Shown: positions 1 to 64,000 of the stretch, in pieces
Layout: every line of letters starts with the position of its first letter
Position numbering within the stretch: the stretch's first letter is position 1
Origin: an uncultured delta proteobacterium
Lineage (GTDB): Bacteria > Myxococcota_A > Polyangia > Fen-1088
Direction: 5' to 3'
NCBI GenBank assembly: GCA_963796685.1
Contig: CAWCMR010000014.1
Location: forward strand, 107,189 to 171,188
DNA length: 64,000 nt
The notes under the pieces: generated by a model
The model's database searches: none
What the model was told of the DNA's origin: nothing
The model's input: the letters and a program-made list of their open reading frames with translations, nothing else
Translations under genes and position numbers: made by a program

Positions 1-612
1 TTGGCGCGGTACCACCCTCGTCGCGTCGTCGATGAAGGCGATGAGATACGTCTTGTGCCGTCGCTTCCCCTCGACGGTTACCGACACCGCGTGCATCACG
101 TCACTCATCCACAGCTCGTTCGCCTTCTCGAAGGCGAAGTGCCGCCGATCTTTGCTCGTCGGATCCTCGGGGCGCTTTTCCATCAGCCCCCGCCGCGACA
201 GCAGGCGGTGGACCGTCGCTGGCGCCAATTCCAGATCGGCTGGCACCTCGCCCGAGGCGCGTGCGGCATCGATCACCATCCGTACCGACAATTCCTGCTT
301 GTCCTCCTTGAGCATGCACAGAAGGTCGGACACCTTCTGCGGGATCGCCCGTGCCTGCCCCTGATCCGCGCGCGGCTGCGGGCGCAGAGCCTCGAAACCG
401 CCCTTGCGCCACTCGCGTAACCAGCCGCGCATGGTCTCGGCCGCCACGCGGGTGCGGCGCGTCCCTGGGATCGCGTAGCTTTTCGACGCTTTGTCCTTGA
501 GCCGGGCGTACGTCCCCGCTTCGCCCGGTTCCATGTGGGTCAGATCGGCAATCAATCCGTAGCGGAAGAGCGCCACATCCTCACGTCGGTCGGTCGTTGC
601 TTCGGTCTTCAT
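1..612 (-). CDS. DDE-type integrase/transposase (Mu/IS481-like), runs off the left edge
   Basis: Not in the ORF track; translated by hand from ATG 612 with a GGAGGA RBS: MKTEATTDRREDVALFRYGLIADL...TVHRLLSRRGL...FEKANELWMSDVMH...KTYLIAFIDDATR, which includes the first two DDE aspartates. Confidence 0.88.
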   Translation of the reverse strand, partial: MKTEATTDRREDVALFRYGLIADLTHMEPGEAGTYARLKDKASKSYAIPGTRRTRVAAETMRGWLREWRKGGFEALRPQPRADQGQARAIPQKVSDLLCMLKEDKQELSVRMVIDAARASGEVPADLELAPATVHRLLSRRGLMEKRPEDPTSKDRRHFAFEKANELWMSDVMHAVSVTVEGKRRHKTYLIAFIDDATRVVPRQ

Positions 613-655
613 CGTTTTCCTCCTCGGACCCCGTGCTTGGGGTCGCCCCAGACCA

Positions 656-1285
656 CTACCGGCTTGTGCGCGGCGGGTCCGGCCCCGTTCCCTGTTGGCT
701 GCGCCTTCGCTTTCGCCACCGCCGCTTTGGCCGTGGCCCGAATCCGAAAGGAGGCGCCAGCGTCCCCAGATGCGCCGCCCCGATCTCCCGCAGCCGCATC
801 AGCGCATGCTCCGTCCCGAGCACCTTGCGCACCGACCCCAGTCGAGGCTCGTTTCCGAGCCGCCCAGGCATCAGCGTCACCAGGGCCAGCAACGCCATCC
901 GCACCGCCCCCAGCCGCCGCCGTACCCAGCGCACGGCCCCGGGCAGCTCGATGTCTGGCCGAATCCTTTCCGCCGCTTTCTCGATGCTCTCACCTGCCGC
1001 CACCTTGGCCTCCACGATGGCCACTACCTGCTCGACCTCGTCGAGACTTCCAGGTAGCCGACTCGCCAGGCAGTCCGGCAAAAGGCTGAAGGTGGTGTGT
1101 CCCGTCGGACAATACCAGCGGGCGATCCGCATCCCGGCTGGCTCGACACGTGCGTACGTCCCGTGCCGCTCGAGATCGCAGTCCCCGCGAGGATGCAGCG
1201 GACATCGATCCAGCCTTGCCTCTTGCCAGCCCTTTTGCCTAACGTAGTCCTCGCTGGTGAGCGCCGTTCCCTGGCGCAGTTGCAC
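656..1285 (-). CDS. Transposon accessory protein with Zn-ribbon-like N-terminus (DUF6431-like)
   Basis: CPLHPRGDC...RHGTYAR...WYCPTGHTTFSLLPDCL; lies directly upstream of the DDE transposase on the same strand. Confidence 0.7.
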   Translation of the reverse strand: MQLRQGTALTSEDYVRQKGWQEARLDRCPLHPRGDCDLERHGTYARVEPAGMRIARWYCPTGHTTFSLLPDCLASRLPGSLDEVEQVVAIVEAKVAAGESIEKAAERIRPDIELPGAVRWVRRRLGAVRMALLALVTLMPGRLGNEPRLGSVRKVLGTEHALMRLREIGAAHLGTLAPPFGFGPRPKRRWRKRRRSQQGTGPDPPRTSR

Positions 1286-1762
1286 CGGCCACTGGCCCGC
1301 ACGGCTCCAACCGTGGCGGGACTCTATTCTTGTCTATGGGTGTTCTTGCGGACGGGCACCATGCCCATCACCGGCCCCAGATTCACCCAACTTGCCCATC
1401 CCGCAAAGCCCCCACGCAACCCTGTCTCGAATTCTGCCCCCATCTCAGGCGAACCAACGCTGGCCCACTCCGCGATGCAACCGCCGGTGGATCACGAGAC
1501 TACGTGAGAGCCAACAACACGGAACGATCGAGGTTTGCGATGGCGGTGTGCTGGTCATCAAGCCAGCGGTGGAACCGGCGCAAGACGAAACGATAACCTT
1601 GATTTGCTCGTAAAAACCCCGGTTTTCAGAAAGCCTGTCCGGTGGTGCTCTCGTGGAATTTTGGGTGCCCCGGCGTGGATCGAATGTGATCGTCCGGATA
1701 GGGTTCGCGCTATTCTATGCTTCGGCGCATTCTTGACACGGATTTCGGCCGCAAAGCCGCAG

Positions 1763-2700
1763 TCAGCAGGCGCAGGTCGGAGTTGGATCGACGGCGGCGG
1801 CCACAGCTTGGGCCAGGTGGCCCACGTAGCGTTTGACGTTCAGGGCGAGCACCTTGAGGTGCACCGCCAGGGTGACCCGTGGTCGGCCTCGCACGCGCAG
1901 CTCGGCGAAGCCATGGCATCGCTTCAACTCCGAGTTCGTGGCCTCGATGCCAGACCGGATCTTGTGCTGCTCCTTGAACTCCGGCGTTACCTGCTCCTGG
2001 CGTCGCTGCGCGATTGCCACGTCGACGATTCGAAACGCGAAGACGAGCCGGTCACCACGACGCTGGACCGGACACTTGTCGCGAAGCGGGCAGCCATCGC
2101 AGCACTCGGCCGAGAAGATGGCCAGCCTGGTCAGCTTGCCAGGCTGCTCGTGCGCCATCGGCGCTTGCCCCATCGGACAGGTTAGCACCGTCGTCCGCGT
2201 CTGGTCGAAGTCGAAGTCACCGATGTTCGCGGTCTCTTCTGATCTGATGGTCCCTTCGACCCGATCGGCGCTCGCAGATCCGTCCCGCGCTCTTCGGCCC
2301 CGACGATGTTCTCGCCGCCCGCGTAGCCTGCGTCGGCGTATCGCGTTTCAGGCGTCGCCCCGCACGTCCGCGCCACCTGGTCGAGGACCGGCGACCGGCA
2401 GCACGTGCTGTTGGTCGCTCTCGTTGGCACCGTTCACGCTCACCGCGGTCACCACCTCGAACGGGTTGTTCTCGCCGCATGTCTCGACCAGCTGGGCCTC
2501 GTAGCCCTTGCCCTTGTAGCCATACGTCACGTCGGAGTCCGACGGGCTCTGCAGCGACGACGAGGACGGCTTCTCCTGCAGCTCGATCTGGACCGGCGCC
2601 TCCGTCGTCGGCGGTACGCACTGGTCGCGGTAGAGCCGCTGCAACAGAGCGAACGCTTCCATGCCCGAAACGGAGCGATGGTCTGATGCACGCGTAAATG
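1763..2700 (-). pseudogene. IS1182/IS5-superfamily transposase, 5'-truncated and frameshifted
   Basis: Pieces in different frames: LQSPSDSDVTYGYKGKGYEAQLVETC, YADAGYAGGENI, CDGCPLRDKCP...KIRSGIEATNSELKRCHG. Confidence 0.8.
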
Positions 2701-2909
2701 CACCTCGCCAGCGACGGGACAACGGTGTCAAGGCTCGCGAAGCGACGGCCGAAGGCCGCTTGGCCTTGTCACCGTCGTCCGGCGCTGGCACCAAGAAATC
2801 GAAGGCATTCAACCGCCAATCAATCCATTCTAAACAGCGAGGAGCCCAAAATGGCCATGGGGCCTATTGGGACCTATGGCCATTGCAGTTTCAGGTACTG
2901 ATGCCGGGG

Positions 2910-4742
2910 CTACTTGCAGACGAACGTCGTGACCGTCGCCTTCGGCAGCGAAGCGCTGAACGTGCCGCCGGTTACGGTGACCGCAGTCCCTGCCTTGAGG
3001 TCGTCGGTCGAAGATGTCACGTTCGGCGTGCACGACGCTGGCGCTGTCCCGCCGGAGATGGCGATCGGCACCGTTGCATCAGCGGTGCCCTTGTTGATGG
3101 CCACGACGACCACGTTGCTCGATCCCGTATAGGCGGAGAGCAAGAGATCCGCGTTGGAATTCCCCGTAATATCCACCCGCTTGTAGCCTGGTCGTACGAA
3201 CTTGCTGTAATTACCAATCGTGTAATGGCGCTTGGTATCGGTTCCGTCCTGCAGCCATATGCCTTCGTTGTCGTTGGTGCCGTTGCTGGACGCGGACATC
3301 GGCTGGTACCACCAGTAGAGCCAGGCTGACGCATTGCCGGTCACGAGCGCGGAGTGAATCCACCCTGCCACCGCGACGCCGTTGTTGATATCACTGCTCG
3401 GCCCCTGTTCCGCCCACCACTTCACGCCGGACATCTCAGTCTGCCAGACCTCTTTCTTTGCCGCGGTAACATCGCTTGGCCAGGCGTAAGCCTGCTGCGA
3501 GTCGTACTCGTGCACCCCGACGATGTCGAAAGCGGCCCAGGCCGTCGCATCTGCAGCCAGGAAGTGGCCGTAGTCGTATCCTCCGCCCGTCGAGCACTTG
3601 CTGGCGCAACCAGTAGCGGTGAGAGTATTGCCGAAGCAACCGCAGCCCAGCGGGTCCGAGCTGTTCTTGCCCGAAACATCAGGACCGGCCGATACATTGG
3701 ACCACTGGTGGTTCCATTCTGATGCTTCCGCTGCAATGACCTTGATGTTCTTTGCTTGGAGCTTGGGGCCTGCCACCTTTACCCAAGCCACAAACTCGGT
3801 GGCGGTAAAGGCCATCGTATCGTAGTCGCCGTTGCACGGGTCGCTCTTGCCACACGACACGAAGTCAGGCTCATTCGCGATGGACATGGCGTACAGGCCG
3901 GTGCTCGATGCCCAGCTGGCTATGGTCGTTGACCACGAATCGTAACAGCTCGATTTCAGGTGTCCGCCGTAGGTGCCGTCGGTATTGGTGCTGTCCCTGC
4001 AATTGGCAGGCGCCATCCAGACCGACCCAATGGCTTTGAAGTCACTGCCCGCAGCGCTCTTCGCTGCGGAGATATTGCTCGACTCCCCGCTGTTATAGGA
4101 GTTGCCATCGCTACCCATGCCGGTACGCAGAATGGACAAGCCGATCCCGCTCGTCGGGCTGAAGAGTGAGGACGTTTTGGAGGACGGTATGGGTTGCCAA
4201 TTATCGTTCATGCCAAACCCTTGGATGGTTTGCTCAGTCTGATCGAGCTGCACCGTCACGCCCGTCGAGGTCGAGCCGCCAGCGCCCGAGTCGACGCCAG
4301 AGCTGGTGCCGCCATCGCCGCTACCGCCGACGGCCGAAGAACCTCCTTTGCCCCCTGTCGAGCTTCCGCCCGCATTGCTCCCGCCAGCACCGCTGCCGCC
4401 AGCTGCCGAACCGCCCTTGCCACCAGCTGCACTTCCGCCAGCGTTGTTACCGCCGGCCTGCGAACCGCTGCTGCCTCCGGTCGCGCTGCCGCCAGCCTGC
4501 GAACCACCGGCCCCGCTCGTTGTTGTACCACCGGAATTGGCGCCGCCGGAGCCGCTGCTGCCACCCTTCGCCGTTGTTCCGCCTTGGCCGTTGCCACCAT
4601 TGCCGGTGCTTCCGCCGTTTCCGCCGGCGCCACCTGAGGAGGTGCTGCCGCCCGTTCCCGAGGAGCCCCCGTTGTTAGAGCAGTTCACCATTACCATGGC
4701 GAGGACGGCGGGCCCGACTAGCAGCTGGCACGTGCGACGCAT
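2910..4742 (-). CDS. GH30 glycoside hydrolase (xylanase-like), probable lipoprotein with Gly/Ser linker
   Basis: QTIQGFG, GIGLSILR, acid/base IANEPD, nucleophile VWQTEM, NYSKFVRPGYKR, C-terminal beta-sandwich ending VTTFV. Confidence 0.88.
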   Translation of the reverse strand: MRRTCQLLVGPAVLAMVMVNCSNNGGSSGTGGSTSSGGAGGNGGSTGNGGNGQGGTTAKGGSSGSGGANSGGTTTSGAGGSQAGGSATGGSSGSQAGGNNAGGSAAGGKGGSAAGGSGAGGSNAGGSSTGGKGGSSAVGGSGDGGTSSGVDSGAGGSTSTGVTVQLDQTEQTIQGFGMNDNWQPIPSSKTSSLFSPTSGIGLSILRTGMGSDGNSYNSGESSNISAAKSAAGSDFKAIGSVWMAPANCRDSTNTDGTYGGHLKSSCYDSWSTTIASWASSTGLYAMSIANEPDFVSCGKSDPCNGDYDTMAFTATEFVAWVKVAGPKLQAKNIKVIAAEASEWNHQWSNVSAGPDVSGKNSSDPLGCGCFGNTLTATGCASKCSTGGGYDYGHFLAADATAWAAFDIVGVHEYDSQQAYAWPSDVTAAKKEVWQTEMSGVKWWAEQGPSSDINNGVAVAGWIHSALVTGNASAWLYWWYQPMSASSNGTNDNEGIWLQDGTDTKRHYTIGNYSKFVRPGYKRVDITGNSNADLLLSAYTGSSNVVVVAINKGTADATVPIAISGGTAPASCTPNVTSSTDDLKAGTAVTVTGGTFSASLPKATVTTFVCK

Positions 4743-5101
4743 AGATTCCGACACAAAATTGCCTGTTCGCATGCGCGAAGTTTGGGCCAGAAGGCAATGC
4801 GGAGTCAAGAGATCATGCGAGCTCAAGAGTGCGCATAAAATTACTATGATCTCCGTGCTTTTGGCAGGGATGGCGCGTTGCGGATCACCCTCTCGGAGCG
4901 TAAGAACAAACCGTCAAGAAATGGGAAGTGGCATCCAGAAATGCGAAAAATGCGTTGCGCACGGGCAAGGTGAGAAAAAATCGAAACTAACTTATGAAAA
5001 CGCGATCTGAGATCGCCCTAATGGGCATATAAACAGCGCAGTCGGTATGTCGCGCGCGGTGAAGCCACGGGCGAGCGGATGTTCTAAATAAGGATAGTGC
5101 A

Positions 5102-7027
5102 ATGAACACAGCACGGAAATCGATCACCAGCGTCGGAATCGCGGTCCTCTTCGCGGCTTGCAGCTCAGGCGGGGGCCAGGGCGGGGGCTCTGGCGGCAGC
5201 CAGAGCGGCGGCTCGGGCGGAAACGAGAGCGGGGGCTCGGGCGGTAGCCAGAGCGGGGGCTCGGGCGGCAGCCAGAGCGGGGGCACGAGTGGCAGCCAGA
5301 GCGGTGGCTCGGGTGGCAGCCAGAGCGGGGGCTCGGGCGGCAAGGGGAGCGGTGGCTCGGGCGGTAGCCAGAGCGGGGGCTCGGGCGGCAACGCGAGCGG
5401 TGGCACCACTGCGAAGGGCGGAACGAGCGGCGGCGGCGCGGGCGGCAGTGCAGCCGGCGGCACGACGAGTAGCACGGGTGGCTCCAGCACGCCGAGCGGC
5501 GGCACGACCGGCCCGGGTGGCAGTCAAAGCGGTGGCGCGACAGGCGCGGGTGGTGATTCGTCGCCCGGTAGCGGCGGGACCACAACCCCCTCGACGGTCC
5601 TTGTAACGTCTGCTAGCGGCGCCTACTGGAAGACCGGTACATGGACCGAGGTGACCAGCGGGAGCGCCACGGTTACGGTCAATGATACCTCGACCGCGCA
5701 GAACTGGGAAGGCTTCGGCGGCGCCTTCAACGAATTGGGGTGGACCGTTCTGACCTCGGCCACCATGCAGACTCAGGCCTTGACCTTGCTCTTCAGCCCC
5801 ACCGATGGTGCAAACTTCACCATGGGGCGAATCCCGATGGGAGCGAGCGACTACGCCACCAGTCGCTACACCGACGACGACGGTTCGTGGACCGACGTCA
5901 ATGCCAGCAGCGGCACGCGCCAGCCTGCGGACACGTCCATGGCAAATTTCTCGATCGATAGAGACAAAAAGAATCTGATCCCCTACATCAAAGCGGCGAT
6001 GGCGATCAAATCCGATATTCGTTTCTGGGCCAGTCCGTGGACGCCACCGGTGTGGATGAAGAGCGGGTACAATTCCAACCAAGCTGGCAGCATGTCCGGC
6101 TGGAAGCCGTCATTCTACGATGGCGGCAACATGAGCAGCGACTCTGGAACCTTGACGGCCTACGCCCAGTACTACACGAAGTTCGTGCAAGGGTACAAGG
6201 ATCAGGGCATCAACATCGAGCTCGTCTCGCCCCAGAACGAGCCAGGTTATGAGCAGAACTACCCGTCGTGCCTCTGGGACAAGACCACCTACGTCAGCTG
6301 GGTCAAGACTCTCGGGCAGGCCATGAGCAGCATCGGCGTCAAGGTCATGCTGGGTACGCTGTCGAATAATGGCGACACTGTTGAAGGCGTCAAGAGGACA
6401 GACCTTGACATCGCGTCTGCAGTGCTAGCCGATAGCACCGCGAAGGGCTTGGTCACGGTCGTCGGCGTCCAATGGGGCATACTCGACGCGGTGAACAAAG
6501 GTCAGACGTTCCAAGGGCTGCCCGTCTGGGCCACCGAGCACAAGTGCGGCAACTATCCGTGGAATCCCTCTGGCTCTCCTACGTACAACAGCACCCAGGC
6601 GCCCAACGATCAGGCGTACGGGGTGGAGAGCTGGGGCTACATCCGAGACGCGATCACAAAGGGAAAAGTGACGGCCTACAACGCCTGGAACATGGTCCTC
6701 GACAAGTCCGGCCTGGGCATCGACACGTCTCGTGATTGGAAACAGGATGCGTTGTTGGTGGCGAATTCGGGAAGTGTTACCGCAACGCCCGCCTACTATG
6801 TCTTCCGTCACGTCTCGCAGTACGTGCAGCCCGGCGCCACCGTGGTTGGCACCTCCGGCGGCGATGCAGTCGCCTTCAAGAACCCGGACAACAGCCTGGT
6901 TGCGGTCGTCTACAACTCTGGCGCCGAGAACAAGAGCTTCATCGTCAAGATTGGTGGCAAGATGCTCCAGTTCGACATGCCCGGTGACAGCAAGGGCGCC
7001 TGGGCCACCATCAAGTACGGCCCGTAA
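5102..7027 (+). CDS. GH30 glycoside hydrolase (glucosylceramidase/beta-1,6-glucanase-like) lipoprotein
   Basis: Lipobox LFAAC; WEGFGGAFNE, RIPMGASDY, ASPWTPPVWMK, PQNEP, WATE, WNMVLD, HVSQYVQPGA, AFKNPD. Confidence 0.9.
   Translation: MNTARKSITSVGIAVLFAACSSGGGQGGGSGGSQSGGSGGNESGGSGGSQSGGSGGSQSGGTSGSQSGGSGGSQSGGSGGKGSGGSGGSQSGGSGGNASGGTTAKGGTSGGGAGGSAAGGTTSSTGGSSTPSGGTTGPGGSQSGGATGAGGDSSPGSGGTTTPSTVLVTSASGAYWKTGTWTEVTSGSATVTVNDTSTAQNWEGFGGAFNELGWTVLTSATMQTQALTLLFSPTDGANFTMGRIPMGASDYATSRYTDDDGSWTDVNASSGTRQPADTSMANFSIDRDKKNLIPYIKAAMAIKSDIRFWASPWTPPVWMKSGYNSNQAGSMSGWKPSFYDGGNMSSDSGTLTAYAQYYTKFVQGYKDQGINIELVSPQNEPGYEQNYPSCLWDKTTYVSWVKTLGQAMSSIGVKVMLGTLSNNGDTVEGVKRTDLDIASAVLADSTAKGLVTVVGVQWGILDAVNKGQTFQGLPVWATEHKCGNYPWNPSGSPTYNSTQAPNDQAYGVESWGYIRDAITKGKVTAYNAWNMVLDKSGLGIDTSRDWKQDALLVANSGSVTATPAYYVFRHVSQYVQPGATVVGTSGGDAVAFKNPDNSLVAVVYNSGAENKSFIVKIGGKMLQFDMPGDSKGAWATIKYGP
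5186..5400 (+). repeat. In-frame 24-bp tandem repeat encoding an (SQSGGSGG)n linker
   Basis: About 9 degenerate copies of agccagagcgggggctcgggcggc. Confidence 0.85.
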
Positions 7028-7054
7028 CTGCGTAGCGACTCTCCCAACTGAGGG

Positions 7055-9385
7055 TCACTTCGATGAAGACGCCCAGCCCACCCCGGCTGGGCGTTTCGCT
7101 TTTCTCACGGTCGATTTGTGCGGAGGCATTCCGCCTGATTGCCACTCACGCCCTCTGGAGACACTCGACCTCGCATACCTGACGCGGCAGCGATGTGAAC
7201 TTCCGCCTTTCCTTTGCTGCCTACCACGTCCCCTGTTCGAGCGCGCTGTGCGCATTTCCAGGCCCTGCGTCCGTAGTTCGGTTGCCGATATCATGAGCGG
7301 AGAAGAAAGAATGCAGCAGAGCCAGAAGGTACCCAGGTCCTGGGTGGTCCAACTTCCCGATACCCCGGTGCGATAGACATGTGCGATCGTTCCGGTTGAG
7401 GTCAAAATGACAATGTGAAGCGTATTGTCTGCGGTGACCACGCAGTCCGGTGACGACGCTGGGACCGAATTGCCTGACAGCTCCCAGGCTGAGAATGTGG
7501 TTTGGTCGACCGAGGCTGTCGTCCAGTCGGTCTGGGAATAGGCGACATACAGCTTCCCGCCTGCGACCGCCGCAGTGTACCGCCTGTAATCGCTCGTCGT
7601 CGGGTCGCTATGGTTGCACAAAGTCGGTGAGTAGCTATACGTTGCTGATGCTGGTGGGAGCCAATACGTATTCGGTTGCCAGCCCGATCCGAACCCCGAA
7701 GTGTGGTCAAAATAGACCATCCCATTGCCGGTAAAGGCCACCATCTCGGCATGGTTAGGATTATCGCCATTTCCTTGCTGATATGCGATATCCGGCGCAG
7801 ACGTCAGTGCGTAGTCCACCGTGGGAGTGTAGCCGCCATACGTGGTGCCATCGAAGGTAACCCAGCTTGGCATTCCAGACGCCGGCACGGCTGCCATCTG
7901 GTACGTAACATCGGTACTGTTGGGCCAAGCGGCAATGGACACGCCGATGTAACCGAAGGTCGAAGGGCTATTCGTGGACAGCTCTCGAGTGAACGCGTTG
8001 TAGCTCGTGCCAAATCCAGTGGCATGCATGTACGAGCCTGTTGGGCTTGCCCCGGATGCCACGATGTGAACCGTGTTCGAATTGCTGCTGCAGTCCAAAT
8101 CCGAACGAGCGTCGAGCTTTGTGGCATCGAGAGCCGGGATGCTTGCCCAGGAGCCAGAGCTGCTGCCGCTGATGACCCGACGATAGATCTTCTGACCACT
8201 GCTAGCGAAAACCTCGACGCTTGACAAATCGGGACTCGTAGCGCATGGCCCGCTGATAAACGCATTCTTGGCACAGGTTCCACTTCCACCCGAGCACCCG
8301 TTCCCGGTCACGCAGTCGGCGTCAGTTGTACAAGATGTCTTGCACGCGGTGGTGGATGCACAGACAAGATTGCCAGCACAAGATGTGGTCGTGCCTGGCA
8401 GGCAGGCGCCGGCACTACAAGCACCTTGCGGCACAAGAGTCGTTCCCGTCGGCTGCGACTGCGTGTTCGTCAGGGTCGTACAGCTACCCACTCCACAGGG
8501 CGTCGTTGGCCATGTGCACTGACCGTTCGCCGCACCGGTGCAGCTGCCGCTGCAATCAGAGCTGGTGCCTGTGCAACTCCCATGTCCCGCATGGGGTGCA
8601 CCAGTCACAGGCTTGCAGGCGCCAGTTTCGCACGACTCGCACGTGCCAGCGCACGCACGATCACAACAGTGTCCATCCGATGAGCATGACAACCCTGATG
8701 CGCAGGTTGCGGAGGACTGACAGGTCTGGCCCGGAGCGCCCGTACCTCCGCTTCCGCCAGATTCGCCACCGGTGCCGTTTCCACCAGATCCGCTTCCACC
8801 AGATCCGCCACCGGTGCCGCTTCCGCCAGATCCGCCACCGGTGCCGCTTCCGCCAGATCCGCCACCGGTGCCACCAAGGGGCGCATCGAGGGCGTCGGCA
8901 TTGGGTGCGTCGATCGGACCAGCTCCGCCGGTGCCGGGTACGCCCCCAGCGCCCGCCTCGGAAGACGTCGTCGGAGGACCATCGAGCGGCACGTCGGCCA
9001 TCAAGTCGATGCTGCCATCCCATCCCCAAGCCCCGCCCGTCCCTTGCCCGCTGTCCATCGAGGCCACGCCTCCCGTGCCAAGACCGGTTTCTCGAATCGC
9101 GATGTCGTGGCCTGCTTGGGAATCGAGCGCAGTGGCATCCAGGCCACCGGAAGGGGGTGGAACCTTGCAGGTCTTGCCGTCCGTCGACTCACAGCAAATG
9201 TCGTTCGCTCCGCAAACGGAGCCCCACGGACAGCTCTTGTCATCTTTGCAGTGGTAGGTTTGGGTAGGATCGATCTTCGGGTCGTTGAAACACCCGAAGC
9301 TGAGAATGGAAAGCAGGGCGGCCAATGCCAGCCCCAGGCGATCCCGGCTGCAAGACGACTGTGAGGAAGATGACGAGAAAGACAT
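7055..9385 (-). CDS. Large Cys-rich lipoprotein with Gly linker and probable C-terminal beta-propeller
   Basis: ATG 9385 overlaps the upstream stop (TGATG); LSFGC lipobox; DGHCCDRACAGTCESC repeats; the native C-terminus may be DLGTF at about 7325. Confidence 0.7.
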   Translation of the reverse strand: MSFSSSSSQSSCSRDRLGLALAALLSILSFGCFNDPKIDPTQTYHCKDDKSCPWGSVCGANDICCESTDGKTCKVPPPSGGLDATALDSQAGHDIAIRETGLGTGGVASMDSGQGTGGAWGWDGSIDLMADVPLDGPPTTSSEAGAGGVPGTGGAGPIDAPNADALDAPLGGTGGGSGGSGTGGGSGGSGTGGGSGGSGSGGNGTGGESGGSGGTGAPGQTCQSSATCASGLSCSSDGHCCDRACAGTCESCETGACKPVTGAPHAGHGSCTGTSSDCSGSCTGAANGQCTWPTTPCGVGSCTTLTNTQSQPTGTTLVPQGACSAGACLPGTTTSCAGNLVCASTTACKTSCTTDADCVTGNGCSGGSGTCAKNAFISGPCATSPDLSSVEVFASSGQKIYRRVISGSSSGSWASIPALDATKLDARSDLDCSSNSNTVHIVASGASPTGSYMHATGFGTSYNAFTRELSTNSPSTFGYIGVSIAAWPNSTDVTYQMAAVPASGMPSWVTFDGTTYGGYTPTVDYALTSAPDIAYQQGNGDNPNHAEMVAFTGNGMVYFDHTSGFGSGWQPNTYWLPPASATYSYSPTLCNHSDPTTSDYRRYTAAVAGGKLYVAYSQTDWTTASVDQTTFSAWELSGNSVPASSPDCVVTADNTLHIVILTSTGTIAHVYRTGVSGSWTTQDLGTFWLCCILSSPLMISATELRTQGLEMRTARSNRGRGRQQRKGGSSHRCRVRYARSSVSRGREWQSGGMPPHKSTVRKAKRPAGVGWASSSK
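7069..7105 (+). terminator. Rho-independent terminator after the GH30 gene
   Basis: Stem ACGCCCAGCC / GGCTGGGCGT followed by TTCGCTTTTCT. Confidence 0.65.
8749..8870 (-). repeat. 27-bp tandem repeat encoding (GTGGGSGGS)n
   Basis: ccgcttccgccagatccgccaccggtg repeated about 4 times. Confidence 0.8.
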
Positions 9386-10191
9386 CAGAACGCTCCTGTC
9401 AGCACGGCACCTGCAGTGCCAGGCGCAACGGTTGGTACCAGGGCAACGCTGGACATTGAATCTCGGCCGGAATGCCAACCGAGATAGTAGAGCAATGACC
9501 CACCGGCCAGGCAGGCCGCGCCCGCGCCGTAGCTGACCCAACCGAGGGTCTTGTAGCTCTTGCGTGAGGTATCGGTGTCGCGGTTGAAGTTGTCGGGTTT
9601 CTGGAGATCGCTCGTCATGCTGTTGACCTTGAGGTTCAAGATCACGCCGGTGAGCAACGCGGCGGCACCGACGGAAGCCACCGTGATGCCAGCGATGCGC
9701 AGTCCCGAGCCCGTCTTGCCCTCGATTTGCCCTGGTTGCCGCGCCACGACCCCGGCCTCCGGCGAGATAGGGACCTGGATAGGCTGCGCTTGCGCGACGG
9801 GGGTCGAAACGACGGCAGGAGGCGGCGAAACGACGGTAGGGGGAGGCTCGCTCTTGGGGAGATATGATTCGCAGGCCTCGATGCGCTTTTGCGCCACCGC
9901 CTTTTCTTCAGGCGTGAGCTTTTCCCCCTTGACCAGGTATTCGCGGAATCGGGCGATGGCATCCTCGTATTTGCGGTTCTGCTCGAAGCATCGTCCCTGG
10001 TTGAAGATATAGGTGATGTCGTTCGTGTCGACATAGAGCTCGGCCAGGAGGTCCACGCCTTTGGCCGGATCGCCGGACAGGCAGGCTTTCTTGGCCATGC
10101 GCTCCTTGGCTTGTCTGCTGGCCGCAGAAGCGGGCTCCGGCAACGACACCAGAATCGCGAGTATCACCAACAACATCCCTAGGCAACGCAT
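9385..10191 (-). CDS. Secreted TPR protein with C-terminal hydrophobic segments (myxobacterial type)
   Basis: Signal peptide; TPR-like YIFNQGRCFEQNRKYEDAIARFREYL; Pro linker; ends GAVLTGAF. Confidence 0.75.
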   Translation of the reverse strand: MRCLGMLLVILAILVSLPEPASAASRQAKERMAKKACLSGDPAKGVDLLAELYVDTNDITYIFNQGRCFEQNRKYEDAIARFREYLVKGEKLTPEEKAVAQKRIEACESYLPKSEPPPTVVSPPPAVVSTPVAQAQPIQVPISPEAGVVARQPGQIEGKTGSGLRIAGITVASVGAAALLTGVILNLKVNSMTSDLQKPDNFNRDTDTSRKSYKTLGWVSYGAGAACLAGGSLLYYLGWHSGRDSMSSVALVPTVAPGTAGAVLTGAF

Positions 10192-10353
10192 GGTCTTGAC
10201 CTCATCTTGAATATTCTCGTCGCTTCACGGTCCGCGAATTTGTCGCAGCATGAACAGAAATGGCGCGCAAGTCAAACAGCGGAGACCGCCGGTGACTCGC
10301 AACGATGTCGCGGGATCGCGGTACGTCGTCCCTCGGTGGCTCCATCCGGTGTC

Positions 10354-11544
10354 TCAGTGCAAGGCTGGGACGGTGGCGTCCGCGTAGCGGGCCGGATCCT
10401 GAATGAATCGATCGCGGCACAGATCGCTGCAAAAATAGTATGTCTTGCCCTGGTACTCGGAGCGGGCGGCGGCATGGTAGCGGTGGATCTTCATTCTGCA
10501 CACCGGGTCTTGCACCTCGACGTCGGCCTCTGCGCGGGTGGGTAGCACCTTCGCTGCTCCATCGGTGGCGACGAGCGCATGCAGATAGGAGACCAAGTCG
10601 TCGACCTCGGGCTCCGTCAGGTAGTCGCGGTACGAGGGCATGAGCGGGTCGTAGCCGGAGACGACCTGGTCGCCGGGATCGAGGATGGACCGCCGCAGGT
10701 AAGCGTCATCGGCCGAGACGGTGGCTCCGCCCACCATCCGCACTGTCCGGCCGGCCAAGCCGTCGAGCGAAGGCCCGGTCTTGAGGTCGGCGTGGCATCC
10801 TCGACAACCCAGGGTTTGAAACAAGCCCAGCCCGCGCGAGGCTGCGGACGTTTCGGGCTTCTTCTCGTTCGACTTGGTGACGCCTTTTGCCATCGCGGCG
10901 GCGTCCGCGTCGAGCATGGTGGCATCGGCCACCAGGCGCAGAACGGCTTTGTCGTCCAGGCTGCCGTAGACACCGCGGACTTGCCCGCGACGGTCGACCA
11001 GGAAAAGGAGCGACGTGTGCAGGATCGGCTCTCGCGGAATATTGGTGTGCTCGAACGGCACCTTCATGGCTTGGGCGAATTCGGTTATCTGGGCCGCAGG
11101 GGGACGTAGGAGCAGCCAGCGCGGATCGGCGTTCCACTTGGCGGCGTAGGCCTTCAGCACCTCCGGCGTGTCGTGGTCGGGATCGATCGAGAACGACACG
11201 AAGCGAAGGTCCGCCGACGGTATCGCCCTTCTGAGCAGGCTCATCTTGGCCGTGATGATCGGACACATGGTCGTGCACCGGGTGTAGATGAAGTCGGCGA
11301 TCCACACGTGCCCGCGCAAGGCCGACTCGTCCATCACCTGCCCCTCGGTATCGACGAAGGCGAAGGGAGGTACGTCCCCCAGAGTGGGCAAAGATCGGCG
11401 GGCATGCGGTACCGGATGCGCGATCCGAATCGCGCGCGAGACTACGAGCGCGATCCCCAAGAGCGCTGCAAAGCCGCAGGCCCCCAAGGCCAGGAGACTC
11501 TTCGGCGCGACCCGCCTGGGCCGGGACGGCGAGGGGTGCTTCAG
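10354..11544 (-). CDS. SCO1/SenC - cytochrome c - YHS fusion protein
   Basis: N-terminal TM; SCO FIYTRCTTMCP plus ILHTS; heme site CRGCH with distal LMPSY; YHS DPVCRM...YYFCSDLCRDRF. Start uncertain: CTG 11544 overlapping the upstream TGA, or GTG 11643. Confidence 0.88.
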   Translation of the reverse strand: MKHPSPSRPRRVAPKSLLALGACGFAALLGIALVVSRAIRIAHPVPHARRSLPTLGDVPPFAFVDTEGQVMDESALRGHVWIADFIYTRCTTMCPIITAKMSLLRRAIPSADLRFVSFSIDPDHDTPEVLKAYAAKWNADPRWLLLRPPAAQITEFAQAMKVPFEHTNIPREPILHTSLLFLVDRRGQVRGVYGSLDDKAVLRLVADATMLDADAAAMAKGVTKSNEKKPETSAASRGLGLFQTLGCRGCHADLKTGPSLDGLAGRTVRMVGGATVSADDAYLRRSILDPGDQVVSGYDPLMPSYRDYLTEPEVDDLVSYLHALVATDGAAKVLPTRAEADVEVQDPVCRMKIHRYHAAARSEYQGKTYYFCSDLCRDRFIQDPARYADATVPALH

Positions 11545-12743
11545 CGTCGTTGCCGTCGCCGTCGCCTTCGCAGCATGACCAACGCGCCGAGCATCGCGGT
11601 GCTGACGAACCAAGAAGCTCCGCCGCTGGCAGAGATGTCGCACCCGCCCGACCCGGTCTTGGCGGGCGCGCCCATCCCAGTGCTGGCCGATGTACCCGTC
11701 GAGCCGCTCGTTCCGCCCGCGCTGCCACCCGAGTCCGTCCTGCCTCCTGAGCCCGTCAGCCCTCCGGCTCCGGCGCCCCCGCCACCCTCGGTGGTGCCGC
11801 CCGTCCCCGCGCTGCCTCCTGAGCCCGATCGCCCTGCGGAGCCAGCACTCCCGCCCTCGCCAATGGTACCACCGGAACCTGGGCCACCGCCCGAGCCGGC
11901 CGTGCCCCCAGCGCTGTTGCTGCCGCCTTTGCCGGTGGTGCCGCCGGAACCCGCGCCACTGCCCGAACCGGCCGTGCCCCCAGCTCCGCTGCCGCCGCTT
12001 CCACCGGCCCCGATGCTCGAGCCACCACCCCCACCCGAGCCGCCGCCGGCTCCGCTGGCGTCGGAGAGACCGGTCGATGCATCTTTTGCAACCGACGCAT
12101 CCGCCGAATCGTTACCGCCGTCGGGGGACGATCCTGTCGAGATGTCCGCGCAGTGATGATAGTAGCAATCGTTGGCCGGGTGATCGGTCATCACCATGAT
12201 GACCTGAAGGGTGCACGGCTGCGCGCTGGTGCAAGTCGCGCTCTTCGGAATCGTGACCTGGAATGTTTGATTGCCGCTCTGTTGCGTCGTCGCGGTCGAG
12301 CCGGCCGGCAAGCCATCGGCGATGACGGGCTGGGTCGGCGACCAGACTGGATCCTTCATGATGGCGGGCGTGCAATTGGTGCCTGCCTGGGCCTGCGGAT
12401 CGGGCAGCGACGAAAGGGTGTGCGTCGAGCTCGCTCCCTCGACCAGTGCGATGCGAAACCAGCCCGGGTGCGTGACGGTCACCGTGATGGAGACGGGAAC
12501 CGTCTGACCGGATTGAAGCACGGTCACCGTCTTGGTCGGAGTGCCGGCAGAGTCGCCCAAGGCGGTGTTGGGCTGTGCCGCGCAAGGTCCGTTCTTCTGC
12601 GGACCACCGACGGAATCTTGCGACATCCAACTCGCCGGAGAGTCGATCTTGAAGTGGGCGTGCGCCGTGGATGGTATCCACGCCGCGCCAAAGGCCAACC
12701 ACGGCACGAACGAATACTTCCGAGTCCAAGCCCGACACGCCAT
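11541..12743 (-). CDS. LPMO-like His-brace protein (SCE4755-family-like) with MYXO-CTERM-like anchor
   Basis: Signal peptide ending AHA gives mature N-terminal His (HFKIDSP); second His in THPGWFRIAL; CTLQV...CYYHHCADI; Gly linker; GGCDI-TM-RRRRRR tail. Confidence 0.8.
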   Translation of the reverse strand: MACRAWTRKYSFVPWLAFGAAWIPSTAHAHFKIDSPASWMSQDSVGGPQKNGPCAAQPNTALGDSAGTPTKTVTVLQSGQTVPVSITVTVTHPGWFRIALVEGASSTHTLSSLPDPQAQAGTNCTPAIMKDPVWSPTQPVIADGLPAGSTATTQQSGNQTFQVTIPKSATCTSAQPCTLQVIMVMTDHPANDCYYHHCADISTGSSPDGGNDSADASVAKDASTGLSDASGAGGGSGGGGGSSIGAGGSGGSGAGGTAGSGSGAGSGGTTGKGGSNSAGGTAGSGGGPGSGGTIGEGGSAGSAGRSGSGGSAGTGGTTEGGGGAGAGGLTGSGGRTDSGGSAGGTSGSTGTSASTGMGAPAKTGSGGCDISASGGASWFVSTAMLGALVMLRRRRRRQRR

Positions 12744-12813
12744 GACTACGTTGGACGCCGCAGTCGCCGGAAGGTTTCCGGATCTCGTGCGCGTCCTTGG
12801 CCGATCGATTTGG

Positions 12814-13944
12814 TCACCCACCTACGCGGGCGAGAAACTGCTGCCGTCGATCCTCGCTCCAGCGCGCGCAATAGGCCGGCCTCTGCTCGACAATGCGCTT
12901 GGTGCAAAGCGTGCACGAGGGTTGGCAGGGGTTGATGGCCTCCACGACCTCGCCGCGCGCTTTGCGTGGCCACAAGGGATCTGCAAAGAGCACGCGGCCC
13001 AGCCCCACCAGATCCGCCTTGCCATCGCGAAGCGCGGACTCGGCGATGGCCGGGTCTTGGATGCGACCGGCGGCAATGACCGGAATATGGGGAAGGGCCT
13101 GCTTGATCGCGTGGGCGAAGGGGACCAAGAAGGCCTGGTTGCGATCGTCCGCCAGGTAATTCGGCGAGGCGAACGAGTCGTAGCAGCCGGCCATGACCGA
13201 GAGATAGGCGACGCCCGCCTGGGCCAGCCGCTTGGCGAAGGGCAGGGTGTCGGCCAGGGTCAGGCCCCCGGGAACGTATTCGTCGGCCAAAAAGCGATAG
13301 CCCACGGGATAGTCATCGCCCACCGCTGCGCGGACTGCGCCGACGACGTCGAGGGGAAAGCGCATTCGCCGTTCGGCGTCGCCGCCGTAGGCATCCTGGC
13401 GCAGGTTGGTTCGCGGGGATAGAAATTGGGGTAACAGATAGCCGGTGCCGCCGTGCAGCTCCACGGCGTCGAACCCGGCCTGCCTCGCGCGAAGGGCACC
13501 GGCCGCGAAAGCGGTGAGCGTCGTTTCGATGTCGGTCTGCTCCATGGCCTTGGGCACCGCTCCCCACGTGGGAAAAGCGGACGGCGCCACCCGATCGGGA
13601 CGCTTGGCATATCGTCCGGCGTGATGGATCTGCAACACCGCCTTGGCGCCGCCGCCTCGGATGGCCGAGGCCAGGCGCGCAAGCCCGGCAACGAAGCGAT
13701 CGTCCTGGTGTTCGTCGGTGGTCAGCAGCGTGCGCGGATTGCCGAGGCCGCGCGGCTCGACCGTCGTGTTCTCCACCACCACCATGCCCACACCCGACTC
13801 GGCCATCTCGGCATAGTAGTCGAGCACGAGATCGTTCACCTGGTGATCCGGGTCGGGGTACGCCAGGTACATGGGCAGACTGACCAGGCGGTTTTCGAGC
13901 CGCAGCTGGCCGATGCGCAGGGGAGTGAAAAGAAGGTTCGTCAT
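12814..13944 (-). CDS. NADH:flavin oxidoreductase (OYE family) with C-terminal Cys cluster
   Basis: LFTPLRIG...LENRLV, LQIHHAGR, ELHGGTGYLLPQFLSPRTNLRQDAYGG, GRVLFADP, CQPSCTLC...C. Confidence 0.9.
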   Translation of the reverse strand: MTNLLFTPLRIGQLRLENRLVSLPMYLAYPDPDHQVNDLVLDYYAEMAESGVGMVVVENTTVEPRGLGNPRTLLTTDEHQDDRFVAGLARLASAIRGGGAKAVLQIHHAGRYAKRPDRVAPSAFPTWGAVPKAMEQTDIETTLTAFAAGALRARQAGFDAVELHGGTGYLLPQFLSPRTNLRQDAYGGDAERRMRFPLDVVGAVRAAVGDDYPVGYRFLADEYVPGGLTLADTLPFAKRLAQAGVAYLSVMAGCYDSFASPNYLADDRNQAFLVPFAHAIKQALPHIPVIAAGRIQDPAIAESALRDGKADLVGLGRVLFADPLWPRKARGEVVEAINPCQPSCTLCTKRIVEQRPAYCARWSEDRRQQFLARVGG

Positions 13945-13953
13945 GGAGCGCGC

Positions 13954-14310
13954 CTAGCCGACGCCCAGCAGCTGGACCTCGAACAGCAACGTGGCATTCG
14001 GGGGGATGACGCCTCCGGCGCCGCGCGCGCCATAGCCCAGATTCGATGGAATCAGCAGCGTGCGCTTGCCTCCGATCTTCATGCCGACGACGCCCTCATC
14101 CCATCCCTTGATGACCTGTCCCGTGCCCAAGACGAACTCGAAGGGATCGCCCCGATCGAGCGAGCTGTCGAACTTCTTTCCCTTCGCGTCGTTTGCCCAC
14201 AGCCACCCGGTGTAGTGCATCTGGCAGGTCACCCCGGCCACGGCCTCCGCGCCCGTGCCCAGGGTGGTGTCTTCGAATTGCAGCCCGCTTGCGGTGATGG
14301 TCATGCTCAT
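13954..14310 (-). CDS. FKBP-type peptidyl-prolyl cis-trans isomerase
   Basis: HYTGWL...[28 protein letters not shown]...[14 protein letters not shown]. Confidence 0.96.
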
Positions 14311-14420
14311 GTGTCGTCCTAGGAAAATGGTTGTAGAAGGAGTCGGGGGCTTTTACCACTTTGGCGGTGATGGAGCGCGTCCACCGGTCATCCGTTCCGT
14401 GGTACCTTGGGGAAGCCATC

Positions 14421-15138
14421 ATGAAGACGAGAACCCTGGTATTGGTCGTGACGTTTCTCGCAAGCTGCGGTGGCTCAGGCTCGGATGCTCGCGATGCTTC
14501 CCTCGACGGCTACGGGACGCCCGCGGATGTCCTGGGACCAAGCCCCGAGGTTGCCGTGGACCGCGCTTGGGAATCCACGGACGCACCGGAGCCGAGCTCT
14601 GACGTTCCTCTCGACGAGGCCGGGAAATCCGCGGACGCACCGGAGCCGAGCTTCTGACGTTCCTTTCGACGAGGCCGTGGGCTCCACGGACGGACCGGCG
14701 CAGAGCAATGACGCTCCGGGTGGCGAGACCGGGGGAGCCTTGGACGCCACGGACGAGGGCGGTCTGTCTGGAAGTGGTTGCAGATTCAGAGACACCTCTG
14801 GGGTAGCGGTCATCACGAAGGTCGTCTATTCCTCCGATCCCCGGAGCGCGTGCAATGCCATGGTGACGTTCTACTTCATTGCAGGCCTCACCCTGGACGG
14901 CGGCTCGGGGCCATTCGCCTTGGATGGCGGCACGACCGTCGATGCCGGCGCACCCCCCAGCGGAGGTCGCATGTCGATCAATCCCGTCGAGGAGCCGCCC
15001 TGCAGCTATCTCGAATCGAACGGGATCGTTCTGGGGGCTATGTTGCCTGCCATTCGTCAGGATGCGTTTGCCGGAGCCTGTCCCACCCCGGTGTATGTGT
15101 TTCCAGGGATAGAGAATTCCCAGTATATGGGCCCTTAG
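14421..15138 (+). CDS. Hypothetical lipoprotein, frameshifted at about 14653
   Basis: MKTRTLVLVVTFLASC lipobox; continues in the 14470..15138 frame after a +1 T in a repeat copy. Confidence 0.6.
14574..14700 (+). repeat. 54-bp tandem repeat (2 full copies plus a partial)
   Basis: tcc(a/g)cggacgcaccggagccgagctctgacgttcct(c/t)tcgacgaggccg at 14574 and 14628 (the second with an extra T); partial copy at 14683. Confidence 0.85.
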
Positions 15139-15324
15139 CGTCCTGACCCCAACCGCCACGTGTGGCGTCGAAACTCAGGCGTGGGCGTATGGATGCCACG
15201 ATTGTAACGCAGTCGACACGGATATCCCGGCTGTCGCAAGTCACATTCCAGCCTGCCATGGGCCATAGGGGGCTTGGGCCGGCTTCACGATCCGAGATCG
15301 TGTCTTCATACAAACGAGGTCACC

Positions 15325-16879
15325 ATGCACAATGTCCTTTCACGGGCGGCACGCGCCCTTTGTCATTTGGGTTGTGGGATTGTCGCGCTGTGCGCGTCGA
15401 GCGCGATCGTTCGGGCGGAGCCGTCGGTGCTCAAGCCCAACTCGCTGATCATCAGCAGTAGCACCTACGATCGGTCCCAGGGCGCCGTCGCATCGCTGAC
15501 GGTTGGATCGAACCTGCCCGGCTCGGCCAAGGCGACCACAGACTGCCGTCGCGGACAACAACTATGTCCACGTCTGGGACAATTCAGCGGTCGACGGCAG
15601 CTTTGGCGTAACCTCCCCGATCCAATTGACCGTCATCGAACCGCACAGCGGTCACGTGCTCAAGACGCTGTCCGTCCCGACCGATCAGGTAGCCACGAGC
15701 TTTCCCTCCAAGTCGGAGCTGGGCCTGCACATCGCCCACGATTCGAACGGCGCACATCTCGTGTTCATGGCCTACGCCGGCCCTGGAATCGGCGCGCTCG
15801 ACGTGTCGAACTCCGACGCAGTCGCAGGACAGGACCCGACGAACCCCGTGACTTTTGCTTTCGGGTCGACCTATGCGTTCGCCCGCACCATCGTCTCCAT
15901 GAATGAGCGGGGACACTTCTCCTATACGCCCACGATCAATTATGGAGGCAACAACGGCCGCTCGGCGCTGTTGGGATCGAACGGTCTCTACTATACCGTG
16001 GGCAACGCCAACAACGGCGCTGCGTCGACCTTTGGCTCGAACGGCACCAATCCCGACGTCACCGAAACGACCGGCCTCGAGGTCGTCAATCCCATCAATG
16101 CGCGCATGTCGAGCGTGGCGATTCCGGCGAACAATTCGGCCGAGGTCGATCCTCTGATCCAATACCAATTCGGAACCAGCAAGCCCGACAAGCCCGGCAA
16201 GGACAACAACTACCGAGGCGTGACGGAGTACGGCGGCGCGTTGTATTTCACCAAGGGTAGCGGCAGCAATGGAATCCAAACCGTCTACACCATCGGCACG
16301 TTGCCGACGACGGCACAGGCACCCACGACCAAGATCAGCGTCGTGCCAGGTTTCCCGACCGACTCGGCCAAGGCAACGGGCGGTGACTTTACCCCCTTCG
16401 CCGTGTTCTTCGCCAACGCCACGACCCTGTACGTGACGGACGAAGGCTCGGGCGACGCGCTTGACAAGTCCAGCCATGCGGGCCTCGAGAAATGGAGCCT
16501 CGCTGGCGGCGTGTGGCAGCTCGACTATGTGCTGACCAACGGCCTGCTCGGGACGGTCGATAGCAATTTGAACGGCTCCGACGGACAATATCCCGACGTA
16601 ACGACGGTGGGCCTGCGCAACCTGACCGGCGTTGTCGATGGCAACAACGTGACCCTGTGGGCGACGACCTCGACCTCCAGTGCCTCGGGCGACAATGGCG
16701 CCGACCCGAACAAAGTCGTGGTTATCACCGACAGGCTGGGGTCGACGACCATGACGGGCGACGTGGCGCATGAGTCGTTTCGAGTGGTCACCGGGCCTAC
16801 CTACGGTACCGTCTACCGGGGCGTCGCCTACGTGACTCATGGACAGTGTGGAGACGGCGGAGAGTCCAGGGACGACTAA
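15325..16879 (+). CDS. Secreted hypothetical protein (probable beta-propeller), frameshifted at about 15540
   Basis: GAGG RBS and signal peptide in one frame join the Asn/Gly/Thr-rich 15503..16879 frame (LYFTKGSGSNG, TLYVTDEG, GLEKWSL). Confidence 0.7.
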
Positions 16880-16966
16880 GTCGCCGCTCGAGGGGCGTCG
16901 GAAAGGTGCTGCCAAGGGCCACGGCGGAGTCCACGAGGACCCCGCCGCCCCCGCGAGCAATCGGGT

Positions 16967-17095
16967 CTAGGCGACCCGCAAAGACGCGACAGGGGCGGGC
17001 GGCTGGTCGTGGCGGAGGGTTTCGATGTCCCGCCGGGGAGGCGCACCGAAGAGCCGGCGATACTCGCGGCTGAACTGCGTGGGGCTCTCGTAGCC
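16967..17095 (-). pseudogene. AraC-family (YqhC-like) regulator C-terminal remnant
   Basis: Hand translation GYESPTQFSREYRRLFGAPPRRDIETLR...* matches the second AraC HTH signature; no N-terminal part. Confidence 0.8.
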
Positions 17096-17152
17096 CCAAA
17101 AGCTGTCCACACCCGGGATAGCGCTCGTCCACCACGGTCGCTATCTTGGTGA

Positions 17153-17284
<132 letters not shown>

Positions 17285-17478
17285 GACGAAGTCCGGTGCC
17301 GCAAGCATGCCGGGCTACGGCGGCTCGCCGCAGCACCACCGCGATCAAGTGGGCTAGACGCCGTCTCGCGCAACGGCCGACGCCCCAGGATCGGCGGCTT
17401 CGTCGTGGTCGCGTTGGCAACACATTTTCTGCCCGCGGTACTTTGCACCTCCGGGCACAAGGACTAGTCTTCGCCCAA

Positions 17479-18402
17479 ATGCACGTGTCTCGCATGCTCC
17501 GAGGTCTCCTCCCCAGCCTCCTGGTCGCCAGCATGGTCGTGTGGATCAGCGCGTGTGCGAAGAAGGCCCCACCCGGTTCGCCGGCAACCACCGCCTTGTC
17601 CGGGATCGTCAAGCCACCAACCGACAAGCCATCGACGGAAGGCGATGGTTGGCCGCCCGGTATCGAGCCCGACAAGCTGGACCCGTTCAAGCGCAAGGTC
17701 TTCGACGATGTGATCAACCGCGAGTCATCGGCGTGCGGCAAAGGGCACAGCCTGCTCCACTCGATCAGGCAAGACGGCGCCTGCCGGGCTTCCTTCTATG
17801 CCGTCCGCTACGTCGCCCGTTTGGCGGATGCGGGATTCTCCGAGCCTGAGATCGGCGAGAAGCTCACACAGCGTTTTCGCGCCCCGCGCGTCCCCTACAT
17901 CGACGTGTCCCAGGCACCCAGCAAGGGCGGGCCATCCGGTCGCGTGACCATCGTGGAGTTCGCCGACTACGAGTGCGCGCATTGCAAAGCGGCGCAGAAG
18001 GTGATGCAGCCGCTTCTGGACAAGTACCCCGGCCTCGTTACCCTGTATTTCAAGCACTTTCCCATCAGCTCGAACAATGCCTTCAACGCCGCTCAAGCCG
18101 CAGCGGCGGCACAGAAGCAGGGTAAGTTCTGGCAGCTCAGCGACAAGATTTGGGAAAACTCGGAGAATCTGTCGCCAGCCCTGCTGGAGAGCTTGGCCAA
18201 GGAGATTGGCTTGGATTTTTCACGCTGGTATAGCGATGTCGGATCGGAAGAGGTTCGGGCGCGTGTGCAACGCGACAGGGCCGAGGCACGCGCCCTGGGG
18301 ATCCGCAGAACGCCCGCCATCTTCATCAATGGTCGCAGGTATACCGACGAGCCCGACCTTCCCGGTCTGACGGATTGGATCGACGAAGAGCTGGGGCGTT
18401 GA
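17479..18402 (+). CDS. DsbA-family thioredoxin-fold lipoprotein
   Basis: ISAC lipobox; VTIVEFADYECAHCK; FKHFPI; GIRRTPAIFINGRRY. Confidence 0.88.
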   Translation: MHVSRMLRGLLPSLLVASMVVWISACAKKAPPGSPATTALSGIVKPPTDKPSTEGDGWPPGIEPDKLDPFKRKVFDDVINRESSACGKGHSLLHSIRQDGACRASFYAVRYVARLADAGFSEPEIGEKLTQRFRAPRVPYIDVSQAPSKGGPSGRVTIVEFADYECAHCKAAQKVMQPLLDKYPGLVTLYFKHFPISSNNAFNAAQAAAAAQKQGKFWQLSDKIWENSENLSPALLESLAKEIGLDFSRWYSDVGSEEVRARVQRDRAEARALGIRRTPAIFINGRRYTDEPDLPGLTDWIDEELGR

Positions 18403-18406
18403 GGCT

Positions 18407-19486
18407 CTATTTCTTGGTCTCTTCGAGCACGCTGGCCAGCTCGGGGTCGTCGCGTACGCTCTGCAAGTCCGGATCCCGGCGGGCGACCTTGCGATACTTG
18501 GGATCCAGGGCGATGGCCTTCATGACGGAGGCAACGGCTTGCTTGTGGTTGCCAATCAAGGCGTGCATACATCCGACGTTGTAGTGCCCCTGACCGAAGT
18601 CGGGCGCGAGATCGACGAGTTGCTCGAAGCAGGTCAGGAACTCGGGTGCGATCGTTTGCCTGCTCTGGCTCTTCGCCAACGTGAAGTAGTCGCGCAGCAA
18701 TCCCTTCACGTGTTCCTTGGCTTGGGGCAGGGAAAGCGCGTAGCGCGCGCGGCGGGGCGAGCCGTCGGGGACAAGCCCCTTGGCGGTCAACAAGTAGTCC
18801 TGCTCGAAGGTCTCTGCCGCGGCGGCGAAGTAGTAGTACCAGGCGGCAGCTCGTTGCTGCACGAACCGAGCACCGCCGTGCTCCAACCCGGCAAGCCTCA
18901 CGTCGATCGGGATCCCGCTCGCGGCGCCGCACCGAGCGCAATCCTTGTTTGGGATGCTTCCACTGGCACTGCAAGGGCTTCGGGTGCTTCCCGGGAGACC
19001 GCCAAGAAACCGACCACCGCCCTCTGCGGCCCAAAAGGCGAGGTCCTCGATCCCGTAGAAGTCGCGCCCGAATTTCCATGACACAGCGACGACCGGCAGG
19101 CCGCCGAGCCAGAAGACGAAGCTTCCCGGCCAGTCGGCAATCATGTGCTCCCGAGAGGCAGGGGCGGTGAGATCCGCGACGATGGCATTGTTACGCAAGA
19201 GCCATACGCGGGCCTTGCCAGCCTTGTCCGCGGCGGCAAAAAAGGTACCCTGCGGCGTCGCGGCGACCTGGAGCGCGCTGGCCGCGTCGCCCAGGCGGCC
19301 AGCCAGGACCGGTGGGACAGTGGCCAGCGGCTCGAATCTCACCAATGCCTTGGCGGAGGCATCGTCCAGCGGTCCGGCCAGCGTGACAACCGCATGCGCC
19401 GTCACCAACACGACAACCAGCCCGACCCAGATTGCTCGGGCGAGAAACCCTCGGATGTTCTGGTCTTGCATTTTCCTGTTGCTCAT
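18407..19486 (-). CDS. Secreted protein with C-terminal TPR
   Basis: Signal/TM segment; HYNVGCMHALIG...AIALDPKYRKVARRDPDLQSVR. Confidence 0.7.
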   Translation of the reverse strand: MSNRKMQDQNIRGFLARAIWVGLVVVLVTAHAVVTLAGPLDDASAKALVRFEPLATVPPVLAGRLGDAASALQVAATPQGTFFAAADKAGKARVWLLRNNAIVADLTAPASREHMIADWPGSFVFWLGGLPVVAVSWKFGRDFYGIEDLAFWAAEGGGRFLGGLPGSTRSPCSASGSIPNKDCARCGAASGIPIDVRLAGLEHGGARFVQQRAAAWYYYFAAAAETFEQDYLLTAKGLVPDGSPRRARYALSLPQAKEHVKGLLRDYFTLAKSQSRQTIAPEFLTCFEQLVDLAPDFGQGHYNVGCMHALIGNHKQAVASVMKAIALDPKYRKVARRDPDLQSVRDDPELASVLEETKK

Positions 19487-19582
19487 GGCGCCGAATCTAC
19501 CTCAGTGCGCGCGATGTGGGGCCATCGATGAAACGGCATCTCCCGGGCGACGCCATATCGGGGCGCGACGGGGTCTGGCATA

Positions 19583-20257
19583 GTGCCACAGCAGCTCATG
19601 TTCCGGTACCTGACAGCCTCGACTGCGTGTGCTGCCCTTCTGGGGCTGGCTGCCGCTGGCTTCGTGCGCACGCATTTTCCCGAAGTCCTGTCGGCTTTGA
19701 CACCGAAGGCATCCGAGGCGTCGTTCGTGGACGAGCCCCTCCAGGTCGGTGGCGGATCCCCATCCTTTGACCCTGCGCCCAAGGACGGGGCGCTGGAGGG
19801 GGCGCGTCCCACCTGGTTGCTTCCTTCCGAGGAAGCCAAGGGACGTCCAGCGGCCTGTGCGCGGTCCGGCTCATCGCACGGTTCGGCGCGTGGCACCTTC
19901 GCGCAGAGGCTGAATAGGGGAATCCGAAGGCTGGGCGAGCGTCGCTACGAGATCAGGCGCGGCACGCTGGAGCTTGCGCTCGGCAATCTCGCGCTGCTGA
20001 CCGGTTCGGTGCGGGTCACGCCCGAGGTTCGCGATGGCAAGCCGCTCGGCTTTCGTCTCTTCGCGATCGCGCCGAATGGGCCATTTGCGAAGCTTGGTCT
20101 CCGCAACGACGATGTCCTGGTTTCCGTCAACGGGCTCGATTTGTCGACACCCGAGGGTGTCTTGGACGCCTTCGGCAAGCTCAGGAAAGCTCCTCGCTTG
20201 GTGTTGGGGCTGGTCCGAGACAATCGCGAGATCACGCAGGAGTATACGATTCGCTAG
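19583..20257 (+). CDS. GspC-like PDZ domain protein (orphan)
   Basis: PEVRDGKPLGFRLFAIAPNGPFAKLGLRNDDVLVSVNG...YTIR, as in the T2SS GspC PDZ domain. Confidence 0.72.
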   Translation: MPQQLMFRYLTASTACAALLGLAAAGFVRTHFPEVLSALTPKASEASFVDEPLQVGGGSPSFDPAPKDGALEGARPTWLLPSEEAKGRPAACARSGSSHGSARGTFAQRLNRGIRRLGERRYEIRRGTLELALGNLALLTGSVRVTPEVRDGKPLGFRLFAIAPNGPFAKLGLRNDDVLVSVNGLDLSTPEGVLDAFGKLRKAPRLVLGLVRDNREITQEYTIR

Positions 20258-20332
20258 CCTATCGAATGTCCGACGGCGCCAGGGTGTCCATGTCGTCGAA
20301 GGTCTGGTGCTCGCCGGCCATGGCCCATCGCA

Positions 20333-20929
20333 CTAGCCGGACGAATCCACCCAGCCACCGTCGATGGCTTGCTGGCCGAGGCACGCGTATTCGACCGGGC
20401 CGCACGTGGCCTCGCAGCCTTGGGGGAGCTTCCCCGCCGTCGTGGGAAAGGGATCCTCGGTGTAGACGCTGGAAACGACCGAACCGCCAATCAGCGTTGC
20501 CCCGTCGAGGGTGTAATAGCAGGTCGCTTCGCCTCGCCGATCGCCCTCGGGCGAATCGGGAGGGAAGTAGACTTGAACATAATCGCTGCAACGCACGAGC
20601 CGGGCGGCATTCTGTCCGCAGCGCGCTGGCAGGTCGGCAAGCGTGACGGGACATCCGGAAGGATCGCCGAGCAGGTTTGCGCTTGCCTCGAGCTTGGTGT
20701 CCAGGAATTGGCAGGTCGAAGCCTGGGCTGCATCCGCAGCTTCCGCCGCGTCGGTCATCGCCATCGTGTCCATCCCGCCTTCATCCGGATGGTTGGCGTT
20801 TGTTCCCGAGTCGAGAGGTCGCTTCACCGTCAGGGTCCTGGTGCCGCAGCCGAGCACGAGCAGGGTAAGGAGAACGACCGCGGACGCTCGCGAGGGAAGG
20901 GGTTCTTGGGTCGGCGGCTTCCTCGACAT
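20333..20929 (-). CDS. Hypothetical Cys-rich lipoprotein
   Basis: VLGC lipobox, spaced cysteines; directly downstream of the ClC gene. Confidence 0.55.
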   Translation of the reverse strand: MSRKPPTQEPLPSRASAVVLLTLLVLGCGTRTLTVKRPLDSGTNANHPDEGGMDTMAMTDAAEAADAAQASTCQFLDTKLEASANLLGDPSGCPVTLADLPARCGQNAARLVRCSDYVQVYFPPDSPEGDRRGEATCYYTLDGATLIGGSVVSSVYTEDPFPTTAGKLPQGCEATCGPVEYACLGQQAIDGGWVDSSG

Positions 20930-20940
20930 GGGGCTCGCTT

Positions 20941-23229
20941 TCAGTCGGCGGCTGCTCTTTGCCGTGGGGCACAGGCATGGGAATCGAGGAACGCCAGGGC
21001 CAAGGCGGTCTTGGTCACGACCCCGATGGGGTCCGCTTCGGAGTCGATGATCACGACGGCTTCGGTATTGTGGCTGGCCATGGTTTTGGCCAGGCTGGTC
21101 AGGTTGTCGCTCTCGCTGGCGGGGGATGCTGGACGCGCGACGTCCCCCGCGATGAGCATTCGTTCGAGCTCTTCATCGTGGGAGAATTCCGACAGGTACT
21201 CGGGCAACACGACGCCGAAGCCGCGCTCGCCGTCGCGTACGATCAGTGCCTGGGCCGGACCATCCCGTAGCTGGGTGGAGAGATCCGAAACCTTCGCGGC
21301 CGCAGAGACCATCGATGAAGGAACCATGATGGTCTCTGCCCGCAGCTCGTCCAAGGCCTCGCCCAGGCTTACTTTGGCGGTGTTGCCTCGGGACATGGGC
21401 GCCGCATTCACGTGGGCGCGAACCAGGTCGCTCATGGCCAGGATGCCCACGAGCTTGGTTTCCGTCGCAGGGTCGACCACCACGAGCTGCCGCACCCCCA
21501 GGTCGTACATCCGGACGGCCGCGCCGAGCAGGGTGGCGTTCGCCCGAATGACCTGTGCCGATTTTATCCGCGCCGACACGGGGCTGTTTGCCGTCGCCGA
21601 GCTGGCTCCCAGGTCGTCGGCGGACAAGACGCCCCGGAGGATGCCAGCGCCGTCAACCACGGGCAGCTTGGAAAACTTGCGGTCGCCCAGAATCCCGATC
21701 GCCTCGGCCACCGACTGTTCGGCGCGCACCGTGACCACGGCCGTGGTCATCGCATCCGACACCAAGACGGGACCGCGCGCGGGTGCTGCCGGCCCCGCGT
21801 GCGGAAGAACCACGCCGTCTTGCTCCAGCAGTGCTTCGTAAATCGGGGTTGGCCGTAGTCGGCGCGCAAGGCCATAGGCGGTCATGTTCGCGAGCATCAG
21901 CGGCAGGACAAGGCCATAGCCACCGGTCATCTCGAAGATGATGAGGACCGACGTGATGGGCGCGCGAATGATCCCGGCGAAGACCGCGCCCATGCCGACC
22001 AGCGCGAACGCCCCGACTTGGTGGGTTTCGTGGTGCATGAGGAGAACGTCGAGGTGGCCGATGGTGCCGCCGAGCATGGCGCCCATGAAGAGCGCGGGCG
22101 CGAAGATCCCGCCGGCCCCGCCGCTCGAATAGGAAAAGACGGTCGCGACGAGCTTTGCTCCGCACAGGATGGCGAGAACCATCAGCTCGAGTTGTCCGTC
22201 CAGCGCACGGCCGAGGGTGTGGTACCCGCCCCCGGTGATTCCGGTCGTGCCGAGAAAGCGCAGGGCCAGGACTGCGAGAAGGCCGGTGACCGCGCCCCCG
22301 ACGGCCGGGTGGGCCCACGACGGCACCGCGCGAAAGTTACGAAACCAGAGCCGAAGCTTGAGCAGCCCGTCGGTGAACGCGATCGAGACGAAGGCCGCGG
22401 CGACGCCCAGCACCGCGTAGAAGGCAATCGACGTGGGGTGATTGAACGTGTACTTCTCGCTGACCTCGATCACGGGATGGACGCCGAGGATTCCGCGTTC
22501 GATGACCGCGGCCAGGGCCGCCGCGATGACGACGCCGGACAACACGGCCTGGTCGAGAGTTCCGACGACTTCCTCGATGGTGAACGTGACGGCGGCGATG
22601 GGCGCGTTGAAGGCCGCGGCGATGCCTGCGGCGACTCCGACGGGGAGGAGTCTTCGCATGTTGCGCGGTGGAAGGGACGTCGCGCGACCGAGCAGGCTGG
22701 TCGCGCCGGCGCAGATCTGCACCGTGGGACCCTCGAGTCCCAGGGACGCTCCCGAGCCAATCTGCAGGGTGCCGATGAAGAACTTTCCAATGGCGTCGCG
22801 AAACCTGACCCGACCGCCTTCCGTGGCGAAGGCTTGCTTCACTTGCGGAATGCCAGAGCCGCGAGCCCCGGGCACGATCCAGGTGAGGATGGGGCCGGCG
22901 ATGAGGCCGCCCAGCGCGGGCGAGATCACCGTCCAGGCCATCCACGACGGCCCATGCACATGGATGGCGCGCTCGATCATTTGATTCTCGGCGGCGGTGA
23001 TCGCGACGTGGAATGCCACCGCTGCCAGGCCGCAGATCAGACCCACCAGAATGGTCAGCGCGAACAAATGCTGCGCTTCGTTCACGAGGTGACGCTGGAA
23101 GAACGCGCGTGCTGCCTCGCGTATGGGCGGCACGGTCAGACGAATCCGCGCCAGCTTTGCCCATCGCGCACGCCAGGGCGAACCTTCCATGCGGCTCGGC
23201 TTTTCGTCGTGCTCGCCGGACACGCTCAA
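20941..23229 (-). CDS. ClC-family Cl-/H+ antiporter with CBS domains
   Basis: GSGIP, GLEGPTVQI, AAAFNAPIAAVTFTIEEV, GGIFAP, IIFEMTG; C-terminal CBS repeats. Confidence 0.93.
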   Translation of the reverse strand: MSVSGEHDEKPSRMEGSPWRARWAKLARIRLTVPPIREAARAFFQRHLVNEAQHLFALTILVGLICGLAAVAFHVAITAAENQMIERAIHVHGPSWMAWTVISPALGGLIAGPILTWIVPGARGSGIPQVKQAFATEGGRVRFRDAIGKFFIGTLQIGSGASLGLEGPTVQICAGATSLLGRATSLPPRNMRRLLPVGVAAGIAAAFNAPIAAVTFTIEEVVGTLDQAVLSGVVIAAALAAVIERGILGVHPVIEVSEKYTFNHPTSIAFYAVLGVAAAFVSIAFTDGLLKLRLWFRNFRAVPSWAHPAVGGAVTGLLAVLALRFLGTTGITGGGYHTLGRALDGQLELMVLAILCGAKLVATVFSYSSGGAGGIFAPALFMGAMLGGTIGHLDVLLMHHETHQVGAFALVGMGAVFAGIIRAPITSVLIIFEMTGGYGLVLPLMLANMTAYGLARRLRPTPIYEALLEQDGVVLPHAGPAAPARGPVLVSDAMTTAVVTVRAEQSVAEAIGILGDRKFSKLPVVDGAGILRGVLSADDLGASSATANSPVSARIKSAQVIRANATLLGAAVRMYDLGVRQLVVVDPATETKLVGILAMSDLVRAHVNAAPMSRGNTAKVSLGEALDELRAETIMVPSSMVSAAAKVSDLSTQLRDGPAQALIVRDGERGFGVVLPEYLSEFSHDEELERMLIAGDVARPASPASESDNLTSLAKTMASHNTEAVVIIDSEADPIGVVTKTALALAFLDSHACAPRQRAAAD

Positions 23230-23475
23230 GCCTCGGTCCCGGCGGTGAGGCCCAATATCATAACCTCGGCCCGGACGCGTTGGCCTCGGGCCAGAGCTGG
23301 AGTGTCATGCTCGGTCAAACCTTTCTGGGCTCTTTCTACATCTTGCTCGTTGCTCTTGGTATGGCTCGTTTTCACCTTGGTGCGCTGGAGTCTACCGCAC
23401 GCAAGCGCGAGGCGCCCCGAGCCAATCGTTTGCCGGTTGTTTGCCACGTGGTTTAGTCTCTGCCCCAAGAACATC

Positions 23476-23919
23476 ATGCGAAAAAGGCACGTCGTGCTAC
23501 CGATCGTCCTTGCCGCCGCCGCTTTGTTGCTCGGGTTTGCCCGGCCCGCCAAAGCGTCGGTCAACCTCGGTCTAGGCGCAGATTGGATCGAGGGCGGCGT
23601 GGGTGAGCTCAACCTGACGCTCGGGGCCGATACCTTCCTGGCGCGAAGACTGTCGATTGGCGGGCGCGCTGGCATGGCCTTCTTCGACGACAGCCACCAC
23701 CTCGGGATTCCCGTGGATTTCCAACTCAAGCTCCATGTTCAGCGCATCTACTTCGAGGGGCTAGTCGGACCATGGTTGCTCGTTGACTCCGGGGAGCTGT
23801 TCCGCTTTCACGGCGCCTTCGGGTTCGGGCTGGAGACCGGCAGGGTCGCCTTCGGCCTCGAGGTGGGCCGCCTGAGCCGGGCCACGATGCTCGGGATGCG
23901 ACTCGCGTTCAAGCTGTAG
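23476..23919 (+). CDS. Small secreted beta-barrel-like protein
   Basis: Signal peptide ...AKA; amphipathic beta-strands; ends LAFKL. Confidence 0.6.
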   Translation: MRKRHVVLPIVLAAAALLLGFARPAKASVNLGLGADWIEGGVGELNLTLGADTFLARRLSIGGRAGMAFFDDSHHLGIPVDFQLKLHVQRIYFEGLVGPWLLVDSGELFRFHGAFGFGLETGRVAFGLEVGRLSRATMLGMRLAFKL

Positions 23920-24234
23920 CAAGCTGAAGGAAGACCGAAGAGAAGGTCTCGGCGTACCACCGGGGGATACGTCGGATGGTGTACAATGGAGCCGGAAGTA
24001 TGAGTGCGTCGAACACGTCTCCAGCCACGGTGCCGCGGTCGGAAAGCCCGGAAAGCGCGATAGACCTGCCGCTGGCTCCGACTTCCCCGTTGTGGGCGGC
24101 CTTCGAGGCGGCCAGCGACGTGATGGTCTGGATTCGCGTGCTGCCGGGACCGACCTTTCGCGTCGTGGCGGCGAACCCCGCCTGTTTGCGCTTGGCCCAG
24201 GCCATTGGGGGCGCGATCTCGGTGCCCGATTTGG

Positions 24235-25645
24235 GGCTCTCCTGACATCTTCATGGAAGCGCGGGCACCTTGAAGACGGGATGAAGGACAACGCCTGAGC
24301 AGCAGAGGAAGATGAAGCCAATGAGGGCTTGAGCGTTGTGGAAGCCATAGGCCCTGCGGGTGATGACCCTGATCTTGCCATTAAGGCCCTCGGTTCTTCC
24401 GTTATTGAGCCCTGTGGCGACAATGGCCACGATGCCGTCCAGGTATTTCTTGATGGTCGCGGCGACCTTCTTGAAGGAAGGTAGTCTGGATCGCCTGGCC
24501 CAACTGATCCATTCTTCGAGCTTCTGTTTGACGACGTTGACCTGGCGACGACCGAGGATGTCGCAGATGGCGATCTTGAGCAGGTAGCCGCGATAGAGTC
24601 GGGCATTGGTCTTCGGGAGGGTCGAAAGCCTCTCAGACTCGGCCCTGGATAGGTTCCACGGATTCTTGAGCAGAAGGTACTTGGTCTTCTTCAGTTGCCC
24701 GCGTTCGTCGGTGTCCTCCAGGAGTCGGACCTCCGCACGCCGGAGCTCGTCGAGTGCTTCCTGCACGAGTCTCTGAACGTGGAAGCGGTCGAAGACGATC
24801 TGCGCTTGTGGCGCTCGCGAGGTGACCGCGTCGATGTAGGCCGCGGACATGTCGATGGTGACGGTCTTGAGCTTGCTGGTTCGTTCCGGGCCGAGAGCGT
24901 CGAAGAAGCAGCCGAGCGTCGCAGCGTTCTTGCCCTCGTGGGCCCAGACGACCCGCTGCGAGACGTGGTCGACAACGACGGTGACGTACTCATGGTGCCG
25001 CCGGTACGACAACTCGTCGACGCCGATGTGTTCGAGGTCCTCGAGGAGAAGGCTAGGATCTCGGTGCCGCGGCACCACCCGCTGGATGATGGCGCCGACG
25101 GTGCGCCACGCGATGCGCATGGTTTCGGCCACCATCGTCTGGCTTGCTTGTTGGGCCAGATAGGCCACGTGGTCCTCGAAGTCACGCGTGAAGCCGACCT
25201 TCGGCTCGGCCCAAGGGACCATCTCGATGACCACGCCGCACCGAGGACAGTCAACCCTGCGCAGGGTGTAGCGCAGAAGAACCTCCATCCCGCACGCGTC
25301 CAGATGCCGCCAGTTCCGAGCCCGAGCATCGAACACGTCATGGACCCGACATCCGCAGCCTGAGCAGTAGGGAACGGTCGTCGTTGGCGCCACGTGCACC
25401 AATATGCCAAGCAGATCGAATTCGACCGCCAGGACACGGGTATGTGGAAATTGGAGTAGGTTTCGGAATAGGGTGGTTGCGCGCATGGGCTCCTGGGCTT
25501 GTGGGTTCCAGACAAGCCACACGATACCCCAGGTGCCCGTGCGCACTTCGTCTCCACCTCACCCGGAACTCATGCCGCCCACATCTCCGTCGGCGACGTG
25601 CGTCGCACCTACGAGATCTCCCTTTACGAAGATGTCAGGAGAGCC
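24235..25645 (-). mobile_element. ISL3-family insertion sequence, 1411 bp
   Basis: Perfect 18-bp terminal IRs GGCTCTCCTGACATCTTC; 8-bp TSD CGATTTGG at 24227-24234 and 25646-25653. Confidence 0.95.
24251..25546 (-). CDS. ISL3-family transposase
   Basis: Zn finger CSGCG...CPRCG; [36 protein letters not shown]; start may be ATG 25486. Confidence 0.95.
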
Positions 25646-27498
25646 CGATTTGGTCGGCCATTCGCTTGATGTGTTCATCAAGCATTTCGTTGCCGAACCC
25701 GAAGAGGCCGGGCGATGGCTGCGGCACTACGAAACCGTGGTCGGTGAGCGGGCTGCCCTGGACGATGAAGTGGTTCTTGCAACTTCGAGCGGCGAGCGCC
25801 GAATGCGCTTCAGGTTGACCCCGATTCTGGACGCGGACGGGCGCTGTCATTCGATTCTCTATTCGTCCTGCGACAACACCGAGCGAACACGTGCCCTTGC
25901 CATGCTGGGACAGAGCGAAGAGAAGTTCGCCCGAGTGTTTCAATCGACACCAGCCGCCATGGCCATCACCCGACTGAGCGATGGGCGGTTCCTGGACGTC
26001 AACGCGGCCTCCTGCAAGCTGTGGGGCTACTCGCGCGAGGAGTTCCTCAGCCGAAATGCCACGGAGCTTCGGCTGTGGGTACGCCAGTCCGATCGCGATG
26101 AATTCCTGAAGATGTTTCTCGCCACCGGCTCGGTGCGGGATTTCGAGATCGAGATACGCACCAAGCGCGAGGAGCTGCTCATCGTGCTCTTCAGCGCAGA
26201 GCGCGTCGAAGTGGGGGGAGAACAATGCATGGTGGCGTCGGTCCACGACGTCTCGGCTGCGCGCGAAGCGGAGCGCATGCGGCGGCAAGCCGAGGAGCAG
26301 TTGCGACAGGCGCAGAAGCTCGAGGCGCTCGGTACCCTGGCGGGAGGCGTCGCCCACGACTTCAACAATATTCTCACCGCGGTGGTCGCGGTGACCGATT
26401 CTCGTCGAGCTGGACATCGAGTCTCCCGACTTGATTCGCGAGCACCTCGGCGAGCTGCGGACAGCGGGCAAGCGTGCCCAGTCGCTGGTACGCCAGATCC
26501 TGACCTTCAGCAGGCGGAACGAGCAAGAGCGGCGGGTCTTCGACCTGCGCGACATCGTCAAGGAGGCCCTCGGCATGTTGCGCGTGGGACTGCCGGCGAG
26601 CCTGGAAATCGAGTCGCGGATTGACGAGGCCCCCGTGCTCGTGTATGCCGACCCCAACCAAATCCACCAAGTGCTCATGAACTTGGGAACGAACGCGGCG
26701 TACGCGATGCGCTCGATGCCCGGCGCGATGACCGTTACGGTGGATAGGGTCGGCACCAAGGTCGCGAAGGTCATGACCGTGTCGAGAATCGAGCCCGGTG
26801 TGCATGCCCGCATCGTGGTCGAGGACAGGGGCGAGGGCATCGACGAAGGGATCCTCACGCGTCTCTTCGAGCCCTTCTTCACGACCAAACAGAACGGAGA
26901 AGGCTCGGGTCTTGGTTTGGCGGTCGTCCACGGCATCGTTCGCGATCACCATGGTGCCTTGGATGTGTCCAGCCGGCGCGGGGAAGGAACCCGCGTGTCC
27001 GTGTATCTTCCGCTGCACGAGGGCAGCGCGACGGAGAGCGTCGAGCCTGCAGCCGGCGCCGAGGTGCATGGCCGCGGCGAACGTGTGCTGTTCGTCGACG
27101 ACGAGGAAGCGATTGGCAACGTGTGTGGCAGCTTGCTCTCGCGTGGCGGCTATCAGGTCGCGGTGTTCAAGAGTCCCGTGGAGGCATTGGCGCGCTTTTC
27201 ATGCGCTCCCGACGACTTCGACATCGTCATCACGGATCTCGCCATGCCGCGCATGAGCGGCGAGAAGCTCGCGCAGGAGGTGCTCGCGCTTCGGCCGGAT
27301 ATCCCCGTGCTCATGATCACCGGTAACTCGGCTGGGCTCACGCGCCAGCGCCTGCGCGATCTCGGCGTCTCCGACCTGCTGCAGAAGCCCATGACCCGCC
27401 AAGCGCTCACGACCGCGGTACGCCGGGCGCTGGACGGCCTTGCCTGAGGGGCTCAGCTACCCATGCCAACGACACGAAAGAGGACGAGCGAAGGTCGA

Positions 27499-29208
27499 AT
27501 GCGCGCCATGGCGACCGTGGGGCTGTTGTTGGCGGCGTGCGCGTCGAGCGGCGGCCATCCCGGGGTCGACGCCGGGGGAGGGCGCGATGGCGATGCCGGG
27601 CAGGGCATCGTGTGGCCGCCTCCCCTCGATCCGCGCGCCGTCGGCACGTTCGACTTGTCCAAGGTCGCGGTCACCGCGTTCAGCCAGACCTCGGTTTCGC
27701 AGAGCGATTCGCAGGTCCTCGCCCTGGCGCCGGATTTGGTGCCGCGAGCGTGGGGGCAGTGGGACAGGTCGGGACTGAGCGCGACGGACTATGGCTTCGG
27801 CTACGTGAGCGCTTGCCGTACGAATGGTACCTTGTTCGTCGGCGGCCTGACGGCGTCCGTGATCTTCGCGGATGAGATGAGCGCGACCGAGTTTGCCGAC
27901 GAGGTGGGCCGCAACGCCGCCGGCGGCGAGGTCGCCCACAACGAGATTGTGCCCGGAGCCTTTCGCGGCTCGCTGGCCAGCCCCGGCTTCCGGCAGCTTC
28001 TCATCGGCATCGCCGAGATTCAGATCGATGGCGGCGTCGACGGTTTGTTCTTCGACGAGGTCAACGCCGGCTACAACGGCGCGAGCTACGACGGCAACGA
28101 GGGCTTCGACGATCACCACGTCGCCGATTTCGGCCGCTTTCTCTGCGCCAGGCACGGTGGCGATTCGGCCGCCCTGGCGGCCTTCGACCTCGTGCCGGCC
28201 GACGGGCTCGACTGCGCGGCGGCCGATCCTGGCGCGGCTCTCGACTACCGTGGCTACCTGGCCAGGCACGGCTTCCAGAGCGCCCCGCTCGCCTCCTCCA
28301 ACAAGCTGGTGGGCGAGTGGGGCACCACGGTGCAGAACCGGCCTGATCCCGCCAAGGGCACCTTCGTCGAGACCTACCCATCCTTGGTCTACTGGCAAGA
28401 AATCGTCGTTGCGGTGCGCAGCTACGCGCGGGAAAAGTACGGCAAGGAGGTGCTCATCACCGCCAACGGCGTCTTCCCCTTCGTGGATTTCCAGAGCGTG
28501 GGGCTTTACGACTGGAACAAGGACGGCTCGGGCACCAAGGGCTTCGACTACGTACCGGTCGTCGGCACGGCGCCCAACTCCCACCTCGACGGTACTGTCT
28601 CCTTCCTGCCGGTCTTGCAAGCGCTGAAGGATCGCTCCAAGCGCATCGTCGAGGCCGCCGGCGGGCACGAGGTCCCTTTGCTGCTCTTCCTCGACTGGCC
28701 GACGGACAACATGAATCGCTACTACGACCTTTCGCTCGAGGAGCGCAAGGACTATGTCCGGTTGCGCCTGGCCGAGTCCTCTGCCTTGGGCATGTGGTTC
28801 GCCCTGCCGCTCGCCACCACCACCGATAGCAACACTGCCACCGAGCTGGGGATGATGGACTTCTTCCAGTCGATGCGCGCGTTCTACGGAGGGCACGCGG
28901 CTCTCTTCCGCGGCGGGCATGACAGCGCGGTGACGCCGGAGGTGTCAGCGACCAACGTCGCGGCCCACTTGGTCACCTTCGACGACGGCCGGGCTGTTCT
29001 GCACCTGATCAACCACAACTACGCGGCGGCCTTCGTGCCGCAGGCCGGGTTTTCAGCCAGCTTCCCGCTTGTGCGGGCGCCGACGTCGGTCACGCTGGCC
29101 TCGCCGGACATGGCCGCGGATACCCCCGCGGTCTTCACCTATGACAGCGGCACGGTGACCGTGGAGATCGGCAGCCTGGTCTCGTCGCTGGTGGTGGTCA
29201 TGCAATAG
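27499..29208 (+). CDS. Lipoprotein, putative TIM-barrel glycoside hydrolase of unassigned family
   Basis: LAAC lipobox; GVDGLFFDEVN; LITAN; C-terminal beta-sandwich VLHLINHNY...VTLASPD. Confidence 0.6.
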   Translation: MRAMATVGLLLAACASSGGHPGVDAGGGRDGDAGQGIVWPPPLDPRAVGTFDLSKVAVTAFSQTSVSQSDSQVLALAPDLVPRAWGQWDRSGLSATDYGFGYVSACRTNGTLFVGGLTASVIFADEMSATEFADEVGRNAAGGEVAHNEIVPGAFRGSLASPGFRQLLIGIAEIQIDGGVDGLFFDEVNAGYNGASYDGNEGFDDHHVADFGRFLCARHGGDSAALAAFDLVPADGLDCAAADPGAALDYRGYLARHGFQSAPLASSNKLVGEWGTTVQNRPDPAKGTFVETYPSLVYWQEIVVAVRSYAREKYGKEVLITANGVFPFVDFQSVGLYDWNKDGSGTKGFDYVPVVGTAPNSHLDGTVSFLPVLQALKDRSKRIVEAAGGHEVPLLLFLDWPTDNMNRYYDLSLEERKDYVRLRLAESSALGMWFALPLATTTDSNTATELGMMDFFQSMRAFYGGHAALFRGGHDSAVTPEVSATNVAAHLVTFDDGRAVLHLINHNYAAAFVPQAGFSASFPLVRAPTSVTLASPDMAADTPAVFTYDSGTVTVEIGSLVSSLVVVMQ

Positions 29209-29974
29209 GCCTTTTCTCTTCCAACCGTCCCACGAGCCGCAAGAGGCCGTCCAGGATCGTGTACGGGTGGGGTGGGCAGCCGGGGATGTAGAGATCCACC
29301 GGCACCACACTGTCGGCGCCGTTGTGGACCTCGGGATGGTCGAGGAAAGGGCCGCCCGAGATGGCGCACGCGCCGACGGCGATCACGATCTTCGGCGGGG
29401 TCAGGGCCGCGTAGCTCTTTTGCAGCGCAAGCTTCATGTTCTCGCTGACCGGGCCGGTGACGAGCAGCCCGTCGGCGTGTCTCGGCGAGGCCACGAGTTG
29501 GATGCCGAAGCGCCCGAGATCGAAGACCAGGGTGCCGAGCACGTTGATATCGGCCTCGCAAGCGTTGCAGCCGCCGGCGCTCACCTGACGCAGCTTGAGC
29601 GAACGGCCGAACAGACGCAGCAGACGCTTTTCCAGGGCATGAACAGGCACGGCCTGGCGTCCGTCGACGAGCAACGATTGCCGCGTATTGCCGGCCAGGC
29701 GATAGTCCGGGCCGTGGTGGATGGCGTCGGCAGGACAGGCCTTGGAGCAATCGGTGCAAAAGAGACAGCGGCCGAGATCGACCTTGGGTGCGCCGGCCTC
29801 GATGGCGATGGCATCGGTGGGGCAGGCATCGACGCAGGCCCGGCAACCGTCGGGACACTTGCTGGCGTCGATGACAGGCAGGCCGCGAAAGCGGTCGGAC
29901 AGGACGGGCGCCTCGTTCGGAAAACGCGACGTGCGGTGACCTTGGCGCCAACGTTCAGCGAGGATCTTCAGCAT
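29198..29974 (-). CDS. Ehr/hydrogenase-4-like small subunit with fused 4Fe-4S ferredoxin domain (EhrS/HyfI-like)
   Basis: CRACVDACP, CLFCTDCSKACP, GGCNACE, ASPRHAD, GACAISGG, IPGCPPHP. Confidence 0.92.
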   Translation of the reverse strand: MLKILAERWRQGHRTSRFPNEAPVLSDRFRGLPVIDASKCPDGCRACVDACPTDAIAIEAGAPKVDLGRCLFCTDCSKACPADAIHHGPDYRLAGNTRQSLLVDGRQAVPVHALEKRLLRLFGRSLKLRQVSAGGCNACEADINVLGTLVFDLGRFGIQLVASPRHADGLLVTGPVSENMKLALQKSYAALTPPKIVIAVGACAISGGPFLDHPEVHNGADSVVPVDLYIPGCPPHPYTILDGLLRLVGRLEEKRPIA

Positions 29975-30243
29975 GGGATGAGGCTCCTAGAGCACCGAAC
30001 TGGTTGCGGGTGCCGAGAAGTTGCTCCGCATGTGCACCCCCCGATCCCCTCGCCCCGCGCAGCGGGGAGAGGGTTAGGGTGAGGGGCTCGCAGGGCCGAC
30101 CCCTCACCCGCCTCGCTGCGCTCGGCGACCTCTCCCCGCTGCGCGGGGCGAGGTGGTTTCAGGTCGGGGTTCCCATTACGGTCCCGGTGACCTTGGCGCC
30201 AACGTTCAGCGAGGATCTTCAGCATGGGATGAGGCTCCTAGAG
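29934..30243. repeat. 59-bp direct repeat (29934-29992 and 30185-30243) flanking a 192-bp insert
   Basis: Identical cggtgaccttggcgcc...atgaggctcctagag copies covering the large-subunit stop, the spacer and the start of the small subunit. Confidence 0.92.
30048..30153. repeat. REP-like palindromic element
   Basis: Perfect 25-bp IR cctcgccccgcgcagcggggagagg / cctctccccgctgcgcggggcgagg with an inner gggtgagggg / cccctcaccc stem. Confidence 0.88.
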
Positions 30244-31758
30244 GTCATGGCCACAGTAGGAGAGGTTGAAGCTCTTGTTGCAGATGGGGAAATCCGAGAT
30301 CTGCTGGTCGCGCAGGGCCATGGCAAGTCCCGCCCAGTTGTGGAAGGAGGGATCCACGACTTTGTAGGTCGCGAAACGCCCTTGCGCATCGGTCATGGCC
30401 ACGTGGCAGATTTCGCCACGCCAGCCTTCGACGAGGGAAACGCAGAAGTGCTCGGCCCGCAACGCCGCATACTCCACACGGGCAGCTCCGGCGGGAAGCT
30501 CCTTCAATTGCGTGCGCAGGAATTGCACCGAACGTTCGATCTCCAGCCAGCGTAAGAAGGCGCGCGCGAACACGTCGCCGGTATGAAAAGTAGAGATGGG
30601 AATGTGCACGAACTGGAAGATGCCGAAGGGGTGGTGGGTGCGCACGTCCCGCCGCAGACCGCACGCGCGGGCGGCAGGCCCTACCAGCCCGAGGTCGCGG
30701 GCGGTCTCCTCGCTGACCCGGCCCACATCCTCGAAGCGCGCCTGCACCGAGCCGGTGTGCCACAGCAGCTTGGCCGCGCCTTGCACGTCTCGATACGTGG
30801 CTTCCAATCGTTCCTGGACCTGGGCCACGCGCGCGCCGTCGACATCGAAGCCAAGGCCGCCCGGCCGAATCAGGCCGCGGCCGAATCGACTGCCGCACAG
30901 GAGCGCCGTGATGTTGAGGAAGTCGCCGCGCAGGCGCCCGCAGAACGAGGCGGTGGGTAGGTACCCGATGTCCCCGGCCAGGGCCCCTAAATCGCCGGTG
31001 TGATTGGCCAGACGCTCGAGCTCGAGGGCGACAGCTCGCAGGGCCATGGCGCGGGCCGAGGGGCGGCTGCCGGCCAGGCTTTCCAGGGCCTGGCAGTAGG
31101 CGCTGGCGTGTCCCACCGTGGTGTCGCCAGCCAGGGTTTCCATGTGATGGATGGTGCGTTTGCTCGGTCCACCGGCCAGGGTCTTCTCGATGCCGCGGTG
31201 TTGGTAGCCGAGGGAGATCTCCAGGTGAAAGACGTGCTCGCCGTGGCACTGAAAACGGAAGTGGCCGGGCTCGATGACGCCGGCATGCACCGGGCCTACC
31301 GCCACCTCGTGAACTTCCTCGCCTTCGACGCGATAGAAGTCGGTCACGCCCACCACGCGGGGCTCGCCCTCGGGGCGGCCAAAGGCGTCGGGACCTGGCC
31401 GGTAGGCGGCGTGGAAGCGCACCGGCTTCCACCAGGGATGTCCCTCGGGGATCAGCCCCCACTGCTCGCCGAGCTCGCGCTCGAACATGTGGACTTGCGG
31501 ACATTCTACGGTCATGGAAGGAAATCTGTTTCCTTCGACGACGGTCCGCGCGGCCTCCAGCACGCCGTCGTGGTCGCACGCCAGCACGGCGAAAAGCTCG
31601 ATGGCGGCGCCCGCGGGGCGGCCGAACAGGGCGACCACGCGCCGATTGCGCGCAGGGGCGGCGATGACTGTTTCGCGAAGCTCGTTCAACGGCAGTTGCG
31701 GGATCTGGCGCGTCGGCACCGAGAGCCCGTTGCGCAGCGCAAACCAGCGGGTGCTCAT
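30238..31758 (-). CDS. Ehr large subunit (HyfG/HycE/NuoCD-like) lacking NiFe-binding cysteine pairs
   Basis: VGPVHAGVIEPGHFRF, LGYQHRGIEK, ETLAGDTTVGH in place of RxCGxC, VEGWRGE, C-terminal DFPICNKSFNLSYCGHDL in place of DPCxxC. Confidence 0.92.
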   Translation of the reverse strand: MSTRWFALRNGLSVPTRQIPQLPLNELRETVIAAPARNRRVVALFGRPAGAAIELFAVLACDHDGVLEAARTVVEGNRFPSMTVECPQVHMFERELGEQWGLIPEGHPWWKPVRFHAAYRPGPDAFGRPEGEPRVVGVTDFYRVEGEEVHEVAVGPVHAGVIEPGHFRFQCHGEHVFHLEISLGYQHRGIEKTLAGGPSKRTIHHMETLAGDTTVGHASAYCQALESLAGSRPSARAMALRAVALELERLANHTGDLGALAGDIGYLPTASFCGRLRGDFLNITALLCGSRFGRGLIRPGGLGFDVDGARVAQVQERLEATYRDVQGAAKLLWHTGSVQARFEDVGRVSEETARDLGLVGPAARACGLRRDVRTHHPFGIFQFVHIPISTFHTGDVFARAFLRWLEIERSVQFLRTQLKELPAGAARVEYAALRAEHFCVSLVEGWRGEICHVAMTDAQGRFATYKVVDPSFHNWAGLAMALRDQQISDFPICNKSFNLSYCGHDL

Positions 31759-33191
31759 GGTTTCATCTCGATGAAGCTCGCCGCCTGCATAAGGGCGTTC
31801 CCTATCGCCGGTGGAATGTACACGCCGAGCAGCAACACCAAGCCCAGGAACGCGACGATGGGGGCCACGGTGAGAAAACCGTCCTTGTAGGCGGTGGCGC
31901 TCGCCTTGGACGAGGGCTCGCCTTGGACCACCGCGAACACGGTCGAGCTCATGCCCACGAAGACGACGAAGAGCATGAACAAGAACCCTCCCGCAATCCA
32001 GAAGCGTCCCCCGACGATGGCCGCGCGCAGAATGGTGAATTCGCTGAAGAAGAGCCCGAAGGGCGGCGTGGCGGTGACGGCCAGAAAGCCGGCCAGGAAG
32101 AGCACGCCGGTGATGGGGAGGCGGCGGATGGCGCCCCCGACGTCCTCGACGCGCTTGCTGCCGTAGGCGCGGTGGATGTTCGCCGCGGACAGGAAGAGCA
32201 CGCCCTCGGTCAGACCGTTGTTGATGAGGTGGAGCAACGAGCCGAAGATGCCCGCGCCACCGATGCCGATGCCCAGCACCAGGATGCCCATGTGCTCGAC
32301 GCTGGAATAGGCGAGCATGCGCTTGTAGTCGCGTTGGCGCACCATGAATACGGCGGCGACCGCCATGGAGAAAAGCCCGATGGTGACCATCATGCTGCGG
32401 GCAAAGGCCACGTCGTGCGCGGCCGTGCAGATTTGAAAGAAGCGCAGGATCGCGAGAAAGGCCGCCGCGGTCAGTCCCGCCGCGAGCAGTGCCCCGACGA
32501 GACCGGGGGCTTCGCCGTAGGCATCGGGTTTCCACGTGTGCATGGGGGCAAGTCCCATCTTGGTGCCATAGCCGACGAACAGCAGAATGAAGGCGGAGCG
32601 CAGCCAGGGGTGTGAAAGGTGTGGAGCCTCACGCACGAGATCGCGGAAGAACAGCGACGTGCTCATGCCGCCGCGGAGGGCGGAGTAGGCGAGAAAATAC
32701 GAACCGAGCAGCGCCAGCGCGATGCCCACCGAGCCGATGAGCATGTATTTCCAGGTGGCCTCGAGCGAGCGGGGATTCTGGTTGAAATAGAGCAGCGGCG
32801 CCGAGCTCAAGGTACAGGCTTCGACGGCCACCCACATGAGGCCGAGATGCTGCGCCTCGACCGCCAGGGTCAGCATGGCGAGGAACGCGAGCAGGCTGGC
32901 GGTGAAGACGCGGTTGGGCTGGGTCGGGCGCGACACCAGGTACCCGCGCGCATACACCGAGCAAAGAAAGAAGAGCACGCTCAGAAAACCCAGCACCACC
33001 CTGTTGAGCGGATCCAGCCCCAGCCAGGCACCTTCGGCGGCAGGCTCCTTGCCAAGCAGGACGACGGCGGTCCCGAGCAGATGGAGCGCCCCTCCCATCG
33101 GCAAGAGCCACGGGCGCTCGAGGTTGGAGCGGACGGCGAAGGCCAGACCGCCGAGGAGCAAGGGGACGAGCACCAACGACAGCAACAACAT
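31755..33191 (-). CDS. hyfF: Hydrogenase-4 subunit F-like antiporter module (EhrD)
   Basis: SLEATWKY, GYGTKMGLAPMHTWKPDAYGEAP, YKRMLAYSSVEHMG. Confidence 0.9.
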   Translation of the reverse strand: MLLLSLVLVPLLLGGLAFAVRSNLERPWLLPMGGALHLLGTAVVLLGKEPAAEGAWLGLDPLNRVVLGFLSVLFFLCSVYARGYLVSRPTQPNRVFTASLLAFLAMLTLAVEAQHLGLMWVAVEACTLSSAPLLYFNQNPRSLEATWKYMLIGSVGIALALLGSYFLAYSALRGGMSTSLFFRDLVREAPHLSHPWLRSAFILLFVGYGTKMGLAPMHTWKPDAYGEAPGLVGALLAAGLTAAAFLAILRFFQICTAAHDVAFARSMMVTIGLFSMAVAAVFMVRQRDYKRMLAYSSVEHMGILVLGIGIGGAGIFGSLLHLINNGLTEGVLFLSAANIHRAYGSKRVEDVGGAIRRLPITGVLFLAGFLAVTATPPFGLFFSEFTILRAAIVGGRFWIAGGFLFMLFVVFVGMSSTVFAVVQGEPSSKASATAYKDGFLTVAPIVAFLGLVLLLGVYIPPAIGNALMQAASFIEMKP

Positions 33192-33197
33192 CGCCCG

Positions 33198-33839
33198 CTA
33201 CTCCTTGAGCGCGCTCAAGTGCGCCGTGTCCAGCGACGAAAATTCGCGGCGGATGTGGTTGAGGATGATGCCCATGACGAAGATGCCGACGAACAGATCG
33301 AGCAGGACGCCCATTTCGACCATGAAGGGCATGGCCTGCAGAAGCGTGAGCCCCATGATGTAAATGCCGTTCTCCAAGATCAGGTAGCCGACGACCTGGT
33401 TGATGGCCTTGCGCCGGGTGGTGAGCACGAGAAACCCGGTCCACACCGTGGCCATGGCGGCCGGAACGAGCAAGGAGCCGAGGTGTTCCTTGGCCAGCGG
33501 CAAGGTGCGGGCAAAGATCAGCGCTGCGCCCGTCCCCAGGGCCCCGAGCAGCAGGCAGGGCACGAAGCCGATGAAGGGCTCGACCTCGCGGCGGATGGCG
33601 GAGTCGCGGATGGCGCGCAGGAGCATGCCTGGAATCAGCACGCCCTTGACCAGGATGGTGCCGATGGTGATGAGCACCATCCACGTGCTGAACCCTTCGT
33701 GCGCGCACAGGGTGAGGATGCCCAGGAGCACGCCTTGGGCGGCCGAGGCGTTGACCACGGCTTGCACGCGGCTGGTACCGAGCAGAAACAGGTTGAAGAG
33801 CAGGACGACGACGAGCAGGGGACCGACGAGATGGTGCAT
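33198..33839 (-). CDS. hyfE: Hydrogenase-4 membrane subunit E-like (EhrC)
   Basis: Multi-TM; RKAINQVVGYLILENGI, MPFMVEMGVLLD. Confidence 0.88.
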   Translation of the reverse strand: MHHLVGPLLVVVLLFNLFLLGTSRVQAVVNASAAQGVLLGILTLCAHEGFSTWMVLITIGTILVKGVLIPGMLLRAIRDSAIRREVEPFIGFVPCLLLGALGTGAALIFARTLPLAKEHLGSLLVPAAMATVWTGFLVLTTRRKAINQVVGYLILENGIYIMGLTLLQAMPFMVEMGVLLDLFVGIFVMGIILNHIRREFSSLDTAHLSALKE

Positions 33840-33845
33840 GGTTGG

Positions 33846-34757
33846 TTACCTCGCCACCAGGACGATGCCGAGCGCGGAGAGCAGGCACGCGGCCAGGAGA
33901 AAGATCGGGACTTGCGCCATCCTGAGCCTGGCCATGGTCGATTCCACCACCCCGACGAGCACGGCGAGCAGGATCATGCCGGCGGCGAAAACGCCCCAGC
34001 CGGCCCAAGGATTTCCGCTGTAGGGGATGGCGATGCGAACCACCAGCGAGCCGAGGACGAACAGCTTCAGGGCCGACGCATATTCAATCAAGCCGAGGGC
34101 AGGACCGCCGTGGTCCAGCACCATGACCTCGTGGATCATGGTCAGCTCGAGGTGGGTGTTGGGATCGTCGACGGGAATGCGGCAGCTTTCGGCCAGAAGG
34201 ACGATGAATAGGCTGAAGCCGACCAAGACCAGGGACGCACCACCATGGTGCCACGCCAGGCCCAGGCCCGGGCCGATCATGGTCGAGAGCGACAGCGAGC
34301 CGGAAAGGCGGGTCAGCACGATCAGCCCGAAGAAGAGCGCGGGCTCGCTGAGGCACGAGAAGGTCACTTCGCGGGCGCCCCCCATGCCCTCGAAGGCCGA
34401 GCCGGTATCGAGCGCCGCGGCCACGGTGAAGAAGCGTCCCAAGCCGAAGAGGTAGGCGAAGAGCACCAGGTCGCCCTCGAACGAAACCGGGGCGCCATGG
34501 CCGCCGAGCGGAACCAGCGCGGCGGCGAACAGGGCGGTCACCAGGCCGACGACCGGGCCGGCCTTGAAGACCCAGGTCGTGGTTCGGCTGAACACCGAGC
34601 CCTTGCGCAGAAGTTTGAGGACGTCGAAATAGGGCTGCAGCAGCGGCGGCCCGACCCGTCCGGCGAAGGCGGCCTTGGTCTTGCCGATGATCCCGAGCAG
34701 CAGAAGCGGCATGGCGAGCAGCAGGACGGCGTGAATGGTGAAGTGGATCTCGTTCAA
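33846..34757 (-). CDS. hyfC: HyfC/NuoH-like membrane subunit (EhrB)
   Basis: GRVGPPLLQPYFDVLKLLRK, DTGSAFEGMGGARE, RIPVDDPNTHLELTMIHEVM; TTG start after a GGGGA RBS. Confidence 0.9.
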   Translation of the reverse strand: MNEIHFTIHAVLLLAMPLLLLGIIGKTKAAFAGRVGPPLLQPYFDVLKLLRKGSVFSRTTTWVFKAGPVVGLVTALFAAALVPLGGHGAPVSFEGDLVLFAYLFGLGRFFTVAAALDTGSAFEGMGGAREVTFSCLSEPALFFGLIVLTRLSGSLSLSTMIGPGLGLAWHHGGASLVLVGFSLFIVLLAESCRIPVDDPNTHLELTMIHEVMVLDHGGPALGLIEYASALKLFVLGSLVVRIAIPYSGNPWAGWGVFAAGMILLAVLVGVVESTMARLRMAQVPIFLLAACLLSALGIVLVAR

Positions 34758-34765
34758 GACGTCCC

Positions 34766-36731
34766 CTACCGCCAGAAGAACAGCACGAGCAAGGTGATGA
34801 GGATGTAGAGCAGGTAAGCCTGCGTGCTCCCGCGCTGAACCCACCTGAACCAGCGCACGGAGCGGCTTCCAAGCTCGGCGGCGGGGATCAAGATGCTGTC
34901 GAGAACGACATCGGCCACATTGCTGGCAAAGGCCTCGGGACGCGGAAACAAGCCGCGGGTATCGGGCTTATTGATCTTGGGGCGCAGGGCGAAGGAGAAG
35001 AGACCGACCAGGGTCTGGGCGAACGACGACGACGAATACTGCATGGTGGGGCCTGGGGCGACGTAGCCACAATCCCAGGTGCCAACCTGGTCGGCCGGCT
35101 TTTTGCGCAAGTTGCGGCGAACCAGGGCGGCGGCGAGGAGCAGGGCGCCGAGCAAAAGCGCGCCGAGGAGGGAAACCCAGCTCGAGCGGCGCCAGCACCG
35201 CCAGGCGCTGCCCTGGCATCTCAGGCGCCCACGCGCGCACGGCCCCATCCAGCATGGGCGCAACCACCCAGGGCAGGAGCCCGACCAGGAAGCACAACCC
35301 GGCCAGCACCGCCATGGGAACGAGGAGCTGGCGACTCGATTCGCTGGCGCCGGCGGTGCGCTCGGAGCGTGGCTCGCCGAGGAACATGGCCCCGTGGACC
35401 TTGACGAAGCAGGCCAGGGCCAAGGCTCCGATGAGCGCCAGCGTGGGCGCCCCGAGCGCGCCGGTCAGCCACAGCGTCCCCTGGGGCAGGGCCGCGGACC
35501 GGAACAACCCGAGATAAACCAGAAGCTCGCTGATGAAGCCATTGAGCGGGGGCAGGCCGCAGATCGCCACGGCGCCGACGAGAAAGCCGAGGGCCGTCCA
35601 CGGCATGCGCTTGGCAAGCCCCCCGAGCTCGTCGATCTCGCGCGTGTGGGTCGCGTGCAGCACGGAGCCGGCCGACAGGAAGAGCAGACCCTTGAACAGG
35701 CCGTGGTTCCACACGTGAAGAAGCGCCCCACCCAGGCCCAGCGCAACGAGGATGGGGTTGCCGAGCGAGCGTCCCAGCATGGCCACGCCGAGCCCCATGC
35801 AGATGATGCCGATGTTCTCCACGCTGTGGTAGGCGAGCAGGCGCTTGAAATCGTGCTGGCTGATGGCGAACGCCACGCCGAGGACTCCGGACACGCCGCC
35901 CAGTAGCAACACCAGCTCGCCCCACCACAGGGGAGGATGGGGGAACAGCGCGAACACGCGCACGAGCCCGTAGATGCCCATCTTGATCATCACGCCCGAC
36001 ATGAGGGCGGAGACGTGGCTGGGCGCATTGGCGTGCGCGCCGGGCAACCAGACGTGCATGGGCATCACGCCGGCCTTGAGACCGAACCCGACGATGGCGA
36101 GCAGCAGAATGGCGGTGGCCGAGCCGGGGCCGATGGGCACGCCCGGGGCGAAGTCGAACGTGCCCGTGGCGGCGAAGAGCACGGCGAACAGGGCGAACAG
36201 GCACAGCGTGGCCAGCCGCGTGGCCACCATGTAGACATAGCCGACCTCGCGCACGGCACGCCGATCGTCCTCTGCCGCCAGGCTCGGAAACGCCGCCAGC
36301 GCCATGATCTCCCAGCTCACCAGGAACAGCATGGTGTTGCGCGCGCACACCATCAGCGCCATGCCCGCGGTGAGGAGCCCGTAGAACAGACGCAGCTTCC
36401 TGCCGTCGCGCGGGTGATCCGCCTGTTTCCAGTAGCCGAGCCCGTACACGGAGCCGAGGGCGGAGATGAGGAAGATCTGAACCACGAAGAGCGCGGAAAT
36501 GCCGTCCACGCGAACCGCGAAGCGGCCTCCCGGTACGTGCCAGCCCAGGTCGATTCCGGCGGACGGCCGGGCCATGGCCAGCGCCGCGCCGGCGATGCCG
36601 CACAGGGCGCCGAGGATCATCAGGACCGCGGCGGCGCGCTCGCCCTTGCTGCCTCTTCGATCTTCCCACAACCCGGGGACACCACTTGCGGCGGCGAAGA
36701 TCGTTCCGGCGATGACGAGCCACTCGGTCAT
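34766..36731 (-). CDS. hyfB: Hydrogenase-4 subunit B-like antiporter module (EhrA), frameshift at about 35180
   Basis: GFGLKAGVMPMHVWLPGAHANAPSHVSALMSG, KRLLAYHSVENIG, GLPPLNGFISE; C-terminus TWDCGY...MQYSSSSF in another frame. Confidence 0.88.
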
Positions 36732-36753
36732 GGGAAAAGTAGAAGGCCCATGG

Positions 36754-37437
36754 TCAGCCGCGAGTGGCAAGCGGCAGGGCCGCCTCGACCCTCCCGGCCT
36801 CGCGCAAGATCTCTTCCGCCGAAGCGCGGCGGAGGACGGCATCCTTGAACCCCGGATCGCGAAGCGCGGTGCTCAATTTCGCCAGGGTGTGCAGGTGCCC
36901 GCGCACGGTGGCGCTGATCATGAGGAAGAGGGTGTGAACCGGGCTGCCGTCAATGGCGCAGAAGTCCACCGGCCGCTCCAGAAAGCAAAGCGAGATCGAT
37001 GCCGAGCCTCCGCCCACGACGATGGGGTGGCGCACGTGGGGGATGGCGATGCCGTCGCCGATGCCGGTGGAGCCTGTCGCCTCGCGCGCCAGCAGAACCT
37101 GAACCAGGGTTTCTTTCTCGACCTCGGGCAAGGGCACGACGTCGAGCACCGCGCGCAACACCGACATCCGATCCGTGCCGCCGATGTGGTGATGAACGCC
37201 GCCCGTGCCCAGGCTGGCCACCAGGGTGGGAAAGCTCGCGTCACCCTCGTCCTCGATGAACTGCTCGACCGCGACGGGCAGGTGGCGAGCGGTCGCCCAC
37301 TCGAGCAGCTCGGTGCGGTTGAAGCGGGGCTGATCGTGGAACCAGTTGCACGCAAGCTCGCCCTCATCGATCCAGCGATAGATCTGCTTGGGGGGCGTGC
37401 GAAGCAGTGACGCCACGTCTGCAACCGTCAGGTGCAT
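36754..37437 (-). CDS. Excisionase-type HTH fused to PTS EIIA (PtsN/fructose-type) domain
   Basis: LTVADVASLL...IYRWI...RFNRTELLEW; REATGSTGIGDGIAIPH with the phospho-His; AIDGSPVHTLF. Confidence 0.9.
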   Translation of the reverse strand: MHLTVADVASLLRTPPKQIYRWIDEGELACNWFHDQPRFNRTELLEWATARHLPVAVEQFIEDEGDASFPTLVASLGTGGVHHHIGGTDRMSVLRAVLDVVPLPEVEKETLVQVLLAREATGSTGIGDGIAIPHVRHPIVVGGGSASISLCFLERPVDFCAIDGSPVHTLFLMISATVRGHLHTLAKLSTALRDPGFKDAVLRRASAEEILREAGRVEAALPLATRG

Positions 37438-37514
37438 CTCGTTCCGTTCGGCAGACTTCCGCAATCCATGAACAGCGCGCTGGGACTCTTACGCACGTAC
37501 TTCCTCGAAATCGG

Positions 37515-37528
37515 ACGTAAGTTTACGT
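37515..37528. promoter_or_regulatory. Candidate operator palindrome ACGTAA-NN-TTACGT
   Basis: Perfect ACGTAAgtTTACGT upstream of HTH-EIIA gene 1, with more TTACG half-sites nearby. Confidence 0.55.
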
Positions 37529-37576
37529 ACTTTTACGACAGTGTCAAGACTCGCCGGCCCGTTGGCCGCCGGTTGG

Positions 37577-38293
37577 CTAGGGCATCTTGAGGCGCCGCTC
37601 GCTCGCGGCGATGACGTCGAAGATCTCCTTGGAGGTGCGGGCCGCGAGCACCGTCTCCACCGATTGCCGGGTTGCGAACATGCTGGCCAGCTTGGCCAAC
37701 CAGGGCAAGTGCAGCTCGTTCATCTTCAACCCGAGGACGAAGAACAGGTGCGTGGGCTTTCCGTCGAGCGCGTCGAAGTCGACGCCGTCTTTGGAGCGAC
37801 CGAGCACCATGAACGGCCGAACCACCTGCTGGGGATTGCGGCGGACCGTGTGCAGAAAGGCCACGCCGCGGCCGGTGGCGCTGGGCATGATGTTTTCGCG
37901 TTCGATGAGCGCGCCCATGAACCAGGTCTTGTCGCGCACCAACCCGAGCTCGGCGGTGAGGCCAGCCAGCTCCTCAATGGCGCCGTTCTTGGTCGTGGCC
38001 GTCATCTCGGGCAGGATGTGCGACAGCTCGAAACAGCTGGCCAGCTCCAACATGGCGCGCGGGGAAACCACCGGCTTGGGCTCGTCGATGAACCGCGGGG
38101 TCACGCCCAGCATTTGATCGTCGAGCCAGGTGTCGATCATGGCTTTGCGAAAGCGCCACTGGTTGCCGACCTTCACGCCAGGCAGGGCCCCGTCCGACAC
38201 CAAGCGCAGCACGGTCCGCTCGTTGAGGTTCAAGTAGCCGGCCAGCTGCTTGATGGTCATCAGTCGGTCTTCGATGGTCCGCCCCTCCGTCAC
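37577..38293 (-). CDS. Second HTH - PTS EIIA fusion
   Basis: MTIKQLAGYLNLNERTVLRL...KVGNQWRF; RENIMPSATGRGVAFLH; FDALDGKPTHLFF. Confidence 0.9.
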   Translation of the reverse strand: MTEGRTIEDRLMTIKQLAGYLNLNERTVLRLVSDGALPGVKVGNQWRFRKAMIDTWLDDQMLGVTPRFIDEPKPVVSPRAMLELASCFELSHILPEMTATTKNGAIEELAGLTAELGLVRDKTWFMGALIERENIMPSATGRGVAFLHTVRRNPQQVVRPFMVLGRSKDGVDFDALDGKPTHLFFVLGLKMNELHLPWLAKLASMFATRQSVETVLAARTSKEIFDVIAASERRLKMP

Positions 38294-38331
38294 GCAGGTG
38301 CTCTACCTCGCCCCGAACCTGGTCGTCAACT

Positions 38332-38345
38332 ACGTAGGATTACGT
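38332..38345. promoter_or_regulatory. Second copy of the candidate operator
   Basis: ACGTAGgaTTACGT upstream of HTH-EIIA gene 2, one mismatch to the palindrome. Confidence 0.5.
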
Positions 38346-38490
38346 CCAAGTTCGTAGAAGGACAGGGCACAGAGGCCCGGGGCGTGACACGTCAAATCAC
38401 CGCACGCCTCGGCCGTCGGTATAGTATAGGTGCGGTGTCCCGGCTGACCGGACGTGACGACCGCCCACCGCGGCCGGCGAAGGATCGACG

Positions 38491-40731
38491 ATGACCCACG
38501 CGCTTCCACCAACGAGAGGGCTTCCGCATTGTTGTGCGCTCCTTTGCCTGGCCAGTGCCACAGGCTGTGCAAGCGGTGGCAAGGTGACGCCGCCCACTGC
38601 ATCGGACGCAGCACCCGCGGACGGACGTGACACGGGAATTGCCGACCATCCGAACGGCCCCGACCGGCCAACGGTCGTGGTCAACTTTCCCGACCTCGGT
38701 CCTCCGAGCGACGTGCCCCAAAGCAGCGCGCCACAAGACATCGTGTCCATGCGCATCGACCCGCAAGACGCGGTTTTGGTGGTGGAACGAGGAAAAGCGT
38801 CGACCCTGAGTTATCACGCCTACGCCACCATGCAAGGCGCCGACGCCGAGGTCGACATCACCTCGCGCACGGTCTTCTACGTCCCGGACAACTACCTGGT
38901 CGGTAGCTTTCCGGCGGATGGCAGCGCCACGTTCTCTTCGCGCCTGCCGGTCAGTGCGGGCGATCCGCCTCAGCGCGGTGGCAAGGTGACCATTCAAGCC
39001 CAGGCGGCCAACACCAACCTGCCCATCACGACCGTCACCGCGACCTTGACCGTGAAGGTTGTCGACGTCGGCGTAGCGGCTGCGGGCACCCCCGGAGCCT
39101 CACCGGCGATCCCCAGCGATTCCGGCTCCCTGTTCACGGGGACCGAAACCTCTTCCCTGGCGCCGCTCCTGGTCTACCCCAACGACGGCGTGCTGTTGCC
39201 CCCCAACATGAACCAACTGGAGATCCACTACCTGCCGGGAAGGGGCACGGACGAGCTGTACGAGATCTCGCTCCTCGGGCCCTACTCCGAGTATCGCTAT
39301 TACACGCGCTGCTATGCCGATCCCGCGAAGTTCGTCCAAGACACCTGCGCCCTCGAGCTCGATCCTGAGAGCGTCCGGGTGATCGCCGAGAGCAATCGTG
39401 GAGCCGGACCACTTCAATTGACCGTTCAAGGCTCCGACCAACATGGCAAGGTGGGAACCTCGGGCAACGCGTCCATCGAGCTCACCGCAGACGCCGTCAA
39501 TGGTGCCATCACCTACTGGACAGCGACGCGTCCACCCCGCATCATGCGCTTCGATTTCGGGTCGCAGTCCGGGCTGGCTCCGCTGGTCGAGCAGACGGAC
39601 CTGCCAGACGATGCCGGAAATCCCGGCAAGAGCCAGCGCTGCATCGGATGCCACGCGGTATCCCGCGATGGCAGCCGCCTCGCCGCGGGTACGGATGGGT
39701 CGGAGGTAGGGTATCTCGTCTACATCAACGATCTCTCGCGGCCCAAGACCTCGCCCAACTGGCTCACGGTGGACGGCCGCGGCGTCGGGGTCGCGGCGCA
39801 GAACCAAATCGTCACGGCTTCGTTCAGCCCGGAAGGGGATCAATTCGTCGCCGCCAGCTGGCCGGACAACCCGGCGGTTGGCCCCACCAAGCTGGCCTTT
39901 CACGATGGGACGACCGGCGTGCGCAAGAGCGTCTTCGACGTGGGGTTCGATGTGACCTATCCCGATTGGTCCCCGGATGGTCAGAGCATTGCCGTCACGC
40001 GGATCTACCAAGCCAATTCCTACAACATCTGGTTCCTGGACGCGGGCATCTCGATCATCCACCGCGATGGCGCGACCTGGAAGCTGCCAGCCGTGGACCT
40101 GTTTTCGAGCGGGTCGGGCAAGAACCGTTACACGCCGAACTGGTTGCCTGATTCCTCGCTGCTCCTCTATTCCGAATCCGCCACTCCGCCGGACGATCCC
40201 TCCGCGCGCATCGACGCGTATTCGAACTCGGTGGCTGCCGTGTGGGCCATCGAGCCCAAGGCGGGAGCGACACCGGTGGCCCTGGCTCGTGCCAATGCAA
40301 CCGGCGTGGCGGACAAGCTCACCCTTGCCGACAATCGGGATGCCACCCTGGTCAAGCGAATCGCCAGCGGGCAATTGATGGATACCTTTGCCCGCTCGGC
40401 GCCGTTCCAGAGCCAGCACAATGGCCACACGCTGTTCTGGTTCACGGTCGCCTCGCAACGGCGAGCGGGCGTGCGGCGCTTTGTCGGCAACGAGAGCGCA
40501 ACGCTCGATGTATCCACGCAAACCCTGCTGTGGATGTTCGCGCTCGATGCGGACGCGGTCCATGCCGGGCTGGATGGGAGCTATCCGGGCTTCTTCCTTC
40601 CTTTCCAGGACATGCTCACCTCGAATCACATGGCGTACTGGGCGCAGAAGTACGTCTCGGACAACCCGCCTCCCCCGCCGCCCGCCACTCCTCCTCCGCC
40701 GCCGCTGACCGTCGAGCCCCCAATCCCGTAG
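38491..40731 (+). CDS. Lipoprotein with TolB/PD40-like propeller and one CxxCH motif
   Basis: ATGC lipobox; LVYPNDGVLLPPN; RCIGCHAVSRDG; YPDWSPDGQ; PGFFLPFQD; Pro-rich tail. Confidence 0.75.
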   Translation: MTHALPPTRGLPHCCALLCLASATGCASGGKVTPPTASDAAPADGRDTGIADHPNGPDRPTVVVNFPDLGPPSDVPQSSAPQDIVSMRIDPQDAVLVVERGKASTLSYHAYATMQGADAEVDITSRTVFYVPDNYLVGSFPADGSATFSSRLPVSAGDPPQRGGKVTIQAQAANTNLPITTVTATLTVKVVDVGVAAAGTPGASPAIPSDSGSLFTGTETSSLAPLLVYPNDGVLLPPNMNQLEIHYLPGRGTDELYEISLLGPYSEYRYYTRCYADPAKFVQDTCALELDPESVRVIAESNRGAGPLQLTVQGSDQHGKVGTSGNASIELTADAVNGAITYWTATRPPRIMRFDFGSQSGLAPLVEQTDLPDDAGNPGKSQRCIGCHAVSRDGSRLAAGTDGSEVGYLVYINDLSRPKTSPNWLTVDGRGVGVAAQNQIVTASFSPEGDQFVAASWPDNPAVGPTKLAFHDGTTGVRKSVFDVGFDVTYPDWSPDGQSIAVTRIYQANSYNIWFLDAGISIIHRDGATWKLPAVDLFSSGSGKNRYTPNWLPDSSLLLYSESATPPDDPSARIDAYSNSVAAVWAIEPKAGATPVALARANATGVADKLTLADNRDATLVKRIASGQLMDTFARSAPFQSQHNGHTLFWFTVASQRRAGVRRFVGNESATLDVSTQTLLWMFALDADAVHAGLDGSYPGFFLPFQDMLTSNHMAYWAQKYVSDNPPPPPPATPPPPPLTVEPPIP

Positions 40732-40757
40732 TCCTCCTCGGGCCTCCGGCACCAGAG

Positions 40758-41616
40758 TTACTCGTGACCCGCGCCCTGGTGCAGGAGTGCATTCGTCGGG
40801 ATCGCTTGCTTGGTGATGCTGGCGCTGCTCCATTGGAGCGACAAGGCCGGAACGCCACCCGTGCCGCGCGCATAGGACAGGCGGAGCGCGGGGCAGCCGG
40901 CCATGAGATTGATGGAGGCGGAGACTTCGGTGCCGCCGACGTATCCGAAGTCGGCGTCCAGCACGCTCGCATCGTGAATTCGCAGGAACGCTCGGCTGTC
41001 CGCAGTGAGGTAGAATGTGTAGGCCCCGTCGGCTGGTACATCGAGATAGCCGGTGTAGAGCAAACCGATGTTGTCATCGCGAGTGCGCACGGTGAGATCG
41101 ATCCCGGTCGAGCTGCCATGGGTTGCCACGGCTATCGGTGCAAAGTCGGGAACCCAGGGGAATGCACCCTCGAAGGCGCTGTAGTCGAGGCCGGTCACCA
41201 GGTCGGGCGTCACATCGGGCGGGATGAGATCGTTGTCGAACGGGCGAGGGGCATCGGGCATGGCCCTGGTGGACCCCCAGCAGGAGCGAGGCGCGTGAGG
41301 GCGCGCAAACGGGCGCGGAAGAGTAATGCCGCAAGAGTTGGAGTCCCTCGGCCGCCATCGTGTCCAGCTTTGGGGTTGCAAACGCCGGCTTGTTCCGGTT
41401 GACGGCAAAGCCCCGGCCGTTCTGGTAAAGGACGCCTACGTCGCCCCAGCCCATGTCGTCGACAAGAATGAAAAGCACATTGGGCTTCTTGGTGGAACCT
41501 TCCTTGCCCCGCGCCTCGCATCCACTCAGGGCGCCCAAGAGAAGCAAGATCCACAAGGGGAATCGGAATCGTGGCACCAGACGAGCACCTTCAGTCGCCG
41601 GTCGCGCCGCATCCAT
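40758..41616 (-). pseudogene. Sulfatase-PA14 protein with large internal deletion
   Basis: KPNVLFILVDDMGWGD, ATPKLD and the FGly motif CAPSRASLLLG jump at about 41255 into a PA14-like C-terminus (YTGYLDVPADGAYTFYL...LSLQWS). Confidence 0.82.
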
Positions 41617-41665
41617 GACCGCAGCAACGTCTGCGTCGAGGGCACGCCTTCCTGTCATCGGATTC

Positions 41666-42667
41666 TCAGAGAGGGTCGGTACACGACGTCATGTCGGTAT
41701 TGCATTGCGTGTCGGGAAATTTATAGCCCTCGAGCGCGGAGCTGCCTGAGAGAAGTGTGACGGTCGCTGCCAGGATGGCGCCTTTGGGATAGCTCCCGGG
41801 CGTCTGGAACGGGTCGAAGGTGTATTCTCTCTCGATGCCACTCGGGCACGAGGCAGGGAAGGTGAACAAGATGGAACGAGGTTTCTCCGGAATCATCCAC
41901 TGCCCCTGGCCACTGCACTGCCAATAGGGAAAGTTGATAGCCAGGTCATCGCCTGCCAAGAAATCGGCCGTACCTCCGCCTGTCCCAGGGGAAGTGCCAT
42001 GAATGCGAACCCAGGAGAAGTGGTTCGCGTCACCCATCCAACCAACGAGCCAGATGCCGTTCATCTGATCGGCGAATGCCGTCATGCTGTCGACATCCGC
42101 CGGGACGTCGATGGCACTCGAATCCTGGCGGGCATCCGCCGGATCGGCGTCGCGAGCCGCTGCCCCTCCACTCCCGACCACCGCGCCAGTTCCCGAACCA
42201 CCGGTCCCGCCCGAGGCAATGGTCCCGCCGTCCGAACCCGACGTTCCACCCGCGAGGCACGGCGCACACACGCCAGCCCAAGGACCGAGGCACTGACCGC
42301 AACAGAGCGTCCAGCCTGGCGCGCATCCCGCGTCCGGTTTCGCGTCTCCACCCGCGCCGCTGCCGCTCGCGCCGCTGCCGACCACCCCACCGTGCTCGCT
42401 CGTGCCGCCGCTCGCGCTGGTGCCACCCGCTCCGCTGCCGGCCGCGCCGCCGTGCTCGCTCGTGCCGCCGCTCCCGCTGGTGCCACCCACACCGCCGTGC
42501 TCGTTCGTTCCGCCGCTCGCGCTGGTGCCTCCAACGTCCGTGCCGCCGTTTCCTCCCAGACCCCCGTCAGCCTGCCTGGATTTCAATCCCGAACCACCGC
42601 AACCACCAAAGAGTACGACGATGGCTATCGCCGCGCCGAAGAAGCCACAGATCGCCTTGCCTGCCAT
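41666..42667 (-). CDS. Gly-rich hypothetical lipoprotein
   Basis: FGGC lipobox; GGTS repeats; folded C-terminal domain with cysteines. Confidence 0.7.
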   Translation of the reverse strand: MAGKAICGFFGAAIAIVVLFGGCGGSGLKSRQADGGLGGNGGTDVGGTSASGGTNEHGGVGGTSGSGGTSEHGGAAGSGAGGTSASGGTSEHGGVVGSGASGSGAGGDAKPDAGCAPGWTLCCGQCLGPWAGVCAPCLAGGTSGSDGGTIASGGTGGSGTGAVVGSGGAAARDADPADARQDSSAIDVPADVDSMTAFADQMNGIWLVGWMGDANHFSWVRIHGTSPGTGGGTADFLAGDDLAINFPYWQCSGQGQWMIPEKPRSILFTFPASCPSGIEREYTFDPFQTPGSYPKGAILAATVTLLSGSSALEGYKFPDTQCNTDMTSCTDPL

Positions 42668-42729
42668 GGTGAACCTAGCTTACTCGAATCGGCTGTTGAC
42701 GGGTGTGATCTAAATCTCTGGTGTCGACG

Positions 42730-42830
42730 TCACGACGCTCGACGAACACGTTCCCGCCTGATTCGCTCGTTGAGATAGACCTTCATCAGGGACTGGTAGG
42801 GGACGTCCTGCTTGTTTGCCAAGCGTCGCT
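42730..42830 (-). pseudogene. CopG/BrnA-type antitoxin C-terminal remnant
   Basis: RLANKQDVPYQSLMKVYLNERI is an RHH antitoxin motif, here fused to unrelated, less GC-rich decayed sequence. Confidence 0.6.
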
Positions 42831-43383
42831 CGTTGGAAGACCCGTCTCGCTGTTCAAATTGAGCCTCCAGATATTCCTGGAGAGTCTGCTTCCCCATCAA
42901 TTCTGAGAGAGCCTCCCTCAAGCGGTTCAGCTCGCTGATCACGGCAAGTTCCGTCACCAGCTGGATTGCTTGAGCATGGCAGACCTCCATCGCACTTTGG
43001 CACGTCTTCCTGAAATAGTCGTGAGCCGCGGTTGCTGCAGGTTCCCACTGGTCAAACCCGGAATTGAAGAGCACGTATAGGAATACGTCCTTGAATGGCT
43101 ATGCGAAGTGCAAGGCCGTCGTCCTCGGCTCACTTATTCTTCGCCTCACATACCATTTCAAGAACTGCGCGCGCCATGAGGAGTCTTGAACATCGGATGC
43201 CTCGTCCCAGGTGAACCATGCTGGTCCTTCCCGGGCTGGTCTGTCCAACTACCTACTAACCTGCGAAGAATAACATTGACGCATCGGCAGATGGTGGGCT
43301 TTGCCGGCAGGTCCTGTGGGCGAAGCCTCGGCCGCTTCCTTTGGCCGTGAGGCCAGAGGAGCGTCTGCCAGCTTGCTCCTCGG

Positions 43384-45783
<2,400 letters not shown>

Positions 45784-45849
45784 GGTGGTTAGAGCCCAAA
45801 GCTGGCACGGAGATGCGGGCAAAGAAAGGGAATTGGGCCGGCCCCTCGG

Positions 45850-46908
45850 CTAGCGGGCGCCGAACTTGTAGAGGATGGTGTTCTTGTAGGTTTCGCCGGG
45901 GGACAGCGCGACGGTCGGGAAGGCGGGCTGATTGGGCGTGTCGGGGTAGTGCTGGGGCTCGATGCACAAGGCGGCGCGCTTGGTGTAGCGCCAGCCGCGC
46001 TTGCCGGTGATGGAGCCGTCCAGGTGATTGCCCGTGTAAAACTGCGTGCCGGGCTCGGTGGACAGCACCTCCAGGGTGCGGCCCGTGGTCGGTTCGAGCA
46101 CGCGTGCCACCAGCCCCAATTCACCGAGAGGCTTGTCGATGACCCAGTTGTGGTCGTAGCCGCCAGCGAATCGAAGTTGCGGGTCGTCGGCCTCGATGCG
46201 TGTGCCGATGGCGGTGGGCGTGGTGAAATCGAACGGCGTGCCCGCAACCGGACGTGGCTCGCCCGTGGGAATCAGCGAGGCGTCGACGGGGGTGAAGCGC
46301 TTCGCGTTGAGGAACAGCTCGTGCCCCAGGATGTCGCCTTTGCCCGCCAGGTTGAAGTACGAGTGGTGGGTCAGGTTGACGATGGTCTTCTTGTCGGTGG
46401 TGGCCGAAAAGTCCACGCGCAGGGCGCGCTCCGCGGTGAGCGTGTAGTGCGCCGTCACGTCGAGGTTGCCAGGGAAGCCCTCGTCTCCGTCCGGGCTGAG
46501 GTAGCGAAGCTCGAGGGCCGGGCCAAGGTCGGTTTGCACCGGGCGAGCCGTCCACACCACCTTGTCGAAGCCCTTGAGCCCGCCGTGCAGCGAGCTCGTT
46601 CCGTCGTTGGCCGCCAGCCGGTAGGTCCTGCCGTCGAGCGAGAACTTGGCCTTGGCGATGCGATTGCCGTAGCGGCCCACCAGACAGCCGAAGTAGGGGC
46701 TGGCCTTGGCGTAGTCCTGGGGTCGATCGTAGCCGAGCACGACATCTTCCAAGGTGCCGCGCGCATCGGGGACGCGCAGGGACATGACCGTGCCACCGTA
46801 GCTCGCGATCAGGGCCTCCATCCCGTCAGGACCGCGCAGGCGGTAGGTTTCGATCGACTCGTCGCGAGCGACGAGCGTGACAGAGTTTTCTTTGGCTTGA
46901 CGGCTCAT
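45850..46908 (-). CDS. galM: Aldose 1-epimerase (mutarotase)
   Basis: GRYGNRIA, LHGG, EGFPGNL, NLTHHSYFNL, GYDHNW, QFYTGN, CIEPQHYPD. Confidence 0.95.
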   Translation of the reverse strand: MSRQAKENSVTLVARDESIETYRLRGPDGMEALIASYGGTVMSLRVPDARGTLEDVVLGYDRPQDYAKASPYFGCLVGRYGNRIAKAKFSLDGRTYRLAANDGTSSLHGGLKGFDKVVWTARPVQTDLGPALELRYLSPDGDEGFPGNLDVTAHYTLTAERALRVDFSATTDKKTIVNLTHHSYFNLAGKGDILGHELFLNAKRFTPVDASLIPTGEPRPVAGTPFDFTTPTAIGTRIEADDPQLRFAGGYDHNWVIDKPLGELGLVARVLEPTTGRTLEVLSTEPGTQFYTGNHLDGSITGKRGWRYTKRAALCIEPQHYPDTPNQPAFPTVALSPGETYKNTILYKFGAR

Positions 46909-46987
46909 GACATTCAAGTCCTCCACAAGATGGCGGTGTTCTATCACGGCGTCGGCTCGCGGATCGTGTCGAAGCGGAAAGCAAGCA

Positions 46988-47425
46988 TCAGAGCGTCGTC
47001 ACACGCAGGCCAGCGGCTTTCGCCAGTCGCGCCTGGCGCTCGTCGGCGGTGACGAATGCCTTCGGCTGCAAGATGGTCGCCGCGGCAACGTGGAGGATAT
47101 CGAGCGAACGCACGCCAAGGATGGCCGTGTGCCGCCGGCTGATGAGCTCGGCCCGGGTATAGACGTCGGCGAGATCGTAGGCGGGCCCCTCCCAGAGTCC
47201 TGCCGCCGCGTCGGCTTCCACGTGGCCCAGAGCCTCGTCGACGATCCTCAGGGCGAGCTCTTGGCGAAAGACCTTGAGGTGCCACGCCGTGACCAGCTCG
47301 ACCCTGTGCAGGTGGGTCAGCACCGCGGGCGGAGCAAATCGCGCGCGCACGCGAAGGGCCTTGTCGCTATCCGGTTCGGGCAGATACCACTTGGTGATGA
47401 CGCTGGTGTCGAAGTACGCGGTCAC
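46988..47425 (-). CDS. vapC: PIN-domain VapC toxin
   Basis: YFDTSVITKWYLPE, RSLDILHVAAA, FVTADERQ. Confidence 0.88.
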   Translation of the reverse strand: MTAYFDTSVITKWYLPEPDSDKALRVRARFAPPAVLTHLHRVELVTAWHLKVFRQELALRIVDEALGHVEADAAAGLWEGPAYDLADVYTRAELISRRHTAILGVRSLDILHVAAATILQPKAFVTADERQARLAKAAGLRVTTL

Positions 47426-47673
47426 ACCCGCTCTCCGCGCAGCTCACGGACGATCTCGCTGGGCGAGGCCCCGGCGATCGTCTCGCCCGACATCAGCTTC
47501 TTCATCCGGATGGCCGAATCGGGCCAGCGTAGGCGCGTTTTCGGACGGGTGGCGGGGACGATGCGCGCGATCACCTTGCCGCGTTTGGTGACGGCGAATT
47601 CCTGGCCCTTTTGCACTGCGGAAAGCACACTGGCCAAACCGTGTTGAACCTCGCGCACCGTGGCCGTCTTCAT
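47422..47673 (-). CDS. Phd/YefM-family antitoxin
   Basis: MKTATVREVQHGLASVLSAVQKGQEFAVTKRGKVIARIVP; overlaps the vapC start. Confidence 0.88.
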   Translation of the reverse strand: MKTATVREVQHGLASVLSAVQKGQEFAVTKRGKVIARIVPATRPKTRLRWPDSAIRMKKLMSGETIAGASPSEIVRELRGERV

Positions 47674-47692
47674 GTTAGACATTATGTCTAAC
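47674..47692. promoter_or_regulatory. TA operator palindrome
   Basis: Perfect GTTAGACAT-T-ATGTCTAAC abutting the antitoxin ATG. Confidence 0.75.
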
Positions 47693-48374
47693 TAGCCGGG
47701 AGGGTGCAAGTCGTTAGGTCCAGCACCCGCGCGCGCCGGCACATGCGCGCGGACAGATCCACGCCCACGGCGCTCATGCCGAGGGCATTGGCCACGGCCA
47801 GGACCGTGCCCCAGCCGCAGAAGGGATCGACCACGGTGCGGGTCGGTGTTTCCTGAAGCACGAACCGGCACGCCTCCAGGCAGGCGTTCACGCCCATGGC
47901 CTTTCTGCCCGGCACGAAGCCGGCGTCGGGAATGACGTCGGCGCGTGGCCTGCCGCTGGGTGACCGCGGCACGGGCGCGAATCCCAGCAGATGCGAGTAG
48001 GTGGCGCGGCCGGCGCTGAGCGTACCCGCGGGATGTCGGCAGACGATGCGGTGAAAGAGCAGGTGTCCGCCCGCTTTCTCCGCCCCGCGTGCCACCAGGG
48101 CGCCCTTGTCCACCCACAGGCCGGCGTGGCGGATGTCGCTCTGGAAGAAGATGGCCACGCCCTCGGGCGGCACGGCGGCCATGACCGCGGCCGCCGCGTC
48201 CGCGAACCAGCGGCACCAACCGGGAAAATCGAGGCGTGGTATCTCGGATACGTCGGGCAGCGAGGTCACCACGCTGGCGCCGACGAGCCTCCCCTGATCC
48301 CTCAGCCAGGCCACGGCCTCCGCTCGGTGAACCACGCGTTGGGCGTCGGCCGTGGGCAGGGCGGCGGTCTTCAC
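47688..48374 (-). CDS. SAM-dependent methyltransferase-like protein
   Basis: VVTSLPD and VVDPFCGWGTVL...GVDLS, in the motif order of beta-class N4/N6 MTases. Confidence 0.7.
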   Translation of the reverse strand: MKTAALPTADAQRVVHRAEAVAWLRDQGRLVGASVVTSLPDVSEIPRLDFPGWCRWFADAAAAVMAAVPPEGVAIFFQSDIRHAGLWVDKGALVARGAEKAGGHLLFHRIVCRHPAGTLSAGRATYSHLLGFAPVPRSPSGRPRADVIPDAGFVPGRKAMGVNACLEACRFVLQETPTRTVVDPFCGWGTVLAVANALGMSAVGVDLSARMCRRARVLDLTTCTLPAS

Positions 48375-48385
48375 GGGATCCGTGG

Positions 48386-49687
48386 CTAACTCTTGCTCGG
48401 ATCGAGCACGCGGCCCATGAAGATCACGGCGCCGGTCGGTTGATCGCGCAGGAAATAGAGGAAGGGACGGTTGGCGTAGATGTTGAGCCCGGAGGAGGGC
48501 GCGGACCCGGCCTTCATGACCACCGCGGTCGCCGCGGCGGCTTCGGTCCCCTTCTCGGCCACGTCGATGAAGGCCTTGTGGATGACCCTGGAGATGAAGA
48601 GATTGTGCGTGCCATCCATGCCCGAAAAGTCAGCCTGTCCGAAGACGAACGCCGAGGTCATGCCGAGAGCCTGAAGCAGATCCTCGAGACTCTGGCTGGT
48701 CTCCGTCCTGAAGCGCGGCAGGGTCAGAACCACGTGCTGGCTGGTCAAGCCCGCGACGATGGCGCCCAGCTTGGTGGCATCCAGCGACGATTCGAAGGCC
48801 GCCAGCGTGCCGGTGTCGGGGACCACCACCAGCAGCGACAGGCTATCGTCCTGATAGGGCAAAGCCACGGCGGCAAAGCCATCGCCCTGCAAGGCCTGCA
48901 CGTTGTCCAGGCTCCCGCCCATGAATTTCGTCGTGACGGTCGTGCCGTCGAGGAGATTGAAGACGCCGTCGTGCGTGTTCTCGGGATCGAAGGGTTGCAT
49001 CCAAGCGGCGTTGAAGTAGACGGCGTTGGTCAGCACCAAGCGCGTGGCCGAGTCGAGCGAGCCGTCGGGTAGGAGATCCTTGATTCTGTTCTCGGTTTGT
49101 TCGGCGACCCAGTCGTTGATGGTGATGCGGGCAGCATCGTATGCGTTGATGAAATCGAGGAGATTGAGGCCGGCGCCATAATTCATCGCCAGCGTGTCGA
49201 GGTAGTCGCTCTTGAAGGTGTACGTGCGCTCTCCCCAGGCGGCGTTCACGACGTGCAGGCGCATGGGTCCGCCGTCGGCACCCAACTTGCCCTCGCCACG
49301 CGAGGCCAGCGCCAGATCCAGGGCGTCGAAGGCCGGGTGCAGTCGCTCGGGCGGCAGCGTGTAGTGCATGGTCGCCGCCATTTCGCTCGCCGTGCTTCCG
49401 GCCGCGCCGGCATAGACCATGGCCAGCGCGATGGAAATGCTGGCCGGCGAAAAGACCAAGTTGCCGTTGCTGGCGATCAGCTTGTGGTAGGCATCCAGGG
49501 CAAAGGCGGCGTTGTCCGTGGCCAAGGTGACAGTGTCGTCCGCAGAAACCTGGGGGTCCGTCACGCGAAGGGCGGACGACTTCGCGGGCTCGATGGTCTG
49601 TGGACTGCCCCCTTGCGAGCCGCAACCCTGCAGAACCGTGGACAAGAGCGCGAAAGAGGTGAGGCCGGTCGAGAGCAAGCGATTCAT
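48386..49687 (-). CDS. Serpin-family lipoprotein
   Basis: LQGC lipobox; NLVFSPASI, LTNAVYFNAAW, hinge EKGTEAAAATAV, ANRPFLYFLRD...FMGRVLDP. Confidence 0.95.
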   Translation of the reverse strand: MNRLLSTGLTSFALLSTVLQGCGSQGGSPQTIEPAKSSALRVTDPQVSADDTVTLATDNAAFALDAYHKLIASNGNLVFSPASISIALAMVYAGAAGSTASEMAATMHYTLPPERLHPAFDALDLALASRGEGKLGADGGPMRLHVVNAAWGERTYTFKSDYLDTLAMNYGAGLNLLDFINAYDAARITINDWVAEQTENRIKDLLPDGSLDSATRLVLTNAVYFNAAWMQPFDPENTHDGVFNLLDGTTVTTKFMGGSLDNVQALQGDGFAAVALPYQDDSLSLLVVVPDTGTLAAFESSLDATKLGAIVAGLTSQHVVLTLPRFRTETSQSLEDLLQALGMTSAFVFGQADFSGMDGTHNLFISRVIHKAFIDVAEKGTEAAAATAVVMKAGSAPSSGLNIYANRPFLYFLRDQPTGAVIFMGRVLDPSKS

Positions 49688-49822
49688 GGTGGTCCTCCGT
49701 GAAGCATCTGAGTCTCCCAGTAGCAACGTTCGGGCCAATTTCTCGAAGCCGCGCTTGAGCGGGCAATTCCATGAGCTTTTCGCGGATTTTCTCAGAATTC
49801 TGAGGCGCCGCCGCCAGCCTGG

Positions 49823-50906
49823 TCAGGCCATGGTCCCGGGCCAACTCAATCCGAGAAACACCGGCTCGGGACTGAGGTCGACGGCGAAGCGGGCGAGGAC
49901 AACGGCGCGCACATGTAGGGCGAGACGAAGCAGGTCGGCGGTGGTGCCGCCACCGTGATGGACGAGAGCGAGCGCGTGGCGCGAGGAGATCCCGACCGGT
50001 CCCATACGGAAGCCCTTGGGCAGGCCTGCTCGCTCGATCAGCCAGCCCGCCGCCAATTTCACTCGGCCGTCCGCCAAGGCAAAGCGGGGCATGTCCTCGG
50101 GCTCGTGCACGAAGCCGGCCGCGACCGCGCGATGGGCGATCTCGGCGGCGAGCTCGGCCGTGACGACAGGATTGGTGAAGAACGAGCCCGCGCTGCGCCG
50201 ATTGGGATCCGCCTGGTCGAGAACCATGGATTTTCTTCGCCGCAGGGCCAGCACGGCTTCGCGAGCCTCGGCCAAGCTGGGGTTCGAGTTGCCGGAACAT
50301 GCGGAGGCCAGCTCGGCGTAGCGAAGCGCCGGCCGGCCGCCCATCGCCAAGCCCAGCGTTACCGAGAGAATGACGAACCGGTCGGGCTGGCGCTTGAAGA
50401 GGCTTGCCCGGTAGCCGAAACCACAATCTTCGGGCGCGAGCTTCCCGTGCTTCGAGGGACTGACGATCGAGAGCCCGGACGCTTCGGATCGTTTCGGCGA
50501 CCTCTTGCCCGTAGGCGCCGATGTTTTGCACCGGCGCGGCGCCGACGGTGCCAGGGATGCCGGAGAGGCACTCGATCCCGGCCGCGTGGCGAAGGACGGC
50601 CTCCGCCACCATGTCATCCCACGACTCGCCGGCTTGGACCTCCACGCACAATTCGCCGCCCGCCTCGGTCCAGCGCAGCCCGTACGTGTGCATGTGCAGC
50701 ACCAGACCCTGGTAACCCTCATCGGCGACCACCAGGTTCGAGCCACCGCCCAGGATGAAGACGGGCAGGTCCCGTTCCTTTGCCCAGCGCAGGGCATTCG
50801 CCACGTCGGACGCGTCGGTAATCTCGGCGAAGAAGCGCGCGCTCCCGCCCAATCTGAAAGTGGTCAGGGGGGCGAGGGGGGCGAATGGAACGATGGTGAA
50901 GGCCAC
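49823..50906 (-). CDS. murB: UDP-N-acetylmuramate dehydrogenase, frameshift at about 50450
   Basis: ILGGGSNL, GIPGTVGAAPVQNIGAYG, then CGFGYRASLFK, SAGSFFTNP, AGWLIE, HALALV, PEP in a second frame. Confidence 0.9.
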
Positions 50907-50964
50907 GTCAGGCGCAGGTTACACCCTTAGGGCGCAAGCAGTCGGTCGGGATGGCGCAAGTTCC

Positions 50965-51672
50965 TCAACTCTTGCTTTGCGCCAGGAGCCAGTGCAGGAC
51001 CTCCATGTTCTGATAGGCGATGTTCCACATGTTGTGGCCGCCGCCCTCGATCTCGGTGTAGCGAGGCGAGCCGCCCGCGGCGCGCAGCGCGCGCACCATC
51101 TGGCGCGAGCCGCGCACGGGCACGGCCGGGTCGCTGTCGCCATGGAAGACCCACAGCGGTAGAGCGCGAATCGCGGCGGCTTGCGACGGATCGCCGCCGC
51201 CGCACAGGGCGAGCGCGCCGGCGAACATGCCCGGATTGCGTGTCAGGATGTCGAAGACGCCGAAGCCGCCCATGGAAGGCCCGGTGACGAGGAGCCGATT
51301 GGCGTCGATGGGCAGCTCGCTTTGCAGCGATGCCAGCAGGGCCGTCACCGCGGTCATGGGTTTGCTGATGGCGGTCCTGGCCAAGGTATAGGAGCCGTCG
51401 ACCCAGGGTGCCTCCACCCACTGCATCCCCGGCGGGCACTGCGGGTAGACGACGATGGTCCGGTGTCCGGCCTGCGCCTCGGGCGCGATCCAGGCCAGCG
51501 CGTCGTTCTTGAGCTGGGCCTGATTGTCGCTGCCTCGCTCGCCGGCTCCGTGCAGAAAAAGGAGGAGTCCGCACGGATTTTGGGCGCTGCAGCTTGTGGG
51601 CACGAAGAGCCGGTAGGGCAGGGCAAGCCCGCTCGCGGGATGGGTGAAAATGTGGGATTGAAGGTCGGCCAT
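50965..51672 (-). CDS. Alpha/beta hydrolase (esterase/predicted peptidase)
   Basis: LPYRLFVP, FLHGAGERGSDN, PQCP, GPSMGG, WVFHGDSDPAVP, GHNMW. Confidence 0.88.
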   Translation of the reverse strand: MADLQSHIFTHPASGLALPYRLFVPTSCSAQNPCGLLLFLHGAGERGSDNQAQLKNDALAWIAPEAQAGHRTIVVYPQCPPGMQWVEAPWVDGSYTLARTAISKPMTAVTALLASLQSELPIDANRLLVTGPSMGGFGVFDILTRNPGMFAGALALCGGGDPSQAAAIRALPLWVFHGDSDPAVPVRGSRQMVRALRAAGGSPRYTEIEGGGHNMWNIAYQNMEVLHWLLAQSKS

Positions 51673-51896
51673 GTTGTTTCTGGTGCAGCGTCGGCCGCGG
51701 GGTGCCATTGTGATGCAATAACGAGGCTTGGGTCACGCTCTGATTCTCGCTGTCACGGTGCAACGCGGGGGCGAGAATGTGCATCTTACCAGGCGTGGAT
51801 CACTTGACGAATTCCCTGGCACGGGGCTCCATGGATTCCCGTGCCGATCCCGAGACTTCCTGGAACACTTCGCAAGGCGCAGAGCAAAGAACGTCC

Positions 51897-54608
51897 ATGG
51901 CCACAGAAACCGCACCAGAAGATCGCCCCAACCTTCCCCAAGACACCGATCCGGAGGAGACACGCGAGTGGATCGAATCGCTGGCCTCGACCATGGAGCG
52001 CGAAGGCGTCGAACGCGCGCACTTCATTCTGGAACGGCTTGTCGACCACGCGCGGCGCTCCGGGGCACACTTGCCCTTCGACGCGACCACGGCCTACGTC
52101 AACACCATTCCGGTGACGCAGCAGCCTCGCGTGCCGGGCGATCCGGGGCTCGAGCGGCGCATTCGTTCGTTCATTCGCTGGAACGCGCTGGCCATGGTGG
52201 TGAATGCCAATCGTAAGTCGTCAGAGCTCGGCGGCCACATCGCCAGCTTCGCTTCCATAGCCACGCTGTACGATGTCGGTTTCAACCATTTCTTTCGCGG
52301 TCCCGAGGCCGAAGGTGGTGGCGATCTGGTCTACTTCCAGGGCCACTCGGCCCCCGGCATCTACGCGCGTGCCTTCCTCGAAGGACGCATCAGCGAGGAG
52401 CAACTGCGCTCTTTCCGTCAGGAAGTCGAAAGCGACGGCAAGGGACTGTCGTCGTATCCGCATCCCTACCTGATGCCCGACTTCTGGCAGTTCTCGACGG
52501 TGTCCATGGGGCTGACGTCGATGATGGCCATCTACCAGGCGCGCTTCATGCGCTACCTCGAGCACCGGGGCATTCTCGACACCAGCGGGCGCAAGGTGTG
52601 GGCGTTCCTTGGCGACGGCGAGATGGACGAGCCCGAATCCCAGGGCGCGATCTCCCTGCCTGCGCGCGAGCACCTCGACAATCTCGTCTTCGTGGTCAAC
52701 TGCAACCTGCAGCGCCTGGACGGTCCGGTGCGCGGCGACGGCAAAATCGTGCAGGAGCTGGAGGCATCGTTCCGTGGCGCGGGCTGGAACGTCATCAAGG
52801 TCCTGTGGGGCTCGTACTGGGATCCGCTGCTCCAGCGCGACACCAAGGGGATCTTGCGCAAGCGCATGATGGAGTGCGTGGACGGCGAATACCAGGCCTA
52901 CAAGGCCAAGGGCGGCGCCTTTACGCGCGAGCACTTCTTCGGCAAGTACCCGGAAACCGCGGCCATGGTCGCCAACATGAGCGACGAGGAGATCTGGTGG
53001 CTCAACCGCGGCGGTCACGACCCCAACAAGGTCTACGCTGCGTACAAGGCCGCCATGGAGCACAAGGGCCAGCCCACCATCATCCTGGCCAAGACGGTCA
53101 AGGGCTACGGCATGGGCGAGGCGGGCGAGGGGCTCAACCCGACCCACCAGCAGAAGAAGATGGGCGAGGAGGCGCTGAAGGCGTTCCGCGATCGCTTCAG
53201 CATCCCCATCGCCGACGACAAGATCGGCGAGGCGCCGTTTTACCGGCCGGCCGACAACAGCAAGGAGATCCAGTACCTGCTAGCGCGGCGCAAGGAGCTG
53301 GGGGGATTCCTGCCCGCGCGCCGGCGCACGGCCCCGCCCGTGGTCGCTCCGTCGCTCGACGCCTTCGAGACCCAGCTCAAGGGCAGCGGCGAGCACGAGA
53401 TGTCGACGACCATGGTCTTCGTGCGCATCCTGACCCAGCTGGTGCGCGACCGGAACATCGGCAAGCTGATCGTTCCGATTGTCCCTGATGAGGCGCGCAC
53501 CTTCGGGATGGAAGGGCTATTCCGCCAGATTGGCATCTATTCGTCGGTGGGGCAGCTTTACGAGCCGGTCGATGCCGAGCAGCTCATGTCCTACAAGGAG
53601 ATGAAGAACGGCCAGATCCTGGAAGAGGGCATCAACGAGGCGGGCTCGATGGCGTCGTTCCTGGCCGCGGGCATGGCCCACAGCAACCACGGCGTCAACA
53701 TGATCCCCTTTTACGCCTTCTATTCCATGTTCGGGTTCCAGCGCATCGGCGACTTCGCCTGGGCCGCGGGCGACATGCGCTGCCGCGGCTTTCTGATGGG
53801 CGGTACCGCGGGACGCACCACCTTGGCGGGCGAAGGCTTGCAGCACCAGGACGGCCACAACCTGGTCACGGCTTCCACCATCCCCACCTGCGTGTCCTAC
53901 GATCCGACCTTCGCCTACGAGATGGCGGTCATCATCCAGGACGGCATCCGCCGCATGTACCAGGATCAGGAAGACATCTTCTATTACATCACCATGATGA
54001 ACGAGAACTGGCGCCACCCGCCCATGCCGGAGGGCGCCCGAGAGGGCATCCTGAAGGGGATGTACCTGTTGCGCGACGGCGGGCCGCAAGACAACGAAGA
54101 CAAGAAGAAGCCGCGCATCCAATTGCTCGGCTCGGGCGCCATCTTGCGCGAGGTGATGGCGGCGGCGGACATGTTGCGCGATGATTTCGGCGTCGCCTCG
54201 GACATCTGGAGCGCTACCAGCTTCAATGAGCTGCGCCGCGACGGCATCGCCGCCGAGCGATGGTCCATGCTGCATCCGGAAGAGAAGCGCAGGCCATGCT
54301 ACGCGGAAACCTGCTTGGCCGGGCGGCCGGGTCCCATCGTGGCGGCGACGGACTATGTGCGCCTTTATGCCGACCAGATTCGGCCGTACTTGCCCGGGAA
54401 ACACTACGTGGTCCTGGGCACCGACGGGTTCGGCCGCAGCGACACGCGCAAGAAGCTGCGCCACTTCTTCGAGGTGGATCGTCGCTACGTGGTGGTCGCG
54501 GCGCTGCGGGCGCTGGCCGACACGGGCGACCTGCCGGTGGGCAAAATTCGCGAGGCCATGGAAAAGTATGGGATAGATCCGGAGAAGCCGAACCCCTCGA
54601 CCGTGTAG
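51897..54608 (+). CDS. aceE: Pyruvate dehydrogenase E1 (homodimeric type)
   Basis: DTDPEETREW, GGHIASFAS, LSSYPHP, GDGEMDEPES, PDEARTFGMEG, GEGLQHQDG, LGTDGFGRSDTR. Confidence 0.98.
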   Translation: MATETAPEDRPNLPQDTDPEETREWIESLASTMEREGVERAHFILERLVDHARRSGAHLPFDATTAYVNTIPVTQQPRVPGDPGLERRIRSFIRWNALAMVVNANRKSSELGGHIASFASIATLYDVGFNHFFRGPEAEGGGDLVYFQGHSAPGIYARAFLEGRISEEQLRSFRQEVESDGKGLSSYPHPYLMPDFWQFSTVSMGLTSMMAIYQARFMRYLEHRGILDTSGRKVWAFLGDGEMDEPESQGAISLPAREHLDNLVFVVNCNLQRLDGPVRGDGKIVQELEASFRGAGWNVIKVLWGSYWDPLLQRDTKGILRKRMMECVDGEYQAYKAKGGAFTREHFFGKYPETAAMVANMSDEEIWWLNRGGHDPNKVYAAYKAAMEHKGQPTIILAKTVKGYGMGEAGEGLNPTHQQKKMGEEALKAFRDRFSIPIADDKIGEAPFYRPADNSKEIQYLLARRKELGGFLPARRRTAPPVVAPSLDAFETQLKGSGEHEMSTTMVFVRILTQLVRDRNIGKLIVPIVPDEARTFGMEGLFRQIGIYSSVGQLYEPVDAEQLMSYKEMKNGQILEEGINEAGSMASFLAAGMAHSNHGVNMIPFYAFYSMFGFQRIGDFAWAAGDMRCRGFLMGGTAGRTTLAGEGLQHQDGHNLVTASTIPTCVSYDPTFAYEMAVIIQDGIRRMYQDQEDIFYYITMMNENWRHPPMPEGAREGILKGMYLLRDGGPQDNEDKKKPRIQLLGSGAILREVMAAADMLRDDFGVASDIWSATSFNELRRDGIAAERWSMLHPEEKRRPCYAETCLAGRPGPIVAATDYVRLYADQIRPYLPGKHYVVLGTDGFGRSDTRKKLRHFFEVDRRYVVVAALRALADTGDLPVGKIREAMEKYGIDPEKPNPSTV

Positions 54609-54644
54609 AATCCGCGCGGCGGAAGAGCCAGAGGAAGAGCGAAC

Positions 54645-56039
54645 GTGGCCAAGACACTCGAAGTGACCGTACCCGACCTGGGAGACTTTCATGACGTCGC
54701 CGTCATCGAGATGGCGGTGAAGCCGGGCGATTCCGTGCAGAAGGATCAGCCTCTGCTGACTCTCGAAACCGACAAGGCGACCATGGACTTGCCGTCGCCG
54801 GGCGCGGGCGTGATCAAGGAATTCTTCGTCTCGATTGGGACCAAGGTGTCCAAGGGCTCGCGCATCGCCAGCCTGGAAGTCATCGAGGGTGGCGCGGCCG
54901 CGCCGGCGGCCAAGCCCGCGCCGCCGCCCAAGGCCCCCCCGGCCAAGCCCGCGCCCTCCGCTGCGCGCGCGCCCATCTTGACCGCTGTCCCGGCGAGCGT
55001 CGAGCCCGCGGTGGTCGAATTGGCCCCCGAGCTGACAGCCGACATGGCGACAGACGTTCGCAAGCCCGCCTCGCACAAGACGCCGGCACCCGAGGAATTG
55101 GCGCCCGTGACGCCTCCTCCGCCGCTCGCCACCGTCAAGGTGAAGTCGCACGCCAGTCCCACCATTCGTCGCCTGGCGCGCGAGCTTGGCGTGGATCTGT
55201 CGCTGGTGAAGGGAACCGGACGGCACGGCCGGATTCTCGAACCGGACGTCAAGAGCTACGTCAAAGAGCACGTGGGCAAGGCCGTGGCCGCGGCGGGTGG
55301 CTTCGTGTTGCCGGAAGCGCCCTTCGTCGATTTCGCCCGCTTCGGCCTCATCGAATCGCAGCCGCTCTCGCGCATCAAGCGCGTGACCGCGACGAATTTG
55401 CAGCGCGCCTGGCTGCGTGTCGTGCACGTCACCCAGCACGACGAGGCGGACATCACGGATCTCGAGGGTTTTCGCAAATCCGAGGCCGAGCAGGCCAAGA
55501 AGCGCAACGTGCACCTGACCGTGTTGCCCTTCCTCATGAAGGCTGTGGTGGCGACGTTGCGGGCGTTCCCGACCTTCAATGCCTCGCTGGATCCGGCGGG
55601 CGAGAATCTCATCCTCAAGCGCTACTTCCACCTCGGGGTCGCCGTGGACACGCCCGAGGGGTTGGTGGTGCCGGTGATTCGCGACGTGGATCGCAAGGGC
55701 GTCTACGATCTGGCGGCCGAGCTGGTCGTGGTCAGCGAGAAGGCGCGCGCCCACAAGCTCTTGCCCGGGGACATGCAGGGCGGAACCTTCACCATCTCCA
55801 GCCTGGGTGGAATCGGCGGCACCGCGTTCACCCCAATCGTGAACATCCCCGAGGTCGCCATCCTGGGCATTTCCCGTGCGAGCATGAAGCCGGTCTACGA
55901 GAACGGCGCCTTCGTGCCGCGCCTGATGCTGCCGTTGTCGCTGTCGTACGACCATCGCGTGAACGACGGTGCGGACGCCGCGCGCTTCACCACGTACCTG
56001 CGCCAGTTGCTTTCCGACATCAAGCGGTTGTTGCTGTAG
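54645..56039 (+). CDS. aceF: Dihydrolipoamide acetyltransferase E2 (single lipoyl domain)
   Basis: LETDKATMD, HASPTIRRLARELGVDL, FTISSLGGIGG, SYDHRVNDGA. Confidence 0.96.
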   Translation: MAKTLEVTVPDLGDFHDVAVIEMAVKPGDSVQKDQPLLTLETDKATMDLPSPGAGVIKEFFVSIGTKVSKGSRIASLEVIEGGAAAPAAKPAPPPKAPPAKPAPSAARAPILTAVPASVEPAVVELAPELTADMATDVRKPASHKTPAPEELAPVTPPPPLATVKVKSHASPTIRRLARELGVDLSLVKGTGRHGRILEPDVKSYVKEHVGKAVAAAGGFVLPEAPFVDFARFGLIESQPLSRIKRVTATNLQRAWLRVVHVTQHDEADITDLEGFRKSEAEQAKKRNVHLTVLPFLMKAVVATLRAFPTFNASLDPAGENLILKRYFHLGVAVDTPEGLVVPVIRDVDRKGVYDLAAELVVVSEKARAHKLLPGDMQGGTFTISSLGGIGGTAFTPIVNIPEVAILGISRASMKPVYENGAFVPRLMLPLSLSYDHRVNDGADAARFTTYLRQLLSDIKRLLL

Positions 56040-56053
56040 CAAGGAGTCTTCCC

Positions 56054-56623
56054 ATGGCCAACACGCCTTCCGGTATGGTTTCCCTCGGTACGGCGATGCC
56101 GGCGTTCTCGTTGCCCGATACCATCAGCGGCCGGACGCTCGATTCGTCCGCCCTCGCGGGCAAGCCCAGCGTCGTCATCTTCATCTGCAACCATTGCCCC
56201 TTCGTCAAACACATCCGAGCCGGGTTGGCCGACTTCGGCCGCACCTGCCGAAGCAAGGGCGTGCCCATGGTCGCCATCAGCGCGAACGATGTCGCCAGCT
56301 ATCCCGACGACGCGCCCGAGGCCATGGCCCGCGAGGCCGCCAGCGCCGGCTACATCTTCCCCTACCTCTACGACGAGTCGCAAGCCGTGGCCAAGGCCTT
56401 CGACGCCCGCTGCACCCCCAATCTCTTCATCTTCGACCGCGACGGCAAGCTGGCCTACCGCGGGCAGTTCGACGACGCCCGCCCCGGCAACCCGATCCCC
56501 GTCACCGGCCGCGACGCCCGTGCCGCCGTGGACGCGCTCCTCGCCGGCCAGCAACCGGATCCCAACCAAAAGGCCAGCATCGGCTGCAGCATCAAGTGGA
56601 AGCCCGGCAACGAGCCGGGGTGA
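56054..56623 (+). CDS. Thioredoxin-like/AhpC-TSA family protein
   Basis: FICNHCPFVKH, FPYLYDESQAVAK, YRGQFDD, SIGCSIKWK. Confidence 0.92.
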   Translation: MANTPSGMVSLGTAMPAFSLPDTISGRTLDSSALAGKPSVVIFICNHCPFVKHIRAGLADFGRTCRSKGVPMVAISANDVASYPDDAPEAMAREAASAGYIFPYLYDESQAVAKAFDARCTPNLFIFDRDGKLAYRGQFDDARPGNPIPVTGRDARAAVDALLAGQQPDPNQKASIGCSIKWKPGNEPG

Positions 56624-56692
56624 GGGCGGCGGGGTGCCAAACTGATTTGGAGGGTCAGCCCACGCAACGCCCAAGGCCAGGGACCAATAATT

Positions 56693-56924
56693 TCTAAGGA
56701 AGCCAGGAAAGCAGGAAGAAAGAGAGCAAGCGGCGAGGTCCACCAGGCACTTGGGTCTGGATTCCTGGGGTCGGTACACGAGAACGCCTCGCCCTCCTAC
56801 CTCCGGGTCACCGGCCGTGAGCACGGGGTGAGCTCGAGCTTCGCCAGGCCAACACTCGAAATCAAGCGCGCCATTGCCTCCCAACGGGCATACCACCCAT
56901 TCCTGGCTTCCTGGCTTCCTTAGA
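56693..56924. repeat. MITE-like element with 25-bp terminal inverted repeats
   Basis: tctaaggaagccaggaaagcaggaa versus ttcctggcttcctggcttccttaga (2 mismatches); no convincing ORF inside. Confidence 0.65.
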
Positions 56925-57295
56925 GGCCGTTAGCTTGCCACGTCGCAGCTGGTGGGGAGTGCGGGATGGCCGCCGAACCGAGCCGCTGCGAACGAAGTAG
57001 CTGCATTTCAACTGTTCCTAGCGCAACCCAACGGCGTCTATTTCATCAGAAGGAAAGGCTTCAGCGTCGATCTCCTGCCTCGGGAAGAGGCGATGAAGGA
57101 TATCGTCGAAATGAAATACGATATGGGGACGGAATCGTAAGGCATTGCGGTTCGCCAGCTCGGAGACCGACCGCCTGTCTCGCCGACGAGGTGTCCAGAA
57201 ATCGACGGTAGCGCGAGGGCGACGGACAAGAACACCAATTCGACTTGCCCGTGGATGATGCGTGTTTTACATTTGGACGCAGAGTGCTCCCAGGC

Positions 57296-57727
57296 GTGAA
57301 CATAGGCAGGCTGCTCATACCCCGCAAAGGAAGGGCGGCACGGCTTTTCGCGGCAACGCTGATCGTCGCCATGGGGGTTGCGCAGTTCTTGGCGTCGTGG
57401 CACGAGGCCACGGTTCGGCACGTGCGCTGCGCAGAGCACGGCGAGGCCATCGACGTCGGAGCCTTCTCGCATCCGGGATCGGCTCCAGCGCGGTACCGGG
57501 CAGCCGGTACGGGGATGGAGGGCGCGGATAGTACCGAGACGCCGTCGCACGATCACTGCGCCATTGTCTTTGCATGCCGGGCAAGTGCGCGGGCACGGCT
57601 ACTGAGGCAGACCATGCGCTTGCTGCCGCCGCCGGTTGTCGTGCGGCCGGCCATCGAACCCGCCTCGCGACCTGGGCGAGCGTTCGTCCTTGCGAGCGCG
57701 CCCAAGACCTCTCCACCCGCAGGCTAG
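57296..57727 (+). CDS. His/Cys-rich leader ORF (DUF2946/CruR-like) upstream of the TBDR
   Basis: TM segment, HEATVRHVRCAEHGE, HDHC, C-terminal LASAPKTSPP; start uncertain. Confidence 0.7.
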   Translation: MNIGRLLIPRKGRAARLFAATLIVAMGVAQFLASWHEATVRHVRCAEHGEAIDVGAFSHPGSAPARYRAAGTGMEGADSTETPSHDHCAIVFACRASARARLLRQTMRLLPPPVVVRPAIEPASRPGRAFVLASAPKTSPPAG

Positions 57728-57735
57728 CGTCCGGT

Positions 57736-57775
57736 CCCCTCTCCTCGCGTGAGCGAGGAGAGGGCTAGGGTGAGG
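57736..57775. repeat. REP-like hairpin of the same family as 30048
   Basis: cccctctcctcgcgtgagcgaggagagggctagggtgagg resembles cccctcgccccgcgcagcggggagagggttagggtgagg. Confidence 0.7.
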
Positions 57776-57951
57776 AGAGTCATCTCTCCGTCGACGTGAC
57801 GCCGTCACGCCCTTCCCCTGTTTGAGCCTGTTTGACGTTGGACCCGCTCGTATTGAGCGTTGGCTTCGGGCGGCCTGCGGCAAGCGTGTATCAAGTCGCT
57901 GCCGTCGGCTGTCTGGGTGTTCCCGTTCCTTGGACTTGTCGAGGAGATCCC

Positions 57952-60546
57952 GTGTCTTCATTTCGCGTTCCTTGTTTCCTATCAGGACTCTGCGTCTTGC
58001 TTTTGTCGGAGCCTCTCGCTCGTGCGCAGGATGGCGGAGTCCCTGCGGTCGAGCCGCCACAGGTCGTGGAAGAGCGGCAGCCCTCATACCCGTTAGAGGC
58101 CGCCGCCAGCGGCGCGCGAGGCGATGTCGCGGTGAATGTCGAGATCGACGCGGATGGAAACGTCACCGGGGTAGGGCTCGTGCGTGGGGTGGCGCCAGCC
58201 CTGGACCGGGCTGCAATCGAAGCCGCCAGCCACTGGAGATTCAAACCGGCGCTCCGTGGCGACGTCGCGGTGGCGAGCCGCGTGCGATTGCTGTTCCACT
58301 TCGAGCCACCGGCCCCGCCGGCTGCTCCGGTACCGCCACCCAAGCAAGAGACACCTGGCAGCCCAACGGTGATTCCGTCCCCAGCGCCGACACCCCCGCC
58401 GCCGACACCAACGCAGGTGCCGACAGTGCCTGCGCCGCCAGCCGCCCTCGACGTCACGGTGCTCGGCCGCCGCCCACCCGTCAGCCGGGGCGCATCCGAT
58501 TTCCAAATCCGCGTCGACCAGCTTGCCGAGGTTCCGCGCGCGAATGCCTCCGAGCTGCTCAAGCTGGCGCCTGGCATCTTGCTGACCAACGAGGGCGGCG
58601 AGGGGCACGCCGAGCAGGTGTTCATGCGCGGCTTCGATGCGCGCGAGGGACAGGACATCGAGTTCACAGTGGGTGGCGTGCCCATCAACGAGAGCGGGAA
58701 TTTGCACGGTAACGGCTACGCCGACACCCACTTCATCATTCCCGAATTGGTCGAGTCGCTGCGCGTGCTCGAAGGCCCCTTCGATCCGCGCCAGGGCAAC
58801 TACGCGGTGGCGGGAAGCGCCGACTACCAGCTCGGGCTCTGGCAGCGGGGACTCACCGCCCGCTACACGAGCGGGAGCTTCGGCACCCAGCGCGTGGTGG
58901 GTTTGTGGGGGCCGCCGGGCGAGAGCACGCACACCTTCGGGGCGGCCGAGATCTACAAGACGGAAGGGTTTGGTCAGAATCGGGACGCCCAACGCGCGTC
59001 GGCCATGGGCCAGTACGAAGGGCGCTTCGGAAACAACGGCAACTACCGCATTACGACCCAGGCATATGCCACGCACTTTCACTCGGCCGGCATCGTTCGC
59101 GAGGACGACTACCAGTCAGGGAAAATGGGCTTTTTCGACAGCTACGACCTCAGCAGCTTCGCGCGCGAGCACGTGCCCGAGGGCGGAGATGCCTCGCGCT
59201 ACTCGCTGGCCGCGGATCTCGAAACCCGCGCCGGGAATACCACCTTTTCTCAGCAGATGTTCGTCATCAAGCGCGACATGCGCCTTCTCGAAAACTTCAC
59301 CGGGTTCCTGCTCGATGTGCAGGAGCCGCTGCAGAGCGTACACGACCAGCGCGGCGACATGATCGACCTCGAGGTTCACGAGGTCACCATCGGAGCGCGT
59401 GGCGCCGCGCGCGTGCACGGAAACTTCCTGGGCCAACTCCAAGAGATGGAACTGGGCTATTTCGCACGCGGCGACCAGGCCGCGGGCGTGCAGCAACGCC
59501 TGGAGGCATCGACCGGCGTTCCCTATCTGACCGACACCGATCTCGTCTCCCAGATCGGAAACATCGGTCTCTACGGCGACGCGAACCTGCGTCCTAGCCG
59601 GTGGCTCAGCTTGCGCGGCGGCGCGCGCGCCGACCTGCTCACTTACAGCGTTCTCAACAACTGCGCCGCTCAAACCGTCGCCCATCCCTCGACCACCAAT
59701 CCTCCCATCGACCAGAGTTGCCTCAGCCAGCAGGATTACGGACGGCCGCGCGAGCCCAACCAGGAGACCTCCACGTCGAGCGTCGCGTTCTTGCCGCGCG
59801 CCTCGCTGATCGTCGGCCCCTTTCGCGACGTCACCTTTTCGGCCAGCTACGGCCAGGGCATTCGATCGATCGATCCCTCCTACATCACCCAGGATGTCGC
59901 GACGCCGTTCGCGCACATCGTCGCTTACGAGGCGGGGGCTGGGTACGCCGGGAATATCCGGGACACCACCGTCGTCGCGCGATCGGTCTTTTTTCAGACC
60001 GTCGTCGACAGGGATCTCATCTTCGACCAAACCGCCGGGCGCAACGTGGTTGGCGTCGGCACCACGCGCTCCGGCTGGGTGGGAGCGTTGCGCTTGACTG
60101 GCCGTTTTTTCGACGAGTCGGCGAACCTGACCCTGGTGCGCGCGACCTTCAACGACAACCACGAGGCGGTGGCCTACGTGCCGTCCACTGTGTTTCGTTC
60201 CGACACCGCGCTCCGCACCCTCCTGCCGTGGCGCCTGCTCGGGATGCCCGTGCACGCACGACTTAGCGGGGGCGTGACCTTCGTCGGCCAACGCCCGCTG
60301 CCCTACGGGGAGGTCAGCGACCGCATCTTCACGGTCGACGCGTCGGCCGTCCTTTCTTGGTCGCACTACGAATTGTGGCTCAGCTCGACCAATATCCTCA
60401 ACACGCAATACCGTCTGGGCGAATACGACTACGCCTCGGACTTCCACAGCCAGCCCCAACCGACGTTGGTCCCCGAGCGTGAGTTCGCGGCCGGCGCGCC
60501 ACGCGCGGTGTTCGTCAGCTTGGGCATCAACCTGGGAGGATCGTGA
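57952..60546 (+). CDS. TonB C-terminal domain fused to a TonB-dependent receptor
   Basis: GAGGAG RBS plus GTG; PSYPLEA...VEIDADGNV...WRFKPA; plug with GEGHAEQVFMRGFDA, NLHGNGYAD, VLEGPFDPRQGNYAVAGS. Confidence 0.9.
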   Translation: MSSFRVPCFLSGLCVLLLSEPLARAQDGGVPAVEPPQVVEERQPSYPLEAAASGARGDVAVNVEIDADGNVTGVGLVRGVAPALDRAAIEAASHWRFKPALRGDVAVASRVRLLFHFEPPAPPAAPVPPPKQETPGSPTVIPSPAPTPPPPTPTQVPTVPAPPAALDVTVLGRRPPVSRGASDFQIRVDQLAEVPRANASELLKLAPGILLTNEGGEGHAEQVFMRGFDAREGQDIEFTVGGVPINESGNLHGNGYADTHFIIPELVESLRVLEGPFDPRQGNYAVAGSADYQLGLWQRGLTARYTSGSFGTQRVVGLWGPPGESTHTFGAAEIYKTEGFGQNRDAQRASAMGQYEGRFGNNGNYRITTQAYATHFHSAGIVREDDYQSGKMGFFDSYDLSSFAREHVPEGGDASRYSLAADLETRAGNTTFSQQMFVIKRDMRLLENFTGFLLDVQEPLQSVHDQRGDMIDLEVHEVTIGARGAARVHGNFLGQLQEMELGYFARGDQAAGVQQRLEASTGVPYLTDTDLVSQIGNIGLYGDANLRPSRWLSLRGGARADLLTYSVLNNCAAQTVAHPSTTNPPIDQSCLSQQDYGRPREPNQETSTSSVAFLPRASLIVGPFRDVTFSASYGQGIRSIDPSYITQDVATPFAHIVAYEAGAGYAGNIRDTTVVARSVFFQTVVDRDLIFDQTAGRNVVGVGTTRSGWVGALRLTGRFFDESANLTLVRATFNDNHEAVAYVPSTVFRSDTALRTLLPWRLLGMPVHARLSGGVTFVGQRPLPYGEVSDRIFTVDASAVLSWSHYELWLSSTNILNTQYRLGEYDYASDFHSQPQPTLVPEREFAAGAPRAVFVSLGINLGGS

Positions 60547-61349
60547 TGCGGAAACGACGTCTCTGGCTTTTCTCGCTTTTGCTCGCGCCGGGCGGCCTTT
60601 CGTGCGTGGGGCAAACCGGCGGCAACGCCATCGACTTCCCGGTGGCCGCCGCGGGACCGGCGAGCTCGATCCTCGGGCAGCCGCTTGCTTGCACCAACGA
60701 CGGCAGCTGGGCCATCACGCTGACCCAGGCGACGCTGCACATCGGGGCCGTCTACCTCGACCAAAGCCAACCGATTTCGGGCGGACAAGCCACCGGCTGC
60801 TACCTCACCGGAACCTACGTCGCGCAGGAGACCTCGGCCCTCGACGTGGATCTCCTGTCGCCCGACCCGCAATGGTTTCCCGCCGACGCCCACGGCATCA
60901 CCTATCCGCCGGCGCTGGTCGGCCAGGTTTGGCTGACCCATGGGGATATCAACACCATTGCCGATCGGGTCCCTGTGTTCCAGGTCGCGGGCACGGCCAC
61001 GCAAGCGGCCAGCACCTATCCGTTCACCGCCGCGCTCACCATCGGTTCGAATCGGCAGGCCTCGGGCGGCGCCGTGGCCGGGGGCGATCCCATTTGCAAG
61101 GAGCGCATCGTCTCGCCGATTCCGACCACGGTGACCATCCAGCCGATCGGCGGGCTACTTCTGACCGTCGATCCGTGCCGCCTGTTCACCAACGTCGACT
61201 TCAGCCAGCTGGGGCCGGGCTCGACGCCCGGCACGTACGCCTTCAGCGACGATCCGACTTCGGCGGACTACACGCAACCGAGTCGGAACCTGTACGGAAA
61301 TCTGCGCAATACGGGGCCGTACACGTTCTCGTGGACCCCGAGTCCATAA
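60543..61349 (+). CDS. Lipoprotein associated with the TBDR
   Basis: GLSC lipobox; WAITLTQATLHIGAVYL; overlaps the TBDR stop. Confidence 0.75.
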   Translation: MMRKRRLWLFSLLLAPGGLSCVGQTGGNAIDFPVAAAGPASSILGQPLACTNDGSWAITLTQATLHIGAVYLDQSQPISGGQATGCYLTGTYVAQETSALDVDLLSPDPQWFPADAHGITYPPALVGQVWLTHGDINTIADRVPVFQVAGTATQAASTYPFTAALTIGSNRQASGGAVAGGDPICKERIVSPIPTTVTIQPIGGLLLTVDPCRLFTNVDFSQLGPGSTPGTYAFSDDPTSADYTQPSRNLYGNLRNTGPYTFSWTPSP

Positions 61350-61362
61350 GCACAAGAAGGAG

Positions 61363-62724
61363 ATGAAAGAAATGACAAAGAGAGATCAGAGAATGCGAAC
61401 CAAGACCTTGATGATCGGAGCGGTCGCCGTCGTCGCCGCCGGGTTGGGAGGCTGTGGGAGCAGCAGCTCGACGCCGGGCGCGGGTGGGGCGACCACGGCC
61501 GGCGGTGCGACCGACGCAGGCGGGTCCGCCAATGCTGACGGCGCCACCGGCGCGGGCGGATCGGGCGTCACGGGCTTCACACCGCCCGTGGATCCAGGCC
61601 CGGGCGGAATTCTCTTCGCGGCCTCGGGCGAGGTTCTTGCGCTCACGGGCTACGCCTTTCCGCCCGTGAACGATGGCGATCCCGCCTTCGTGGACGGTTG
61701 GCAGGTAAGTTTCACGCGCCTGCTCGTGACCATCGACAAGATCGTCTTGTCGAGCAACCCGGACGTCAGTCCCGGCAACCAGGCGCTCACCGGGCCGGCG
61801 CCCGGCAGCGTGGGCGGCGGGCTGGTCGCCGAGGTTGACGGGCCCTGGGCGGTCGACCTCGCTCACGGCGATCCCAGCTACCTTCCCGGCAAAGGCGGAC
61901 CGGGCGAAGAAGCGGTGCCCATCGTGGCGCTCAGCACCCAGAACAAGAACGGCAACAAGCCGTTCGCCACCGACGGCACCCGCTACGCGTTTGGGTTCGA
62001 TGTGGTGCCCGCGAGTGCGAGCGCGCTCAAGGTGAATCTCGATAGCGCGGCCATGTCCGACTACCAGCAAATGGTTGCCGACGGTTGCGCCGTGCTTTAC
62101 GTCGGAACCGCCACCTTCAAAGGCGGTACGGTTCCGGGACACACGGATTGCAATAGCGGCATTTACGCCACATGGCCGACCACGGTGAACTTTCATCTCT
62201 GCTTCAAGTCGCCGACCACCTACGGGAACTGCCAAAATCCCGACAACGATCCGGCGCAGGCCTTCCCCGGCGAAGAACACGAGCGCGGCATTGCGTTCCT
62301 GGCCAGCCAATCGGTCATCGGGCAAGTCACCATTCACACCGATCACCCGTTCTGGGACAGCGTGCTCCACGACTCGCCCATGCACTTCGATCAGTTCGCC
62401 GCGCGCGTGGCCGGCCAACTGGACGCGGGCGTGCCCACGGTGACGCTAGCAATGACCCAGGGGGTGGACTACACCGCGTACACGGATGTGCTCGGCAATC
62501 ATCTCGACTGGCGCTACTGCATGGATCCGCCGACCGACGTTCACCCGCAGTTCACCGGGGCCATGGCTTTCGATCCGCAAAGCGTGCCCCATGCCACCGG
62601 GAACGACCCCTCCACCGGGCTGCGCGACTACTACGACTACGCGACCTACAACCAGAGCACACAAGGGCACCTGAACTCGGACGGGCTGTGCGCGGTCGAG
62701 CGGCACTACCCATCGCCCCAATGA
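61363..62724 (+). CDS. Lipoprotein, putative metal-binding (DUF4382-like motifs)
   Basis: AGGAG RBS; LGGC lipobox; ASGE...FVDGWQVSF; TIHTDHPFWD; QGHLNSDGLC. Confidence 0.72.
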   Translation: MKEMTKRDQRMRTKTLMIGAVAVVAAGLGGCGSSSSTPGAGGATTAGGATDAGGSANADGATGAGGSGVTGFTPPVDPGPGGILFAASGEVLALTGYAFPPVNDGDPAFVDGWQVSFTRLLVTIDKIVLSSNPDVSPGNQALTGPAPGSVGGGLVAEVDGPWAVDLAHGDPSYLPGKGGPGEEAVPIVALSTQNKNGNKPFATDGTRYAFGFDVVPASASALKVNLDSAAMSDYQQMVADGCAVLYVGTATFKGGTVPGHTDCNSGIYATWPTTVNFHLCFKSPTTYGNCQNPDNDPAQAFPGEEHERGIAFLASQSVIGQVTIHTDHPFWDSVLHDSPMHFDQFAARVAGQLDAGVPTVTLAMTQGVDYTAYTDVLGNHLDWRYCMDPPTDVHPQFTGAMAFDPQSVPHATGNDPSTGLRDYYDYATYNQSTQGHLNSDGLCAVERHYPSPQ

Positions 62725-62732
62725 GGTAATCC

Positions 62733-63443
62733 TTGAGCACCATCGAAACCGTCAAGCAGGTTCTGCTCGCCTCGGGAGCGGGCTGGGTCCTCTGGTTCCT
62801 TGGGGCGCTGTCGGTCGCCAGCCTTGCGCTGGCCGTCGAGCGCTGGCTGTATCTGCGCCGGCGCGGCGGGGACCTCGAGGCGCTGGCGCGCAAGCTGGAC
62901 CCGCACTTGACGCGGGCGAGTTCGACAGCGCGCGCGCGTGCTCGAGGAGAGCCCGCGGTGGCGGCGCGCGTGGCGGACGCGGGGCTGCGCCTCGCGGCGC
63001 GCGGCACCGAGGCCGCCGACAAAGCCATGCAGAGCGCGGCCGCGCTCGAGCGACGGTCGGCTCGAACGGGGGCTTGCCTTTCTCGCCACGGTGGGGAACA
63101 ACGCGCCCTTCCTCGGGCTGTTCGGCACCGTCGTGGGCGTCATCCACGCCTTCGAGGAGCTGGGCACTCCGCGCCCGGCCACGGCGCGACGGCGGCGGGA
63201 CAGGTGGCCTCGCAGGCGGTCATGGCCAGCATCGCCGAGGCGCTGGTCGCGACGGCGGTCGGCATCTTCGTCGCGCTGCCGTCGGTGGCGCTCTACAACT
63301 ACCTGCAGCGGCGCGTGACGTCGCTGCTGGCGGGCGCCGAGGTGCTGACGAACCTGGTGCTGGCGTACATCGCCGAGGTGCGCGTGGGCCGCACCGGGAG
63401 CCGCGGGGCGCGAAGACGAAGGGCGGGCGCGGCGGCGAGGTGA
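62733..63443 (+). CDS. exbB: ExbB/TolQ/MotA proton channel protein with several indels
   Basis: [21 protein letters not shown]; [24 protein letters not shown] in an alternate frame; [17 protein letters not shown]. Confidence 0.85.
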
Positions 63444-63444
63444 C

Positions 63445-63870
63445 GTGGCGCAGCCTAGCGGACAGAATCAGAACGGCGTCATCGCCGGCATCAACGTCAC
63501 CCCGCTGGTCGACGTGATGCTGGTGCTGCTGGTGATCTTCATCGTCACCGCCAAGATCATCGTCACGCCGGCCGTGCCGATGGACCTGCCGCACGCCGCG
63601 CACGGCGAGGAGGTGCAGGTGGTGCTGTCGGTGGTGATGCCCGTGCAGGGGGCGATCCTGGTCAACGGGGCCGCCGTCCCCGACGACGCGGCGCTGATCG
63701 AGGACAAGCGCGCCGCCGCGCTGGCCGGCGACCCCGATCTGCGCGCGGTGATCCAGGCCGACGGCGCGGTGCCTCACCGCCGCATCGTCCACGTGCTGGA
63801 CCTGCTCGAGGACGCCGGCGTCACGCGCGTCGCGTTCGGCGCGCTGCCCGACGAGCAGCAGAAGCAGTGA
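63445..63870 (+). CDS. exbD: ExbD/TolR biopolymer transport protein
   Basis: INVTPLVDVMLVLLVIFIVTA; IQADGAVPH. Confidence 0.93.
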   Translation: MAQPSGQNQNGVIAGINVTPLVDVMLVLLVIFIVTAKIIVTPAVPMDLPHAAHGEEVQVVLSVVMPVQGAILVNGAAVPDDAALIEDKRAAALAGDPDLRAVIQADGAVPHRRIVHVLDLLEDAGVTRVAFGALPDEQQKQ

Positions 63871-63880
63871 GGCATCTTTC

Positions 63881-64000
63881 ATGCGCTATCCTTTGCTAAC
63901 TAAGCCCGTGGACCGTTCACCGCGCATCGTCGATTTGGTCTTCCTCGCCGAGCCTGCCGGCCGATGGAGGCGTCTGGCCCTGGGTGGCGTGGTTGTGCTG
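63881..64000 (+). CDS. Partial ORF, possibly TonB N-terminus
   Basis: MRYPLLTKP...RWRRLALGGVVVL open to the window edge; called from its position after exbBD only. Confidence 0.4.
   Translation, partial: MRYPLLTKPVDRSPRIVDLVFLAEPAGRWRRLALGGVVVL

What the first reader, a model, noticed from the sequence alone, without database searches (positions are those of the whole stretch)
10354..12743. His-brace LPMO-like surface protein coupled to a SCO-cytochrome c-YHS fusion: candidate copper-loading and electron-donor module
Seen: the protein at 11541-12743 has a signal peptide ending AHA, so mature residue 1 is His. It also has a second His (THPG), a YYHHCADI motif, a Gly linker and a MYXO-CTERM-like anchor. 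Its stop overlaps a gene fusing a TM helix, SCO (CTTMC plus His), a c-type heme domain (CRGCH with distal Met) and YHS. No cytochrome oxidase genes are in the window. Known: LPMOs bind Cu through an N-terminal His brace and need a reductant; SCO proteins deliver Cu; fungi supply LPMO electrons through the cytochrome domain of cellobiose dehydrogenase. Inference: one polypeptide may both load Cu onto and reduce a bacterial LPMO-like protein. Alternatively the His-brace protein is a Cu scavenger (Bim1/X325-like) that feeds SCO.
Basis: partly seen in the sequence, partly recalled or inferred. Interest (0 to 1): 0.85.

Follow-up and report, generated by a model that had tools for sequence, protein, structure and literature searches.

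The report
LPMO-like copper protein with SCO-cytochrome partner
A soil myxobacterium encodes a surface-anchored copper protein built like a polysaccharide-cutting LPMO directly coupled to a membrane protein that fuses a copper chaperone, a cytochrome c and a metal-binding YHS domain, and this gene pair is kept together in one group of relatives, hinting at how such enzymes get their copper.

Summary
Gene A (11541-12743, minus) is an SCE4755-family protein (NCBIfam NF043005, 100 bits against a cut-off of 75). Its signal peptide ends AHA|H. It has an LPMO fold (pLDDT 91.7; Z 11.5 to AA15 and AA10, 11.2 to X325) and invariant His1, His63 and Tyr166. A Gly-rich stalk and a MYXO-CTERM-like tail follow.

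Gene B (10354-11544, minus) starts at a TTG that overlaps A's TGA. It encodes a TM helix, SCO (CxxxC plus His), cytochrome c (CxxCH plus Met) and YHS.

The pair is not unique to this genome. It recurs in 5 of 8 close genomic relatives and in 5 metagenome contigs, with different flanking genes. All of these fall in one well-supported subclade of the SCE4755 tree. Outside that clade, 0 of 60 SCE4755 loci have an SCO or YHS gene within 5 kb. More distant copies of the fusion sit beside other genes, none of them cox genes. The genome keeps a separate SCO in its cox operon.

Best reading (about 0.45): B is a dedicated periplasmic copper-loading and redox-poising factor for A before A is exported. 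Steady electron supply to a surface enzyme fits the topology poorly. The reverse flow (copper scavenging) is not excluded. No mechanism was tested directly.

The parts
12657..12743 (-). Gene A signal peptide (residues 1-29), ending AHA before His30
   Evidence: Translation. The MACR/MSCR start is conserved in L046 and L048. Ala at -1 is at least 90% conserved and His1 is invariant.
12099..12656 (-). Gene A LPMO-like copper domain (mature residues 1-186) with His1, His63 (THPG), Tyr166 (YYHHCADI) and four invariant Cys
   Evidence: NF043005 scores 100.4 bits against a cut-off of 75. AF2 model: pLDDT 91.7. LPMO fold matches. The profile alignment to AA15, AA13 and AA10 places His63 and Tyr166 on their copper ligands.
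11655..12098 (-). Gene A Gly/Ser/Thr/Ala-rich linker (about residues 216-363)
   Evidence: Translation. Homologues range from 160 to 377 aa, mainly through this region.
11544..11654 (-). Gene A C-terminal sorting signal: GGC motif (Cys368), hydrophobic helix and Arg-rich tail (MYXO-CTERM-like). The stop codon is 11541-11543.
   Evidence: Translation. The tripartite architecture matches the abstract of PMC11980579. The TIGR03901 HMM was not significant. JGI names homologues 'MYXO-CTERM domain-containing protein'.
10354..11544 (-). Gene B: SCO-cytochrome c-YHS fusion, 396 aa. Its TTG start overlaps gene A's TGA by 4 nt.
   Evidence: The same overlap or a gap of at most about 30 nt is seen in L046, L049, L051-L053, L103, L104 and L106.
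11437..11499 (-). Gene B N-terminal transmembrane helix (about residues 16-36), preceded by a basic segment
   Evidence: Translation. A hydrophobic N-terminal segment is present across the family alignment.
10978..11370 (-). SCO1/SenC domain (residues 59-189) with C90xxxC94 and H176
   Evidence: Pfam PF02630 scores 86.8 bits. C90 and C94 are invariant and H176 is at least 90% conserved. The closest solved chains are Bacillus SCO proteins 4hde and 1xzo, E about 1e-22.
10576..10839 (-). Class I c-type cytochrome domain (residues 236-323) with C247RGCH251 and M302
   Evidence: Pfam PF00034 scores 24.0 bits against a cut-off of 21.3. Invariant residues. The closest solved chain is 1w2l, deposited as 'cytochrome oxidase subunit II', E 2.7e-12.
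10375..10515 (-). YHS (TRASH-type) metal-binding domain (residues 344-390) with C349, M351, C372 and C376
   Evidence: Pfam PF04945 scores 60 bits. Invariant residues.
10277..10291 (-). Terminator-like hairpin about 63 nt after gene B's stop (weak evidence)
   Evidence: 4 such sites in the region against 2.2 expected from shuffles.

Best explanation
Genes A and B form a two-gene copper module.

Gene A:
- A is exported by Sec. Signal-peptide cleavage exposes His1 of an LPMO-superfamily domain.
- That domain binds one Cu through a His brace (His1 amino group and side chain, plus His63) with Tyr166 in the axial position.
- The domain sits on a long Gly-rich stalk. It is probably sorted to the cell surface through its MYXO-CTERM-like tail.

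Gene B:
- B is anchored in the inner membrane by one helix.
- Its SCO, cytochrome c and YHS domains lie in the periplasm. A c-type haem fixes that side.

Proposed mechanism (inferred, not shown):
- B is a dedicated maturation factor for A.
- The YHS and SCO sites take up copper.
- The haem domain sets the Cu(II)/Cu(I) state or the thiol state of SCO.
- Copper is passed to the newly exposed His brace of A in the periplasm, before A leaves as a folded holo-protein.

Shown here: the domain identities, the conserved ligands, the LPMO fold, translational coupling, and conservation of the pair in one clade.
Inferred: the direction of copper flow, the role of the haem, surface localisation, and any catalytic activity of A.
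For: 1. Identity of A.
- NF043005 scores 100.4 bits against a cut-off of 75.
- The AF2 model has pLDDT 91.7 and pTM 0.88.
- All 12 Foldseek hits with E <= 1e-3 are LPMOs.
- VIA-align gives Z 11.5 to AA15 5msz, 11.4-11.5 to AA10 (2bem, 2ben, 4a02, 5ftz) and 11.2 to X325 6ibi. Model residue 1 aligns to the first residue of the deposited LPMO chains.
- The PDB profile search aligns HPG-His63 and Tyr166 to the corresponding motifs of AA15 (E 3.8e-6), AA13 and CelS2.
- H1, H63 and Y166 are invariant in 64 sequences.

2. Identity of B.
- Pfam finds SCO, cytochrome c and YHS.
- All metal and haem ligands are invariant or nearly so in 77 sequences.

3. Coupling of the two genes.
- The start and stop codons overlap by 4 nt.
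- The pair recurs in L046, L049, L051, L052 and L053. These are 5 of the 8 genomic relatives whose A domain is at least 64% identical.
- It also recurs in L103-L107, which are 5 of the 13 multi-domain metagenome relatives of B.
- Flanking genes differ between loci.
- B has diverged to 54-75% identity while staying adjacent.

4. Tree of the A domain.
- All 9 full-length SCO-adjacent A genes fall in one clade of 12 rows, with SH-aLRT 100 and a stem of 0.69.
- The clade carries its own insertions.

5. B is not the cox SCO.
- A second SCO lies beside COX1 and a COX2 on contig C25.
- More distant copies of the fusion sit beside other copper-handling or secreted proteins. These are a YHYH protein in L102, a CusF-SCO fusion in L113 and a YtkA-like protein in L109.

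6. The question is open in print. [quoted passage not shown]
Against: - No computation here tests copper transfer.
- The pair is missing in 3 of 8 close relatives (L047, L048, L050). Their genomes gave no full-length fusion with this query, though their completeness is unknown.
- The pair is absent from the rest of the SCE4755 family: 0 of 30 loci within 1.5 kb and 0 of 60 within 5 kb. Most family members therefore mature without such a partner.
- LPMOs are routinely loaded with free Cu(II) in vitro (methods passage of PMC9040799), so a chaperone is not chemically required.
- Many close relatives of B lack the YHS domain, so that domain is dispensable.
- Model coordinates are not exposed, so His-brace distances could not be measured.
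- The MYXO-CTERM HMM was not significant, so surface sorting is inferred from architecture only.
Confidence: 0.45

Rival explanations
1. Copper flows the other way. A is a non-catalytic, surface-tethered His-brace copper scavenger, comparable in role to fungal X325/Bim1. B receives the copper. Its haem domain reduces Cu(II) on A to Cu(I) so that the thiolate and Met sites of SCO and YHS can take it, for onward supply to periplasmic or membrane cuproenzymes.
For: - The fold is as close to X325 (Z 11.2) as to AA15 and AA10 (Z 11.4-11.5).
- A is anchored on a stalk, as Bim1 is held by a GPI anchor (passage of PMC10952591).
- Some loci carry metal-related neighbours. L104 has an MbnB/TglH/ChrH-family gene upstream and a NikR-like gene overlapping the end of B. 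L113 has a CusF-SCO fusion. L109 has a YtkA-like protein.
- No conserved glycoside hydrolase or other enzyme partner was found for the family.
- The review PMC10952591 notes that His-brace variants found in clusters with copper transporters seem to serve copper transport.
Against: - By sequence, the nearest solved relatives are catalytic LPMOs: AA15, AA13 and AA10, with the axial Tyr motif conserved.
- If A is exported to the outer surface, it cannot touch an inner-membrane-anchored periplasmic protein.
- The genome already has a cox-linked SCO.
- No outer-membrane transporter is conserved beside the pair.
- Whether A has the extra Asp ligand of X325 could not be tested.
Confidence: 0.22
2. 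B is both the copper loader and the physiological electron donor of an active monooxygenase. A stays tethered near the inner membrane or in the periplasm. There it acts on envelope or nascent glycans, and the cytochrome c domain of B delivers the priming electron to the His-brace copper. This would be functionally analogous to the cytochrome domain of cellobiose dehydrogenase feeding fungal LPMOs.
For: - SCO plus cytochrome c is the core kept beside A, even in relatives of B that lack YHS. L107 matches only residues 50-324. Nine YHS-less entries share a longest-contig length with entries (indirect evidence).
- The cytochrome domain's closest solved relative is deposited as the cytochrome c domain of a cytochrome oxidase subunit II (1w2l, E 2.7e-12). 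The text read describes such a domain in caa3 oxidases as an efficient donor to the CuA copper site.
- Other SCE4755 genes have different c-type cytochrome neighbours. One is a small CNTCH lipoprotein after the SCE4755-like gene in L109, with a CxxxxCH homologue in L050. Another is a divergent 179-aa lipoprotein with a CxxCH motif (CVTCH in 10, CVHCH in 1) in 11 of the 30 best family loci. Going by the handles, those 11 appear to come from a single genus.
- A Streptomyces LPMO works on peptidoglycan of its own wall (PMC9040799).
Against: - The C-terminal signal has the architecture that sends Myxococcus proteins to the cell surface (abstract of PMC11980579). That location is out of reach of B.
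- Across 60 other SCE4755 loci, only 7 have a CxxCH gene among the four nearest genes. No background rate was computed.
- The 11 loci with the CxxCH lipoprotein appear to belong to one genus, so they count as about one event.
- The complex prediction gave no verdict, which is not evidence either way.
Confidence: 0.15
3. B acts on A as a thiol-disulfide oxidoreductase rather than a copper donor. The thioredoxin-fold SCO domain, re-oxidised or re-reduced through its own haem, forms or repairs the disulfides of the Cys-rich A domain, or guards it from oxidative damage.
For: - A has four invariant Cys: C25, C142, C148 and C169.
- SCO proteins have a thioredoxin fold and can act as thiol-disulfide oxidoreductases (passage of review PMC6696091).
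- In L108 the SCO-cytochrome c gene follows a DsbE/AhpC-like thioredoxin gene instead of an SCE4755 gene.
Against: - The copper-binding His of SCO (H176) and the YHS Cys/Met motif are conserved. That is unnecessary for pure thiol chemistry.
- The other SCE4755 members have the same Cys but no such partner.
- A DsbA-like gene already lies in the window at 17146-18402.
Confidence: 0.08
4. The two genes are neighbours with no functional link. They would be two exported proteins kept together by descent within a narrow lineage.
For: - All loci with the pair belong to one clade.
- Three close relatives lack the pair.
Against: - The genes keep a 4-nt overlap or a gap of at most about 30 nt while the surrounding genes differ in every locus examined.
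- B has diverged to 54% identity while staying adjacent.
- Both proteins handle copper.
Confidence: 0.08

Closest known systems
SCE4755 family polysaccharide monooxygenase-like protein (NCBIfam NF043005, type 'hypoth_equivalog')
   Same: Gene A scores 100.4 bits against a cut-off of 75. It shares the family's N-terminal His after the signal peptide, the HPG His and the Y-x-x-C-A-D motif. The family was found in 74 of 401 sampled genomes of the phylum.
   Different: The window's clade is a long-branched subgroup (stem 0.69, SH-aLRT 100) with its own insertions. It is the only part of the family found next to an SCO-cytochrome c gene. A full-text search for 'SCE4755' returned 0 papers.
Catalytic LPMOs: AA15 (Thermobia domestica, 5msz), AA10 (CBP21 2bem, SliLPMO10E 5ftz, CelS2 4oy7), AA13 (4opb)
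   Same: They share the beta-sandwich fold, with Z 10.5-11.5 for 5msz, 2bem, 5ftz and 4opb and Z 9.7 for 4oy7, over 132-142 aligned residues. The N-terminal His, the second His and the axial Tyr/Phe motif all align.
   Different: Sequence identity is 10-22%. Pfam LPMO_10 scores 22.3 bits, just under its cut-off of 23. No substrate or activity is known. A has a lipid-anchor-type C-terminus on a Gly-rich stalk instead of a carbohydrate-binding module.
X325 / Bim1 (Cbi1) LPMO-like copper-binding proteins of fungi
   Same: They share an LPMO-like fold (Z 11.2 to 6ibi), a His brace and membrane tethering. [quoted passage not shown]
   Different: They are fungal and GPI-anchored. X325 has an Asp as a fourth ligand, and whether A has one could not be tested. 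Their partner is the Ctr1 transporter, not an SCO-cytochrome fusion.
Sco-dependent maturation of extracytoplasmic cuproenzymes (Streptomyces Sco to GlxA and cytochrome oxidase; Bacillus and Bradyrhizobium Sco to CuA)
   Same: Each uses a membrane-tethered thioredoxin-fold CxxxC...His copper chaperone that loads an exported copper enzyme (PMC9040799 passage; PMC6696091 passage; PMC3603459 abstract in the listing).
   Different: Here the chaperone is fused to a c-type cytochrome and a YHS domain, and its gene is translationally coupled to an LPMO-like gene. For the Streptomyces LPMO, the copper source is stated to be unknown.
Sco-cytochrome c fusion proteins (Banci et al. 2011, J Biol Inorg Chem 16:391)
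   Same: From recall only: a bacterial Sco domain fused to a cytochrome c domain, in which the haem domain exchanges electrons with the Sco site.
   Different: I saw only the citation in reference lists, not the paper. As recalled, no YHS domain and no LPMO-like partner are involved there.
Cellobiose dehydrogenase cytochrome domain as LPMO electron donor (fungi)
   Same: This is a functional analogy only: a haem domain that reduces the LPMO copper (recalled; not read here).
   Different: The CDH domain is a haem b protein fused to a flavin dehydrogenase and is secreted with the LPMO. B carries a c-type haem, is fused to copper chaperone domains, and is membrane-anchored in the periplasm. The two are not homologous.

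Membership tests
SCE4755 family (NCBIfam NF043005) | Whole-protein HMM score at or above the curated cut-off (75 bits) | tested here: met
   100.4 bits, E 8.7e-29, residues 23-201 on profile positions 2-145 of 146. It is the single copy in the genome.
LPMO superfamily (His-brace copper monooxygenases) | N-terminal His exposed by signal-peptide cleavage | tested here: met
   AHA|H in the sequence. His1 is invariant and Ala at -1 is at least 90% conserved in 64 sequences. Model residue 1 aligns to the first residue of the deposited LPMO chains. Cleavage itself is predicted, not shown.
LPMO superfamily (His-brace copper monooxygenases) | Second brace His and axial Tyr/Phe at the homologous positions | tested here: met
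   His63 (HPG) and Tyr166 (Y-H-H-C-A-D-I) align to the PHIG / E-Y-R-N-C-A-D-I motifs of AA15, and to the equivalent motifs of AA13 and CelS2. Both residues are invariant. The assignment of those motifs as copper ligands is from recall.
LPMO superfamily (His-brace copper monooxygenases) | Immunoglobulin-like beta-sandwich LPMO fold | tested here: met
   pLDDT 91.7. All 12 Foldseek hits with E <= 1e-3 are LPMOs. Z is 11.5 with 142 residues aligned at rmsd 3.4 to 5msz.
LPMO superfamily (His-brace copper monooxygenases) | T-shaped His-brace geometry around copper, and oxidative cleavage of a polysaccharide | not testable with these tools
   Model coordinates are not exposed and copper is not an offered ligand. 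Activity needs an assay.
Pfam LPMO_10 (PF03067, AA10) | Score at or above the gathering cut-off (23 bits) | tested here: not met
   22.3 bits, E 2.4e-4, covering residues 44-173 only. A whole-genome search with PF03067 found nothing at E <= 0.001. Gene A is therefore not filed as AA10.
X325/Bim1 LPMO-like copper binders | His brace completed by an Asp carboxylate in the fourth position; non-catalytic | tested here: inconclusive
   The fold match is Z 11.2. Invariant D114 aligns to an Asp also present in AA15, so it does not discriminate.
SCO1/SenC (PF02630) | HMM above cut-off, CxxxC plus a distal His, and a membrane anchor | tested here: met
   86.8 bits against 22.8. C90 and C94 are invariant and H176 is at least 90% conserved. 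An N-terminal hydrophobic helix is present. The closest solved chains are Bacillus Sco proteins, E about 1e-22.
Class I c-type cytochrome (PF00034) | CxxCH haem attachment motif, distal Met and HMM above cut-off | tested here: met
   24.0 bits against 21.3; PF13442 scores 23.1 against 27 and is not met. C247, C250, H251 and M302 are invariant.
YHS / TRASH domain (PF04945) | HMM above cut-off with the Cys motif | tested here: met
   60 bits against 30.3. C349, M351, C372 and C376 are invariant.
MYXO-CTERM sorting signal (TIGR03901) | HMM match; tripartite signal of a Cys motif, a TM helix and an Arg-rich tail | tested here: inconclusive
   TIGR03901 gave no hit at E <= 1 on the last 49 residues. 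The best hit was the tail of an MXAN_6652-family MYXO-CTERM protein, E 0.055. The three-part architecture described in PMC11980579 is visible in the sequence, and JGI names many homologues MYXO-CTERM proteins.
cox-operon SCO (cytochrome oxidase assembly) | Located with cytochrome oxidase subunit genes | tested here: not met
   No COX1 or COX2 hit lies on contig C14. A different SCO (C25:2038530-2038883) lies beside COX1 (C25:2036782-2038113) and COX2 (C25:2035073-2035273).

The most novel reading that the evidence does not exclude
The SCO-cytochrome c(-YHS) protein is a single-polypeptide maturation and redox partner of a bacterial LPMO-family enzyme. It inserts copper into the His brace, and its c-type haem also delivers the priming electron. 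This would make it the first dedicated metallochaperone, and a bacterial membrane-bound counterpart of the CDH cytochrome, for this enzyme class. In this reading A acts on envelope or nearby glycans while still within reach of B.
Probability: 0.13. Interest if true: 0.85.

Novelty: new variant of a known kind. Interest (0 to 1): 0.6.

Why it matters
How LPMOs and other His-brace proteins obtain copper inside living cells is an open point. A 2022 paper on a Streptomyces LPMO says so explicitly and guesses at Sco.

This clade offers a natural genetic pairing of an LPMO-fold protein with an SCO chaperone that carries its own haem and a second metal site. That makes the question testable with two recombinant proteins.

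The pairing also draws attention to a large, uncharacterised bacterial branch of the LPMO superfamily. It was found in 74 of 401 sampled genomes of the phylum, and by sequence it is closest to animal AA15 enzymes. Finally, it extends the known range of SCO clients beyond cytochrome oxidase.

My searches found no paper on this family or this pairing. The library lacks most subscription-journal papers.

Tried and rejected
- Complex prediction of B (residues 45-396, alignment A2) with the A domain (alignment A1): no verdict, score 0.00 against a mark of 0.32. This is not evidence either way.
- RNA evidence for co-transcription: no RNA holder was listed. There were only three DNA runs with a small share of the words (0.06).
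- Earlier notes of this scan: nothing by place or by words.
- A conserved partner for the whole SCE4755 family: clustering the four nearest genes of 60 loci gave no neighbour family in more than 5 loci.
- Cytochrome c as a general neighbour: a CxxCH gene is among the four nearest genes in 7 of 60 loci. I computed no background rate, so I do not claim enrichment.
- Polysaccharide context. GH30 genes lie 3.3-7.5 kb from the pair in the window. L052 has a GH28 gene, and L047 has an arabinofuranosidase gene but lacks B. That is 3 of the 14 loci whose neighbours I annotated. No statistic was run, and I do not use it as support.
- Shared 'longest contig' lengths. Eighteen entries have the same longest-contig length as an entry, which suggests further contigs carrying both genes. 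I matched these by eye. It is indirect evidence, may overlap the loci already counted, and is not counted in the tallies.
- The MYXO-CTERM HMM on the C-terminus was not significant.
- The 268-aa gene downstream (9385-10191) as a third member of the module: it has no Pfam hit and no tblastn match in L046-L059, so I rejected it.
- The flavin oxidoreductase upstream (12814-13944) as part of the module: it is present only in L049, and there on the opposite strand, so I rejected it.
- One search was an empty script.

Full report
**1. What is in the sequence**

On the minus strand, an ORF from ATG 12743 to TGA 11541 gives a 400-aa protein, gene A.
- It begins MACRAWTRKYSFVPWLAFGAAWIPSTAHA|HFKIDSP, which is a basic n-region, a hydrophobic core and an AxA site followed by His.
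- After about 186 residues comes a Gly/Ser/Thr/Ala-rich stretch of about 150 residues.
- The end reads GGC-DISASGGASWFVSTAMLGALVML-RRRRRRQRR.

The next ORF, gene B, starts at a TTG whose last two bases, with the base that follows, form A's stop codon (TTGA). It runs to 10354 and encodes 396 aa. A terminator-like hairpin lies about 63 nt after B, but such sites are only about twice as frequent here as in shuffled sequence.

The region has 62-66% G+C like its surroundings. The upstream gene (12814-13944) is an Old-Yellow-Enzyme-type flavin oxidoreductase. The downstream gene (9385-10191) has no Pfam match.

**2. Gene A**

Family assignment:
- NCBIfam places A in NF043005, 'SCE4755 family polysaccharide monooxygenase-like protein', at 100.4 bits against a cut-off of 75.
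- Pfam LPMO_10 reaches 22.3 bits, just under its cut-off of 23.
- The protein database holds 216 relatives at E <= 1e-3 among the candidates scored. Many are named MYXO-CTERM proteins by JGI and some are named SCE4755-family by NCBI.

Conservation: in an alignment of 64 sequences (29-89% identical to the window's domain), His1, His63, Tyr166, Cys25/142/148/169, Lys21, Arg68, Asp114, Gln151 and Met156 are invariant. The residue before His1 is Ala in at least 90%.

Structure:
- AlphaFold2 on this alignment gives a confident beta-sandwich (pLDDT 91.7, pTM 0.88).
- All 12 Foldseek matches with E <= 1e-3 in the PDB are LPMOs of families AA10, AA9, AA11 and AA15, with TM 0.44-0.57.
- VIA-align gives Z 11.5 to AA15 (5msz; 142 residues, rmsd 3.4, 22% identity), Z 11.4-11.5 to AA10 chains and Z 11.2 to the copper-binding protein X325. 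These rows are tied, and model residue 1 aligns to the first residue of the deposited chains.
- A profile search of PDB sequences finds AA15 (E 3.8e-6), AA13 (6e-4) and the AA10 CelS2 (0.046). It aligns the HPG His and the Y-x-x-C-A-D-I Tyr of the family to the matching motifs of these enzymes. That those motifs hold the copper ligands is my recollection.

I conclude that A is a distinct bacterial branch of the LPMO superfamily with a complete His brace and an axial Tyr. It is not a member of AA10 by Pfam's own threshold.

Anchor: the C-terminus has the three parts described for MYXO-CTERM, namely a Cys motif, a helix and an Arg-rich tail. In Myxococcus that signal leads to cleavage by myxosortase and to cell-surface display (abstract of PMC11980579). 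However, the TIGR03901 model gave no hit at E <= 1.

**3. Gene B**

- Pfam finds SCO1/SenC (residues 59-189, 86.8 bits), Cytochrom_C (236-323, 24.0 bits against 21.3) and YHS (344-390, 60 bits).
- In 77 relatives (38-83% identical), C90 and C94 of CxxxC, C247/C250/H251 of CxxCH, M302, and C349/M351/C372/C376 of YHS are invariant. The SCO His176 is at least 90% conserved.
- A basic segment and a hydrophobic helix precede the domains. Because c-type haem is attached outside the cytoplasm (established knowledge), all three domains face the periplasm.
- The closest solved SCO chains are from Bacillus (E about 1e-22). The closest solved cytochrome is 1w2l, deposited as 'cytochrome oxidase subunit II' (E 2.7e-12).
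- Many close relatives have SCO and cytochrome c but no YHS.

**4. B is not the oxidase-assembly SCO**

- The genome (26 contigs, 88.6% complete) has three SCO-domain hits.
- One of them, at C25:2038530-2038883, lies beside COX1 (C25:2036782-2038113) and COX2 (C25:2035073-2035273).
- A cytochrome c match at C25:2034686-2034988 lies in an open frame of the same length (313 aa) as that COX2 match.
- No COX1 or COX2 hit lies on the window's contig.
- A is the only SCE4755 gene in the genome, and no PF03067 match was found.

**5. Is the adjacency conserved? Genomes**

A scan of one genome per species returned 14 loci.
- Eight have an A domain at least 64% identical to the window's. Five of these (L046, L049, L051, L052, L053) carry a B homologue (54-75% identical) immediately downstream. 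Three (L047, L048, L050) do not.
- None of the six more distant loci has one (33-44% identity; L054-L059).
- In the genomes of L047, L048 and L050, a search with B found only separate SCO, cytochrome or YHS matches. Their completeness is not given.
- The flanks differ. The flavin oxidoreductase recurs only in L049, and there on the other strand. A PDZ gene recurs only in L046. Other neighbours are unrelated.

**6. Is the adjacency conserved? Metagenomes**

A scan with B kept 80 of 384 confirmed loci. Thirteen of them (L103-L115) match more than one domain. An HMM of the A domain gave these results:
- It hits directly upstream of B in L103, L104, L105, L106 and L107, where B is 62-71% identical. 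The hits in L105 and L107 are cut by the contig end.
- L108 (59%) has a DsbE/AhpC-like thioredoxin gene upstream instead.
- L109 and L110 (48%) have an SCE4755-like gene 3.4 kb upstream. It is followed by a small lipoprotein with a CNTCH motif, and a YtkA-like gene lies in between.
- L111-L115 (39-51%) show no SCE4755 gene in the DNA held. L112 and L114 have under 700 nt upstream.

Where both genes are complete, they overlap by 4 nt or are at most about 30 nt apart.

**7. The wider families**

SCE4755 family:
- NF043005 was found in 74 of 401 sampled genomes of the phylum.
- The 30 best loci (1.5 kb either side) gave no tblastn match to B.
- I then fetched 5 kb either side of 60 places, which were 59 of the 65 over-cut-off places outside genus g4 plus one g4 place. 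All 60 contain the SCE4755 gene. None contains an SCO or YHS domain, and two have weak cytochrome matches more than 1.5 kb away.
- No neighbour family recurs in more than 5 of these loci.
- A CxxCH gene is among the four nearest genes in 7 of 60 loci.

The fusion family:
- Full-length copies 40-45% identical to B occur in four other sampled genomes, none of them next to an SCE4755 gene.
- One is translationally coupled to a YHYH-domain protein (L102). One follows a protein with a MYXO-CTERM sorting signal (TIGR03901, 24 bits against a cut-off of 20), a Big_7 domain and weak, sub-threshold metzincin-type matches (L100). One metagenome copy is followed by a CusF-SCO fusion (L113).

So the fusion is a broader periplasmic copper-handling family with changing partners. 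It became attached to SCE4755 in one lineage.

**8. Tree**

- I built a maximum-likelihood tree of 65 A domains (171 columns, quick search). Twelve of 77 loci were left out for lack of a long HMM match, and partial genes were not entered.
- The nine SCO-adjacent genes and the three close genes without B form one clade of 12, with SH-aLRT 100 on a stem of 0.69 substitutions per site.
- The three without B are scattered inside the clade.
- This fits one gain followed by losses or rearrangements, although the root is only a midpoint.
- The clade has its own insertions, near mature residues 33-35, 73-77, 105-109 and 120-124, and its own substitutions.

**9. Mechanism**

The conserved, translationally coupled pair of two copper-handling exported proteins argues for a functional link. 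I put that at about 0.85.

The direction is inferred. A would fold in the periplasm and then leave by the route used for MYXO-CTERM proteins, while B is fixed to the inner membrane. The simplest model is therefore that B metallates A in transit. The haem would keep copper or the SCO thiols in the right redox state. I recall such a role from Banci et al. 2011, which I saw only as a citation.

Continuous electron supply to a surface enzyme is hard to reconcile with that topology, unless A stays near the membrane. The reverse flow (scavenging) is supported by the equal fold similarity to X325 and by metal-related neighbours in a few loci. It faces the same topological objection.

The complex prediction returned no verdict, and no RNA data were found.

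**10. Literature**

- A full-text search for 'SCE4755' found nothing.
- Searches combining Sco, cytochrome c, YHS, LPMO and myxobacteria found no paper on this pairing.
- PMC9040799 states that the copper source of a Streptomyces LPMO is unknown and may involve Sco (passage read).
- PMC10952591 describes X325/Bim1 and other His-brace copper carriers (passages read).
- The library omits most subscription journals, so absence in print is not proven.

**11. Verdict**

- The LPMO-like assignment is already in NCBI's family library.
- The new element is the clade-specific, conserved coupling to an SCO-cytochrome c(-YHS) fusion.
- This is a new variant of a known kind (a chaperone-cuproprotein operon), with moderate to high interest and a clear experimental path.

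Noticed in passing
window 43384-45822 (-): A P-type ATPase with an N-terminal YHS domain and an HMBD heavy-metal-binding domain. It is probably a copper pump. It lies about 32 kb from the pair. It is the second YHS domain in the window.
   Followed up: partly
window 2910-4826 (-) and 5102-7027 (+): The second gene is a secreted GH30-type glycoside hydrolase (Glyco_hydro_30, 71 bits) with a long Gly/Ser-rich N-terminal linker. The first has only a weak GH59 match under the cut-off. They lie 3.3-7.5 kb from the pair. Glycosidases near the A gene also occur in L052 (GH28) and L047 (arabinofuranosidase B). No enrichment test was run.
   Followed up: partly
window 7055-9541 (-): A large Cys-rich, Gly-rich secreted-looking ORF (up to 828 aa) with no Pfam match.
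   Followed up: no
L104:534-1388 (-) and L104:4005-4535 (+): In one metagenome contig, the pair is flanked by an MbnB/TglH/ChrH-family RiPP-modifying enzyme gene (318 bits). A NikR-like regulator gene overlaps the end of the SCO fusion by 4 nt. This is a possible link to a metal-binding peptide and to metal regulation.
   Followed up: no
L102:169-1191 (+) with L102:1188-2309 (+): A YHYH-domain protein (PF14240, 95 bits) is translationally coupled (4-nt overlap) to a distant SCO-cytochrome c fusion that has no Pfam YHS hit. It may be another client-chaperone pair.
   Followed up: no
L113:1327-2502 (+) and L113:2584-3375 (+): An SCO-cytochrome c-YHS fusion is followed by a CusF-SCO fusion gene.
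   Followed up: no
L109:616-1071 (+) and L050:9111-9563 (+): A small lipoprotein of about 150 aa follows an SCE4755-like gene in both loci and ends W-I-x-C-G-A-x-N-N. The L109 copy has CNTCH, while the L050 copy has C-A-V-S-N-C-H instead. It has only a weak Cytochrome_CBB3 match (E 0.005).
   Followed up: partly
L018:830-1369 (-) and ten other loci among L016-L045: In 11 of the 30 best SCE4755 loci, a 179-191-aa lipoprotein (one copy cut at the locus end) with a single CxxCH motif (CVTCH in 10, CVHCH in 1) lies beside the SCE4755 gene. It is divergently transcribed in all but L033. Going by the handles, these loci appear to come from one genus. Its family was not determined.
   Followed up: no
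L100:5351-6754 (+): A protein with a MYXO-CTERM sorting signal (TIGR03901, 24 bits), a Big_7 domain and weak, sub-threshold metzincin-type matches sits 22 nt upstream of a distant SCO-YHS fusion.
   Followed up: no
L057 (named Candidatus Binatus) and L059 (named Actinomycetota): SCE4755-like matches occur in records labelled outside Myxococcota: L057 at 43% identity and L059 marginal at E 6e-4. These may reflect transfer, binning error or chance.
   Followed up: no
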